DNA of 63,132 nucleotides, counting the filler, from Rhabdomonas costata (Eukaryota): the NCBI GenBank assembly GCA_019059605.1. It is 47 parts of 47 records of this genome, joined end to end, with 100 filler letters (N's around TTAATTAATTAA, not from the genome) between each part and the next. Parts side by side here need not be neighbours in the genome. Positions count along the whole stretch, not along the records: positions 16,140 to 17,385 come from JAHMHO010022093.1; 46 more parts are not named here. The stretch is one strand, 5' to 3'. The notes beneath the pieces are model-generated. The model saw only the letters and a program-made list of their open reading frames with translations. It made no database searches and was not told the DNA's origin. Shown here piece by piece: positions 1 to 63,132 of this stretch (within the stretch, counting starts at the first letter, position 1; each line of letters opens with the position of its first letter). The position numbers and the translations under genes were made by a program.

Positions 1-257
1 TACCTGTTGAATCACTTGCTCTGGTTTCGTTGCGGGAGACCCACTAGAGCTGGAGATGACCGCTGAGATGGCAATCGAAAAACAATTGGGAAGAACAAGA
101 GTCTGGCTGTTTTTGTTACAGAGTTTCATTTTGCACCGGTACTTCCATTTAAAAGGGCCAACAGGAAGAAAGTGGAGAGGCACTGTTCTTGTGTGGATGT
201 GTGCATCGTCCTCATCCTTTTCCTCGCTTTTTTCTCGCAAACTTTGTACCGCCCCAG

Positions 258-369
258 CGTGCTCGTCGTGGAGTGCAAGTGGTTCTACGACAGTGTCCAT
301 CGCCTGCAGCAGGTGGACGTGTTGCCCCACCTTTACCCCAGCTGCTCTCCTGCGAAGGGATGCTCGTGA
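258..369 (+). CDS. Terminal exon, possible BRCT-domain C-terminal helix
   Basis: Polypyrimidine tract plus CAG acceptor at 255-257. VLVVECKWFYDSVHRLQQVDVLPHLY resembles the BRCT 'vV..eW..dS......d...y' motif. Confidence 0.4.
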
Positions 370-1246
370 GGTTTCCCAGGATTCGCATGGGGGCCTTTGT
401 TGATGTCTGTCCCCCCTTGGGACCTTTGCGGACGGCTAGCGGGGCACGAAGGCATACGACGTCCCAGGTGTGCTTCCCTTCCCCGTGCAACCGCCTCACC
501 TCCGCTAATAAGGCTCCTGCCGTTTTCAGAGCTCCTTGGGCGTGACGATTCTAGTCTCGTTTTGCCGTTATTGTCTTGCCAGTTGTTGTTGTAGCATTTC
601 CGTGAATTTGACTGTAAGCTTCCCCCCCTCTCTCGCTGTTCAGGTGGGTGCTGCCGTCGCTGAGATTTGAGCAGAAAGACGTACTGAGGGCTATGCGCAG
701 CCCAGTGGTCAACACTTAGTGCCAGTTACTACAATTGACTCTTTAGCCCGCTTGCCCAACGTCAGAAGCCGCCACAGTGCATGGCGCTGTGGTTGCTTCA
801 CGCTCGCATACGTGATGAGTCGTTACTGATATTTAATGTGACCGACTTTGTGTCGAAATGGCTTGTTGATTTGCCCCATCCGCGGAATCGTTTAGCAACT
901 GGTTATCAAAGGCGGCAGGACATGTATGCTCGAACGTTTTTGTGATTACAGCAAAGCAATTTTTGTTCTTTTGGTTACCAATGGGATAGAAGCTCAAAGG
1001 GCCCGCCGTTTTGGAACCGTTTTGGATTCTCAAGCGATGCCCACAACTTGGCATGCGTCCCTATTGTATCGCTTCTTCTGACGGTGTCTTGTCTCTTGGC
1101 TTGTCAGCGTGGCACTGCGCAGTACAGAAGACTTTCTCGGTTGGTTTTCTCCCAGGCGCGCCCACCAAATTCGCCGTTTGTTGATAACCAATCCTTCTTA
1201 CTCGCTCTCACAAGTACCATAGTTTTCCACAACTTCCCACAAAAAC

Positions 1247-1346
1247 NNNNNNNNNNNNNNNNNNNNNNNNNNNNNNNNNNNNNNNNNNNNTTAATTAATT
1301 AANNNNNNNNNNNNNNNNNNNNNNNNNNNNNNNNNNNNNNNNNNNN
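1247..1346. other. Artificial contig-joining spacer N44-TTAATTAATTAA-N44 (first instance; recurs about every 1.35 kb)
   Basis: Identical 100-nt spacer with stops in all six frames. Flanking segments are unrelated and nearly uniform in length (about 1.24 kb). Confidence 0.99.
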
Positions 1347-1897
1347 TGTTGTGGGGTGTAAGCTCCCGCATTGTGGGTCCGTGCACTGCCCCGCCAGGAA
1401 GGGCACGCACGCCAGCCGCCCACTGTCGTGCTTCTGTGTTGTTGTTGTTTTTGGCCCGTGCGGTGGGAAGGGACAGCGTGTACTGTTTGACCCAAAAGGA
1501 AGGGAAGAGTCACGTCCAAAAGGGCATCTCCTTAGGAGAGCATTGGAAGTTTTCTGGCTGAATGACTGATATTTCAGCTCTCTCTCTCTCCCTCTCTCCC
1601 CTTGGGTGAGTAATGTGGAAATAAGTTGTAGAGCGGATGGTGGGTCCCGCTAATGCCGAAGTCTTGGTGATAATATTCTCTCAATAAAGGGGAAAGAGGG
1701 TCCTCTCTTCGGCTCAGAACCCGTCTGATCGGCAGCGCCCAGAAACTCTCTCTATAAGAAGCAATCTTCGAGCCGAAGAAAATTGAGAAACAGCTGCATA
1801 AAAAAGGAGCATGATTGGAAGTGGCCCCCGAATTTCTTAATCAACCCACAGACAGGCTTGCGGCAAGTATGAAGGCTCAATCCAGGATAAGGCCCAC

Positions 1898-2152
1898 CTT
1901 GATGAAGCAGATCAGGAAGGCCGAGAGGTTCAGGATCTTGCTGAGATCCGTGGCAGCGACGCCCAAGAGGATGCGGTCCTGCTGCTGCACCGGCTTGCGG
2001 GCCAGGGTGCGCATCGCGGCCTCGTCGATGTGGTTCGGGGTGACACCCCAGAAGCGCTTCAGCGCGGCCCACCCCGCGGTGTGCGTGGCGCCTGCGGCGG
2101 GGTTGCCTCGCAGGAACTCCACCACCATCGCCGTCAGGCTGGGTGCGCGCAT
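1898..2152 (-). CDS. First exon of a protein with an hnRNP Q/R acidic (NURR)-like domain
   Basis: Strong GC3 bias. IDEAAMRTLARKPVQQQDRILLGVAATDLSKILNLSAFLICFIK aligns by eye with the hnRNP Q/R motif LDERA..AL......AL.VL......DLSHVQNKSAFLCGVMK. AAG|GTGGGC donor at 1897. Confidence 0.65.
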
Positions 2153-3299
2153 TAGGAGGTATGTATGTGTAAGTGTGCGGTGTGCGGTGTGGAAAATTCT
2201 GAAGGGCTCACTTTTCGGATATGTGCAAGTCCGTAGAAATGGTCACAAATCATCCTTGCTTTACTCGTCTTTTGCAGTGGGCGGGGAGAGGGAATAAACG
2301 AAGTTCTACGGAAGGGGTTAAGCTCGAGTAAACAGCTTAGCCACTGTGAGCAACTAAGGGGCTCTGACAACCTCCACTGGGGTAGCACAGTGACGCGGCA
2401 GAAAGCGCTGAGGAGGTGGGATTGGCTTCACCGGGAATAGTTGAAATGAGAATCATGTGGGTGTTATGCGTAGGGCAATGACACAGTGGTGGTGGTGGGG
2501 TGGAATATGGAATAAGGCCCGTGTCATCTCAAAAGTCCGAAGTAGGGGTAGACACACAGAGAAAGGACAAAAAGAGGCAAAAAAACCCCCNNNNNNNNNN
2601 NNNNNNNNNNNNNNNNNNNNNNNNNNNNNNNNNNTTAATTAATTAANNNNNNNNNNNNNNNNNNNNNNNNNNNNNNNNNNNNNNNNNNNNAGTTCTCACG
2701 GAAGTCGTTTCGGTTTGGGTTGGAATGGACCCCTGGGCAGCGAGAGTGTAAATTGCTCCCTGCAACCCCATTTTATTGTTGTCAATATTCGAGACTTTCG
2801 GGTCCTTGGGTATCAAGTGGTCATGCAGTCCGACGGGAAGTGACTGTACCCTTGCTTTGGCCAGGCACCCCTTAGTCTGGGACTGCGCTGGGAAAGCTCC
2901 GCGCTGCGGCGAAGTTTTGTGCTGGGCTAATAGCCCGAATGCCAACCTGATAACCCGCCTTTACACCTAAGATACGCTGAATGGCTTGCCGTCGGGGCTG
3001 CTGTTTGAGGCTTCTGACTCGGCAATATCCGCGGTCGATGATCGCATTGCACGGCAAGAATTACATGGAAAGACCTGAGATCTTGGTCCGACCCTCTCTG
3101 CTCCGCATCCCAAGGCATCCTGGATACCGGGACAAACGGGTCATGTGCATCCACCTCCAACCCCATGCAAAATTTTCAACGGAGATTCCAAGTCTTTTTT
3201 TTTTGGCGATTGCTAAGCAGAATGCGCAAATGCCTTTTGGGGGGGGGGTCTGTATAATATATCAGCACGCTCTCTGCTCCATCTGTTGTCTTCCCTCAG

Positions 3300-3609
3300 G
3301 TGTGGAGCAGCCCAGATGGCGCCAGGTGGACCCAATTGCTCTCCAATGCGCCCTTCGGAGGCCGCCAGAACCCAGCCTTGGTAACGCTTTACGGGAAGCT
3401 GTGGATGATGGGCGGGGACGCGACGTCGAGCGGGGCCTTCGCGGACGTGTGGAGCTCCACGGATGGGGTGAACTGGGCCAACCAGCCCGGAATGCCCAGC
3501 ACCCTGACGCTGTTTCCTGCCGCGGTAGTGGGCAACACGCTGTACGTCACCGGGGGCCTGAGCCCGTGCTGCTACAACCCCTCCTTGAACGTGGTGTACG
3601 CGCTCCAAT
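3300..3609 (+). CDS. Internal exon of a kelch-repeat beta-propeller protein with WSSxDGxxW motifs
   Basis: CAG acceptor at 3297-3299 and GTATGT donor at 3610. Kelch GG motifs (KLWMMGG, TLYVTGG) plus VWSSPDGARW and VWSSTDGVNW. Confidence 0.8.
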
Positions 3610-4200
3610 GTATGTGCCTAGAAAAATTATGCACGTGCTGGTCATGCTGAGTTGATGCAGTTGGGTGGTGCCTTGCTTTTGTGTATTTTTTTCTTCGTCC
3701 CGCGCTTTTGCCGGGCTTTCCTGGGCTGGTTAGCGCTGCGCTCCCAAATTCCATCCAATATCCGTCCAGCTCCGAGATTTCGGCCGACTGGGCATCTAAT
3801 GCCTGCATCCCCGATCGTTGCCTGCTTGTTTACCAAGAAGGGCTTCCGCCGCACCTTCCTCTTGCAATAAAACATCCGACACATTCGTAATTTTTGGTCC
3901 TTCGTCAATCATTCGGTCATTGTCCTCCCTCTCCCNNNNNNNNNNNNNNNNNNNNNNNNNNNNNNNNNNNNNNNNNNNNTTAATTAATTAANNNNNNNNN
4001 NNNNNNNNNNNNNNNNNNNNNNNNNNNNNNNNNNNTGTGTGTGGGGTCAAGCAGATGCCTGGTTGAGGACACAACTTGAGCAGTTACGAGACTTAAACTT
4101 AGAGACATATTTAATAGATAAGAAAGGTTTGTCTACCTCCAACACACACACACACACACAGCGCTTTGGGAGAGACCTGGCGGGTGGCCTGATCTCTCAC

Positions 4201-5210
4201 TGCCCTAGCAGGGGCGGTCATCAGGCAGCGGTTGAGCAGCACGTTCACCGCAAAGTACACCAGGCAGGCGCACGGCACGAACCACCCCGCGGCGCGCACC
4301 AGCATGGTCCAGAAGAAGAGCAGGCAGAACAGCTGTGGGGTTAGTCCGACGTACATCGGGCTGAGGGGAGAGGCGCAGGAATGGGCTGAAGGGAAGCGAG
4401 CCCGTCTATGGTATTGCGATGTTTGGTTTTGAACCGATGACACATGAGGGCCCGGTTAAGACGGAACGGAGGGGGGTTAACAAAGAGACTTTTTTTTTGG
4501 TTTTATAGCTCAAAAATATAACGCTCTCCTCATATGGCCGTTTAACGCCCCCCAATACGATTGTCCATTGTCCATTGTAAGCTTGCTTGTGTCTCTGGGT
4601 TAGGGCCTGGCGATGCAGCCAGCGAGTGAGTGCTCCTTTGGGCACTTGGTTAGGGAAGGTTCGCGAGTTGTACGGTGCACGAGAAGAAAAAATCCACGTA
4701 AGTGGCCCATTTCCCCCCCCAACCTGCCAAAGAGAAGGTGCATAAACTTCTCGCACAGCAGCTGCGCGTCCGTTGCGATGCGCTGGTCGGCATCTTCCTG
4801 CGAGTCAGAACGATCTCATCAATCATCAATCATCTCAACTTGTGGTTTATAAAAATTATCGCTGGCCTTCTGAGCTTTAAAACAGCCTTTTTCCGATTCT
4901 GTACGCTACCCAGGAGGTCGCAAACCATCCGAACCTCCGCACACTCTTCTTCAAAGCAAATAAATGGCCTTAATGTCACACAGGCCACAAGATGTCCTGG
5001 GCAAGTCTTGGACGCCATCTGAACGTGAATCCCCATCGACACGCGTGGCATTGTTTGCACGATGGGGAGAGGTGAGGTGGCTGTATGGGGCACTGAGAGG
5101 CAGAGTAGGGCGGGGATGGGGATGGGGCTACCATGACTTTGGTGTAGTCCACGATGTCGTAATACACCTTACCGCTTAGGTAGAGCTTGTTCAGAGTGGT
5201 GGCAAGGGTC
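4201..5210 (-). CDS. ABCD-family (ABCD4-like) ABC transporter membrane domain; exons 5210-5132, 4797-4724, 4332-4201 (an intervening exon is probably unresolved)
   Basis: The first two exons splice to TLATTLNKLYLSGKVYYDIVDYTKVM|EDADQRIATDAQLLCEKF, the ABCD 'Y....YY......DnpDQRI..D' motif. The third exon, FWTMLVRAAGWFVPCACLVYFAVNVLLNRCLM, resembles ABCD4 GWLGP...GYF.LGTVVNK.LM. Canonical splice sites, with ACTAAC before the third exon. Confidence 0.8.
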
Positions 5211-5394
5211 CTGCAACCCCCCTCTCCTCACCACTATTTTTACTCGTAACGGCGGTGTGAGTGTGAATAAGTGGGTGTGCGNNNNNNNNNNNNNNNNNNN
5301 NNNNNNNNNNNNNNNNNNNNNNNNNTTAATTAATTAANNNNNNNNNNNNNNNNNNNNNNNNNNNNNNNNNNNNNNNNNNNNTGTTTGTGGGCAG

Positions 5395-6385
5395 CAATTC
5401 CTTCCCAGCGGGTGGCCCACAATGGAAGGAATTGCTGTCCACAATTGCCACTAATGCAGCCGAGAAGGCAGCCGAGGAGGCTAAGAAAAGGTGCTCGTTT
5501 GCTCTGTTGAGGAACAGTTTGACGGACGGACGGGTTACCATCGGTTTTACCATCGATGAATTTTCTGTGTGGATCACATCTTTCACATCTATCACATCTT
5601 TCCATTGTTGGGTCTGCAGCCATCGGCTCTTCCTACCAAACAAATCGTATAACCGGGGTAGACAGCACGTATTCTGCACGTTAATTTCAGATTTCTGATA
5701 AAGCCGTGCCTTCAGGGGTAAAATGCTATGTAACAGGGAGCGGAAGGCAAAGGAAGCTGAGGGCTGGTGCATCGGACTGAGTTCGTTGCATGTTGTTTCA
5801 CCTCGCGGTTCTTTCTACCTTCTGGGTTCTTTTAACTTTCCTTCACGAAAATAGTTAGTTTATCCTTATAGTTTAGTTATCCTTGCAAGGTTTGTTGTGA
5901 TCATCGTCTAACTTTAATATTGGCACCCCCCCCCCAGCCCTCTATTCCAGCCAAAAAATCTTCCTGATCACGTGGTGAGTAGCATATCGTGCAAGTGTGT
6001 TTACGTTGTATTCGTGCAGAAAAGCTATTTCTGCCTGTGAACGCTTCGAGGGTTCAGCAGCGGATCAAGATGATGGACCCTCATCAAGGTGTCACCTATT
6101 CTCATTTTCTCTTTACAGTTGTCGTTGGACCTTCAGAGTATTAGCGCCTCAGACCAGACCCTACTTTGCGCAGTTCTCTGTTGGAACTCAATCCGAAATT
6201 GCCTTGAGAGTGTACATGTTGGTAATGTCCAGGGCTACTGATGTAGTTCTTATTGTGCTTCGTTTGGCAGAGATGAGGCAGAGGAGGATTCCGGTTATGA
6301 CATGGAGTTGCTGGCAAAGGAGGTCAAAGCCTTGGTGGCACGCGAAGATCACACTGATTTGGCCCTCGCTGCGCAACTGCTTGAG
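5395..6385 (+). CDS. Hypothetical protein fragment, exons about 5395-5490, 6020-6088, 6271-6385
   Basis: Three GT-AG bounded, phase-consistent exons give WKELLSTIATNAAEKAAEEAKK-RKAISACERFEGSAADQDDGPSS-RDEAEEDSGYDMELLAKEVKALVAREDHTDLALAAQLLE. Confidence 0.55.
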
Positions 6386-7489
6386 GTTCGTTCGTTTTTT
6401 CGTCCGTAATTTTCTCTGTTATATCATCCAGGTATTCCGTTTTACCTCTTGTCTGTAGATTTCATTGCTGGTTAAAATTCATTTGTGTACCTGCTATTTT
6501 GCAGTGGTACTTTACTGTTTATCAATCAACGCAGCCCTTCTTTCACGCAATGGTGCACTTGATTGACGCAAAAGTATCGAACGCGAACTCCCCGGCACGG
6601 TTTCTTTTCTTTCTGCCAAAACCCACANNNNNNNNNNNNNNNNNNNNNNNNNNNNNNNNNNNNNNNNNNNNTTAATTAATTAANNNNNNNNNNNNNNNNN
6701 NNNNNNNNNNNNNNNNNNNNNNNNNNNCCTGCGCATTTTGCGAAAGTGAATACAGTGTATGCCCGCCGATGGGAATGAATACGCGTGTGAAGATGGAGTG
6801 ATCAAGGGAAGAACGAAAATCGTACCACTGGATCTGCCCTCCCTGCGGAGCCCACCAAAGCCGTCAATCGCATCCTTTACAGGTGCAAGGGCTTTGGCGA
6901 GTGTACTACACCCCTGCCAATTGCAGGCTAATTGAACGTTGAAAAAGCAGGGAGGGTGCAGAACAGCACATAAGATCCCTTCTCTGCGAGAAAGGCAGCG
7001 GGGCATCGCGAGGGGCATCAAGAACAGCGATAAGAGGAACCTATCACGACACGGATGATGTGCACAAACCCAGAATGGCTGCGGAAAGCACATACTCGGG
7101 GAAAATTCTAGTCTCATCACACAACACAAACTCATGAGAAAACTCCATACCAATAAAGAACTTTGGGGGTGCACTGGTGCAACAACAAAGCCGAAGTGCC
7201 ACTCAGAATTGAGCAAAACAAAAGCCCAAAATCATGCGTGTGTGCTGTACCCGAAGCGCCCAGGAGGCACGCGCCCGAACACAAATGGAGAACCGGGTCA
7301 ACCTATTTTTCACAATGGATTCCGGGACAATGGCCAAGGGCGCCAAAGATTGTTCCACCATCGGGTGCACAAACAGGACACGGAAGATAGGAATCGCCAC
7401 AACCCAAGTGGCAAAAAATGGGAGGAAAGAAAGTGAACATGAAATCAAGGTGCCGGGCATGAAGGTGCTGGAGCCCGCGCTCAGTAGCT

Positions 7490-7666
7490 TTAGGGTAGCA
7501 TCGGCTTCAAAGCTGAGGGGGGAATGGCGGCGGCCGCCTCAGAGGAGGTCAGCACGAACTCCCCGTGGGTGGGCACGGAGCGCTCCCTCTCCAGCAGCCA
7601 CCGCGTCACCACCTGAAGCAGAAGGTCTCGGCTGACGGGCTTACTCAGGAAGGCGTTCATTCCGGC
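7490..7666 (-). CDS. Terminal exon: C-terminal end of a response-regulator receiver domain (hybrid histidine kinase type)
   Basis: AGMNAFLSKPVSRDLLLQVVTRWL is the typical 'aGM..fl.KP' receiver end. AAG acceptor at 7669-7667; stop at 7490. Confidence 0.8.
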   Translation of the reverse strand, partial: AGMNAFLSKPVSRDLLLQVVTRWLLERERSVPTHGEFVLTSSEAAAAIPPSALKPMLP

Positions 7667-8180
7667 CTTTGGTCGGGGAAGTGCAGATGAAAGCAGCAAG
7701 ACAACCAAGAGAGAAGACCGACAAAGATGGGAAGGCATCGGACGAGGTTAGCGAGGTTACTTCAAGCGCACATCCTGGCCCCAACAACCAGCATCAGGTT
7801 TCTCTCGTAGTCTGTGTGTGTGTGAGAGGGGGAGGCTGCGCAGTAAGTGTGGGATCGATCGAGGGCACCGGAGGGGATCAGTGGTGGGATCATCGTGCGC
7901 AGGTTTCCGTTGCGCTGATGACGTCCTGTTTCCCTCTCCATCGCTTGCGCGCTTGAGTGAGGCCAAACCCACANNNNNNNNNNNNNNNNNNNNNNNNNNN
8001 NNNNNNNNNNNNNNNNNTTAATTAATTAANNNNNNNNNNNNNNNNNNNNNNNNNNNNNNNNNNNNNNNNNNNNGGTTGTTGGGAGACAGCCACAGTGCTG
8101 CCCCTTGACACCAAGACGCGCGCGAGCCTCACGCACATGCCTGCGTCAACTCGAATTGCGCTCCCACTGCTGGGATGCAC

Positions 8181-8754
8181 CTGACCCTCGTCCAGCCAGC
8201 GCTCGTTGACGTGCAGCTTGAGGAAGGCCTTCAGCTGCTCCATGGAGCCCACTCCGTGGGCTCGCAGCCATGTCACGAACTCCGCCCAGAGCTCCTTGTT
8301 GGGCATGGCACTCGGCTGCGCACCTAGTAGGCGACAAAAGCAAGTTGCGGCGGAGGTGCTGGATTTCTTGAGGAGGACCCGCAGACATCCCATTCCAGCC
8401 GTGCGTGAAAGGGGGGAGCGGCCCCGGGGTTGCCCCAAAGCATCACGGCTGCTGTTGCGAAGAAAAAAAAACAGGAGACTACTTGGCGCTTAGGCGTGTT
8501 TCATCACGCACCGCCCCGAACCTCTTCGACCAGGCAAAAACAGGCGTGGCTCCTTTGCACGTGTCTCCCGGAAAAAAGAAATCACCGGAGGTGGAGGTCG
8601 ATCCCGACGGAGGCAGCAGGCTCCAGTCCGAGGAGTGCACGGATTGCCTGAGCTGCGCTAGCTCCGTCGAGCACTGCGTCAGCCTGGCTTGCAGCTGCTC
8701 GACGGTGCGGTCGCGCTCCTCCAGTTGCCGCCGCAACGCCTCGGCTTCGTTTGC
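8181..8754 (-). CDS. Coiled-coil hypothetical protein fragment, exons 8754-8586 and 8323-8181
   Basis: Phase-1-consistent GT-AG junction. EAEALRRQLEERDRTVEQLQARLTQCSTELAQLRQ shows a heptad pattern; GC3 bias. Confidence 0.65.
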
Positions 8755-9808
8755 CTGGGAGAGAATAAAGCGAACCTCACGGATAGGAGAGCAGTGAGAG
8801 TAGTGAGAGCCACAAAACTACACAATACGCTGGAAAAAGGAAGGGGGTGGGCTGAGGAAGACAGCGATACTAACAACACTAATCTACAAAAGGAAGCATC
8901 AGCAGTGTGTGAGTATGGACCACCTTTCCATCTGTCACCATCTTTCCTTGCGGAGGGCAGCCACAGAGCTCAAGGGCATCGTATAGTTTTTTCGCTGTTA
9001 CCTTTTCCTGGGGCTTGACACCCACCCACGCCTTGCACTACTGAACGGTAGGGACACGCGCGATAAGTGTCCCTCCCACCCAATCACCCATCCCACACAA
9101 ACCTTGTCTTGAGCCAGTTTCCATCCACCCAGCGTCGGACTTCCATTCCTGCTTCCAGGGTTTGAGATAGGCTGCATCCCCAACGGGCAAAAGCGCGGAG
9201 GATGCTCAGGTCAGCTCAGCTCCATTGGGGCGAGCGAGATCAGCAAATTTTCTCACAAAACAACAAAACGAAACACAAAAGCACCAGAGCAAAAGAGGGA
9301 CACCAAAAANNNNNNNNNNNNNNNNNNNNNNNNNNNNNNNNNNNNNNNNNNNNTTAATTAATTAANNNNNNNNNNNNNNNNNNNNNNNNNNNNNNNNNNN
9401 NNNNNNNNNGTGTGGGGGGGGGCTTTTTAAAGATCATCACTATCATCAGTGTGGATGAGTTGGTTTATAATGGCAGGCGTACTGTTGCCCAGAAGCGGGG
9501 CGATAAAGTCAGGTGATTTTTAGGTTGTTCCAGTGACAGAGCTGAGAGCAGAAACAGAATGATGAGCACGATGGGAAGTGGGATGGTGACGGCCAGAGTG
9601 TGCGCAGAGATATAGGGGTGTCGCGAACAGCGGAAATGAGCAACTGTGCTGGGCTGTGGCAGGAGTGAGTGTTGTGCATTTGTGATTCAAGTGAACATGC
9701 TTCTTCGAAATGAGAGAGGGACCAGCCGAGGACCAGCGCTGGTTTTTGGTTGACTAACGACAGTTGTATCACTTTTGAACTTTGTTGCTGTGCTCTTGCT
9801 ATTTGCAG

Positions 9809-10513
9809 TGCTCCGCCAGGTGCTGGAGCAGCAGTGTCTCCCCCACCTGGGCAGCCTCCATCAGGTCCATCTCGGTCCCTTTTATAAAATTGCTTGATTC
9901 ACTTTCTTCCTGTTTCTTCCAATCACGCCCCATGAATGCAGCGTTTTGGGCGCAGTATGTTCCATGAAACCGAGCTTCCTATTGTTAGGTGCTGGGGATG
10001 ATGCCATATTCCTCTCTCATCCGCGATTCAGGGGAGCCGACCCAACCTGCCGCTCCCGCTACGGCAGGTGCACCTCGAGAACTTTTTGTGGCCTCTGTTG
10101 CATGCGCTCACGTGTTCTTTTGCTTTGGAAATGACGTATGGACGCAAATCCGGTCTTCGTCTTGGCTAGGTCTTCTGGGCAATCATGCTCATCTATGCTG
10201 TTATTGATCCATTCAAGTGAAGGGTGCTCGGATCTCAGGTTAGTAAACGTAGGTAGCAGAGGTGAACCTCCTCTGTTACCTAGGTTTTTTAGGCTTTTTC
10301 ACCAGCCTTGCCTCTACATGTGGGGATGATTACTATTTGAAAGCATATAGCATATGTTTTTTTTGTTGTCCTGTATTGAACCTAGTTTTGCTGCCCCCCG
10401 CCGCTCCCTCCTCAGTGATCTGTCTTCCCGTCCTTCAGGCTATGTGCCCGGCTTTGCGAAGCCAAAGAAGGGCCCCTTTGGGATGTCCCGCAGCCCCTTT
10501 TCCTTCGGCGATG
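9809..10513 (+). CDS. Hypothetical protein, three short putative exons (about 9809-9864, 9989-10067, 10439-10513)
   Basis: Polypyrimidine plus AG acceptors and GT donors, phase-consistent. No recognisable domain. Confidence 0.35.
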
Positions 10514-11103
10514 GTTTGTGAGTCTCCTTCACCCCTACTAGTGTTCTTCCCTCGCCCTCACAGGCATTACCTCACATCCGCAAACAGAAACACAAGGCAT
10601 AGGTCCAAAAGACCACGTCTACCACGAGGAGGGAGCGGCGGGGGGCAACAAAACANNNNNNNNNNNNNNNNNNNNNNNNNNNNNNNNNNNNNNNNNNNNT
10701 TAATTAATTAANNNNNNNNNNNNNNNNNNNNNNNNNNNNNNNNNNNNNNNNNNNNCATCGAGAAGAAGGAGGCGGAGATGAAGTGCAGGGGGGAGGGAAG
10801 ATTTTGGAGGGGGAGCTGGAGGAATGCTAGAGGTGTGGCAGAGGCATGCCATGTCCTTAAAACGGCGGCTGTGGGTGTGCTGCAAGCAGTTCTCTGCTTT
10901 TGGCTTGCCGACACGCAGACGATTTTCTATTTTCGTTTCCGTTTTTTTGAATGTCGAGCAAAGTCAGAAGGCGCTCGGTATCGAAACCAACTCCGGTTAT
11001 TGTCTTTAAACCAGCTAAATGCAATGACGGGGAGGAGGTGATAGCACTCTCAATTTCAACGCTCTCATCTCGAGCCCAAAAACAACCCAAACTGAGTCCA
11101 TAC

Positions 11104-11283
11104 CTGTAAAGGGATTTGCAGCCTTTCCGCAATGTGAATGTGGGCCTCCACGGCTGGAGTGCTGAGAATCACGTCGGGCACGTACGGCTCCGAGCCAGAG
11201 CTCACGGTGCAGGCGAGGTAGGCGGAGTGGTAGGCCGCGTAACTGGACGATGCAGCGCACCCGAGAGCCGCTGGGCATGTATC
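11104..11283 (-). CDS. Exon of a sterol 3-beta-glucosyltransferase-like protein (GT1, UGT51/UGT80 type)
   Basis: PYVPDVILSTPAVEAHIHIAERLQIPLQ matches the 'F.aD.Iia.P...aHiH.AE.L.IPl' motif. 180-nt exon with CAG acceptor and GTATGG donor. Confidence 0.75.
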
Positions 11284-13742
11284 CTGAGGTTCTGCACCCA
11301 AGAGCAGGAAAAACGCAGAAAACTACAGGCCGAACACCAAGCAGACACATAACTCAAATTGTTTGGCCCAATTCAGTGGGGCGCGGATTTGGGAAACTTG
11401 TCAAAATTTACCGAATGCCGTGTTAATAATATGGACAATAATTAACACGCTTACAAAATCTGATACACTGACCCAGTTACCCAAACCAAACGTCGTGTCC
11501 TTAGGCTATCGGTAAACAGCCAACTGCACCACACTTTCAGAATAATAAAACCGCCGCCTGCAACTCCCACCTCCTGCACCAACCTCTCCACACAGGTTGT
11601 GGCAGGAGGACTTACCTGGCATGCGTTGCAGGACTTACCTGAATCTTCACTGTGAATTCCAGACAAAGGCCCTTACGATGCGCTGCGCGGTTTATGCCTT
11701 GCTCTGTCTATCTCTTGTTCTCTCTATTCCAAACAAAACAGCTGGAGGTGCTGACACTGAGGTCCGATTTCTTTCCTACAGGCAAAAGAATCCATGAGCC
11801 AAGAGCAAAGTAGAAGCGCAACAGAAAAAGACCAAAGTACCACAGCGACTTTAGCCGCAGCTTCAAAAACATGAAAGCCATCCAGAGGCACCAGAAAAAT
11901 TTCACGAACCCAAGCAAAAAATACTGAGCTGCCCTAGAAAGGGAAAATTTCAGCGGGTGGTGGTTCCCTTCTCTCTTCTGGAGGACAACCTGACCACCCC
12001 CNNNNNNNNNNNNNNNNNNNNNNNNNNNNNNNNNNNNNNNNNNNNTTAATTAATTAANNNNNNNNNNNNNNNNNNNNNNNNNNNNNNNNNNNNNNNNNNN
12101 NGACCCCCCCTTTACGGTGCATTATTGATGCATTTGATGCATTTTTGAGGGTGTTTTACGCGGGTTGGGGGTCCCCCCTCCACGTTTGCATGTGGGGCCA
12201 TGTGACGCCATGCAACATCTTCCATCTTCTCGTAAGGGACACATGCATCCCAGGAAACACATGTATTGCTCCCCAACCCCCGAGGTCTTCTGTCATCTCC
12301 TAATAGGTAGACGAGACGTGCACCCTGTAGGATCCGTATATGCACCGTAAATGGAAATGAGGGGGGGTTCCCATAATGCCCCCTACCTCGGGTTTGTGGG
12401 AATTTGCTGTCCGCTTGGGGTGATTGGTGGTCGGGATTGGCGTGAGAGTGAGATTGGCCGGCAGGGTTTGGTGCTGTAGATGTTGTGCCGATTGTTTTTA
12501 TCATTTTTTAGCGGGGTTTAGGTGCCTGATTGTTTCTGAAATCCCCTCATCGTTCTTCTCCCAGCGTCCGCTTGAACGAATGCACAGCGCACACTTGTGT
12601 TGTACTTTTACATAGTACACACTACAACAACATTTCTGGTTTCAGTTTTCTCGTTTCATTCATTTTGTTTGCTCTTTCCCGAATGAAAATCCGATCGCTT
12701 GCATCCAATCTTAACCTTTTTGGAGTTTTTTTTATTTGTCTTCATCTTTTCGCTCACTTTTTTCTTCAACAGCCGCGGGTGCCGGCGTTGGAGTGCCCAA
12801 ACGTGCGGGCAGCGTATGTTCCTCCCCGCGGAGCGGCGGGCACCCCACTGCCTCCGACTGTTCTCCTCGTGTTTCGAAGCATCCCCACCATAGCATCCCC
12901 GCGGCTCTCACTGGTGGGCAGACCGTGACGTCCAACGCCACCAAGGCGCGCAGCTTGCTGGACAAATGGCTGAAGAGGTGTGCCCCCCCCCCATGTCTCC
13001 TCGTGCATTCACTTTGATCGGAAGGACGAAATGCGCAGTCTTCTGCTCGGGTTTTGTTTAGTTTTGTTTATTTCTTCTCAATAAAATTGGAAATTTCGCA
13101 TGCAATGCAGCACTTTAATGTGTGTGTAGAGAGAGATCTGCCCATAAAAAGCTGCAGATGAGGACTCGACAAAACCCAAAAGCCGGTACAACCCGTGAAG
13201 GAGATTCGGGAACCGCACCATGATCGCAGTGATAAAGATGGTCCCAGAGTCGGTCAGAAAAAGAAGCAAACTAAGGCCACGGAATGAGCGATGGCAAATG
13301 GAAAAAGGCCTGAGGAAAGCGGAAATCCCACGGACAAGGAGAAGAACNNNNNNNNNNNNNNNNNNNNNNNNNNNNNNNNNNNNNNNNNNNNTTAATTAAT
13401 TAANNNNNNNNNNNNNNNNNNNNNNNNNNNNNNNNNNNNNNNNNNNNTTTGTGGTGGCTAACTCTAACTAGTCAGTTTTTCAAAAAATCAGACCTCCCCC
13501 GTTGATCGAAAATAAGTTCCATTGATGCTTGGGAAGCAGTGTTGAACATTTTCCTCGGTACCGTGCGTAGAAGCTCATTCATCGAGTCAATTCCAAGCGA
13601 CTTTTTCTCAGTCGACTTTCTCTTTTGACATCTTTTTTTATCTTTCGAGAACGCTGAGGCTTTGAACAATTATCCACCAGTGCCATTTTTGTCACCCTAC
13701 ATTTCTCTCCTGTTTGCCTTTGTATTTAGATGTATTTCGTGC

Positions 13743-13877
13743 TTTATCGTCTTTGTTTGTTTTGCGTTTAGTTTTACCCTGCAGATCTCTCTCTGGCGTT
13801 CCTTCTTGTATTGTTTGTTTCTAGTGTTGCACCCCGCACTTTTCACGAACTCCTGTGCCTGTGCCGCAGTGCCGTGA
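13743..13877. repeat. Interspersed repeat, copy 1 (related copy at 56068-56227)
   Basis: TAGTGTTGCAC...CGAACTCYTGTGCCTGTGCCGCAGTGCCGTGA is present in both contigs. TTTATCGTCTTTGTTT...CCCTGC is also shared. Confidence 0.8.
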
Positions 13878-16139
13878 TGTTTCTCAAAAAAATTTTCAGA
13901 ACGAGGGAGCCGCAAGAAACCTGCGGTTTCGATAATACCAGATCCCAAAACCGTTAATGACCACAAAGAAGCGAGAGCACGTGCGAATGAGGTTAAAAGT
14001 CAATAATCCATGCAAGGTCATTCTTGCCAGTGCTCTGAGATTATGAGAATACTCAGCAAACCAACCGGGTTGGCTTCTCACTACGCACACAGAAGTTTGA
14101 TGCCGAAAGAGGTTTCGGAATTACTCACGCCACCTGAGACTCTTGGGTGAAGTTGCTGCACTCCAAAATTAAGGAGAGGTGTTCAGAAAAAGCTCTGCTT
14201 CCAGCCAAAGGGGGCTGAACTGACGGTTGGTAGGCCCCCTAGGGACGCAGAGATGTAAGCAACCGAGCACGAAGAAAAATGATGGGTTGCATTGGCCAGG
14301 GCAAAATAAACACAGTTGGGAAACTGAATAGTAGGATACTACAGACTGCACGCATCCTTGGATCAAAATGAAGTGATGGAACATACATTCTTGCTGTTTC
14401 ATACTCCGGGTTATTTGCCTAGGGTACACCACCGGGGCCTCCACCTGGGGTGTGTTCAGCAACTATTAATTCGTTTCCGCTTAAACGTGTGAATTTCTGA
14501 AAGCTGAGGCGCAGCAAAGGCAGGGTCATCAAAAACTGACACACACACACTGTACAACTTTTCCCGACAGTGCTGGTGCCTTCTTTTTGCGACCTGACTG
14601 GTGCTATTTTGTGGCCCAGAGTAAAAATACCCCTCCTTCCTTCAGAAATCAGCCTGCTGTCCCGCACCACTCTGCAACGGCGCCACTGCGAGCNNNNNNN
14701 NNNNNNNNNNNNNNNNNNNNNNNNNNNNNNNNNNNNNTTAATTAATTAANNNNNNNNNNNNNNNNNNNNNNNNNNNNNNNNNNNNNNNNNNNNGGTGTTG
14801 GTGGGTGTGTTTGGGGTGGGGTGTGGCAAGGAGCCCTTACAATATGCACTGCAAAGGAACGGCGTATAATCTGTAAGTATGGCCTCATTAGCCTGCTTGC
14901 TGAGAGGGGAAGGCTGCATGAATGTAATGCTATAGGTTTTTGGTGAATGCGCAGCCACTTGCCCGCAACGGCTAAGTCGAATGTCCGCGAAGTCCAAGTG
15001 CAGTCATTGAGCTTGGACGTGTGTTCGAGACCGCTGCCCTGGGAACTGAAGCATAAGCAAAGGTCTGACGTCCATGCGGATTGGGCCGGGGGCGGGCGGA
15101 GCGGCCCCCGCGGATCCCAACCTACCAACGAGGAAACGCTGAAAGCAATGCGTTGCGATACGACGCCATTGTTTCCCAGACCGTTTGGTTTTGACAATCA
15201 GTGGTTCAAATAAACTAAGGCTGCCAATGGATTTTAGCCGCGCGCGCTTTCGGCCTGCTGGGGCCCGAAAGGCCCCAGATGAAGAATGCCGCCGGGGAAG
15301 GTAGCCACAACAAGACGTTTTGTCTGAAGGCTAATGCGGGACAAAAAGCAGAGTTGCACCGGCCTCAAAGTGCAATACGGAGGTGCTGTCACGGCCCGGC
15401 TTGCAACCACACCACTTACGTGTAACCCGGCGTCCGCCGGTTGTTAAACTGGGCTCGGTGTTCAGCAGCCGTCTCCCGAATATGCTTTCGCAAAGTGGGC
15501 GCTGTCCCGGCTTACCTTGGGTGTCCCCGAGAGCGTGACTTTCTTACGACCGGTACGGCTTCGACTTGCGTCCAAAGTCCGGCGTGCGAGGGAACCTAAG
15601 GTCTCCCTAGGTCAGGGGTGACCGGTCTGATGCTGCAACGGGGGAAGGCGTGCCAGGCTTTTCGGTCTTTCCTGGGTGCTTGGGTGCGTTATGCAAAGGG
15701 GGCGGTGAGGCGATCTCTCTCTTTAGCTCGGCTTTTCGACCACTCCGGGGTCACCCCGCGAACCAACAGAAGAGGAAGGGGGTACGAGCTTTGCAAGGGG
15801 GTCTTGACTTCTGCGGGCTCGCGGCCTCGGGCTCTACTTATTCACGGGGGCGGGCTGGGTGCGACTCTGGCTACCCCTTCTGCCGCTCCTCCTTTCAAGC
15901 CGGCTGGGACTTACGCAGCACTTACGCAGCAACAGTGCAAGCACAGCAGCGTTCACCACCACAACGGCAGCAGCTACGATTCCCTCACTCTACCTCTCTC
16001 TGGGTTTTGCGCCGGCTCTTTCGCCTCCGCGCTGCTCCCNNNNNNNNNNNNNNNNNNNNNNNNNNNNNNNNNNNNNNNNNNNNTTAATTAATTAANNNNN
16101 NNNNNNNNNNNNNNNNNNNNNNNNNNNNNNNNNNNNNNN

Positions 16140-16840
16140 GTGTGGGGGTTGTGGGTTTCCTGTGAAACTCCCAGGCTGCGTCAACGTTTTCCTGCAAACT
16201 CGAAAGCTTTTTCGTCATCAGCTCCGCCTGCATGTCTGTCTCCAACCCTTGAATGAAAAGGTACCGCAAGTGCAAGTCATGAACAAAAGGACAACCTCTC
16301 AGTAGCTTGGCTCCCAGTGTGAACTGAGACACGAAAAACTGAAAGTTTCCGTCAACTCTCAGCTTATCCAGTCTCCACAAAATGTTGTACTCAAAATTGT
16401 CCGAACAGAACCTGGTCTTCAAGTAAGCTACAAACGCGTCCCACGTCTCAAACGTCTGAGCGTCCCCCACCGTGCCTCTGGCGTGCTGTCCCATCGCTCC
16501 GACCGCAAAGGTGATTGCAACCTGGTCAGGAATACGCCGGTTCATCTTTTTCTCCTCCACCGTAATTATCCACGGCAAGAAATTCTGGGTTACCATCGTA
16601 TGGTGGGAACTCTGGGTCACGTTCCTGCAATTTCCTCAGTACTACTGTCTCTCGACCTGCACCATCTGGGTTCGTACTCTCTGTCAACTTGTCAAGAGCT
16701 CTTGTCATCACTTGAGTTGTCGCCACCTGATTCTGATTCATCAATCGCAAGGCCTCTGCCAAATGCACCAACAATTCCCCCGCCCCAACGGGCTCTATGG
16801 GCGCTGGAAACACCGGTGGAACCGGCAGGACTGTTGCCAT
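16140..16840 (-). mobile_element. gag: Ty3/gypsy-type retrotransposon Gag, frameshifted near 16580 and truncated by the contig end
   Basis: Intronless. PEFPPYDGNP / FLPWIITVEE...TWDAFVAYLKTRF...LDKLR...FVSQF...LRYLFIQGL...LSSLQENVDAA is a retrotransposon-gag capsid pattern split across ORFs 16526-16840 and 16140-16620. Confidence 0.85.
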
Positions 16841-16915
16841 CTCTTGGACTGTACCTGTAGGGCTGGCTCGGTCCCGGCTCGGTCATTCTTTTCTCAAACA
16901 AAAAAATTCAAACTT

Positions 16916-17182
16916 TCCCTTCGACCACGTGTCACAACAAACCAAACTATCCCCACTTCCAAATGAAACCTCTGTTGCCAACTGTCACGAAGTGCCAATC
17001 GACTCCTATTCTCAAGTACTGCCCTCTTTCTGCCACACAAGTTATTGATTTTTTCTGCTACCACGTGTCACGTGTTGCGCTCTGGAACTTTATCAACCTT
17101 CTGCTACAACCTGTCACGAAGTGCTACTTCGCTGCGTTCCCCCGCACTGGTGAAGGAAACAATCCTCTGCTACCACCTGTCA
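16916..17182 (-). repeat. Array of 5-6 degenerate (G)TGACA-NN-TGGTAGCAGA units separated by largely unique spacers
   Basis: Plus-strand TGTCA at 16930, 16983, 17066, 17112 and 17178, each preceded 2 nt earlier by a TCTGCTACCA-like word. A weaker copy lies near 17030-17044. Confidence 0.8.
17156..17175 (-). promoter_or_regulatory. Primer-binding site complementary to the 3' end of initiator tRNA-Met
   Basis: Plus strand GAAACAATCCTCTGCTACCA versus the tRNAiMet 3' end as I recall it (GAAACCATCCTCTGCTACCA), 19/20. On the minus strand it starts with TGG, 2 nt after ...TGACA. Confidence 0.85.
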
Positions 17183-17386
17183 GACGGCACGGCGGGCTCG
17201 GACCAATTACGTGGCTCTTGCGACTTCCCCGCGTAGCCCACTCGATCCGCTCCACTCCGTGGTCCCTCCCGACAAAGCTTTCGCTTTGTGAGCGCTGTCA
17301 ACTCACCTAGGTGAGGAGACTTTCTTTCCCCTTGGTTGGCCTCGCTTTCGCCGATGGCCGGGTAGAGCCCGGCCGCAACCACAACN
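17178..17386 (-). mobile_element. Putative 5' LTR (3' part) of the gag-bearing element
   Basis: Ends ...GTCTGACA (canonical CA terminus) 2 nt upstream of the PBS. The second LTR is not visible. Confidence 0.6.
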
Positions 17387-18121
17387 NNNNNNNNNNNNNN
17401 NNNNNNNNNNNNNNNNNNNNNNNNNNNNNTTAATTAATTAANNNNNNNNNNNNNNNNNNNNNNNNNNNNNNNNNNNNNNNNNNNNTTTTTTGTTGCTCCA
17501 CAATGCTCTCCGCCCATTTTTGTTACCTGCTGCTGGATCCAGGGTTAAACTATCTGTTGTGTCAAAACTGGCAGGGGTCACAGTTCCAGCCGTGGGCTCC
17601 AGGTCAAGGACTGCTCCGTCGCCTTTTTGTTTTTAGAATGAACACCATGTGCCTTCTGCAAAAAAAATGGCCTGCGGAAGAAGGATAGTGCGTGCCTTCC
17701 TGCACATCACTCGTCTGCGCCCCCTGCATTCTTCTGTATTGTGATCCTTGAGTCGTGAGTCGTTACCGTCAACTTTTCGTCGCAACGATCCAAGAAATAG
17801 TTAGAGCTTGATATGGGTAATAGGTCCAGTGTAGTTTCTTCGGGTGAAGCGGTGCACCTTACGCTTCTCGTGGAGTCTTTGCTGAATGTTTGGACTGCAA
17901 CGCGCCTTACCGAGGGGGAAAAGATGCATGCCTTTCTTCCGTTCGTTATATCTCTATCCCACCAGGACATAATGTAACTGCGACGCATAACTTTTGACTC
18001 TCGGAATACAATCCCGAAAAAATTTGTGGAACGTATCCTCCTTTCTTGTGAAGTTCTCCGATCCATTGCCCTTTCAATTCCGGAGTATGGCGAGTTGCCT
18101 CTGCATGCTCACTCTGCACAG

Positions 18122-18590
18122 GACCCTGGAGGACGCCTTTGGTGGGCTATTCCCGAAGGACACCCCGAAGAACACCCGGTTTGCGATCAACTTCTTCACC
18201 AGCATCGGCTTGGGTGGCCTCACGTATGCCCAAAGTGCCGTTTTCTTCTTATTGTCATCAGAGCCACCTCAGTGTACTATTCGGTGTTGGCAGAGGAACA
18301 GATGTATGGTTGTACAGCGGACAACCCTCACACACATGAATGCTATCCCGTGGTATTCCCAGGGATGATCTCCGAGAGTGGCTGAAAAACAAGCCAAAGG
18401 AGATCATGATGCAGCAGCGCCTGGAGGCCGCTGACGCGCATTCCGTCTCCGCAGCGGAGTCCGCTGAGTCGTCGTCGGACTCAGAGTCGTCGTCTTCCTC
18501 CTCCTCTTCATCGTCCTCATCGTCATCTTCCAGCTCCTCCTCTTCCTCAAGCTCGTCTTCGTCCAGCTCGTCGTCTTCCTCTTCTTCAGG
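18122..18590 (+). CDS. CWC22: Pre-mRNA splicing factor CWC22, exons 18122-18223 and 18363-about 18590
   Basis: FGGLFPKDTPKNTRFAINFFTSIGLGGLT|DDLREWLKN is the conserved CWC22 C-terminal MA3-region motif, followed by a Ser-rich tract. Splice sites are phase-consistent. Confidence 0.95.
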
Positions 18591-18668
18591 GTTGTACACT
18601 TGGATTTGTTTTGCAAGAGTGAACACACCGTTGGGATGAAAGGATTGGCCCACAGCGTTTTGGGAGTC

Positions 18669-18725
18669 TTGTCACTCATACAATTTGAACTTGGGACTCA
18701 GAAGCTCAAATTGTATGAGTGACAA
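18669..18725. repeat. Perfect 20-bp inverted repeat at the contig end
   Basis: TTGTCACTCATACAATTTGA (18669-18688) pairs with TCAAATTGTATGAGTGACAA (18706-18725). Confidence 0.9.
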
Positions 18726-19254
18726 ACCAACNNNNNNNNNNNNNNNNNNNNNNNNNNNNNNNNNNNNNNNNNNNNTTAATTAATTAANNNNNNNNNNNNN
18801 NNNNNNNNNNNNNNNNNNNNNNNNNNNNNNNGGGGTGGGGGGTACAGCACAGTAGGCCGGCCACTGCGAGGCTCACCGGCTGGGAGAGAGAGAGCGCGTG
18901 CAGAGCAGGTGCCCGTGGTCATCTCAAGTTAAGTCTCCAGGCTGCTGGCTCATGCGGAAAGTTGGGTGACGCCCTTTTTTCCCCAGTGTACACTTGCGAG
19001 TGTGTGGGTGGAGGCGACCAGCAGAGAAGTGCTGTGGGCGTTTCTCCCTTATCACGGAGCCACAAAAGCCCCACGTCCTGTAGACACACGTTGGGTACGA
19101 AAACTATAGGAAGGTGTTCTGCAGTGCATGATTCATCACAGCTGCGTGGTCGTGGGGGACTATGAACCTCCCTCCCAATAACCCTCACCCTTCAGGTTGA
19201 GAGCGGGTGAACAGCCCACACCCAAAGCCAAAGAAGCCCAAACAAGCACACACC

Positions 19255-19430
19255 GACCCCCAAGAGGACTGCGAGTTGCTCCACTGGAGCACCCCTTTCG
19301 GGCTCCGTGCCCTCCAGCAGTTCCTCGGGCACTCCCAGCCGCTGCAGCGCCTGAGCCGCCTCTGCTCCAGAGAGCTCCGCGTACAAAGTGGGCCCAGGCA
19401 GGCCCCCCTCACCCTCACCGCTCACCGCCG
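19255..19430 (-). CDS. Putative exon of a hypothetical protein (boundaries approximate)
   Basis: GC3-biased segment GPTLYAELSGAEAAQALQRLGVPEELLEGTEPERGAPVEQLAVLLG. Confidence 0.4.
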
Positions 19431-19930
19431 GGGAAGAGGAAGAAGACAATCTCCACAGCAGCTGATGAACCTCCCTCATAGTCCGCCTGACCGCCACCTC
19501 CCCACAGGTTGGCACAAGAACAAAGAAAACAACAAAGAATCATCTCTCGCTGTGAATGACCCATCAAAGCAAGAAAAAGTCGTTTTCAGAGCATCGACAC
19601 AAATGCTCCTTCATCAGCCATTAAAATAAAGCCAGCATATCTGTGCACGGGGGCAATAGGACGAAAGACAGCACCCAGACAGTACGTACCTGTGCCGCCC
19701 CAGCAAGGCGCTCACCTCCGCACACAGAACCTGTGCCCACGGAGGAAGGCAAGCGATCTCAGGCTGCACAGCTGTAACCACCCGCCCGGAGAGAAAGAAA
19801 AACGCGAGTTAGGGTGAACGATCAAGTTTGGTGTCGTGTCTTGGATGTTTCAATCATCGGTTAGAAAGAGAAGAGATGGGGATAAATGAGAAAGTGTGAG
19901 TGAATGAGTGTATGTGCCGGATAATGGTTC

Positions 19931-20078
19931 TTTTTGTTTTTGTTTTTGTCCTTGTTTTTGTTTTTGTTTTTGTTTTTGTTTTTGTTTTTGTTTTTGTTTT
20001 TGTTTTTGTTTTTGTTTTTGTTTTTGTTTTTGTTTTTGTTTTTGTTTTTGTTTTTGTTTTTGTTTTTGTTTTTGTTTT
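19931..20078. repeat. (TTTTTG)n microsatellite
   Basis: More than 20 near-perfect hexamer copies running into the contig end. Confidence 0.97.
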
Positions 20079-20178
20079 NNNNNNNNNNNNNNNNNNNNNN
20101 NNNNNNNNNNNNNNNNNNNNNNTTAATTAATTAANNNNNNNNNNNNNNNNNNNNNNNNNNNNNNNNNNNNNNNNNNNN

Positions 20179-21423
20179 GGAACTAAGGATTGGTAGAGCG
20201 TAGAGGGGAACCATTCGTAGTAGAAAGCACCTGCAGTAGATATCGGTATTCCATATTACTCACTCTGGTGACATTTTGTCGATTTCGGCACCTGCTGTAG
20301 CCAACTTCACCGCATACCATACGCATCTTACACACACATTAGAGTATCATGATGGTGGCATGTTACTGGGTACCACTCTAACCATTCTGTGGCATTCAGA
20401 GCACCTCTGTGCATCTCGGTATCTCAATAGGACTTTTGGTCTCATAGTGGCATTGTACAACCACTAAACGCGGAGATGTTAGTGATGCAATGGTAGGTTT
20501 TACGCTGGTTCATATTTATGTGGGTAGTCTGATTCATGTGTAGGCTGGTTCATGCATGTGTATGGGTTACTGGGCTGATGTTGGGCTCCGGTTGTGGTGT
20601 GGTTGAGAAAGTCGTGGCTGTGAGTGAATAAGATGCGCAATTTCGAGAGGTAGGTCGGGTACTAGTTGGGTGCTGTGGTTGCGTGCGTAGGTTTATTATG
20701 TTTTGGGTTTGCGCGGGTTTAAATTCGGGTTCTGGGTTCGGTTCCTGCGTTGGAGGTGCTGGTAAGTTTCATTCTGCCTTATATATGTTGTGGCATTGTT
20801 GGCTACGTTGTATGCTGTGACGGATTGTGTTGATATAGCGTCTTTAGTGTTGTTTCAGCTGTGGGTAATCAATAGTATTGGGATATGAATAGTGTGGATT
20901 CTTGATTGATTGGTAGTGTTGCGTTGGATATTGGTATGATGATCACTATGCTTGTTTATCAGCATTTGTTTGTCGCGTGTGATTCCTCATTGTGTCTTGA
21001 GATTTCAAGCGTTGAAGTCATTCATTGCTATTTTGTTACGGCTCTAGGTGTGAATGTTAATGCCATTACTTGCAGCGTTTCGTGGGCTTGTATGAGTTCT
21101 CTGTGTCCAGGGTAGTTCTCCGGTTAGTGCGCTGAGCTTTTTGATGTGGCTTTCGCTCTTTGTTTTTCGTGTATTCTTCTTTTACTTCCTGTACGTCTTT
21201 GCACTCCAGAGTATATATCCAGGTGTAGGTCTTTGTTTCTTTACACGTGTGTGTTTCTTCTTGTATTGTATTGTGTGTGTGGGTATGATATTGTATGTGG
21301 TAGGTTGTAGTATGGTATGGTTGTGATGGTTGGGTTGGTGTCCGTGCTATTGGTTTGTTGTTGTAGTGTGGTTGAGTTTTAGTGTGTAGTAGAGTGTGGT
21401 AGCGCGTAAGTGTTGGCGTTGGA
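20179..21423 (-). mobile_element. Possible decayed non-LTR retrotransposon 3' region
   Basis: Intronless, with strong A/C skew on the minus strand and broken frames. CKETKTYTWIYTLECKDVQEV weakly resembles the LINE ORF2 C-terminal zinc-knuckle region. Confidence 0.25.
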
Positions 21424-23154
21424 NNNNNNNNNNNNNNNNNNNNNNNNNNNNNNNNNNNNNNNNNNNNTTAATTAATTAANNNNNNNNNNNNNNNNNNNNN
21501 NNNNNNNNNNNNNNNNNNNNNNNAACAAAGGCAAGACCCCCGGGTCGTTGTACAGTTTCCAGTAAGCCCTCCGGAGCGTTTTGACCCAAAGCCGGCGCCG
21601 CGGCCCGGAAGCCGCATCCTCCACGGAGTGGACGTAGCGCATAAAATGGCGCCAACCCACGGCCTACAGTCCGCGCACCGGTTCCACGAGACCCCATGCT
21701 TTCCGAGCGGCCCGTGGCAAGCCCTATTTCATTTCTTCCTTTCTTTTGCATCGTCCCTTTTGTTTGTCTTTGCGTTTCTGCGTTTTGCGCGTTAGTTTTG
21801 GTTCTGGAAGGCCACCGTTTTACATAGATTCCATGTGCCTCCGGCCTCTTCGTTTGGACCTGTGTGCCATTTTGTATATCACTCTTCCACCCGAAGTTTC
21901 CTTACAGCATGTTCTGGGTCTGCTGCCAGATCGTAATTACGAAAGTATTTTGCGTTCGATATCACATCCTGATACAGAGGAGAATAGTAAATAGACGGAG
22001 TTCCAGAGAGCCCGGTGAATCAAGGGTCGGCAGCGGCAAATTTCAAAAGCAAAGGATCGCTCCACATCCCGCACAAAGACACTACCAAGAGACCGCGGGC
22101 GTCATATACACACCCCGCTTGGTCGGCAGAGTTGTGCCCACAGAGGTTTCCAGATTTAAGCCAAAGCGGCTTTGGTTGGCACCCCCGCCACCGTTTCGGA
22201 GAGGCGACGCCAGCAGAAGGCACCATTAGAGCGCCCACCGGACAAACGAAAGAGACCTGCGCCTCGTTCTAGTGGTACAGACAATGACAATGGCACTTAA
22301 CGCCAAAAACGCCCAGGTGTACCCGCACTCAAGTTCGTTGCGTGTCTTGGTCATGGGAATCATACCGTCCCACAAACCTGTCAAATGTTACCGCCCAACA
22401 GCTCAACATAAGTGCGACATCACAAAGGATCACCCCTCCGGTAAGTGCGTTTTTTTGCGCTTCATTTTTCCCGTTCAATTGGTGGGTTCAAGGGTTCTTT
22501 GGACGCGTGTGCACGATCAGGTTCTCTCTCGTTTGGTTGTTTGGATTTTTGTCGCAGACGCGTCCTAAATGCCAAAATGCACTACTATCGTCTTGAACTT
22601 CACTTCTTTGAGTGCTCTTTTTGACCTTAGTGGGTTTCTCTTTGGGTCTTCCTCAGACTTTCTGACAACTCACCTGGTAAGCGGGCCAAAGACCGACCAG
22701 GCCGGTTTAGTTCAGGTCAACTATCCCCCTTGCGGAGACCACTGCTCGATCACGTGCTTCACCCAAAAANNNNNNNNNNNNNNNNNNNNNNNNNNNNNNN
22801 NNNNNNNNNNNNNTTAATTAATTAANNNNNNNNNNNNNNNNNNNNNNNNNNNNNNNNNNNNNNNNNNNNTGTGTTGGGTGGTTTGCGAAGTGGCCTGTGC
22901 TCAGGTCCCTCAGTGCCATCAGTGTTAACAGATAAAAGCTGACGTTGCAGTTCTCGAGCTTTTCTTTTCTTTGGTCTGGTGGGAGATGGGTAGACGGCTT
23001 TGGCGGCATTGGGAAGAGTAAGATCTGCTGGAGGTAGTTATCCATGATGGTCAGCTTACCGGGGCGGTTGGGTTTTGCCTCTTCAAGGATTGAGTTCGCG
23101 GAATGCACCATAGAAACAGTTGGACACACATACACACCTCGCTCTTTTGTGCAG

Positions 23155-23848
23155 GATGTTCTCTCCGCGGGAATCATCACAAACGACGCTGTGGGCGTGG
23201 TGAGGGACATGACCGGGCCCCAGGGGCTGGCCAAAGTGGTCTCCGACAACGTCCTGGGGGTGTGCAACAGCTACCAGCAGGGGCTCCTTTTGGTCCGCGC
23301 CTTTTTTCTCGTGTCCTTTTTGTCCGTGTCTATCACTCCCTCTGGGCGGTCAAAAAAGAGAATTTATGTGACCTGCTCCATGGGCAGCGTTTTATATTCA
23401 TCCCTTTCTAGCCAAAAAAGTCTTCCTCCAGTCGATAACTGCTCACAAGTTTGGGGCTTAGCGCAGGCTTTACTATCTCTGTGGTGCATAATCCAAGTGC
23501 TGAAAATGAGATGTGGAGTGAGAATGAGAAAAATTGGAAATTGTGAGGTGCCCATCCTCCCCAAAAGGTTCGGGCACTGGTTCAAAATCACAATTAATGG
23601 CCTTCCCTTCGCCTTTCCTCTCCTTACCCAGACCCTTTCAACCCATTCCCGCCATCCCCCCAAAGGTTGCCCGCCTGCCTCTCTGGGCCGTGGCTGTTCT
23701 TTCCCTTCTGAACTCCTTCACTGATTCCGTTCCCTGATCCTGCGTGCGAGCGTGTGTTCGCGCGCGCGTGGCAGATCTACATCGGGTGCGGAGTTATTGC
23801 AGGGAGCCTGGTGCTTGCCCTTGTAGTGTTCAGCATGGGACAGAAGAG
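23155..23848 (+). CDS. Membrane protein fragment (tweety/prominin-like topology), exons 23155-23292 and 23775-23848
   Basis: Phase-0 junction gives ...LGVCNSYQQGLLL|IYIGCGVIAGSLVLALVVFSMGQKR, a Cys followed by a transmembrane helix and a basic stop-transfer segment. Confidence 0.55.
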
Positions 23849-24267
23849 GTGTGAGGCAGCTCCGTGCCGCACTCTGTTGTAGCTCCTTTCTCTTGTTCCC
23901 ACCTGGGGCGAATGTGTTCTGGAAGGGGAGGGTTTCCTCGTGTCCGCGGAAAAAATGCTTGGGGTGGGGGGAGACTGAAGCAAGATGCGTCTTGCTTCAT
24001 TCCTGCACCCCCCGAATAATCTTTTGATCTGCTTTCTTCCGTCTGAGGTTGTGCGTATTGGAAGGGGGACCAACTTGAACTTGATGGTAAAGTCATTGCC
24101 ATCCCCCCCCCACANNNNNNNNNNNNNNNNNNNNNNNNNNNNNNNNNNNNNNNNNNNNTTAATTAATTAANNNNNNNNNNNNNNNNNNNNNNNNNNNNNN
24201 NNNNNNNNNNNNNNTGCATGCAATCATGCGGAATACGGAAAAGAGGTCGGGCGGTGTTCCGGCCACA

Positions 24268-24690
24268 CCTGCTGCCTGCGGAGGTGTTGGGGGTTGGGCA
24301 GGTGCCGGCCCTGCTCCTGCTCCTGCAGCCTGGAGTGCAATACGGGTGGCATGGTGAGAGGTGGGAGGTATTCGAGGTGTGCATTTGGCTGGGAACGTGA
24401 GCAGTTGAGATAATGGGAGCTATACTTATCAAAGAAAATAGGACAGCTTAAGAAACCTTTCCACAAACACAAAAATGATAACACGAGAAGAGACTTTTTC
24501 GAAAAGACTTTTTCGAAGAAAAAAAGACAACGACACAAACAATGTGCAGTTTCGTACACGCACACACGACCGCTGAGCAGCACTGGTCCGCATTATGTCG
24601 TCGATACTTCTCTGTGTCACTGCCAACTGCATCCTCTTGCGGGCATCCTCGCGTGACCACGGAGGGCGAACCCGCGAGGACGCGGTGCTG
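24268..24690 (-). CDS. Hypothetical protein, putative exons about 24690-24574 and 24387-24268
   Basis: AG/GT bounded GC-rich segments, e.g. RPPWSREDARKRMQLAVTQRSIDDIMRTSAAQR. Confidence 0.35.
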
Positions 24691-25559
24691 GCAAAAGCAA
24701 AACAGAGCACCATCAAAGCAGAAAGAACTCGCTAAGGCTCGACCAAGTCCGGGATAAGATTGAGGAGGACCTCAGAAGCGGCCTTTTCAATGCCTATCAT
24801 AAAGGGCAGTTGAGTGGTTTTCCGAAGTTTTCGGTTCCCGGCGTCCACAAAGAAGATGTTGGGCAATATCACAACCTCTTTCGGCTTATCAAAACCAAGC
24901 CGGTGCAACACACCGAGAGAAAAAAGAAATAGAGGATGAGACGAAAGAGCAACAAAAAAGAGGGTGCCGGCAAAAGAAAAAGGCGATGATGTGAAACGAG
25001 GGCACATGACGTTAGGAGGCGACTTATGCCTATAGGGGGAAACTTGCTCGTAGTGCTCCAAACAAACAAACAAATAAACAAACAAACCACAGGACGCACT
25101 CACAGCTTTCCGAACACCTTTACTTTGAGGTTCAGTAACAAGCAGAAATATCTGACAGTTTAAATTAACCGCTATAGACTGTTCCCGCATCAGCGGGGGG
25201 GGGGGGTGGAGTGAGCTAAATCCCGAAAAGAGGTTTACTTGGCATCCAGTGAGGGCAGGGCCGTTAGATGTACGACAACGGGCGCGAAGCGAAGAAAACA
25301 TCATGAAAGGGCATGGCACAAACCTAAATGGGGTTGCACACACATCAGCAGGAAGTGGGGGCGCGCTGGAGGCCATTTTTTTTGCTAGTCGGGTTTCGAG
25401 CCTTTCTGCCCAGGCTCAAGACATTTCCAAAAACAGTACACTCCAAACAAAAAACAAAANNNNNNNNNNNNNNNNNNNNNNNNNNNNNNNNNNNNNNNNN
25501 NNNTTAATTAATTAANNNNNNNNNNNNNNNNNNNNNNNNNNNNNNNNNNNNNNNNNNNN

Positions 25560-25662
25560 GGTTGGGGAAAAAAGTGCAACCTGCAAAATTTCCGGAGATC
25601 GAAACTGAAACATTTTTTATTCTATGCAAATTTTGCAGGTTGCACTTTTTTCCCCAGCCCTG
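25560..25662. mobile_element. MITE-like palindromic element with 28-bp perfect inverted arms
   Basis: GGGGAAAAAAGTGCAACCTGCAAAATTT (25564-25591) pairs with 25628-25655. The right end continues AGCCCTG, a CAGGG-type terminus. Confidence 0.6.
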
Positions 25663-27099
25663 TGCAATGCTAACCGCCATCTTGCACTATAACCCTCTTG
25701 CACTATTGTTCAAATATTATTCAATGTTGAATGGTTTGATTTCGAAACATCGTGAATATAGTATGCGCATAAATGCGCACATGGGAGGGCATGAAGGGGC
25801 TAAACCGAAGCAGGCCTGTGGTCTTTTGTATACACAGCAAAAAATGCGCACATTTGAACTGTATAACCATACCAGTGATCATTGACGATAGTCCAGCGCA
25901 CAGAGTGTTCGGCGTACGCAGAAAAGGGAGCAATGGGAGCACCCAGGCAGTATGCTAGGGACAAATTTTCTTTTCATCCATCTTTCGGGTGGTCGCTTAA
26001 GCCTGCATGAGAAGAGGGGGTGTGAAGGGGAGGTTAGAGAAGGAGAAGACAGGAAAAGAGAGGAGAGAAGAACGAAGGAGAGGGAGAAAGCGTGTGCAAA
26101 AATAGACGGAGGGAAGGACAAGGGTCTAGAACAGAGAAAAAAATATGGACAAAGATTGGATAGTAAGCGAATGATGCTACGGGATGGGGTTTTCTGACAG
26201 TGTTTATGGATATGATGGACACACGAAATAAGAAGAGAGAGATGGAGCGAGGAAGGGAGAAGGGCGAGGAGGGGGAGGGGGTGCAATGGTTCAAACGGGC
26301 TAGTGGGGAAAGGGAAGGCAGCCTTTGCAGAGGACCAGTGTGCAGCGAAGAGGTAATCAAAGAGGTGGGGCTGTTCGCTTCAAACCGCACTGAGAAGTGT
26401 GGGTACTCTCCTCTTTCGCCCTTGTTCTTGCCACTACTACGTGCCTGGTTCTGCCCCGTTTTTGCCACAGTAAAAACCTTTCTGCGCACCACCCGGCGAC
26501 ACGTGCACGTGAATGTGCACGTGGTGTGCGGCCGATATGACACGCTCGCCGGGAGTTTCTGAAATCGTGCAGCTGGAATTCTTTTCCCGTTTCCTTCGTC
26601 CTCGAGATGAAAGCGATGAAAGAGGGCAAACCACATTCTATTGGTGCAGCTTGGAACTTCCTTTAGCAGCGAATGCAACTACTTCCAACCACCTCCAATG
26701 CGTCTGGTTCCAACATCGCGGGACATCATGCCCTTGCGGCGTCTTGCCATTTTTCGCTTTGGCGCGCACGTGCCTTTACTCAATCATCAAATATACCCAA
26801 CACANNNNNNNNNNNNNNNNNNNNNNNNNNNNNNNNNNNNNNNNNNNNTTAATTAATTAANNNNNNNNNNNNNNNNNNNNNNNNNNNNNNNNNNNNNNNN
26901 NNNNGTGTTGGGTGTGGGTGGTTGTTTGGGTAAGCAATGTACTTGTGTGTGTCTGTGTTGTGTTTGTTTTTCCCCAGAGTAAGGGCAGCAATGGCTAACG
27001 TCTGAACTTGTTCGAGGAGAACGTGGGACACTCAGGCTTTGTCAGGCAATGCCTGGTCGAAGATGTACTGCTCATCTTGTTTTCTCCCTGATTTCGAAG

Positions 27100-27183
27100 G
27101 TATTGATGTGGTGCAGAGAATGATTGAGCACTACAACCAGAACTACAGCGCCAACCGGATGAAGCTCGCTGTTCTTGGAAAGG
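27100..27183 (+). CDS. Exon of an insulysin-like peptidase (M16A)
   Basis: GIDVVQRMIEHYNQNYSANRMKLAVLGK matches the IDE/pitrilysin motif 'gidvr..Ll.f....YSan.M.l.vlG'. AAG acceptor and GTGCGT donor. Confidence 0.85.
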
Positions 27184-28336
27184 GTGCGTGCGTATTTGCC
27201 TCCCGCACCCAGCCGAGCTCGGGTTGCTTCCACAACATGGAATACAATAAGCTGGTGTGAAACCTTGTTGAGATCTTGAACCTGTGGTCGTTGGGCTAAT
27301 TTGGTTGGGCGAACAACCGAGAGATCGAAAAAGCAGGTGTGACTGGGGATCATCAAGGGGCAATTGAATTTTTGGTCGTGGTGGTGGTGGGGGGCATAAA
27401 CGCTTAGCACTGCTAAACGTTTATGTCAGAACGTTGGGGCGATGAACGGTTCCCCCAAGATCTCAATGCAAAACGGATTCAATAATTATAGGTGTGGAGG
27501 CCAGTCTGCAGTCGGAGCGGGCGGATAGGCTGGGACGTTCAATGGGGTGGGCGATGCTCTGTTTAGCATTTCGTGGCGTCCGATTTAGACACATTTTTGG
27601 GGGATGTCGACCATCTCTGCATGCGTTTATTTTACCAACCAAATGGGGTTAGATATACTGTTTTGCCCCACAGACGTACGAGGGTTTTAGCAGCTGTGAA
27701 CGTTTAACGCCCCGATGACGATGAAACAGGAAGAGTCGTCCATGGTGGCAAAGTAAGCGGGATTATCGAGCCGCTGTTGATTGTTGGTGTGGTGTTTGGA
27801 GGCGGAGTGCTTCATGAGCCTCGAAACACCACCATTCGTGAAGAAGTGGGGTGCCGCAGTATTGTTCGGTGGGTGGGTTGGTGACTTATAGAGTCCCACG
27901 CTGAGCTTTGCAACTGGGTCGAGGAGCACTTCAGCGCGATCCCCAACAAGCACATCCCCCTACCCCAGTACATTGGGCAGGTTTTTTTGCCCCCGCCTTC
28001 ACGTCTCGTTTGTCAGAATGTGTGAGGCGGATATCCACGATGGTGCTGAAAAGACGCTACAAATCTGAAAGATGAACAGTCGTCCATAATGGAGACCAAC
28101 CAAGAGTTTTTCTTCTCTGTTATCGATGCGCCTGCACTGCTCCCCACCCCCCNNNNNNNNNNNNNNNNNNNNNNNNNNNNNNNNNNNNNNNNNNNNTTAA
28201 TTAATTAANNNNNNNNNNNNNNNNNNNNNNNNNNNNNNNNNNNNNNNNNNNNGGTTTTGGGTATTTCACAATATAACCTCCTCCCTCCACATTATCACTT
28301 CCTCCTGCACATGCAGCAAATTGTAACCACTTCATT

Positions 28337-28375
28337 TGAGTGAGTGAGTGAGTGAGTGAGTGAGTGAGTGAGTGA

Positions 28376-28419
<44 letters not shown>
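28337..28419. repeat. Compound microsatellite (TGAG)n(TG)n
   Basis: Directly visible in the sequence. Confidence 0.97.
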
Positions 28420-28420
<1 letters not shown>

Positions 28421-30292
28421 GTAGAGAGCTCATCAAGATGTCAACATGTAGAAGCTAGAGCCCTTGTTTCTTTTTTCGTGAACACGTCCCTTAGAGCGCC
28501 CTAGCGACACGTGCTGCGTCACGTTAGGCCCCGTTGTGTCCTGCGCCGAAATGTGCTGCCCGCTCCCCACCACCAATACGTTTGTTACATCGCTACAATG
28601 CGTTTCTCACATGGCACGTCCACATAGCCCAGTCACTCACGTGTTCCGCGTTTCCATTTGTCTCCCCCTCTCTGCTCTCTTTCTCTTCTTCTCACCTTCG
28701 CCGAAGCCTGCATGGTCTGACTCTGGTCTTCTGCTTGCAGAGCAGTGACGCGTCAGAACTCCTTGGAGAATGAGAATGAGTATAGAATGGTACCAGGGGT
28801 TAATGTGCAGGGGAGGAATTTTAAATTTAAAAAAATTGAAAAATTAGAGCACAGCCTTCCTCATGACGAAAATAAAAGCGGCGTACCCTGTTTGTCAAGG
28901 CCACCAGCCTCGGAATAGTTCTGCGCAACATAGTCTCGCGTAATAATTAAACGCCTAATTAAACAGGGCTCCACTCACTTTACATTTTGCTCACTGTTGC
29001 TTTAGTTTGTTCATATGTAAAGCAGGATGGGTTGGCTAAAATGTAGTACTTTCTTCCCTCACTTTTTTGCGGAGCTTGAAGGACGGTTCTGCCCCCAAAG
29101 CTTAGTACACTTTACTAAAGCTCCAAAAAAAACATTGGTGGGTTTGAGGTTATGAAAAAAGCAACATTTCCAATTGAAATGACCCCTTATTTCTGTCTTA
29201 TAACTTTCTGGAACCGGAAAGGAACCGAGCAACTCCAGACGGCAGGATCTTGTCATTGAAGCTCATTGTGCTGCTCTTCTAATGCTTTGCACCTCTGTCT
29301 CCGTGGTTTTTTTTTTCACACTTTTACTTTGCTTCGAAGGGGAAAGGAATTTCGCTCGTTTGCGCAGCGGTTTTTCTGCTTCTTTTTTTTTTATTGAGAT
29401 GGGTGACATACCTGGCAGCAGCCCCCGTTGGGGAATCCCTCGAAAAGCGACCACCCATTGTACTCCAGCACCACTTCACTTCAATGGAGGAATCGGCAGA
29501 TGGCTTTCTGTTGNNNNNNNNNNNNNNNNNNNNNNNNNNNNNNNNNNNNNNNNNNNNTTAATTAATTAANNNNNNNNNNNNNNNNNNNNNNNNNNNNNNN
29601 NNNNNNNNNNNNNTGTGGTTGGGGTTTGTGTTTGTGTTTTGGTGTGAGGTGGGAAAAGGAAGTGAATTCAGACAGGTTTCCATTTTCTCAGACCGCTTCA
29701 CACCACTCAAAAAAATGCAGAACCACAGCAAAGGTTCGTCTGAGCTGCAAACCTGGGGCCAGCGCACCTCACCCGGAGACTTGCAAACCAAATTGGGGAA
29801 TGGGGAACATTTTTGGTTGGAGATGCAGCCAACTCTGCAGGAGTGTCACATCGAATACAAGTGGTTCAGTTTTTTGCTTTGCTACCTGTTTCCTAAAGTT
29901 CTAAAACTTTGTGATTCTCGAGAGCAGAAATCCATGAACGTGGAGCCCACCCACAGTCCCCACCCACAGCACCATAGCAGCCTTGGCAAACGGAAGAAAT
30001 CAGAAAAACAGAGACAGAAGAAAAAAGAGAGAGCTTAAACCCTGTGAACGTTCTTCCCGTGAGTGATGCGCTACGACAACAGTGACCGCGTTTTCAACTT
30101 TCACCCTCCCCCTGTGCACGTTTGCTTGCACAACTGGTTTCGAGTTCTTTCTGCGTCTGGCTGTTGCCTGACCGGCGGTTGGTGACCCCTATCGGCTGAC
30201 GGGCAACGGTGTTGTTCACAGGTGCTTGCGGGAGATGTCTTCGGATTTGTACCGGGTCACACAGTGAGTTCCACCCCCCCCCCCATACACAC

Positions 30293-30422
30293 CGTCGAGG
30301 TCGTCGAGGTCCCACCCAGGACCGCCCTCGACCCGGGGCCCGTTCTCGTCCATGGGCTCGTCGTCCATGTCCAGGTTGCTCTTCTTGCCCTCCATCGACC
30401 TCAGGAAGAAGCTCTTCTCCGC
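30293..30422 (-). CDS. Acidic exon, possibly the coatomer alpha (COPA) linker
   Basis: AEKSFFLRSMEGKKSNLDMDDEPMDENGPRVEGGPGWDLDDLD resembles the COPA 'skgfFe...acidic...GW..d' linker. AG/GT boundaries. Confidence 0.45.
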
Positions 30423-30673
30423 CTTTTGGGAACAAAAGACAAAAACACGGTCCCACGAAATGTGCGTGCAGGAGCAGATACCCTCAAGGAGGTTTCGTTC
30501 GTTCGGTGAACATGTGCAGTGTGCATGCCAGGGACGAGATGTTTGCTAAGGATACGCTCGCCTCAAAGCAGCATTCAGGAACACAAGAAGTCTGTACCGC
30601 CCTTCACAGTGAACTTTTCATTTCCGAGACAGACGATGTAGAAATGGAGCGGGTGCTGTTGCGGGTTAGAAGT

Positions 30674-30790
30674 AGTAACGGTTACCATCGGTGAGGTTAC
30701 CACTGGTTATACGGTTCCCAGCTATAACGCCTTTACCACCGGAAACCACAACTGACGGTTACCACTAGTAACGGTTACCAATGGTTCCAA
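30674..30790. repeat. Cluster of GGTTACC / TAACGGTTACCA motifs
   Basis: AGTAACGGTTACCA occurs twice, with at least four partial copies within about 120 bp. Confidence 0.7.
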
Positions 30791-31672
30791 CTTTAACTGG
30801 GCCGGTGTTCGCAGTTGTTGTTTATAAAAGCAGCACACCGGCAGCAGGGGCCAGTTGTNNNNNNNNNNNNNNNNNNNNNNNNNNNNNNNNNNNNNNNNNN
30901 NNTTAATTAATTAANNNNNNNNNNNNNNNNNNNNNNNNNNNNNNNNNNNNNNNNNNNNGGGTGGGGGGCGGGAAGATGGAGGGGCGCGTGCGCGTGGAGT
31001 GGTACAGGTTGTCTCCATGGGTGGGTCAGGCGGAGCAATTGTAACTGCGAAGTGTGTGCGATGCCGAGACTTTAGGTGACCGAACCGAACCGAACCTTCA
31101 CTGGACATCTTTTAGCTTAAGTGGCGTCAGCAAAAAAACCCTCCCAGACCCCAAAAAGATAAGAGCCTTTCAAAAATCGCAACTTGGACACTAAAGAGGT
31201 TTCGATCCTCAGTGACCCTCTAAACTGTTTTCCTAAAAGAACCGAGCGGAGCTCAAGCCGATCCGGAAAGTCACTTCTGCAATACCCACTCACTCCTCTT
31301 GGTGACAACTTGCGAGCGCTTTTCATTTCCTTTTCCCTTTTTTCCCGTCCCCTCGTCCACAGGAGCGGAAGCTTAACCCCCAGCAGCGCTCCGAGAAGGC
31401 CGTGGTGAAGATGCAGCGGGAGTCTGACACGGAGCCTTTGGTGACCCTTTTCGGGGTACGCCCGCACGTTTCCACGAAAAAAAGGACGTAACCCAAAATC
31501 AACATGTGAACTTAAAAAGCAATGAAAGAAAAGGAACCGTTTTTGTGAGGCGGTTCTGCTTCCAACGTTCCAACGTTTAAAGAAGTGATTAGCACTTTGA
31601 GAAAAAGCCTTCGGGGTCATTTTCCAAGAGTTTCGTGAATTACTTACTTCCGTTTCCCTTTCCGTTTTTGTT

Positions 31673-31794
31673 TCCATTTCCATATCCATATCCATATCCA
31701 TATCCATATCCATATCCATATCCATATCCATATCCATTTCCATTTCCATTTCCATTTCCATTTCCATTTCCATTTCCATTTCCATTTCCATTTC
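31673..31794. repeat. Compound hexamer microsatellite (CCATAT)n(CCATTT)n
   Basis: Directly visible. It explains the spurious EMEM/DMDM ORF. Confidence 0.97.
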
Positions 31795-32420
31795 CGAGCT
31801 AACTACCAAAAAGTACTCTCGCGCACAACCCCTGAGAAACGATGTTGACATCAATGATCTCTCTCTCTCTCTCTCTTCAGAGAGTTCCCGGCCAGGCCAC
31901 TGGCAAAGGGCACGCTCTCTGCAAGACTCGCTTCTCACTCACTCACTCACTCACTCTCTCACTCTCACTCTCTCGCACATAACCCCCCACCTCCTCCCCA
32001 CCCCATGCATCCATCATCCCGTCACCCCGCACCTCGCACATCCAGAGCCCGACCCATCCTCCGATTCCACATGCGAAGCATCCCACAAAACGTCGACCTC
32101 CACCCCACAGTCCCAAAGAACCCGACGAAGAGCGTCCAAGACAGGTGGAGATGGTGCCTTGCTGATGATGACCCAACCACTCCGCCAGGGTCGAAAATCC
32201 ACANNNNNNNNNNNNNNNNNNNNNNNNNNNNNNNNNNNNNNNNNNNNTTAATTAATTAANNNNNNNNNNNNNNNNNNNNNNNNNNNNNNNNNNNNNNNNN
32301 NNNGCCATCGGCACAGTCACCAGTTACGTTGAAAAAATGTTCTTGGAATGACTAACTTGAGCGCCAGCGTTTCGAACCAGCTTCCGCCGTGCAAGGCCCC
32401 TTGCGAGTGCTGATGCTTAC

Positions 32421-32497
32421 CTCAGTGGTCTTCTCCACCTTGGCCTCCAGGCGCTTGTTCTCAGTGAGGAGAAACTTGAAGTACTCCACTGTCATCT
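32421..32497 (-). CDS. Single exon, coiled-coil hypothetical protein
   Basis: CAG acceptor and GAG|GTAAGC donor; EMTVEYFKFLLTENKRLEAKVEKTTE. Confidence 0.55.
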
Positions 32498-35236
32498 CTG
32501 CGGCGCGCATAACGTCCAGAGAAACATAGCGAGAACCATCGCCGCGGTTGCTACAAAGCATCGCCCACCGCGCTATCATGGGATTCCAATTACGCCCTTG
32601 CAGTCTTTGTAGCAGCTACAACTGCCGTTTGTGGTTGGAGCAAGTCGAATCCTGGATTTGCCCTCAAGTTCATCATGAATCCCCCTCTGTGACGCACGGG
32701 TTATGGTTGTATCTCTCGGGAGAGTTGTTCGAAGTGTGTCCCCTGAGAGGGGTTCTTGGTCTCGAAGTGAACCGGCACGGCACATTAAGAGGACTGTTTG
32801 AGTTACTTGCATGGAGCGCGTCATGTCACAAAGTGAGAGTGACAGCAAAAACCCACCATGAAACCTCAATGGCGAGATGTGATGACCCTCACAAGGTCGT
32901 TTTAATGCCCAAAAAAGGCTGAAAAATTCCTGAAGCACCCCATAAAGTCGCGCGCCATGAGAGAAAACCATGTCACTATGTCGCCTTTTCAGTGCGTCGT
33001 TTGCAAAGATAACTGCTCCTAATAACCATATACTGTTCAAAAATGCAGCCTTTTAATAGACATTCCACAGCACACTCTTTCCAAGGAAACTTCGCTTATA
33101 AGGTTAGGGGTCTCGAAGGTCTCAAAGTGATCCGGTACAACGTCAAGAGGGATGTTTGTGTCCAAGTATATACGCTAAATTGGATCTCACGGGGGGATTA
33201 CAGGGCAAATGCACGTGTCATATGGGAATGGTTGTTGGTTTGGCGGGACGGCAGGGAAGGTCGGTGCATGTGCACCTGGATTTTCAGATGTGTTGGAGGG
33301 GAACAGAGGGCAAGGTAACCGTTGGGTTTCGTCCGGAATGTCATGAATGAGTTTTAACTGGTTCCGGTCTCAAGCTAAACCTCAAGCAAAGCTTCACCTG
33401 CACTTTCAAGAGGGATTCAAGATCCAACTTCGCCCAGTAATGCTATCGCTTCGCTTCTCCGCACTGGCGAAGGTGCATCCTGGATCCACCCCCTGAACAA
33501 GTGCACCTTGGATCCCACCCCGTGCGTCGCCTCCTAACCCCCACCACANNNNNNNNNNNNNNNNNNNNNNNNNNNNNNNNNNNNNNNNNNNNTTAATTAA
33601 TTAANNNNNNNNNNNNNNNNNNNNNNNNNNNNNNNNNNNNNNNNNNNNTACTTGCTTAGGGGTCCTGAAAGAAAGTCATTGCGTGTGTACGGGAATAAAT
33701 ACCGAATTCTGTGACCCAGCAAAAGGCACCCAATTGGGCAGAGCTACTGCACTCCACAGCTCCACAGCCCAAACCCAAGTGCATCATTCAATCTTTCAAA
33801 ACCTTATTGGGACACTCACTCCAGTGGGGTGGGTGCGAGCACATAGCAGGACTTGTAGAAACCGGGCAGTAAGCGTCCCGCTGCCGCTCCAAGTACTCCG
33901 ATGACGCCTAATAATTCTGATGCACGTTTCTCTTTTGCGATGGAGAGATGTTTTAACATCCAACATCCCACACACCCCATAGCCCCATTACTCCTTTTCC
34001 CTGCCCCGACTTAGGTACCGTCTACGACTATAACACCAACACAAAAATGCCCAGGTTTTGCATCCAAAATACCCCCCCCAAAAAAAAAAAACGAAAGAGC
34101 AAAGATCTGTTTTCCTGAGTTGTCCCCCCAAGTCAACCCATTCCCCAGCCTCCTTGCCTTGAAGACCCTTGCAGACGGATAGGGTTGCAAATATACCGCT
34201 CTTCTTCTCCTTCTCCTCCTGTTCCGATTCAGCCAACGGGCCAACATGAAGGACGTGAAAAAGACTGAACAAGACTGAGCAAGCTGAATATTGCAAAAAC
34301 CAAAAAAAAAAAAAGTAGCGCAGAAGAGAAATATCGAGGGGAACACTTGGCTACAGGACTTGGACTGTTGGCAAGCACTTGGACGTGGGACGATAGCGTT
34401 GTAGTTGCGAACAATTTACAAGGAAAACACACAAACACAAACACAAACACTGAGGCCAGTGTACTCTTCTGGCAATTTGGAACGCTAATGAGCCCGGTTT
34501 GTGGCGTTTCTGGCGCGTGTGCACACACAAACACACTAACTCTATGAAGAAAGAGTAATATTTGATATTTTTGCGAAAAGGGGCAAAGTTCTCCCTAAAA
34601 AAAACCTCAGATAAAACCTTCCGCTGCTCGCCGTACAAAATATGTCCATCGCGATTGTTTACCGAGGCAGCGGCATCATCAACAAACCGAATAGACACTT
34701 CCACAGACACTGCACAAGGTCATGCAAAAGTGCCGACCTGGCGCTCCGACAGAGGGCTCACTGCCCGCTCGTCGAGCGTCTGATGAAACCGCAGCTTCTG
34801 CGGCTCCACCGTAAAAAGCCGTCGGAAGGCAACACCCCACACCGGGGAGCTCTCGGGAAGGATGCACCCACACACCCAACCACACCCACCACANNNNNNN
34901 NNNNNNNNNNNNNNNNNNNNNNNNNNNNNNNNNNNNNTTAATTAATTAANNNNNNNNNNNNNNNNNNNNNNNNNNNNNNNNNNNNNNNNNNNNGGGGGGG
35001 GGTGCCGACCACTTACCTTCACCAAGCCGGTTTGGAATCTGGAAACCTTTGGGGGCACAGCCTTCTTTAATCTGCGTTCTTTTTTTTAGACCAACTGGCC
35101 CATCCAGGTAACATTCCCAAAATTCGCTCCCACGTTTCTCTCTTTATGGTTTTTGGGGTAACAAGGTTCACAGGTATGGAATGAGATAAAGTGGGTAGAG
35201 TATGGCAGGAAGCGGAGCTCCATCTCGTACGTACAG

Positions 35237-36230
35237 GAGATTCTTCTGACCACGGATGAGGCAGTTCTGGCCAGTTTCCCGCCCGAGCTCGCCGCCGAGG
35301 CGTACGCCCTTCGGGAGCGGGCACTGCGCCAGCACCAGCAACGGCAGCAACAGCAGCAGCAGCAACAGCGCCCCCGTGACCCCACGGCTCGGCCACCTGC
35401 AGATGCCATCGGGTGTGTGCGGCGCTAGCCCAATACATACATTTGGCATTTAGGCTGAGAACCACAATGGCGGGTTGCCATGCGGGGAAGCATTTTTATT
35501 GGCAGTCAACCTTTACCCGTCATATTAATCCACACAACGGCTCAGCTTGTAAAGGTGGTGATCCTCGGGAACCTCGGCCTTCGTCGCCAGCACCTGGGGT
35601 TGGTGTGCGCGGGGCAAACGGTGCAGGACTCCCGACGCTGTCCGGAGCACTGCTGCCCATGCATGCGTACAATCCGTCGCTCGAATCGCGTAGGCAGTTC
35701 CAAGTTTGGGAGACTCTCTGAATGAGCCTCGTGAAACCTCTTTCATTGTTGTTACACTTTTTACATGCAGCTTGGGCGTGTACCCGGCCTTCCTGGGATC
35801 CCCGATGGATTGGTGTGCTCCGTTGTCACACTTACACTGAACAACATAGTGGAGCACACTCACACGTTTTTCAAATGCTTGCGTTGTTTGCCTTCACCTT
35901 GTTTGCCCTCTTCCTTGATGGTTCCCAGTTCGCTGTAACTTTGTTGGATGTGCACCTCCCCATCTTCACTCTGCAGGTACAACCATACGCACGAACATCT
36001 AACGCGCATACCTTTCGTTCTATCATCAGTCACAGGCCATCCCAAACCAGACACACATACACACACTTTCTCTGTGCATAGAAGTCAATCCCGCTCGCGC
36101 AGGTTCGTCGGTGGCCCCGGGGGAGGGGCCGCCCGGGGGCAGCCTCCCACCCTCTCCTACGTCAGCCCTCAGCTGCAGCAGCAGGGCAGGGCGCTGCACG
36201 CTGCGGGGAGAGCCCCTGCGGCTACGCCCC
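35237..36230 (+). CDS. HUWE1: HUWE1/Tom1/UPL1-type HECT E3 ligase, UBM/DUF4414 region; exons 35237-35412 and 36103 to contig end
   Basis: EILLTTDEAVLASFPPELAAEAYALRER matches the family motif 'eiLl..de..La.Lpp.l.AEA..LReR', followed by poly-Q. Phase-2-consistent junction. Confidence 0.7.
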
Positions 36231-36338
36231 CCCAACACNNNNNNNNNNNNNNNNNNNNNNNNNNNNNNNNNNNNNNNNNNNNTTAATTAATTAANNNNNN
36301 NNNNNNNNNNNNNNNNNNNNNNNNNNNNNNNNNNNNNN

Positions 36339-37294
36339 CCCCCCGACGTGCGCGCAGCGGTGCGGGCCTGGCGGGCCTCCGTGAGGTACTCCACTACGCG
36401 CAGGGAGCCGCTCTGCGCGGCGCACATCAGCGCGGTGAGGCCCTCCGCAGTGGCCGTGTTGACGTCCACAACATGCTCTGAACAAAAGCATGCATACAGT
36501 ACTCTCAGAGAAACGGCCACACACTGCAACTGGCAACTTTCAGCGGTGTTTTCCAACGATGGAATGCTTTGAACACCAACAACGTTTGCTAACGGTTACC
36601 AAACTTCTGCCGAAAAAGGTGCATATGGAAAGTCAATGAACAATACCACGCGCATGCGCAGCAAGGGCAGCGCGCAGTCCGAAGTAACATCACTGGTCAA
36701 TGCACCTTTGCGGACATTGTAAAACTAACCAGTCCAATCGGTAACCGCAAGGTTAATGACCTTTGGAGTCCAGACCCTCGACAAAGCACAAAGGCGTGCA
36801 CACACAAAGAGCGTCTCAGGTTTTTCTCAAGTTCATTTCATTTATATCATTCAACCACGGTTCTGATTGCACGGCGAGTGAGGGAGAATCCAGATGACAG
36901 ACAGCTGCAAGGCAAGCGCGCGTTCACGATGCCTGCCAAATGCAGCGCCACCTCCTCGTGGCCGTGCACGCAGGCGAGCATCAGTGGGGTCACCCCAGAG
37001 GCATTCACAGGGTCCAGTGGGTCCCTCAACTCAGAATGCGGTGGCCTCTCACCCACCAGCGGGCCTTCCTGGGAAGCAGCAAGAGTCCCAGAAGCAGCCG
37101 ACGCTCGAGCCCGCTCTTGACTGGTGATGAGCTGCACCACACCAAGGTGACCCATCCGAGCGGCATGTGTCAACGGGGTGTTGCCCTCGAGGTCGGTACA
37201 TCGCAGGTCGGCACCTCGGCGAAGAAGGGCGGAGAACACCTCTGGGTTGCCCGCACACGCCGCCAGCCCCAGGGCAGTGTTCCCGTGTTGATCC
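36339..37294 (-). CDS. Ankyrin-repeat protein, exons 37294-about 36933 and 36477 to contig end
   Basis: GNTALGLAA, GNTPLTHAARMGH, GVTPLMLACVHGH and GLTALMCAAQSG ankyrin consensus repeats. Confidence 0.93.
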
Positions 37295-38078
37295 CTAAGA
37301 GGCACGGGAAAGAGGCACAAAAGTTTAGGGGTAAAACATCCTAATCTAAAATGGAATAATACCGTAATCAGGAATCAGAACGAGAATGGGTGTATACACG
37401 AACGGACCAGGATGCTGCAACGCCTGGGTCTTGCTCTTGTAGAACAGTGTGCGCGTGGGTGGGCGGCGGCGGCGCATTTGCGGTTACGCGCTTCCTACGT
37501 CAATTACAATATTTACACTTTTTTACTGTCCGAAGTGGTCGGTTTTCCTAAATTCGAAGTCAACCCTTAAGTACCAAAAAACCNNNNNNNNNNNNNNNNN
37601 NNNNNNNNNNNNNNNNNNNNNNNNNNNTTAATTAATTAANNNNNNNNNNNNNNNNNNNNNNNNNNNNNNNNNNNNNNNNNNNNGTGGGTTTTTAACAATT
37701 GGTGATGAGAAAATTACCCATTTCGCGATTTCTTTACGAAGGTAGATGGATCGCATAAACCAGCTGAGGGAACCCTGAGGAACTAGGGTCATGGGGGAGG
37801 GGAGGGGGTGGAAAGCGATACACGCGCGGAGTCCTATGCGGCTCGATATGCGTCCTAGAGAAGATAGAGAAGATAAAACTGCCCAAAAGTCATCGTTTTC
37901 GTGATAGTCAAGTAATGGAACGGATGGGAGGGGAGCGGGGAGGAAGGTTTGCCATGCTTGGCCATTATGGCTGGCCAGGGTCCATGCTGGAAAGTGTCCA
38001 AACTCTTTTATTTTTGGTGCGGAAATTCCAAAAAGCCCAAGGGAGCCACCCTCACTGACACGGCAGTCTACCTGCAAA

Positions 38079-38645
38079 CTGCTGGTAAGAGACCCCACAC
38101 AATCTCCGAACAGCTGCTCGATGTTGTCCAGGTCCATAACCTGGATGCGGGTGGGTGGTGGGGAGCGGGAAGTGAGAGGTTTTCCACGTAAAGTGAGCCA
38201 GCAAGCGAGGCACCAGTCAACACATGAATATGTGCGCCGTCATCGGGGCCCGAGTGCACGGAAAAACGGGGAAGGGAGGCCAATGCTGTCGTCCCCGTCA
38301 TGCTCCGCCCACATCTAGCCAGCAAGCGCTATGATTTTGCAAACACTAGGCATCACCTGAGTCCCTGAAACCCTAAGAATCACATTCGATGGGAGCTGGC
38401 AAAGAAATATGTTGTTGTGGAACCTTGCAAAGGTGAAGCCCCACACACCGAGACACGGCTGGCGATCTCCCCGGCCACAAGGGACTCCGCCAGGCGCTTG
38501 GCGTGCAGCACCCGCAGCGGCAAGACATGCGCCGCCACACTGGCGCGGTGAAACCACACCACCGCAAAGTCCGTCACGACAATCACCGTGACGGCGATAC
38601 TGGAGTAACGAGCAAAAGCGGAGAGGCCAAGGCCAGGAGGATGGC
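38079..38645 (-). CDS. Hypothetical multi-exon protein fragment (boundaries approximate)
   Basis: AG/GT bounded GC-rich segments ...IAVTVIVVTDFAVVWFHRASVAAHVLPLRVLHAKRLAESL... and VMDLDNIEQLFGDCVGSLTSSLQ. Confidence 0.35.
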
Positions 38646-40140
38646 TGAGGGAGTGCAGATAGTGCCTCGGATAATTGGATTGAGAGGCAGACCCCTATTT
38701 TTAATTTGAATGAATTTAAGCTGAATTTTCCGATTTTTAACCTGACACTCTATGTTTTCCAATTCTTTCTTTCCGCTTTTTTTTTTACAATTGCTCAGAA
38801 GGAATCCCTGAAACGCCCCCCTCCTCCCTACATTAGCTTGCTGTGCGGCAGCACTAGCTTGGCGGGAGTGCTCGAAACGGCGGGCGGTCCATGGTAGGGA
38901 GAACCCACCCCATGCCGAGGACATGACNNNNNNNNNNNNNNNNNNNNNNNNNNNNNNNNNNNNNNNNNNNNTTAATTAATTAANNNNNNNNNNNNNNNNN
39001 NNNNNNNNNNNNNNNNNNNNNNNNNNNTGTTTTTTGGGCACCATACCACTCGCGTGGAGAAAATCAAAAAACATGAAGGAAGGTCACCGCACCATCCATG
39101 CCATCACCACCGCAGTTCGACAGACCACGCCACGCACTCACCCACACACATGCACGCACACCCAATCACGGTCTATTTCGAAATGCACACGCAAATTACA
39201 GCAACCAAATCTCTCGTCAAAGTCAAAGACCCAAACATATCAATCATACGCAGCCGCTCTCTAATGGGCAATGACGGTGAGGGTAGTGTGGCACCAGATC
39301 CAACAGAATAAGCATCGTGTCAAATTAGACCACCACAGCGTGCGGGCTCATGTCGTTTTCTCGATGAATAGCCTAGAGCAACCACAGAGATGGAGTGCAC
39401 AGCGCACATTGATGAGGTGCTGCTATGGCTCCACCGCTTCAGAAACCACATCAGTGGCTTTTCAATTATCACCCGCCCCACCACGATTAAACACCTCGAT
39501 TTTTACATCAAACTTTGAATCTCTCTTAGCTCATGCCCGAAGCGCACGCAGAGCCCAGTGAATATCCATGAAATTATTTTGTTTGACGCCATGGAAAACG
39601 AACAAAAACCGCCGAGGTTTGGTTCAGGGTTGATATTCTTATCCCCATTTAACCTACTGACACTTTTGTTTAAGTGAACTACACGACTCCACTTCTCAAC
39701 AAGACTTACCATCAAAAGAGGGAGCAGTGTGTTCCTCCCAGTGAAACAGAGGTCACGGCACAGGGTCAAACTAAGAAGATACCTGGCCAACAAAATCGGA
39801 AGCAGCAAGTCATATTCTTCACAGACTCACACCTCAGGCTTCACGTGAGGTGTGGGCTTGTCGTGTACTTGGCAAAGAACAAGGATATGTTCACGGTGAA
39901 CTCCATCACTTGGGGAAGGGCCTCTCGGCGGGTCATTGCTTGGGCCTCTAACACCTCTCAGAGGCAGAGAAGTTGAGACCGCGACCAATTTGGTCAACGC
40001 TGTTTTCGTCGTAGTAGGAAGACTGATTGCAGGAGTGTGATGTAGTAAGGAGGAAGATCCCCTATGGTAACAAGATTTGCATTGCAGTCAAGAGTTGCAG
40101 AAAGCTTCGAAAGCTACGCTGAAGCTATGTGGATTGTAGA

Positions 40141-40264
40141 TGTCAGTTTGCACTGCAGTCTTGTGGATGTGAATGTGAAGTTTGTAGTCAGTTGCTGTTT
40201 TCTTGTGGTTCAGATGGATACAAACTTCACATTCACATCCACAAGACTGCAGTGCAAACTGACA
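40141..40264. repeat. Perfect 46-bp inverted repeat at the contig end
   Basis: 40141-40186 is the exact reverse complement of 40219-40264, with a 32-nt loop. Confidence 0.95.
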
Positions 40265-40382
40265 CCAACAACNNNNNNNNNNNNNNNNNNNNNNNNNNNN
40301 NNNNNNNNNNNNNNNNTTAATTAATTAANNNNNNNNNNNNNNNNNNNNNNNNNNNNNNNNNNNNNNNNNNNNGGTGTGTGGG

Positions 40383-41538
40383 TAGGTGCTCGCGGAAGAG
40401 CTCCGCGGAGGCCTTCAGGCCACTGGCCACCTCCAGCACCTTCGCGACGTCGTGCTCGGAAAGGGTCTGGCTGTGCCGTGGCAGAATCCTACAGCAGCAA
40501 ACGTGCCAACGCCAGTGAAAACAGAAGAACGGGAAAAAAAAAGAAGCCAGCATCAATATCAGACTCTGTCTCCAGGGAATGCGATTTTTTTCCCGAAAAC
40601 CGTAATTCATGACGACGCACGAAGCGGGGACAGTTGTATTTAGAAGGGAAGGGCATTAAACGTTTGGGTTCTCGGTGGGTTGGGACCGATATTTATTCAG
40701 AGGGGTGAGCCAGCCCGCGGCGCGACCGGATCGGACGGACTAGAGACGTGCCCGTGTGGAGGGGGAGGGTCATGCAAAAATTTGACTTTTAAGTTTAACG
40801 GTGTTAAAGATAAAATTATGAATTTTACCTGCATTTTCCGAGGACAGGGTGCGTACACTATGACGATTTATTATGATTTATTACGTTTTGAGGCCACACA
40901 AACGCAAGAGGATCGTGAACATGGGAAGAGGATGGGCAGGCTGGGGGACGCACGACTGGAACTCTGCGTGCAGGCGGGTGGTGTACTCCACGGCCAGCTC
41001 CACACTGTTCACCCACTGCATGCTCCGGAAGCTGGGTCGGCCCGATTCCTGCACATACGCAGCACACGAAAATACATGGAAATCATCACCCCACCACCGA
41101 TCGGCAACCAGAGCTCAGAGAAAATCCTGCAGGCTCTACTGAAAGAAAAAGGCATTGGTGACGAAAAACGAGAACCACGCATAGAGATGCATCACGTTCC
41201 ACTCGGGCATGGGAAAAATCAGGAAGTGAAGTACAGTGATACGTTGATGATCCTGTCTTTTCTCATCAGACACAAACGGGGGCTAAGTAATCCCGCATGA
41301 AAGGAAACACAAAACACACAAAAGAGCAGCGGCCAATTACCGTAGTTGATGAGGATACAAAAGACACCCAAAGAAGCGAAAAGTACGCGAAAACAGCCCT
41401 CGCTCCTATTTACGCCTCTGTGTTTGAGATCATCCTTCTCTCTATCAGCCCTCAAAAACCTTGGGCAGGCGAGTGTGGCGCTGCAGCTCTGGCAGGAGGT
41501 AGTCCCGCAGCAGGTCCACCACGGTGTTCAGCACCGCA
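40383..41538 (-). CDS. COG4-like tethering complex subunit; exons 41538-41460, 41048-40954, 40488 to contig end
   Basis: Phase-consistent splicing gives AVLNTVVDLLRDYLLPELQR...WVNSVELAVEYTTRLHAEF...DVAKVLEVASGLKASAELFREHL, resembling COG4 'lNn.e...eyi..L...akf..cl..L......F.dll'. Confidence 0.55.
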
Positions 41539-41716
41539 CTGGTGATGTTTGCGTTCTGGCACCGCAGCACGCGGTGTCCGCTCATCCGTAGCATATAAAA
41601 CACGTCATCCACCAACNNNNNNNNNNNNNNNNNNNNNNNNNNNNNNNNNNNNNNNNNNNNTTAATTAATTAANNNNNNNNNNNNNNNNNNNNNNNNNNNN
41701 NNNNNNNNNNNNNNNN

Positions 41717-42628
41717 GGGGTGTTTCGGTCCCAGGTCTCCGCGGTTGCAGCTGACTCTGCCCGTCGCCCTTGGCTTCTGGAAATGGGCTGCTGTCCTGCA
41801 GCACGTTGATTATTGGTGAAGGTGCGGTGTCCAAGGGATCTGCTTCGGAGAGGCCATCCCTGGCCTGACTCCGGATGGCGATTCCCACACGAAGCAAGAG
41901 GTGGAAGGGGGTGGGGCTGCCCCCCGTGGGTCACCCCACGAGGCCACCTTGGGAGCCGCAGAAGCTTCAGCGGCCTGGGAAGAGGGTGGTTCTGTCTCTG
42001 GGTCTGGCTCGGGCTTGATCTTGGGCTCTGGCTCGGCTCTGGCTCTGGCTCGGGCTTCTCCTCATTGGGACAAGAAGGCAGGTTCTCTGCGGTAAGGCCT
42101 CCAAGGTCTGTCGTGCCGCTCGTCCTGGTGCCAGCAGAGAACAACATCTTGCTGCAGCCTCCGTCAAATCTGAAAAAGCAGACATGGAGCAAGCAACAGT
42201 TATGCAAAGCGGCAAACCTGCCACTGAAGCCACTACCGACCTGCCACGACAACAACAGGAACACCGATGTGAACAAAAGGTATTTAGGGTTGCGTGGTGA
42301 GGTGTTTTCCCCTTGCCGCAATAACAAAGGGCACAAATCATAGTTACTCTTTTTTTTTTCTTCGGTGGTGGTGGTGGTGGGGGTGCGGGTTGGGAGCGAC
42401 AAAAAGCAACGTACCCGTCGAAAGGGTCCAGCCCAGTACTGAGGTATCGGTACTGCCAAGGCTTCAGAGAGCTCAGGGGTTGTAACCCCCAGGGCCCAAT
42501 CTGCTCCCTCTCCCCCTCGGAGGACGTGCTCTGGGGGCCGCAGACAGCGGCGTCCATGGCTGCCTCCCATGCTGCAGCCAACGGCGCCTCTGCAGGCGCG
42601 GAGCCCTCGGCACTGGCACCCCGAGGAG
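41717..42628 (-). CDS. Low-complexity (Pro/Glu/Ser/Ala) hypothetical protein, several exons
   Basis: GC-rich segments bounded by CAG acceptors (about 42630, about 42170) and a GTACGT donor (about 42414). Contains a GAGCCA-repeat tract. Confidence 0.4.
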
Positions 42629-43238
42629 CACTGCAGCAGAACGATCGAGCGGAAATGGCTGCGAGCTCACGGCCTCCTTTTACACGTGTCCAATTGATTC
42701 GTACCTGCCCCAACCTGCGCCTTAGAAATCACAGTTGTTTGTCTGGTTTTTGTCCATACTTCTCTTTTATCTCGCAGGTACACATTCAACGATATGTTAT
42801 TTCATGGCGTTCGGGAGAGGAGGTTTCTTAGCGCCCAATCTTTGCGCTTTGCGCGTACCCTTCTGTGTATTTTCTCAGCCGCCAAGACTATGTGGTGTAG
42901 ACATGTTCCCTGAAGCCCCGGCACCATCTAACCCCCGGGGCCCCGGAGTCCATAACCAANNNNNNNNNNNNNNNNNNNNNNNNNNNNNNNNNNNNNNNNN
43001 NNNTTAATTAATTAANNNNNNNNNNNNNNNNNNNNNNNNNNNNNNNNNNNNNNNNNNNNCTGACGTGGTTGTGGCATCGAGATAGGATAGGATAGGAGCC
43101 TGGTCGCTTTTTGATTGGACGTGGATATTCTTTTCTCTTGAAGGGGAGGGGGGGTCTTCATAAAGAAAAGCACAAGCAATAAGGCACCACTCATGCGCAG
43201 GTGCTCCGTGACCCAGTACTCGAAAGTGTCCCGTTGCT

Positions 43239-44304
43239 GTGAAAAAAATATATATGCAAATTCACATCCCAGAACAAGTCACGGCACCGCGGCACAGTCA
43301 GGAGCTCTTGATGCGTCTGAGATGCAGCTCCAAAAACAAGAAGGAACGCACGAGCCAGAATAGAGGGAAAACAAAAACAAAGATTGAAACAGGAAAGAGA
43401 AGAGAGAAAAGAGAGAGTGAAAAACAATGGCATGATTGGAGAGAGAATTGTTCACAACGTCGGTGGCCCAAACTGAGTCGAAAAGTGTACATGAAACGGG
43501 GGGGGGGGGGGGTGGAAACTTCCGAAATTCCAATACAGGAAGGGAAACAGTTAGAAAAAGAAAAGAATCGCACACACCTTGTCCAAGTTCAGTACGAACT
43601 GGGTGTGCTTGTCAACGACGATAGACATGTTCGAAAAGAAAAAGAAGCGCTTTCAAAAAAGGCATACAACGGAGCACGCAGAAGCAAGTCGTCAGCAAGT
43701 AAGTCAACGAGGAATGAAAACGGGAAAGACATGGAGCTCTCCGTGAGTGCGAGTACACGCGGCACTGCAGAAAAAGTAAGGAGGGCAAGGTATGATCCCG
43801 CAGCCAAAAAGAGGGTGGCGGTGATCAAGCACTGAGCATCCAGGGAGAACAGAGACGCAGAGCAGGAAAAAAAGAGGCCGACCGCAGGAAAGAGACCCCC
43901 GACACTCCCAGGGGCGAGACATGAAAGCCACAGCCGAAAGCAGGTGGAAGACGAGCACGTGTTCCCCAGGAGTGCGTTGCTGGCACGGGATATCATGCAA
44001 ATTCCAACGGTGTCCCTTTCACCTAGGATAGACCCGCGCAGAGACGGACCCAGTGCGCAGAAGTAAAAGCGGACCATTCGCAAGAAATCGAAATCAAAGC
44101 CCTTATGCTAGGGGCAACGGGAAGCCAAAGTATTCGCAGACGCACCAGGGCAAAGAGTCAGTGAGGCAGCCTCGAGGTACCGGAGGCTTGGCGGAAGAGG
44201 TCAGGAATAGTCCGTACCGCAAAGACAGAGCGAGGTGCTGGCACGGCGACGCCTGCAGATACCGGTACTGCCCGTTCACCCATCCGAAAGAAAAACCACA
44301 AAAC
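43239..44304 (+). pseudogene. Decayed intronless basic ORF ending in a CCCH zinc finger (possible retroelement ORF1)
   Basis: The frame continues about 75 codons past TGA 43833. A shifted frame then ends with CWHGDACRYRYCPFTH (C-x5-C-x4-C-x3-H). Confidence 0.45.
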
Positions 44305-45418
44305 NNNNNNNNNNNNNNNNNNNNNNNNNNNNNNNNNNNNNNNNNNNNTTAATTAATTAANNNNNNNNNNNNNNNNNNNNNNNNNNNNNNNNNNNNNNNN
44401 NNNNTTTTTTTTTTTATAAGTGGGCTTTTTGTGAAGAGTGTAAACTGAATTAGATAAACCGCACCCGAGCGACGCTGCGCACCGAGGCTTGCCCTCGAAG
44501 TTCTGGGGCAGTTACAAGAACAGGGTGAGGAGAGAGCGGTGTAAGAGAGTGGGTTCCGGGGTGGTGGAGGATGGGCGGGAAAGGAGTGACCTCATTCTGT
44601 GTGGTTCTTGTGTTCTGACCGCATCTCAACGCATGATTATCTTCACCACCGCTTATGGTAAACACCCTCTCACTCTCCCGTGTAATGCAGTGAGTGCCCG
44701 AAACTCATTCTCCGTGACAGCATGTTCTGCGGCTGCGTGACCATGCATTTTGAGGGCTTACCGGTTCCAGTGCGGCTTCTATGACCTTGGGACATTTTTG
44801 AGACCCATCCGGGGGGGGGGCGGGAAGAAGAAAAAGTGGTGATTCGAGAAAAGGCAATACCGGAAACGAGGGAGGCTGTTGTTTTTGTTGTTACACTGCT
44901 GCAGGGAATGAAGTGCCTAATTTAGGCGGTGACATAGCGAGAACTGGGGGCGATTGGTGCAAATCCGTTCACAGCTATAAATACCATTTTTGCGTGACAT
45001 TTACAATGAAAATGCCTCCCCCCGGAACCCCCCCTCACCAAACCCACGGTCATTAGCACACTCACGGAGGTGGTCACCATTTGCACTTGAGCCACCATAC
45101 CATTGAACCTCAATCACACAACGAAAAGACCAGAGTACAGGCTTGCTCGAAACACGGGCAGCATCACACCTTGACGGCTTTCCCGCAAAAAAAGGTAGAT
45201 GGTGAGGTCCTAAAATGATTATACTAAACTAGGCCAAAACCACTGTATCGCCTCGAATTGGGAATGTTAGGGGTGGGATTCGAATCCAGGGAGCCCACTC
45301 CGTCTCTACTAAGATTGTAATAAGGGGGCACCCAGGGGGGGGGTACGTATGTGACACCCGTGCCATGAGTCGCCATCCCCCTGCCATGAGTCGCCATCCC
45401 CCACCCACCACGCAAACC

Positions 45419-45545
45419 TTTGATTGTGTCCGTAGTCGTCGACTGAGCCGCAGTGATGTTGATGATAAAGGACTTGCGGTTGTTGGCAGTGAAGAAGCTC
45501 AGCCCAGGGTCATTGGCCGAGAGGGAGCCCAGGATGTTCACCTCC
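45419..45545 (-). CDS. Single exon, hypothetical protein
   Basis: TAG acceptor and GTTTGC donor; EVNILGSLSANDPGLSFFTANNRKSFIINITAAQSTTTDTIK; GC3 bias. Confidence 0.5.
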
Positions 45546-46184
45546 TAAAGGTTGGGTGCAGATGGCTTATACGGGAGGCGAGGAGTCAGACCGAAAGACA
45601 CAATATAACGTGTTATAAACTGGGAAAAGGGAAATGGGAAATGGGCAAANNNNNNNNNNNNNNNNNNNNNNNNNNNNNNNNNNNNNNNNNNNNTTAATTA
45701 ATTAANNNNNNNNNNNNNNNNNNNNNNNNNNNNNNNNNNNNNNNNNNNNGTGGAGTGGAGTGCCTGAAAAACACAAATGAGCATGAATATGGCAGCACAA
45801 AGAAGAGCACGAGGCAAAACACGGTCGGCACGGTGGGTGTGGTGTCGCTGAACGAGTTACCCTATCCCGAGGTAAAACTTTACACTACCCTTCTACTCGG
45901 TACCGGTTTACATCCCCCAGTGCCGGTACTGCATATTGTTGGGGCGGGGCGTGTCCCGTTACCCGGGGTGGCGGCTTTTCTCCGTGGCAGCCGTCAAGAG
46001 GTGACTTCCCCAGCTTCCACGAGACCGGGAATACAAAAGTTTACCACGGGTAGGAGGACTCGCCTCTGGGTTTATCCGTTCATGAACTTCACCACGTTGT
46101 CGGCTGGTGGGGCATGTAGTGTGTCTGCGGTGCACAAACCCAAAGAATGGCAGAGAAGCTGCTTGAGAGCAACTCGAAAAGTAG

Positions 46185-46477
46185 TCATCATTTATAGTAA
46201 TAAAAATTTTATAGATGATGGAATTAAATAGTTAACATCATTAACAATACTTAACTAATGAAAATTTTACAGATGAAGGAATTAAAAATATTTTATTAAA
46301 AATATTTTATTTAACACACTTGATTGTGGATGTAATAGTAATTTCACGGATAAATGCGTGCATTTATCATTAAAAACATTAAACAGTGATAAAAATTTTA
46401 TAAATGAAATAAAGAAAAAACAAATGGAAAAATATTATTACAACATATTAAAAAATATTAATTTTATTTATAAATAA
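46185..46477 (+). pseudogene. 3' part of a decayed AT-rich LRR gene (giant-virus-like)
   Basis: NKNFIDDGIK*LTSLTIL / NENFTDEGIKN / TLDCGCNSNFTDKCV...NINFIYK*, with an internal stop and frameshifts. Confidence 0.7.
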
Positions 46478-46494
46478 AGTAAATAATTCATTTT

Positions 46495-46994
46495 ATGAAT
46501 AATTTATCTATTGATGTTTTAAATTGTATTTTTGAATATATTGCAAAATCAATATATATAAGATATACAAATAAAAATGGTGTTATACTTGTACATATTA
46601 TGTGAATATAAGATTATCACATAATATTATAATACCAAAAAATTTTAGAATAATAAAGTTATATCTATCATCAACAGTAATAGATAATGATATAATAAAT
46701 AATTTATTTGTATTACAAAATATAGAAACAGTACATTGTTGTGAAAATAATTTAATTACAAATGAAGGAATACAAAATTTACAACAATTAAAATCACTTT
46801 ATTGTGGAAGTAATAAAAATATTACAGATGAAGTAATAAAAAAATTACAACAATTAAAATCACTTTATTGTGGAACTAATAAAAATATTACAGATGAATT
46901 AAAAATTTAAATAAATTAAAAACACTTAATTGTATGTATAATAAAAAATATTACAGATAATGGGATACAAAAATTAACATCATTAAAAAAACAA
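46495..46994 (+). pseudogene. Decayed F-box plus 22-aa LRR gene (giant-virus-like)
   Basis: MNNLSIDVLNCIFEYI..IRYTNK/(K)W is F-box-like, with a frameshift near 46577. Then 66-bp tandem repeats encoding LQQLKSLYCG.NKNITDE.IK.L, with further frameshifts after about 46898. Intronless and extremely AT-rich. Confidence 0.8.
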
Positions 46995-48466
46995 NNNNNN
47001 NNNNNNNNNNNNNNNNNNNNNNNNNNNNNNNNNNNNNNTTAATTAATTAANNNNNNNNNNNNNNNNNNNNNNNNNNNNNNNNNNNNNNNNNNNNGGTTGG
47101 GTGTCCCTGCGCAGAGGTCTGCTCGAGCCCTGAAGAGGCGAATGAGGAAGAATGAGCTCATCGCAACTTGCAACTTCAAGAATTTGCGGAAGATCACAGT
47201 ATTTTTTTTGGAAAAGTGGTTGGTTCCCGGCCTCTCTATGAATCCAACACATGCACGGCTTTACCGTTGTAGCCCATTAATTCAAAGCGAAATGCTGTAC
47301 TCGTAGTCCTCGCGGCGCCTTTGCCTCAAAGCCATTTTGTGACTCAAAGGTCCTGGGATATCGGGTGTGTTCCTGGGGTGGGGGACGCCTCTGCGCTTTT
47401 AGGGAATGGAAGGTCTCCCTGCTGCTGTCCCACCTGCTGGACGTCTGCCCGGCGACAGCCGCGCAGGAGCTGCTGAAGCTGCCACTGCAGCCGTAAGCGT
47501 GCTACCTTAGTCCTGTTTTTGTTCCTACGGGGGACGTGATTGTCTCTCGTGCCATCGGGGAAAATCTCACTCTGTTTTGTTTTACTCCAGTGTCGAAAGG
47601 TTCGTTTCATTTCAAAATTGATTGAGAGATGGCGAGACGTTTCCAAAAATGTGGCGGTGACTCTGCATTTTAATGTGTATCGCCAGGATTTGCAGTTTCA
47701 ATGTCTGTGTCTTTGCCAGAATCTGTGTCAGGTTCTCACAGCGCTTTCCTTGTTTTCCCTTAGTTTTATTCCATTCGAGATGAAACGTGCCTTATAATTT
47801 GTACCCCGTCCATATTCAACGTTGTGCCCCGGGGGGACTGACCGCAACGTCATCGGGTTCCCTGGTTGCATCCAGTATCCCACCCGATACCCAGCTGTGC
47901 GGAGGCGGATCAGCGACCCAATTGAATTGAAAAAGTCGATTTCTTTTCTTTTTGCAGGGTTACACGAAAAGCAGACTGAACACAACTACATGTGCTGCGT
48001 GGGGTCACCGAAGAACTTTACAAGAAGGAACGCGAGAAGAAATAGAACGGTAAAGCAATGCGAACAAAACAAAACAAAGGGCACTATGTACAGTTCTAAA
48101 CTGTATTCGTCAGAAACCCGACCGACGATAAACCAGGGTGGGAGGCAGGGGAGGAAGGAGGGCGAAAATCAGGGGGAAACCAGGGATATTTTTTTTGTGG
48201 GGGCTTGTTTTTCTTCTTTTCAAAGCTCGCTTTGGGTCGTCGTACTACAAGCTTAGGGTTGAAAACGAATTAATGGTAAAAGAAATGGGCAAGGCGGTCT
48301 CTATTTCCGATCCAAATAACAAAAACAAAAACAAAAACNNNNNNNNNNNNNNNNNNNNNNNNNNNNNNNNNNNNNNNNNNNNTTAATTAATTAANNNNNN
48401 NNNNNNNNNNNNNNNNNNNNNNNNNNNNNNNNNNNNNNTGTGGGGGGGGGGCGAGGGGGCTAGCAC

Positions 48467-48734
48467 CGGAGGAACTCCTGGGCATCGTGTTGGCGGTACC
48501 CCGCAAACGGGGAGGCCCAGCTTCCCACCGTTGACTTGAACTTCGAGGGCGTGACCACGGAGGGGTTGGGCGCCCACAGCTTCGAGACGACCTCCCCGTA
48601 GGCCTCCGCGAGCTTTCCCTTGAGCCCCCGGGTGCGGTTGAGGTGCTGCTTGTGGCGGCCCGTGACAAAGTACACTGTCAGCGGCTCCGTGTTGGAGAGG
48701 CACTGCAGGGTGGCGTTCATGAAGCAGGTGTTCC
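48467..48734 (-). CDS. Ubiquitin-specific protease (peptidase C19, USP4/11/15-like) Cys-box exon
   Basis: GNTCFMNATLQCLSNT...GKLAEAYGEVVSKLW...FAGYRQHDAQEFL; CAG acceptor and GT donor. Confidence 0.95.
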
Positions 48735-50512
48735 CTGCGTGCGGCGTTTTATTTTTCGGAGATTTGGGGTGTGTGCGTGTATGCAAGTTCGCGTGATGCA
48801 AGAATTGGGTGGTTCGATGATGATGATGATCTTGGTTTTTCGCCAACTCTTGATGCCCTCCCTGCCATGTTCCAACACGATCATCACACTGCTACAACAC
48901 CGAAAGCTACACTGTGAACTGAGAGTTTTCTTCACAGCACAGCACATTATAAGAAGCAGCGAAACAGCGTACGCTAACCAGACTTCTGTTCGAAATGTCG
49001 CATGCCAAAGGAAGCGCACATATTCAAACTTCCCCTCAAGCAAGATTAACGCTCACCACCCCCGACACAGCCCACCACTTGCACAGACATCGCCCTTTAC
49101 ACCGGGCCTCAGCACCCACACTCAACATCAACTTCACGTTGCCATCTCCGCCACAGAACGCAGAACCCAAGTCCACCACAACCAGAGCCACGACACCCCA
49201 CCAACCAACAGATCCCCAACCACCTCACCAATCTCATCGGACAAAACCCAGAAACGTGGCACCAAACGCCAGCACCAACAACATAACAGACGCACTCCGA
49301 CTCATTGACCCTCAAACCCACCCCAAAAACGCAATGCCCAACAATGCAAACAATGCTACCCTAGAGTACCGGTAGAAAACACGCACGCGACTAACTCAAG
49401 GCCGAAATCAAGAAAATCACAGAACCCAACACACCATTAATGCCAATAGAGCAGCGAATGCAGAACACCGAACCCGTGTGACAAAAATCCTGTGCTCCAA
49501 TCCCAAATACACAAGCAAACAAGTCAACACCTAAGACAGAACAACATCAAGCGCAGTAACCTGCGTAGCAGATCGAAACGGAGACCGAAATCAGAAACCG
49601 GATAAAAAACACCAACGAGAATCAGAATAGAAACACAACAAAACAACAACGTTGCTTCTCCTCTGTGTAAGCAAACAACAAAANNNNNNNNNNNNNNNNN
49701 NNNNNNNNNNNNNNNNNNNNNNNNNNNTTAATTAATTAANNNNNNNNNNNNNNNNNNNNNNNNNNNNNNNNNNNNNNNNNNNNGTTTTTGTGTTTGGTCA
49801 CCGCCCCACTTTCCCCCTTGTGTAGAGAGAGTGTTTAGAGGACTCACAAATAGGAACAACAACCTTGTGATTCCCCCGTGTCTGACATGTGCTTCCCCAT
49901 CCAAGGATTCTCGGGAGGGTGGTTGGGGCTAGGATGCGTTCGGTCGGGCGTGGCGTGTCCGGCATCTTGGGTCATGTGCAGTGGGGGGCGCCTAACAGAC
50001 GCCTAACAATGTTAGACCGCCACCCCAACTGTGCCCCGTTGGACTGGTCCAATCACTGCCATGCGTGTAACATGGAAAATATGAGCCTGCGTGGCCTTCT
50101 TTTGGATTTCCGCACTTTGTTAGGGCTGGGAGCAGCGATATCCCGTTCTCTGGTTAGTATTGTGACCGAATTTTGGTGGTTGGACATTTTTTCAGCACTG
50201 AACCCTTCACAACCCTTTACATGAGGTCCCATACAACTCACAGGCTGCAGGTTCACCATATTGGGATATAGCGGCGGACTGGAACGAGGTGATCGGGAAG
50301 TTCCCACCGGGCTCGATTTTGGGGCCGGGAACGAAAACCCAGATGTCAAATGTCAGAACGTCAATATATCTTTCCTTTTGTTTTCCTCTGAGTATTCTAA
50401 TCTTTTTTTGAACATCGCAACCTCTCCCCTATCCGCTGGCGTGCTGCCTGTGCCCGACACCACACACCGTCCTCTCTCTTCTCTTTTTCCGCCGGCCTTC
50501 CTGTCCTCTACG

Positions 50513-50677
50513 ATGCGGAGGTTGTGCAACGGGGCTGTTTTCTTTCGCCCTTGGGCTCCTCTTCGCTGTGTGAGAGGGATGGCCGGGCCTCCAGCGGAGG
50601 GTACCGCGGAGACTCCCACTCTCTCCCACCTTAACGCCGCACGCACCCTGCCCGGGATGGTGGATGTGCACCGCAAG
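50513..50677 (+). CDS. moaC: First exon of cyclic pyranopterin monophosphate synthase (MoaC/CNX3/MOCS1B) with a probable mitochondrial transit peptide
   Basis: Arg-rich, acid-free N-terminus MRRLCNGAVFFRPWAPLRCVRGMA, then LSHLN.....PGMVDVHRK (MoaC 'LtH.......MVDv..K'). AAG|GT donor. Confidence 0.8.
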
Positions 50678-51455
50678 GTCCGTGGGCAGATGATTTTGAT
50701 GGTGGGGGGGGGGCGTTGCTCACGAGCTGGTAAAAAAAGCTTTCTATATCCTGGCTGTAGTAAGTGATCGCGTCCAGCCTTGATCCCCAAAACAATATCA
50801 GTCACTGGCTCGTGGCTTTTTTTTTTGCACGGTCCAATATAAATTGCTGTCATCACACATTTACTGTTACTGCCCCCTCGAGGCCAACAGCACTGCTTGT
50901 AGGCTTTTGCCACGGGTGTTCTCCTTCATTATTCGCAGCTGGCCACTGTGCACTACCTGTGGCTGGATCTGTGCTGGCTTTCCAGAACCCCCACTATCCT
51001 CCTCTTGAACTCTTGCCCCCCACACCACNNNNNNNNNNNNNNNNNNNNNNNNNNNNNNNNNNNNNNNNNNNNTTAATTAATTAANNNNNNNNNNNNNNNN
51101 NNNNNNNNNNNNNNNNNNNNNNNNNNNNGGGTGTGTGGGGAAGGACATTCAAGTCCTTTATGCATGTGGGTGTGCGGTGTGCGCACCGGCAAGGCAGCAA
51201 GGTGGATGAGTGTCGGAGAATTTCGAGCGCACACGAAGCGCCGAACACGTCAGCGGAGGCTCCCGAGGTACCCAAGGGAAGAAGGCCACGGCCCAGAAGC
51301 GAAACGTGCTTTGGGTTGAGCGAATAACAATTGAAATCCACCCTCATGTCACAGGCTGGATGTCTCGTGAACGTGCTGTGGGTCTGGTGACTGAAGGTGA
51401 AAATGTGCGAGTGAGTGCGAGTGTATGTGGACGCGAGTGTGATGTTTCTGCTCAG

Positions 51456-51568
51456 CATGCCTCCGACGCGGAGGCAATGCCGATCAGAGCGCTGAGCTTC
51501 ACGGACGTGGCCGCTTTGGAGGCCCTGCTGTGGTCCTCGGGGCACTCCGACGGATCGATACAGGAAAG
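51456..51568 (+). CDS. Single exon, possibly WD40-like
   Basis: CAG acceptor and GT donor; PIRALSF...LWSSGHSDGSIQ. Confidence 0.4.
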
Positions 51569-52488
51569 GTCCACCTGCGCCACCTGTGGTGCGGAGCGCC
51601 GCAACAGGCTAAAATGCGGGAATCCGTGCAACTCGAAGGGTTGCACCGAGACCGACGGCAGATGTTTGGACATAGAAGTGACTTGCCCTCTTTGGAACGC
51701 GGCTTCTCTTGGCAGTTTAGTGTTTGCCAAAAGGGGCGAAGCAGCACTGGAGTTGTGTTTTCTGGTGTCCTGTTTCGCTCCGCTCCTGTTCTTTTGTTAA
51801 ATCTAAAAAATTTTTTTTGTTAGGATGGAGAACACGAGGGGAAGGTTCGCCCTCCGTGGCCGTCATTGTATTTTCATGGTGAGGGGCCTGAAAGAATGGC
51901 CGCAGCTCTATTTTTGACATGCCGATTCAAACAGTAGAGAATGGTGAACAATTCAGGTCTTTTTGCTTTCCCATCGCTGGAACTCCTCTTTCCTTCCTGA
52001 AGACGAGACTTAACAGCATCTTTTTTCGTCAATTTTCGGCCTAAAAATCAGGATTTTACCACAACAACTGCCAGTCCTTTCAGAAAGTCGATTTGCAAAC
52101 CATATGCGTCCCCCTTTCCCCATTTAGCCAATGTTATTTCACAATCGGGTACTCAGCCTACCATAAATGTCAACACTGGGCCACTGAGATGGGTACTTGT
52201 TGACCTAAAAAGCGCATTTTAATTTAAAAACCGAGCTTTGACAATTTTTCCTTACCCTTAGGTTTGCCTGGTTGCAGGGGTTCGCAAAAACAAACACAAG
52301 GTAGACTGGGAAACATGTGAAAATCCCTTTACGCGCAAGTTTCCATTTAAAGCAGTCCAGTAAAAACCAACCCNNNNNNNNNNNNNNNNNNNNNNNNNNN
52401 NNNNNNNNNNNNNNNNNTTAATTAATTAANNNNNNNNNNNNNNNNNNNNNNNNNNNNNNNNNNNNNNNNNNNNTTTTGTGCTTCACAG

Positions 52489-52590
52489 GGGCCGACGTGA
52501 ACCAGGCCGAGACGCAGTTTGGCATGAGCCCGCTGTACATCGCTGCCTGCAATGACAAGTTCGACCTTGTGTTTCTGCTTCTGGAGAACG
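52489..52590 (+). CDS. Ankyrin-repeat exon (one repeat, phase 1-1)
   Basis: GADVNQAETQFGMSPLYIAACNDKFDLVFLLLENG; 102 nt between CAG and GT. Confidence 0.9.
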
Positions 52591-53820
52591 GTACCCCCCT
52601 TGTGTGTGTCTCTCTTTGCTACCTCATACGGAATGCATTGTTCTTCTTCTGGCTTTGCCTCATAAGTGCTCTCAAAGTCTTCCCATCTTCGCTTCGTTTG
52701 GATTTGACGGAACATCTCTGTGAAGCCGGCCACAGGGCTCCCTCCAGGCATCATTGGGAGGTTTCGTAAGTGCATGCGGTTCGTTTTTCGTTTTTGGTGG
52801 ATGTTTTGCTGCCTGTTTTTCTTTTGCGGTCGGCGAGAGGAGAGAGAGAATATGCCTACCCGCGTTTTGCTCGAATCTCACTTCCGTCGGTGAGTGGTGT
52901 GAGCCCTACCCCTCCCCCCCTTCTGATAACCCGCTTCCATTTCTCTCTGCTGTGTGTCTTCCGCGGGTGTACTTTTCCTGGTCTTCTTTTTGGATCGGCC
53001 CCCTTTTTTCTCTTCTTTTCCCTAACGTGTTCCTCTCTTTTTTTTGCTTCCGTTTGCCTTTTTTTGCTCTTCTTTTTCTGTGGTGGTTGGTCTTTCCCAC
53101 AAGCTCTCCAGTGGGTACGTGGGGCGAACTCGGCGCTCGCCACCCGCCGTGGAGCCTAATTCTGCAACGGCAGAGGGGACGGGCCGGCCGGTCACTGTGT
53201 GGTAGGCCCCAAGGTTCCCGGGCTGAGACGGACCCGCTTGGCTGGTGGGGGCCGTGGGGAGAGGCTGCGGGGGCCGTCTCGCGTTCTTTGGGGTTGCCCC
53301 CCCCCAGTGTCTTTCGCTTTGGCCTTGTTGCAATGACTGCCTTTGTGTTTTCTTGTCGAAGAGGGATATTCTTTTCTCTTTGGCGTGTTGCCTCTGTACG
53401 CCTCAATGTCATCATTGATCTTGTATTGCATCCGTCTCTATATTTTCTCACATTTTTAATTGCATATTGAGGGGCGCACATTCCCTTGTCTTGCGATCCA
53501 GATCCTGCAGGGGGTGAAACCTGAGAGTTCCCCGCTTTCTCTCAGAAAAGCGTGAGACTGAACTTCTTCTTTAGAGGTCTCTTTATTTCTGAATGGCTTT
53601 CTTCAGTTATGTTTTGTTTCTTATGGTAAGTGTATGAGCTTTTTGGAAGAGCATTTCTTTGACTGGCCATTCTTTCACTTTGCTTCGGTCTTGGACTCTT
53701 TGTCCCCCCCCCCCAAAANNNNNNNNNNNNNNNNNNNNNNNNNNNNNNNNNNNNNNNNNNNNTTAATTAATTAANNNNNNNNNNNNNNNNNNNNNNNNNN
53801 NNNNNNNNNNNNNNNNNNTG

Positions 53821-53960
53821 TGTGGGGTTGGTTTGCGCTTTTTTTATCGGTTGCTTCAACGGGAATGCCCGGCACAGATGGCAAAGGCCAACGCACAAGA
53901 TAAAATTCGGACCCCCGGGTGTAAAACGACCGATAAAAAAAGCGCAAACAATGCCCCATA
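53821..53960. repeat. Imperfect inverted repeat (MITE-like)
   Basis: GTTTGCGCTTTTTTTATCGGT (53831-) pairs with ACCGATAAAAAAAGCGCAAAC (-53949), with weaker pairing further out. Confidence 0.7.
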
Positions 53961-53999
53961 AAGATAACAGCCTCCGGTCGCGGTGTGCCTGGAACAGCG

Positions 54000-55063
54000 T
54001 CGGTGGGAGTTTGTATTCGGATGGACCGCCGGCTGGCGGGACGAAGCAGCCCATCAAGAAAAAGGCTGCCGACAAGCGAGGAGATCAAGAAGATCAAGGA
54101 AGGGTTTGGAGGTGGAAAAGAAAAGCGGCACCTGGAAATTGCACACTCACAGGTGTTCGATCACACCCGCGCCACCGAGCCACCTAGATCACAAAGCGGG
54201 CCCCGGCGTTCGGGCCTTTCCAACTCCGGCGAACGAAACCACCCCGGGCCCAGCAGTTTTTCCAACCCCGCGGAAGAAAGCAAACATGGTCGCCACACTC
54301 CACCCCACACAACCCCCAACCCCTGGACAAACTTTGAGGTTGCACCAAATGGGCAAAGCCAGGCAGGCATCGGACATCCAAGGCACACCACGGGAAACCC
54401 CGGCGGATACACCAAGATCGGCCCTCGGGTCCCAGAGAACACCCGGGCCAGTTCAGAGCAAATGATCCGGATAAAAAACCCATGCCTACGGCACAACCGA
54501 GGGCGTTGTAACTCCTTCGTCGCACTTTTCGAGCGCCAGAGAGGGCAAGGTCTTCGCAACAGAGTCGAGCTGAGTAAAATGCAGGGACATTGGCTGCGAG
54601 CCAGGCCCCCAAAACGACTCAGCCGCCCACCGGGACGCAGACAGTCGAAACCCAGAAGCTGAGACCGCAAACTCATGCGGAAGGTTAAAAGCCAGCAGCG
54701 CAGACGAGCCGAAGGTGACACAATTCGTGCGAATTTCCGAGACTCTCTGGCAGGATCTGCCGTTACCGTGCCGCTATGCCTTGACGCAAAAATTGGACCT
54801 TGTCCAGGTTGGCGTTGATCAAAGATTCTTGAAGATACCGAACTCGAGCTCGACATCTAGTCAGACCGCACGGAAATCAGCGTTGACAAAGCAGCAGGAA
54901 ATTTTTCATTCACCGAGTTGATGATCGCGCCCAAAAACGATACGCCAAACGACGAACCAATCACAAAGAGAACAAGCGACTTCTGTACGCGCCGGTTCAA
55001 ATGCTGGACACCGGGTCCAGCGACAATTTTATCTTCCCGTCCGTTGCAGATGCCCCAAACCCC
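54000..55063 (+). mobile_element. Possible decayed L1/Tx1-like ORF2 C-terminal region
   Basis: Intronless long broken frames. LPTSEEIKKIKE...PRSQSG/PGVR faintly echoes the 'P....kkI......P...GGLGv' motif. Confidence 0.25.
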
Positions 55064-56067
55064 NNNNNNNNNNNNNNNNNNNNNNNNNNNNNNNNNNNNN
55101 NNNNNNNTTAATTAATTAANNNNNNNNNNNNNNNNNNNNNNNNNNNNNNNNNNNNNNNNNNNNTTTTTTTTTGGCAATTTTGTACAGTTTCGTTTCTGGG
55201 ATGGTATAAAAAAGCCGGTGACCGAGGGAAAAAAGACTTTTATATACAATTTTCAGCGTTACGATTTTACGAAAACGTCCAAGTCTGCTTTGAATGTTTT
55301 GCAAAAAAAAATGCGTACTCGCTTTTTTTTTTACAATTTACTGCAATTGCAAAAATAAAATATCGACGGTAGGTGCTTGGGGGGAATATTTACACTTCTC
55401 CACCTATGCACACACGGGCTGTTCCGAAGCAGGCCTGAGGTCTTTTGTGTGTACAGCAGGCCTCCCGAAACGCTGCGTGGCAGGTCCTTGGGTCAGGAGA
55501 GTCCCGACCTTTCACCCTCGGCCGGTTTTAGTGCCCCTTGGCGGCCCTTTTGTAACCCTTTTGCGCCGCTTCTTGCACCACGCAGCGGAGGGTTTACGAC
55601 AGCACCCACAGCGTACTTTACAATACTTTACGTACTTTAGCTGGAGCATCAAAGATTAATTAATTAGGGAAGGGTGGGGTTCTCCATCGAGTGGTCGATT
55701 GATCGAAGTTGTCGGTTATCCACTAGTGAACGTGCGTTATTTGGTAATCGGCATTCGACACCTCCCGAAGTCACGGTAATCCGTATTTGAGACTATTAAT
55801 TTTTTCAGTGTTGTTCTTGCTCTTCAAAAACGGTATTCGAGCTGCTTCCGCCAGGCGCTCCGGTGTGGGGAGAGTAAAGAGAAGTTAGAGGTTCGGCTGA
55901 AAAGTCCGCAAAAGATAAGCGGGCACCATGCGCCGAGAATTGCCCATAAGGGAACGAGTGCGATCTGCAAGAGACAGTGTGTGGGCGGGGGGGCACAGAA
56001 AGAACACGGCACAAGAAAACAGACAACTAAAAAACGGTAACGGTGCGAAAAGAAACGATAATAGGTT

Positions 56068-56227
56068 AGCAGGGGTGAACTAAGCACACAAGAAACAAAG
56101 ACGATAAACCAAAAAATTAATTAAACAAGAGTCGATTGCCGTTCCCCGTTCCTTCCTGTAAATTGATTGTTTGTTTTTAGTGTTGCACTCTTCCCGAACT
56201 CTTGTGCCTGTGCCGCAGTGCCGTGAG
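56068..56227. repeat. Interspersed repeat, copy 2 (related to 13743-13877)
   Basis: 56150-56227 matches 13800-13877 directly; 56068-56108 matches 13743-13782 in reverse complement. Confidence 0.8.
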
Positions 56228-59200
56228 TTTTCAGCACTGTTGTTGTGAAATTTTTATGCGATATTCTACAGTTGGAGCGTGGGTGCTACCAATCCTCTGG
56301 AGGAGGGGAGAACAAAACCAAACTTCCTGGAGGCAGTCACGTCACCGGAATTGGAGCACAGCACCTCGAGTTCGAGAGAGTTCGAGAGAGAGACAGACAC
56401 ACAAACANNNNNNNNNNNNNNNNNNNNNNNNNNNNNNNNNNNNNNNNNNNNTTAATTAATTAANNNNNNNNNNNNNNNNNNNNNNNNNNNNNNNNNNNNN
56501 NNNNNNNTGTTTTTTGTATCATGGAAATGGGAGATTTTGGCGTCAAAGCAGATGTTTTCCGAGAAAATTGCCCAATCTCAGCAGCATCTCATCAATCAGT
56601 TGGCATCCTCAACACACGCCTACCCGATCATTTAGTTGATGGAGAAAGATACTCAGTTTACTGCCAACACAGGCAGCACGGATCACTTACTGCATTTGGT
56701 AGAGACATTAATAGTGGACCGGGGACACATAAGTTTGCTCTGAGCACTAGAGGTTGCTTGCGTAGAGATATCAAGAGTGATTCAGAGACAATATGGAAGT
56801 TATTTTCTTCTCACAGTCACTAATTGCACTTTGAAGCATTCTTAGTGCTTCAGTAGATTGCATTCTAAATGTTGTATGAGAATAAGGTATGCAGAGTGCC
56901 AATGGTATGCGCAGTTTAGTACAAAGACACGAGTAGTTTTCCCCTGAGTCTAAGCAGCATACTACCTGTAATAGCCAATTTAAAAGCCTAGACGACATGT
57001 GACATGTGACGCTCATGCGTTGTCATCGGAAGCAAATATAATGTAATTCGTACCTGTATACCTGTATCTCAGATGCCTTCGATGTCGTCACAACTGGCAG
57101 CTTCAACGTTAGCAAGCCAATACTATGCATCGGCAGCTCAAATGTCAATGCATGTCTGAAGCCACTTTTGTGTAGAACAGAAGCATTGTTGACATCAGTT
57201 ACGCCACCGTCAACGTACCAATTGTGCGTTACATTTCTAATTGAAGCACACTGAAAATGTGCATTTAAAGATAGTTGAGTTGCATGTAAGATGTGTGATT
57301 CGCAATAATTTTCCCATGGTGTGTGCTATATGAAGTTGGTTTTTAATACTCTGGAATTGGAGACATGCCGCTTCTGGTGTTTTAGAACACCCAAAACAAG
57401 CTCAATTGATGAGTCACTTTGCCGCATGTCTTTATTGTCTGGAGTATGTAGAACCTTCATATCATTACATACATGCGCTGCTAGCCGCTGATTACAAATG
57501 AATATGTGGAAGCGTAAGAAGCTGTCTGCGCTCAAAGACGTTCAGGAGCCGATAAATAACCTTAATCAAGCGGCCACTCCAGTTGATACAGCTCCAAGTA
57601 CACACAAGTGGTACAAAGTATTTACGCATCCAAGCTCAGCGGATGTACATAGAAAAGATGCCGAGTTACAGCTTTACCTGAGAGGATTGCTGGACCATAT
57701 GTACATCAAGGAAGTATGACTCAGTGATCATTTTTGTCCCAAACCCCAAACCNNNNNNNNNNNNNNNNNNNNNNNNNNNNNNNNNNNNNNNNNNNNTTAA
57801 TTAATTAANNNNNNNNNNNNNNNNNNNNNNNNNNNNNNNNNNNNNNNNNNNNGGGTTTTTGGGCACTTGTCGCGCACGCTCCTCCTACGGGCTCCAAGGC
57901 GTGCCTCACGACTGACAAGGGGTCAGGTACAGTGGCCGAAAGAGAGGAGACCACGGCCGTCACCCGGGGAAAGGCTTTCGTGAGGTGGTGCGCAATGCAC
58001 CGGCCTCGCAGAACAAGCTGCACTCATGCTCATTCGGCTTGCCCAGAGCTTCAAAAGGGGGGCACAGCTGTCTCGGAGCCTCCAAAGTTGCGCACCTCCT
58101 GGGACTGCATCCTTGGTTGAATGCAACGCTTTCGCCAAGCGAGTTGGATCTCTCCTTCAGGCTGCCTGGGTGTGTGTCCTCGCCCGACTTACAACCGCTC
58201 TGGACTCCCTTAGTGGTTCTGTTCCTGAAATCGTCACTCCGTCGGCAGCTTATGGCGGGCCCTTGAAGTTATAGCGGCGGAACCGGGGCCTCCCAAAAAG
58301 TTTGGACGGTTGCACTAAACGCTGTGGCCAAGACCATTGAACGCCAGGAAGAAAATCGGCTTGAACACCTTCGCTCTCTTTTCTCCACAGCACACGGCAA
58401 TTCCTGACCTGCCCTTGATCACAACGGGAGCACCACCTTCACCACCGAAGCTCCTGGGTTGTGGCGCCAAGACATAACTGTCCAGCGCGTTCTTCCTATC
58501 CTGGAGCCTAACAAACAAGTAAAAGGACAATTACTCGAGAAGCATTGGACAATGCCAAACGGCTCCGCGCCCAACGATCGCCTACAATTTCCTTAAATTT
58601 TCAATTCAATAGAAATAATAATTCTAAAATAAACTTTTTATTACGTACCGTTGAGTCCTCAGTCCCGGAATTTGGTCTCTTGCTGCACTCATCTCAGACC
58701 AAGAAGTAAGATGAGTATAAAGACGATTTTAGGGGTACTTAATTGAATACCTCATTTCTCACAGAGTAGACTGAGTGGACTGAGATTTGTTAAATTTCAA
58801 AATAGTTTTATGTGAATTATGTTAAACATACTCAAATTCTATAAAATGATTGGTGTAAGGTCTTGCAGAATTCCTCATCAAAACGCTCGCAGGTTCTTCT
58901 GTATCCCAGTTGGTTTTTGACAGAAATAACAGAGTATTGATTGATCCATTCCAAACTGTTCTGCCTCTTGGTGGCCAGCTTACAGTATTGCGGGCTTTTT
59001 TGACAAACGAAAAAAATCACCGCGCGTCACAACGGTTCACTTGCACAGACACAAAAATCTCAGACAAATGAGGAACGGAAGGGGCACCAAAAGAGGGNNN
59101 NNNNNNNNNNNNNNNNNNNNNNNNNNNNNNNNNNNNNNNNNTTAATTAATTAANNNNNNNNNNNNNNNNNNNNNNNNNNNNNNNNNNNNNNNNNNNNTTT

Positions 59201-59432
59201 TGGGTTGTTGGTCGTCATTTGTATTGTGGGGCAGCCGTTCCCTTGTTCTCAAAAATATTAGCTTTCACCGAGGCTGAACCACAACCCCTTAGCAGCCATC
59301 ACGCCTTATTCTGGTGTAACTGCTCGTGAAGAAGTTACTACCAAACGCAGTGGAGTCATTTCCCAGCTCCCGCGGGGACATTTCCTCGACGATTCTGGTA
59401 TTTGTTGGAATGCGGGTCGTCTTCTTTCTAAG

Positions 59433-60430
59433 ATCATCTTCAAATGCCGGTTCAATGCCCCCCGGTAAGGCTTCAGCTACGGAGCCCAGCAGGTCCTGGC
59501 TGACCTCCAGAGCGTGCCGTGCCATTCCTATCACTGTGGAGTTGGTCCCAACCCTGTCCGTGGAGCCGGTAGCCCTTGACCTGGTAAGCTCTTGAGCGAA
59601 GCACGCGTTTTCGTCTCAAATGACATAATGTTGCGCTCATTGGACAATTTTTTGTTCGTTGAAACAGAACATGTGTCCTGTTCCGTATTGTGCACGATTT
59701 TGCACATCCTGTGTTGTTGGAGTGGCAGAAAGCTAAAACATTGTGATCTCATGAGCCTTCACTCGTGACACCAGGGGGACTGAACTCTTACACATCACAT
59801 GGTTTCAGTTGAGCGCCTCTCTCTGCCCACATTTCTTCGGCATATGCCCTGTCTCGCCTTCTGGTCAGGGCGAGGTCTCGGTTGACGCAGTGGCCTCAGC
59901 CAGGTTCACCGTAAGGGCGGCCGAGCCCACGCGCTTTGTGGTACTGCAAGACTTGGACAGCGATGTTCGGCTGAAGTTTGACCAAACCAACGGGTGTGTG
60001 AGTCTTGTTTATCTCAATTATTCTGCTCTCCCCGTGCATACATAAGATGATTACATTGAATCGAAACTCCTCAACCGTGCTCCGGCTTCAAAATTTGGTG
60101 AACATGATCTCACTCGCAAGGCGGTCCCCACGTCCCTGCTGCGCTCAGGACTCGTTTTAGTTTTTTCTGGTTTATATGGGAAGATGCGAGCGCTTTTTGA
60201 ATCATGCCCTGCCTTGGACACTCAGTGCCCTGGGCGCGGGGGAGTCCACGACGATCGGCCTGAGCTGTGTGGTGCCCTCCACGGCGGTGTTCGCAGTGGG
60301 GCGCCCGCAGCGGCACCGCGTCACGGTGCAGTCCACGGCGAGCAAGAAGAACCGCGCTGAACTGGCCGTAGTTCTGCGGCCCACCCGGCCCAACCCCTTA
60401 TCCATCATCGGGGTGGCCGGGGACACCTTG
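59433..60430 (+). CDS. Ig-like (ASH/Hydin/PapD-type) repeat protein; exons 59433-59583, 59869-59993, 60226-60430
   Basis: Phase-consistent splicing gives LSVEPVALDL|GEVSV...ARFTVR...FDQTNG|ALGAGESTTIGLSC, matching 'l.v.P..ldfG.v ... G.l.pGes..i.v'. Confidence 0.7.
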
Positions 60431-61905
60431 GTATACCCCACCNNNNNNNNNNNNNNNNNNNNNNNNNNNNNNNNNNNNNNNNNNNNTTAATTAATTAANN
60501 NNNNNNNNNNNNNNNNNNNNNNNNNNNNNNNNNNNNNNNNNNTTTTGGTGGTTGCGTGCTTCGGGAGTGCTGACCTTTCGTCTGTTGCTTCCTGTACAGC
60601 TCTATCCTGTGTTTATGTGCCTCTGTTTGTCCTCCCCGGGCTCTTCAGCCCTGGAGGAACAACGTACTCCCTTTTGATCTGTGTGGTTGACTGCTGTTTC
60701 ACAGTTCTAAATGTTCCGGAAATATCACATCACAGGGCCACCCTTGAACACCCACGACGCTTGTAAAGTAAAGTGGGGGGGGGATACCGTGCCGACCCCC
60801 TACAACACTCCAAAGCTTGATTTGCAGCTCCATACCCGCATCTGATTTCGAACCAAACTCATCATCCCCCTCTAGCTCTGTTTTCCTCTCAAGTGGTCTG
60901 AAAAGCATCATCATCCTTCACGACAGGACCATGCCCCCCTGGGGGAGTCTCTTTCTAGTTGGAACAGTTAAGACGTCAGAAAGAGAACGGGAAATTCACG
61001 CCCGGTAGAAACTCTTCTTTCTGTATGCGGGTGAGAGCGGGTCGTCTCCGAAGATTCCAATGCACCCACTGCTGGACGAGGTTGGGCTGCTGCTGCTGGG
61101 CCTGGAGAGCCCTACCTTTCCCTATGACCCCGTTCAGGGCCAGTTTGGCTTTCCGCCGCCGCCCGCTGCAAAAGAGTTTCTGAGCCTCGGCCGTAGCTCG
61201 CAACGGCACGATGAAGGAAAGTTGTCCCAAGGTGCACTGCCCTCAATTGACCGTTGAACAGCTCCCCTTTTGACAAGGACAGTCCATGCAGACAGTCCCA
61301 GTCCGGAAAAAGTCATCTGATTAAAAGGTTCCCTTTCGGGGAAGCCGAGGTTTTGGTTTCGTGGTTTGAATATGTGCGGTTTGCACCTATTCTCACGTGG
61401 TTAAAGAACGAATGTAGTTCAAGAATATGATGTGGTTGTTGCTGGTGGTAAATCTGCGTGGTTAGCATCGTGAATGCGACACAAATTTCTCGTCAAGGAA
61501 AACGTGTAAAACCGCACCACAGCAGAGAGGGAAAAACCCCATGCTGCTGCCCGCTCGGTCTCAAGAAATTGTTGTCAACACCCCACCACGGAGCCTCCAT
61601 GTGAGAAAGATTTGACCACCTACGCTGTGACTCCGCTTGGAATTAGGTTAGCAATGACCTACTGAGAGCTGTAATTCGGAGCACTCCACGGGTTAGGTGG
61701 GGTCAATCGTAATTGGAACAAAGCTGCTGCTCAACGGCAGAGGCTTCAATGCACTTTCCCCTTCTCCGGGAGAGGTACACCAAACCCNNNNNNNNNNNNN
61801 NNNNNNNNNNNNNNNNNNNNNNNNNNNNNNNTTAATTAATTAANNNNNNNNNNNNNNNNNNNNNNNNNNNNNNNNNNNNNNNNNNNNTTTTTTTTGTCTT
61901 TTCAG

Positions 61906-62318
61906 GTTTCGTTCAAATCGAAGTCTCCGGTTGATAAGATAACAACTCCTCAGTCGGCAGCAGGGTTTACCGCCAGCGAGATCATCCCTTCCTTTTTGTT
62001 TCTCGGGACGGAAAAGGACGCCTGCAATACTGATGCCCTGAGGTCGCGCAACATTCGTTACGTGTTGAATGTCGCTAAAGTACGCGCGACCCTCCTCCTT
62101 TTGAAGTTTTTCTCTTGCTTTCTTCCCTGCAATGCCCTTTTCTTCTTTTTTTAGGAGTGTGAAGTGAAAAATGCCGCCGAGGTTGCGGTCCTCTCGATTC
62201 CTTTGGAGGATGCCATCGATGAAAACATATACTCCCATTTTTCTGCGGCCTGCGACTTTATTGATTCTGCACGGACTTCTGGGAGAGCTGTCTTGGTAAA
62301 CTGCAGAATGGGAATCAG
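61906..62318 (+). CDS. Dual-specificity (MKP-like) protein phosphatase; exons 61906-62079 and 62155-62318
   Basis: SEIIPSFLFLGTEKDA...NIRYVLNVAK|ECE...IPLEDAIDENIYSHFSAACDFID...AVLVNCRMGI(S); canonical splice sites. Confidence 0.93.
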
Positions 62319-63132
62319 GTAATTAAAACCCACGAGCAAGTGCAGTGCGCTGTTACAGCTAAACCACGCTACATTACCTAAATTTCTTTAATGACACTAA
62401 ATCTCAATTCAAAACGGGTTTAAAACCGCCAACCCTGCTCGCAAATTCTCGGAATGCAACGCAGACTCAATAGAGCTGAAAAAGCAGGAACTTGTCTGGG
62501 TTATATCAGCCCTGTCCTCGGCTCCTCCGAAGCCAAGTGCGAATCCGCGATGTAGGTGAATTGGTTGTTTTGGTGTGAAGTGACAGGTGAATTACTTTCT
62601 TCTGGGACTGGTGCGTCTTGTCGCGTATTTCCATGGTTGCTTGCAGTCGCTCCTGCACCTTCGTGGCTGCGTATCTCATGTCCCACCTCCGATGCTCCAG
62701 AGAAGAAGCTCTTCTGTTGATTCGCAGCAAAAGACAAATTGTCAGCCCGGTGTGCTTTGCTTGACAAATTTGTGACATTCTTCCCAAATTGCAATATGAA
62801 GCAATTTGGCGTGCTTAGAGAATGCTTAGTTTTAGAGGTGTGCTGGTTTTTGCGTGTCGTCATGCGACAGAGCTATTAAAAATGGGGTAAAAATGAGACG
62901 GGTATATGCTGAACTATGTTTTTATTCCAATCCAATCTATTTTTTCTGACACCATGATGAAACGACGAATTGAGTTTGCCCTTTCTGTAAATTATTGCTG
63001 CTTTTAGTTTAGTTTCTCTTCCTTTGCCCGCTTTTGGTGTGCCGTCGCTGTACTTTACTGAGCAATGTCGGGCCTTTATCGGGCCTTTTGGGAGGAGAGA
63101 GTTGGAGAAAAGATGGAACCTCCCCACACAAC

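Follow-up and report, generated by a model that had tools for sequence, protein, structure and literature searches.

Why should the junction between the end of a long terminal repeat (LTR) and its primer-binding site (PBS) stand five times in a single retrotransposon leader? Only at the PBS junction does an LTR element have to match a tRNA of its host, and host silencing is known to target this junction; a leader with several such junctions could be either a fossil record of repeated strand-transfer errors or an alternative-priming device that lets the LTR boundary move. The array described here is present in one dead copy on an unplaced contig, and we therefore offer it as a lead rather than as a result.

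The window, by which we mean the whole 63,132-base stretch of DNA that was analysed, consists of 47 contigs of 1236-1261 bp each and contains 92 runs of exactly 44 N. The contigs are joined by 46 artificial linkers of 100 bp each (N44-TTAATTAATTAA-N44), and sequences on the two sides of a linker are not real neighbours. The whole element, array included, is confined to one unplaced contig of 1246 bp (16140-17385, minus strand); the sequence on either side of these limits is unrelated to it. In our judgement this contig is best explained as the 5' end of a Ty3/gypsy-like LTR retrotransposon, now dead, whose array arose by re-copying of its own junction, a joint reading that we hold tentatively and with somewhat less than even confidence. 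Elsewhere in the window, an open frame at 36850-37374 (minus strand) encodes ankyrin repeats (Ank_2, E 4.8e-16), the sole Pfam match among 34 long window ORFs scanned.

On the minus strand, the contig opens with the 3' part (R/U5) of a putative LTR (17178-17385), which ends in ...CCGTCTGACA and is truncated at 17385, where the contig stops. The contig holds no second LTR for comparison, and with only 208 nt upstream of the first junction, the identity of this part as an LTR stays putative. It contains a perfect 14-nt palindrome (CTCACCTAGGTGAG, 17302-17315, minus strand), about 125 nt upstream of the PBS, which is a potential R/U5 hairpin. Between the first junction unit and gag lies a purine-rich leader of about 274-290 nt. 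ARAGORN found no tRNA gene in the 63-kb window, Rfam gave no match on contig 16140-17385, and the leader RNA is predicted to fold worse than its shuffles (minimum free energy -77.5 versus -86.9 kcal/mol, z = +1.93); given the folding and the Rfam result together, nothing points to a structured RNA element. Pfam matched nothing on the three ORFs that overlie the array and gag on the opposite strand.

A gag remnant behind the leader

Downstream of the leader, a gag remnant occupies 16140-16858 (minus strand), where it is cut by the contig end. It was delimited by tblastn with two environmental Gag proteins (P0002 and P0005), which aligned in frame 3 over 16858-16583 and in frame 1 over 16587-16144, with 64-65% identity in the conserved part; the change of frame between the aligned segments places one gag frameshift near 16584. 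The first ATG after the array (16884-16886, minus strand) opens a frame that closes after 64 codons, and the ATG of the Gag-aligned frame is at 16840-16838 (minus strand). The start of the 64-codon frame, MTEPGPSQ, resembles the N-termini of relatives (MGEPTSEQ, MSAGEPSTG), so that a second, earlier frameshift is possible.

When searched with Pfam, the Gag fragment of the window gave a match to Ty3_capsid (E 5.8e-4, 19.8 bits) that lies below the cut-off of 29.1. Five Gag relatives behaved similarly, Ty3_capsid being below the cut-off in 4 of 5 and Retrotrans_gag in 3 of 5, whereas zf-CCHC exceeded it in 2 of 5. In the Atlas, the clusters that came nearest were Retrotrans_gag/zf-CCHC, at 0.94. 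Among 5.8 billion proteins the Gag family (P0001-P0011) comprised five clusters at E<=0.001, all of them environmental and none with a precomputed Pfam domain, and this small, purely environmental set suggests that the host lineage is poorly sampled. A metagenome scan yielded one related locus (L001, 1258 bp), which begins at gag residue 71 and hence comes without a leader. Blastn and tblastx of the array contig against the other 46 contigs of the window revealed no further copy, and no gag relative was found in viral contigs or in prokaryote genome contigs.

Junction units, shared cores and unlike spacers

The LTR-adjacent unit (unit 1, 17164-17190, minus strand; GTGCCGTCTGACA-GG-TGGTAGCAGAGG) was recognised by pattern match, by ungapped alignment and by a 27-nt profile. 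Here a CA-terminated end is followed after two bases by the PBS (...CTGACA-GG-TGGTAGCAGAGGATTGTT), within the 0-3 nt by which a PBS follows an LTR end. Bases 5-11 of this PBS reproduce an acceptor strand starting with A, the hallmark of eukaryotic initiator tRNA. The predicted working PBS for initiator tRNA-Met is 18 nt long (17158-17175, minus strand); it agrees with the human tRNAMet(i) PBS, as printed in the methods section of PMC1797187, at 17 of 18 positions. Complementarity of the leader PBS to tRNAiMet had been asserted in the earlier note, and at unit 1 this holds; judged by its sequence, unit 1 is a genuine initiator tRNA-Met PBS junction, and the true one of this element.

That note had further described five units of the form TGACA-NN-TGG, and we found the terminal A of each where it was said to be, at 17178, 17112, 17066, 16983 and 16930 (minus strand). 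Behind unit 1 follow unit 2 (type A, 17098-17124; GCACTTCGTGACA-GG-TTGTAGCAGAAG), unit 3 (type B, 17052-17078; GCAACACGTGACA-CG-TGGTAGCAGAAA, within CACGTGACACGTG), unit 4 (type A, 16969-16995; GCACTTCGTGACA-GT-TGGCAACAGAGG) and unit 5 (type B, 16916-16942; GTTTGTTGTGACA-CG-TGGTCGAAGGGA), all on the minus strand. Pattern and alignment identified each of these, and the pairs 2/4 and 3/5 also emerged as shared repeats. The sequence that two units were reported to share is GCACTTCGTGACA, common to units 2 and 4.

To the search pattern GTGACA-NN-TGGTAGCAGA (that is, GTGACANNTGGTAGCAGA), with up to 3 mismatches allowed, the 63,132-base window contains 5 matches, every one of them minus-strand and between 16918 and 17183, against an expectation of 0.41; none of 100 shuffles reached five. 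Because the leader is purine-rich, the test was repeated with dinucleotide shuffles of the 274-nt leader alone, which gave a mean of 0.0145 extra copies compared with the four observed beyond unit 1, and four were reached in 0 of 2000. The outside control consisted of 121 loci fetched from other collections, 120 of them picked for one exact match to TGACANNTGGTAGCAGA; a second match at <=3 mismatches occurred in 1 of the 121, and three matches in none. All six mismatches of units 2-5 to the search pattern fall in the PBS half, with GTGACA intact in 4/4, a placement whose chance we estimate at about 0.06. Among candidates set aside, the 120 loci matching the junction pattern, from genome contigs, proved to be single chance matches, all without gag, and 56 viral-contig loci retrieved with gapped array patterns were regular, constant-period repeats, likewise without gag; the exact junction pattern had no match in viral contigs.

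A profile of the 27-nt unit, run over both strands of the contig, recovered exactly five units, the next best hit scoring 2.7 against a null 95th percentile of 7.6. As the profile finds these five alone, no unit is hidden in the LTR part, and the weaker copy that had been noted near 17040 is reduced in rank: the PBS-like sequence is there (TGGCAGAAAGAGG, 17035-17023), but it does not amount to a full unit. We list it as a weak remnant of the PBS alone, TTGTG-TGGCAGAAAGAGG, with no TGACA end in front (17023-17040, minus strand; 10/18 pairs, predicted -11.3 kcal/mol). As a separate observation, the surroundings of unit 3 (CACGTGACACGTG, 17056-17074, minus strand) contain two CACGTG palindromes one base apart, which form a small hairpin in the minimum-free-energy fold.

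Ungapped alignment of the five units delimits a similar stretch of 27 nt, made up of 13 nt of U5 end, 2 variable bases and 12 nt of PBS. The U5 end has the consensus G-y-n-n-n-n-t-s-GTGACA, with CTGACA in unit 1, and the 2-nt gap is kept in all five units although its bases vary (GG, GG, CG, GT and CG in units 1-5). The proposal that each unit derives from a U5 end plus a PBS is thereby borne out, since all five align as one 27-nt junction core, and units 2-5 are by this alignment evident paralogues of the element's own U5-end/PBS junction.

Between the 20-nt cores lie spacers of 46, 26, 63 and 33 nt, followed by 29 nt to the ATG; from start to start the units are 66, 46, 83 and 53 nt apart, and as these spacings are not multiples of three as a set, a coding repeat was excluded. 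The spacers had been called largely unique, with simple decayed tandem duplication named as the outcome that would speak against the earlier note's reading; what we found is that the spacers cannot be aligned with one another, 0 of 15 pairwise comparisons among spacers and upstream stretch reaching p<0.05. Mean pairwise identity is 0.66 in the cores, whereas in the flanks it is 0.25, the random value, a contrast that is partly made by selection because the cores were picked as the similar part. Tandem Repeats Finder reported 0 rows. We also ran simulations in which the spacers diverge no further than the cores of units 2 and 4 have done (0.81 identity): the S2/S4 spacer pair scores 4, while equal divergence averages 16.2 in the simulations, none of 1000 of which was that low; for the other two spacer pairs tested the fractions were 0.036 and 0.099. 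With cores 66% identical and spacers random at 25%, the array is not simply a decayed tandem repeat, and, despite the way the cores were chosen, the size of this contrast argues against neutral decay of a tandem repeat of the whole block. The idea that the spacers are read-through copies of more of the tRNA was judged by eye only, and dropped.

The extra units alternate between two types. Units 2 and 4, 129 nt apart, share GCACTTCGTGACAG in the U5 part (14/14 bases), and units 3 and 5, 136 nt apart, share GTGACACGTGGT (12/12 bases). The resulting A-B-A-B order looks like a duplicated two-unit block; the intervening sequences, however, contradict simple duplication.

None of the spacers matched the other 46 contigs above the empirical null. 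The best weak matches, both at E 0.06, joined spacer 1 to the contig at 32304-33548 (28/35) and the LTR part to that at 14794-16039 (27/34). Neither stands out: in a lenient alignment the contig at 32304-33548 scores 48, and six other contig strands score higher and two equally. Within that contig, a 35-nt stretch at 33441-33473 (minus strand) is 80% identical to spacer 1 and is preceded by two tandem look-alikes, TGGGATCCAAGGTGCAC and TGGATCCAGGATGCAC; it may be a chance resemblance or a very distant relative of the leader.

Primer pairing along the array

In order to compare the units as primer sites, the reverse complement of unit 1 was used as a model primer end and all units were scored against it. 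In-register pairs for units 1-5 numbered 18, 15, 11, 13 and 12 of 18, an order that is not monotonic, and uninterrupted pairs counted from the 3' end of the primer numbered 18, 1, 10, 3 and 4; the low value of unit 2 reflects a primer whose penultimate base is already unpaired. Predicted duplex energies fall monotonically towards gag, at -30.9, -18.1, -16.9, -11.5 and -8.6 kcal/mol, an order that for four units would arise by chance about 1 time in 24 by our arithmetic. A gradient from a most intact LTR-proximal unit to a most diverged gag-proximal one, as previously proposed, is thus seen in the energies but not in the pair counts. Beyond unit 1, the model suggests that a plausible priming run, of 10 contiguous pairs, is kept only in unit 3.

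Re-copying, selection and other readings

The account that we prefer, with slightly less than half of our belief, is that the array arose through repeated short-patch re-copying of the junction in reverse transcription, which left mostly dead relics. Minus-strand DNA synthesis would be primed by initiator tRNA-Met at unit 1 (...CTGACA, two bases, then a PBS of 18-20 nt), and template switching during PBS-dependent strand transfer would re-copy the junction, the kind of error behind the partial PBS duplication of HIV-1 MAL. Each such event would bring in unrelated filler and so yield unlike spacers, and the A-B-A-B pattern would require at least one additional duplication or conversion. The LTR-adjacent copy would be rewritten from the tRNA in every cycle and stay perfect, while displaced copies, no longer rewritten, would decay. 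The anatomy, the match to the tRNA, the difference between cores and spacers and the dead state of gag are established here; the copying mechanism and the lack of function are what we infer. With the usable 10-pair run found only in unit 3 of this copy, the extra units would be mostly relics. In favour of re-copying we count the five in-register units, the tRNA match of unit 1, the single shared 27-nt core between unalignable spacers, the fall in duplex energy, the unstructured leader RNA, the frameshifted gag and the HIV-1 precedent described below. Its weak point is the identity of the U5 parts (2/4 and 3/5) amid random spacers, which would not be expected of units added one after another and decaying with age, and which hints at constraint on the cores or at their conversion. 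Also against it are the confinement of mismatches to the PBS half, the non-monotonic pair counts, the part that the choice of cores plays in the core/spacer contrast and the fact that one decayed copy is seen.

Those same conserved cores amid random spacers would be expected if the array had been kept by selection, its units being working modules on the RNA or the cDNA, an alternative that we consider unlikely but take seriously. They might be alternative or back-up priming sites for initiator tRNA-Met, each with an integrase-type ...GTGACA end two bases upstream, or else a repeated binding site for Gag/nucleocapsid or a means of packaging extra primer tRNA. The exact 2-nt gap in 5/5 units, with varying bases, is what a CA-end/primer junction needs, and both the intact GTGACA of all four downstream units and the kept TGG start agree with selection. 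The Ty1 PBS is 10 nt long, a length that the uninterrupted run in unit 3 equals. That run also exceeds the 8-nt 5' PBS segment of Ty3 (nt 121-128), and elements that use tRNAiMet are described as requiring further tRNA contacts downstream of the PBS (both from the part of PMC4974528 available to us); on the plus-strand side, Sireviruses retain clusters of extra polypurine tracts as a counterpart (available part of PMC2829016). Set against this, in units 2, 4 and 5 a mismatch falls among the last 2-5 primer bases, leaving runs of 1, 3 and 4 pairs, and the duplex energies of the extra units amount to a quarter to three-fifths of that of unit 1 (-8.6 to -18.1 versus -30.9 kcal/mol), although in this dead copy the primer mismatches may equally be late decay. 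A more far-reaching form strikes us as improbable: selection would have kept, throughout the family, a set of modules at any of which minus-strand synthesis could start, every one with an integrase-type CA end, two-base gap and tRNAiMet site. Were it true, inner priming would lengthen both LTRs by the upstream modules and rewrite the inner PBS perfectly from the tRNA, and the element could shift its LTR/leader boundary and replicate despite a first PBS blocked, for example, by tRNA fragments or PBS-binding repressors. Fragments from the 3' end of tRNAs are reported to act through the PBS (preprint 10.64898/2026.01.22.698655), and the earlier note had suggested the array as a decoy for them; this is weak on principle, since further PBS-like sequences in cis would give such fragments more targets, not fewer.

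The units might also be read as DNA, as transcription-factor sites that form an enhancer in the transcribed leader, for which we see rather little chance. Every unit contains an E-box-like hexamer (CA-NN-TG), TGACAG and TGACACGTG resemble homeodomain and bZIP/bHLH sites, unit 3 lies within CACGTGACACGTG, and repeats with unique spacers are what an enhancer could look like. The leaders of other LTR elements do carry repeated protein-binding motifs, such as the leader enhancer of copia and the Su(Hw) sites of gypsy. The gypsy leader, with 12 Su(Hw) sites, resembles the present one in being a Ty3/gypsy-type leader with short conserved cores and unlike spacers right behind the PBS; its cores, however, have no relation to the U5/PBS junction and are bound by a known host protein. 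An E-box factor normally fixes the central two bases, which differ among our units, and there is no reason why the conserved 27 nt, if a DNA-binding site, should have exactly the limits of the U5-end/PBS junction. A leader block duplicated in tandem in the ordinary way and then neutrally decayed, or an assembly artefact of a repeat-rich contig, would account for the spacing of 129 and 136 nt between like units and for the single source in a 1246-bp unplaced contig. We nevertheless find this pair of explanations very improbable: the silence of Tandem Repeats Finder and the S2/S4 score of 4 where 16.2 is predicted (0/1000 that low) speak against decay, and the units differ from one another and are shorter than typical assembly words, which would make a graph loop unlikely. 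Least credible of all, in our estimate, is the reading from which the analysis started, that the units are remnants of earlier LTRs, all different, left by serial replacement or capture, so that the array is a dated record. In murine retroviruses the U5-PBS region is known to be replaced by recombination, the spacers here are unique, the most intact unit adjoins the LTR and pairing energy falls towards gag, all of which would suit it. The U5 parts, on the other hand, are versions of a single 13-mer, two of them identical, and so do not look like the ends of different LTRs; spacers of 26-63 nt are too short for LTR remains and match nothing above the null in the other 46 contigs; and an A-B-A-B alternation at about equal spacing (129 and 136 nt) does not fit a simple time-ordered series.

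Relative to known systems, we rate the multiple copies of a whole junction as the new element here, PBS duplication and leader repeats being of an already known kind. No description of U5-end/PBS junction arrays was found in open-access full text and bioRxiv, where "PBS" is an ambiguous term. The closest parallel to re-copying is HIV-1 of the MAL type, where a 23-nt insertion downstream of the PBS, a partial PBS duplication, is reported in 14% of isolates; in the accessible part of that report (PMC3185550) it is a natural partial extra copy just behind the working PBS and presumably a reverse-transcription error. The HIV-1 case, as described there, is a single 23-nt copy of the PBS only; in the present leader there are four full copies and one remnant, and the full copies add a 13-nt U5 end and a 2-nt gap and have 26-63 nt of unique spacer between them.

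Pairing with the primer tRNA at two or more stretches is also found in Ty1 and Ty3 (PMC4974528) and in Gypsy (PMC1635307), two of which use initiator tRNA-Met. As far as the available text of these reports goes, the additional stretches of these elements are complementary to different arms of that one tRNA (T-psi-C, D, anticodon stem), and those of Ty3 and Gypsy sit at the 3' end of the genome. The extra sites of the array, in contrast, repeat the same acceptor-end complement, and one tRNA therefore cannot bind them together. Sireviruses offer a likeness at the opposite end: identical polypurine tracts are clustered upstream of the 3' LTR, so that a replication primer site is repeated beside an LTR with variable sequence between the copies, and the available part of PMC2829016 assigns them no function. 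Theirs are plus-strand primer sites, and according to the same text the upstream copies come without the attachment-site bases; every unit of the array, by comparison, retains its CA end and 2-nt gap.

Follow-up and report, generated by a model that had tools for sequence, protein, structure and literature searches.

A contig from the unplaced part of a protist assembly joins host-like DNA to very AT-rich DNA that carries two LRR genes, which raises two questions: what kind of genome the AT-rich part derives from, and whether it is physically inserted in host DNA or was joined to it artefactually. The window analysed, 63,132 nt in full, consists of 47 contigs of 1236-1261 bp and 46 identical 100-nt artificial linkers with the structure N44 + TTAATTAATTAA + N44. 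The linker 12-mer TTAATTAATTAA is its own reverse complement and, from a reading of its sequence, TAA is present in all frames. The 47 contigs are evidently unplaced and size-sorted, at ~1.2 kb. Three of the 123 open frames of at least 110 aa in the remaining contigs match Pfam (ankyrin, ubiquitin hydrolase UCH and Kelch), and these contigs look like mostly non-coding eukaryotic DNA.

The AT-rich DNA is confined to a single 1245-bp contig (45750-46994), in which 428 bp of host-like sequence (~54% GC) are followed by 817 bp of ~17% GC that run up to the contig end (Table 1). The window holds no other AT-rich stretch apart from a (GTTTTT)n microsatellite at 19821-20060. The linkers had been missed in the first-pass annotation, and the right limit of the element is the contig end plus a linker (46995-47094), not host DNA. 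Since the DNA to the right of 46994 is from a different, unrelated contig, a biological origin is possible for the left junction alone. An EVE is expected to be continuous with host DNA on both sides; here the left side is host-like and the right side is the end of the contig.

Table 1. Features of the AT-rich contig and its borders, with positions counted from the first nucleotide of the window.
Feature	Position	Strand	Basis
Artificial linker N44 + TTAATTAATTAA + N44, separates from preceding contig	45650..45749	.	linker scan of window
Host-like GC-rich flank, ~54% GC, apparently non-coding	45750..46177	.	4-mer score, Pfam, codon-position GC
Junction zone, host-like/AT-rich	46170..46185	.	GC profile, tblastn alignment starts
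Gene 1, 5'-truncated degenerate LRR remnant	46178..46477	+	tblastn, reading frames
In-frame TAG within otherwise good repeat NKNFIDDGIK*LTSLTILN	46229..46231	+	frame reading
Exact 14-nt tandem duplication, 2.2 copies of ATTAAAAATATTTT	46281..46311	+	100% matches, score 62
Perfect 16-nt palindrome TTTATTTATAAATAAA over gene 1 stop	46463..46478	.	no more than chance
Spacer between gene 1 and gene 2, 17 nt	46478..46494	+	sequence reading
Gene 2 N-terminus, 27 codons, contig frame +2, MNNLSIDVLNCIFEYI...	46495..46575	+	tblastn to P0013
Gene 2 linker and LRR array, cut by contig end	46575..46994	+	frames, Pfam, phmmer
66-nt (22-aa) tandem LRR units, 3.6 copies	46755..46988	+	80% matches, score 269
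Artificial linker; unrelated contig beyond	46995..47094	.	linker scan

The two LRR genes

Gene 1 starts in the middle of a repeat, at the junction, and is read through three contig frames, +3 (46178-46256), +1 (46251-46292) and +3 (46286-46477). The first frame change lies near 46250 and the second is caused by the 14-nt duplication at 46281-46311; one of them falls outside any run of at least 5. GC3 in the last 63 codons is 10/63, and GC is flat across codon positions, with no periodicity. The in-frame stop, the duplication and this lack of a codon-position signal make gene 1 look genuinely degenerate.

Beyond its N-terminus, gene 2 is read in frames +1 (46575-46907), +3 (46898-46957) and +1 (46920-46994). 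The 111-aa ORF at 46575-46907 matches Pfam LRR_4 (E 2.4e-8, 34.4 bits against a cut-off of 27). The same family is found in 12/12 of the A1 members scanned (the window ORF and 11 relatives), which places them among the LRR proteins. The core N-x-N-[IF]-T-D-E-G-I-K occurs in seven copies over 46196-46994. An A5-A6 run is present in all three intervals, 10-38 nt wide, in which the frame of gene 2 must change, suggesting that the breaks of gene 2 may be base-calling errors or homopolymer miscalls in what would be an intact gene of a live virus; the enrichment at A-runs is not significant, with 25% of gene 2 positions lying within 3 nt of a run of at least 5. These breaks are accounted for equally well by decay, by base-calling error or by very recent slippage. 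An alternative genetic code with TAA/TAG as sense was considered and rejected: the N-terminus is in frame +2, which ends in TGA, and the LRR array in frame +1, and gene 1 shifts frame twice.

The description given in the first-pass annotation, of same-strand LRR reading frames 17 nt apart, built of 22-aa repeats and both broken, agrees with these results. Gene 1 ends with TAA at 46475-46477 and gene 2 begins with ATG at 46495; the repeat unit is 66 nt, in 3.6 copies over 46755-46988; and both genes are broken, gene 1 by the TAG at 46229-46231 and two frame changes and gene 2 by three frame changes. The term 'decaying', also used there, is borne out in part: it suits gene 1 and is less certain for gene 2, which retains an extreme coding signature (GC3 3/111) and whose breaks fall in intervals with A5-A6 runs. 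The two neighbours differ significantly in GC3 (10/63 vs 3/111, Fisher p = 0.002). This unequal decay suggests that gene 1 was a dead paralog before any join, and it may already have been one in the virus.

A palindrome over the gene 1 stop had been read as a hairpin at which transcription ends. The perfect 16-nt palindrome itself is present at 46463-46478. However, a palindrome of this length or longer turned up in 137 of 1000 dinucleotide shuffles of the AT-rich part, and the RNA fold of 46436-46505 (-5.6 kcal/mol, z = -0.38) is no better than that of shuffles. As neither the palindrome nor the fold exceeds shuffled sequence, there is no evidence for a hairpin-type transcript end, and the terminator reading is not supported. 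The Mimivirus early-promoter octamer AAAATTGA is absent from the contig. Mimiviridae transcripts are described as undergoing hairpin-dependent polyadenylation, the 'hairpin rule' (PMC4402537). Compared with the transcript ends outlined in that source, the A/T palindrome is similar in overlapping the upstream stop within a very short spacer, but differs in that both palindrome and fold are at shuffle level.

Affinities of the AT-rich part

A phmmer search with the 111-aa ORF against 1.84 billion representative proteins returned 1119 matches at E <= 1e-3, the best at 6e-39. The best 20 of these 1119 are all metagenome or SRA-assembly proteins in clusters of 1-2 members and without an organism name, and none of the 20 is in NCBI or UniRef. 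The protein most similar overall is P0013 (178 aa), whose linker and LRRs are 48% identical to the window ORF over 89 aa; this and the other closest relatives, P0004 and P0001, are without taxonomy. No locus was confirmed in IMG/VR for P0008 or P0004, and a word-indexed protein search for longer relatives gave no match at E <= 1e-5. No donor above ~50% identity was found in any collection searched (IMG/VR, protein representatives and metagenomes).

The closest relatives that can be placed are on giant-virus rather than cellular genomes. The only IMG/VR relative confirmed by tblastn (42% identity) is in a bin labelled by IMG/VR as a giant virus, GVMAG-S-1040238-38, which also encodes the RNA polymerase Rpb1. 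A metagenome scan recovered two loci only, with the same 42% identity and matching ORF layouts, and these look like the same entity as the bin relative. A degenerate DNA pattern of the repeat core is found in four stretches on three IMG/VR viral contigs. One of these three contigs, G003 (21 kb, 27% GC), encodes Pox_A32, Rpb1, thymidine kinase, a Pol-X-type polymerase and RNase H. At its end lies a tandem pair of F-box-like/LRR-type genes separated by 22 nt, and the N-terminus of the first resembles that of gene 2. A further record, G002 (94 kb, 21% GC), has no A32 or Rpb1 match. PF04451 (MCP) was not matched in the three viral records; control genomes were likewise blank, so this result is uninformative. 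Among the Atlas neighbours of P0013, Viruses appear in 9 of 10 rows, and Nucleocytoviricota is the commonest phylum in 8. Only three of the 120 profile matches listed carry an organism name: Hyperionvirus (2e-26), a Chlamydiota MAG (1.5e-17) and a Planctomycetota MAG (8e-15). Hyperionvirus we take to belong to the Mimiviridae (Klosneuvirus-like) group. In blastp, two NCLDV contig proteins score 42-43.5 bits, Hyperionvirus 34 and bacteria 23-31, a modest viral-over-bacterial margin for an LRR similarity that is partly repeat-driven.

The giant-virus genes on G003, in GVMAG-S-1040238-38 and in Hyperionvirus2_192 share with the window genes the core N-K-N-I-T-D-E-G-I-K at a 21-23-aa period, a hydrophobic N-terminus of the type M..L..D.L..I..YL, AT-rich coding and tandem same-strand copies ~20 nt apart. 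They differ in that identity is 36-47% over 46-67 aa only, and the window copy has 17% GC (against 21-28%), contains a stop and frame changes and adjoins host-like DNA. Taken together, these comparisons indicate that the AT-rich part is very probably of giant-virus origin. Such an origin had been proposed in the first-pass annotation, which named best matches to LRR genes of AT-rich eukaryotes or bacteria among the results that would speak against its reading. The IMG/VR bin, the repeat-core pattern, G003 and the Hyperionvirus match support the proposal: relatives that can be placed are giant-viral, and the nearest ones are without taxonomy. The 817-bp element contains no hallmark gene (MCP, PolB, A32, VLTF3 or RNAP), only the two LRR genes. 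An organelle-derived insert (NUMT/NUPT) was ruled out, as its content is LRR genes and zero Rfam families reach threshold over the whole window.

The main non-viral rival is an AT-rich intracellular bacterium (for example of the Chlamydiota or Dependentiae, or Rickettsiales-like, groups of protist symbionts with expanded F-box/LRR families) whose DNA was transferred or co-assembled. The 17-nt spacing and the lack of introns would also fit bacteria, and the Chlamydiota and Planctomycetota proteins are among the profile matches listed. However, these named bacterial matches score below the giant-virus ones, and for bacteria values such as 17% GC and a GC3 close to 3% are extreme. The genome scans do not support this source either: in 596 Gb of prokaryote genomes (185,579 species, one genome each) the repeat-core pattern is absent, and of 128 candidate stretches that a protein-guided scan picked out there, only two were confirmed, both as weak matches (one 64% identical over 22 aa, the other 31% over 80 aa). 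A bacterial origin is thus improbable, even though large F-box/LRR expansions are reported from amoeba-associated Chlamydiae (PMC4209131).

The first-pass annotation had described gene 2 as an LRR gene with an F-box-like motif at its N-terminus. The LRR array is upheld, with LRR_4 above cut-off. An F-box would be an N-terminal domain of ~40-50 aa detectable by PF00646 or PF12937, and the 36-aa N-terminus of gene 2 matches 0 Pfam families at E <= 10. Its likeness to an F-box comes solely from a tblastn alignment to residues 1-27 of P0013 (13/27 identical). PF00646 is matched at E <= 0.1 in 3 of the 12 A1 members scanned, the best at 7.9e-4, which is below a confident level. In the Atlas neighbour clusters of P0013, 17-42% of members carry an F-box. 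Thus, the label 'F-box-like' is reasonable but unproven for gene 2. FBXL repeats have a period of ~26 aa, compared with 22 aa in the window. Eukaryotic FBXL SCF adaptors, in the form outlined in PMC7729025, resemble the window genes in domain order, with a short box at the N-terminus and an LRR solenoid after it, and in the conserved Cys/Asn and I-T-D motif of the solenoid, and differ in repeat length and in that the window N-terminus reaches no Pfam F-box model.

This resemblance bears on a eukaryotic source, in which the AT-rich part would come from an AT-rich eukaryote (contaminant or prey) or be a native AT-rich island of the host with FBXL-type genes. The Atlas model of P0013, a predicted structure, aligns over its full length to eukaryotic FBXL clusters (TM by query 0.71-0.75), and CC-type LRRs with an ITD motif are of eukaryotic origin. 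Against this, a gap of just 17 nt separating two complete transcription units is unlike eukaryotes, no eukaryote is named among the 120 profile matches listed, the other 46 contigs hold no further AT-rich island, and GC3 is 0.62-0.90 in host coding pieces as opposed to 0.03 here. A eukaryotic source is therefore very improbable.

On the preferred viral origin, 46178-46994 would be a fragment of an F-box-type/LRR paralog array from the very AT-rich genome of a member of the Nucleocytoviricota, probably Mimiviridae-like. Judging from the family, the encoded proteins would most likely act in the virus as substrate adaptors, in which a short N-terminal F-box-like helix bundle would bind the Skp1/cullin ubiquitin ligase of the host, and host proteins destined for degradation would be selected by the 22-aa LRR solenoid. 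Such paralog arrays may grow and decay via tandem duplication.

The junction and its interpretation

GC content in 100-nt steps is 0.48-0.63 over 45750-46149 and 0.10-0.23 from 46200 to the contig end. The abrupt switch that had been noted near 46185 is borne out by this profile, GC dropping by ~37 points within ~50 nt and without a transition zone. Six tblastn alignments of relatives start exactly at 46178, and three weak ones extend to 46130-46163. The sequence TCGA lies within the junction zone, at 46174-46177. In a 4-mer Markov model, the flank (score -1.962) ranks at the 54th percentile among 138 pieces taken from the other 46 contigs, and its CpG o/e is 0.81 (0.78 in the other contigs). 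No Pfam match was found in the flank, nor any repeats shared with the rest of the window.

A frame that shares the phase of the first LRR unit is open from 45752 to 46228, across the junction; among host pieces, 2.7% are open over 426 nt in a given frame. A fusion gene across the junction was ruled out, as the open frame is without a Pfam match and without codon periodicity, codon-position GC in the flank being flat (0.54/0.53/0.58) where host coding pieces have a GC3 of 0.62-0.90. The open frame is treated as chance.

The reading favoured here, at a probability of roughly 0.4, is that the 817 bp at 46178-46994 are a recent small viral remnant (EVE), physically inserted in host nuclear DNA. 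The fragment would be dead cargo in the contig, with gene 1 lacking its 5' part and gene 2 interrupted as read and cut by the contig end. The alternative is an artefactual join of host DNA with low-level giant virus DNA, through a chimeric clone, read or amplification product or through a mis-join. In that case some or all of the breaks in gene 2 would be homopolymer miscalls, and the remnant of gene 1 would have pre-existed in the virus. Integration and chimera are about equally likely.

Several features of the contig fit an artefact. It is a single 1245-bp unplaced leftover with one junction and no second flank, and leftover contigs are where chimeric clones and reads collect. The size and sharpness of the GC shift and the start of the viral fragment in mid-repeat point the same way. 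Insertion, for its part, is favoured by the flank, which is compositionally typical of the other 46 contigs. The contig also lacks the traces that some artefacts would leave: Illumina or Nextera adaptor motifs are absent throughout 45750-46994, the junction included, and a blastn comparison of each contig half with the window found nothing shared that could have led to an overlap or k-mer assembler mis-join. None of the other 46 contigs is purely AT-rich, so free viral DNA is not abundant among them, as a chimera would require; such DNA should produce far more contigs of purely viral sequence than chimeric ones. Pure AT-rich contigs were possibly filtered out as contaminants, and in that case their absence says nothing.

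The state of the genes also bears on both explanations. The TAG, the exact 14-nt duplication and the frame change outside runs of at least 5 are not typical base-calling errors, which favours insertion, though the TAG and the duplication could be real features of the virus. The A5-A6 run in every frame-change interval of gene 2 suits an artefact, although it is not a significant enrichment, and the GC3 of gene 2 is the signature of a gene under selection in an AT-rich genome. The adjacent genes have decayed unequally, which equal neutral decay after one insertion does not predict and which fits decay before any join.

If the insertion is real, it is probably not old, as gene 2 shows no drift toward host composition (GC3 3/111, against 0.62-0.90 in host coding sequence). 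A join that is both real and very recent, placing DNA of a Mimiviridae-like virus (~17% GC) in a protist lineage without close sequenced relatives, is nevertheless unlikely. The host is assigned to such a lineage because its UCH fragment is at most 54% identical to any protein searched, the top organism-named match being from Diplonema papillatum (45%).

Were the junction real, it would be a small footprint of a past giant-virus infection and would tie a specific protist host to a Mimiviridae-like lineage that is uncultured and very AT-rich; such links are scarce. Were it also very recent, gene 2, still unameliorated, would point to an integration so young that the donor virus could remain in circulation. 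As giant-virus insertions in protists are already widely documented, the fragment would add one more example and no new principle. Were the junction an artefact, it would flag a chimeric or contaminant contig among the unplaced part of the assembly, and would illustrate that windows of linker-joined contigs can mimic 'insertions flanked by host DNA'.

Endogenous giant-virus elements have been reported from Euglena gracilis (PMC12455990), Acanthamoeba (PMC12210455), diverse protists (PMC10120064) and plants (PMC4083422). In these accounts, the defining features of EVEs/GEVEs are hallmark genes (MCP, PolB, A32, SFII and others) and a length of tens to hundreds of kb placed in scaffolds. The window fragment differs from the elements so described in its length of 0.8 kb, in encoding repeat proteins only, with no hallmark gene, and in having one unverified junction. 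It resembles them in its viral-type genes lying beside host DNA and in gene erosion.

Make-up of the window and its host coding pieces

The entire window (1-63132) was put together artificially from 47 contigs of 1236-1261 bp each, sorted by size. A feature that seems to span a linker, or to be flanked across one, is not biological. The only host frames in the window with Pfam matches are the UCH, ankyrin and Kelch pieces (see table). GC3 of the UCH piece is 0.74-0.90. No relative of this piece was found with more than 54% identity, indicating that the host lineage is thinly covered by databases. Besides the AT-rich LRR fragment, low GC is seen in the window only in the (GTTTTT)n microsatellite. 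Hexanucleotide repeats elsewhere in the window give rise to long spurious open frames.

Features of the window and of L001, a stretch of a giant virus bin contig
Feature	Location	Strand	Remarks
Linkers	1247-1346, 2591-2690, ... 61788-61887		N44 + TTAATTAATTAA + N44; between contigs
Kelch motif	3258-3647	+	Pfam 5e-6
(GTTTTT)n microsatellite	19935-20078		~24 units; reaches a contig end
Hexanucleotide repeats	31601-31938		translate as (EM)n/(DM)n; opposite strand gives (SI)n
Ankyrin repeats	36850-37374	-	Pfam 4.8e-16
Open frame over GC-rich flank	45752-46228	+	in phase with first LRR unit
UCH ubiquitin hydrolase	48463-48891	-	Pfam 9.5e-21
DUF4116-repeat genes	L001 507-1889 and 5560-6234		flank the LRR gene

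The open frame across the GC-rich flank

Among host pieces, 2.7% are open in a given frame over the length of the flank frame. As this frame has neither codon periodicity nor a family match, its openness is probably due to chance.

Neighbouring genes and domain fusion in relatives

DUF4116 is found in 10 stretches on L001 (E 9.6e-45), and is a further repeat-protein family expanded on this viral contig. The metagenome protein P0005 (851 aa), one of the relatives, carries a dynamin-family GTPase domain at its N-terminus (Dynamin_N, 1.3e-23), fused to the same LRR unit, CxNITDEGISKL, in ~11 near-identical copies. This is an uncommon domain pairing.
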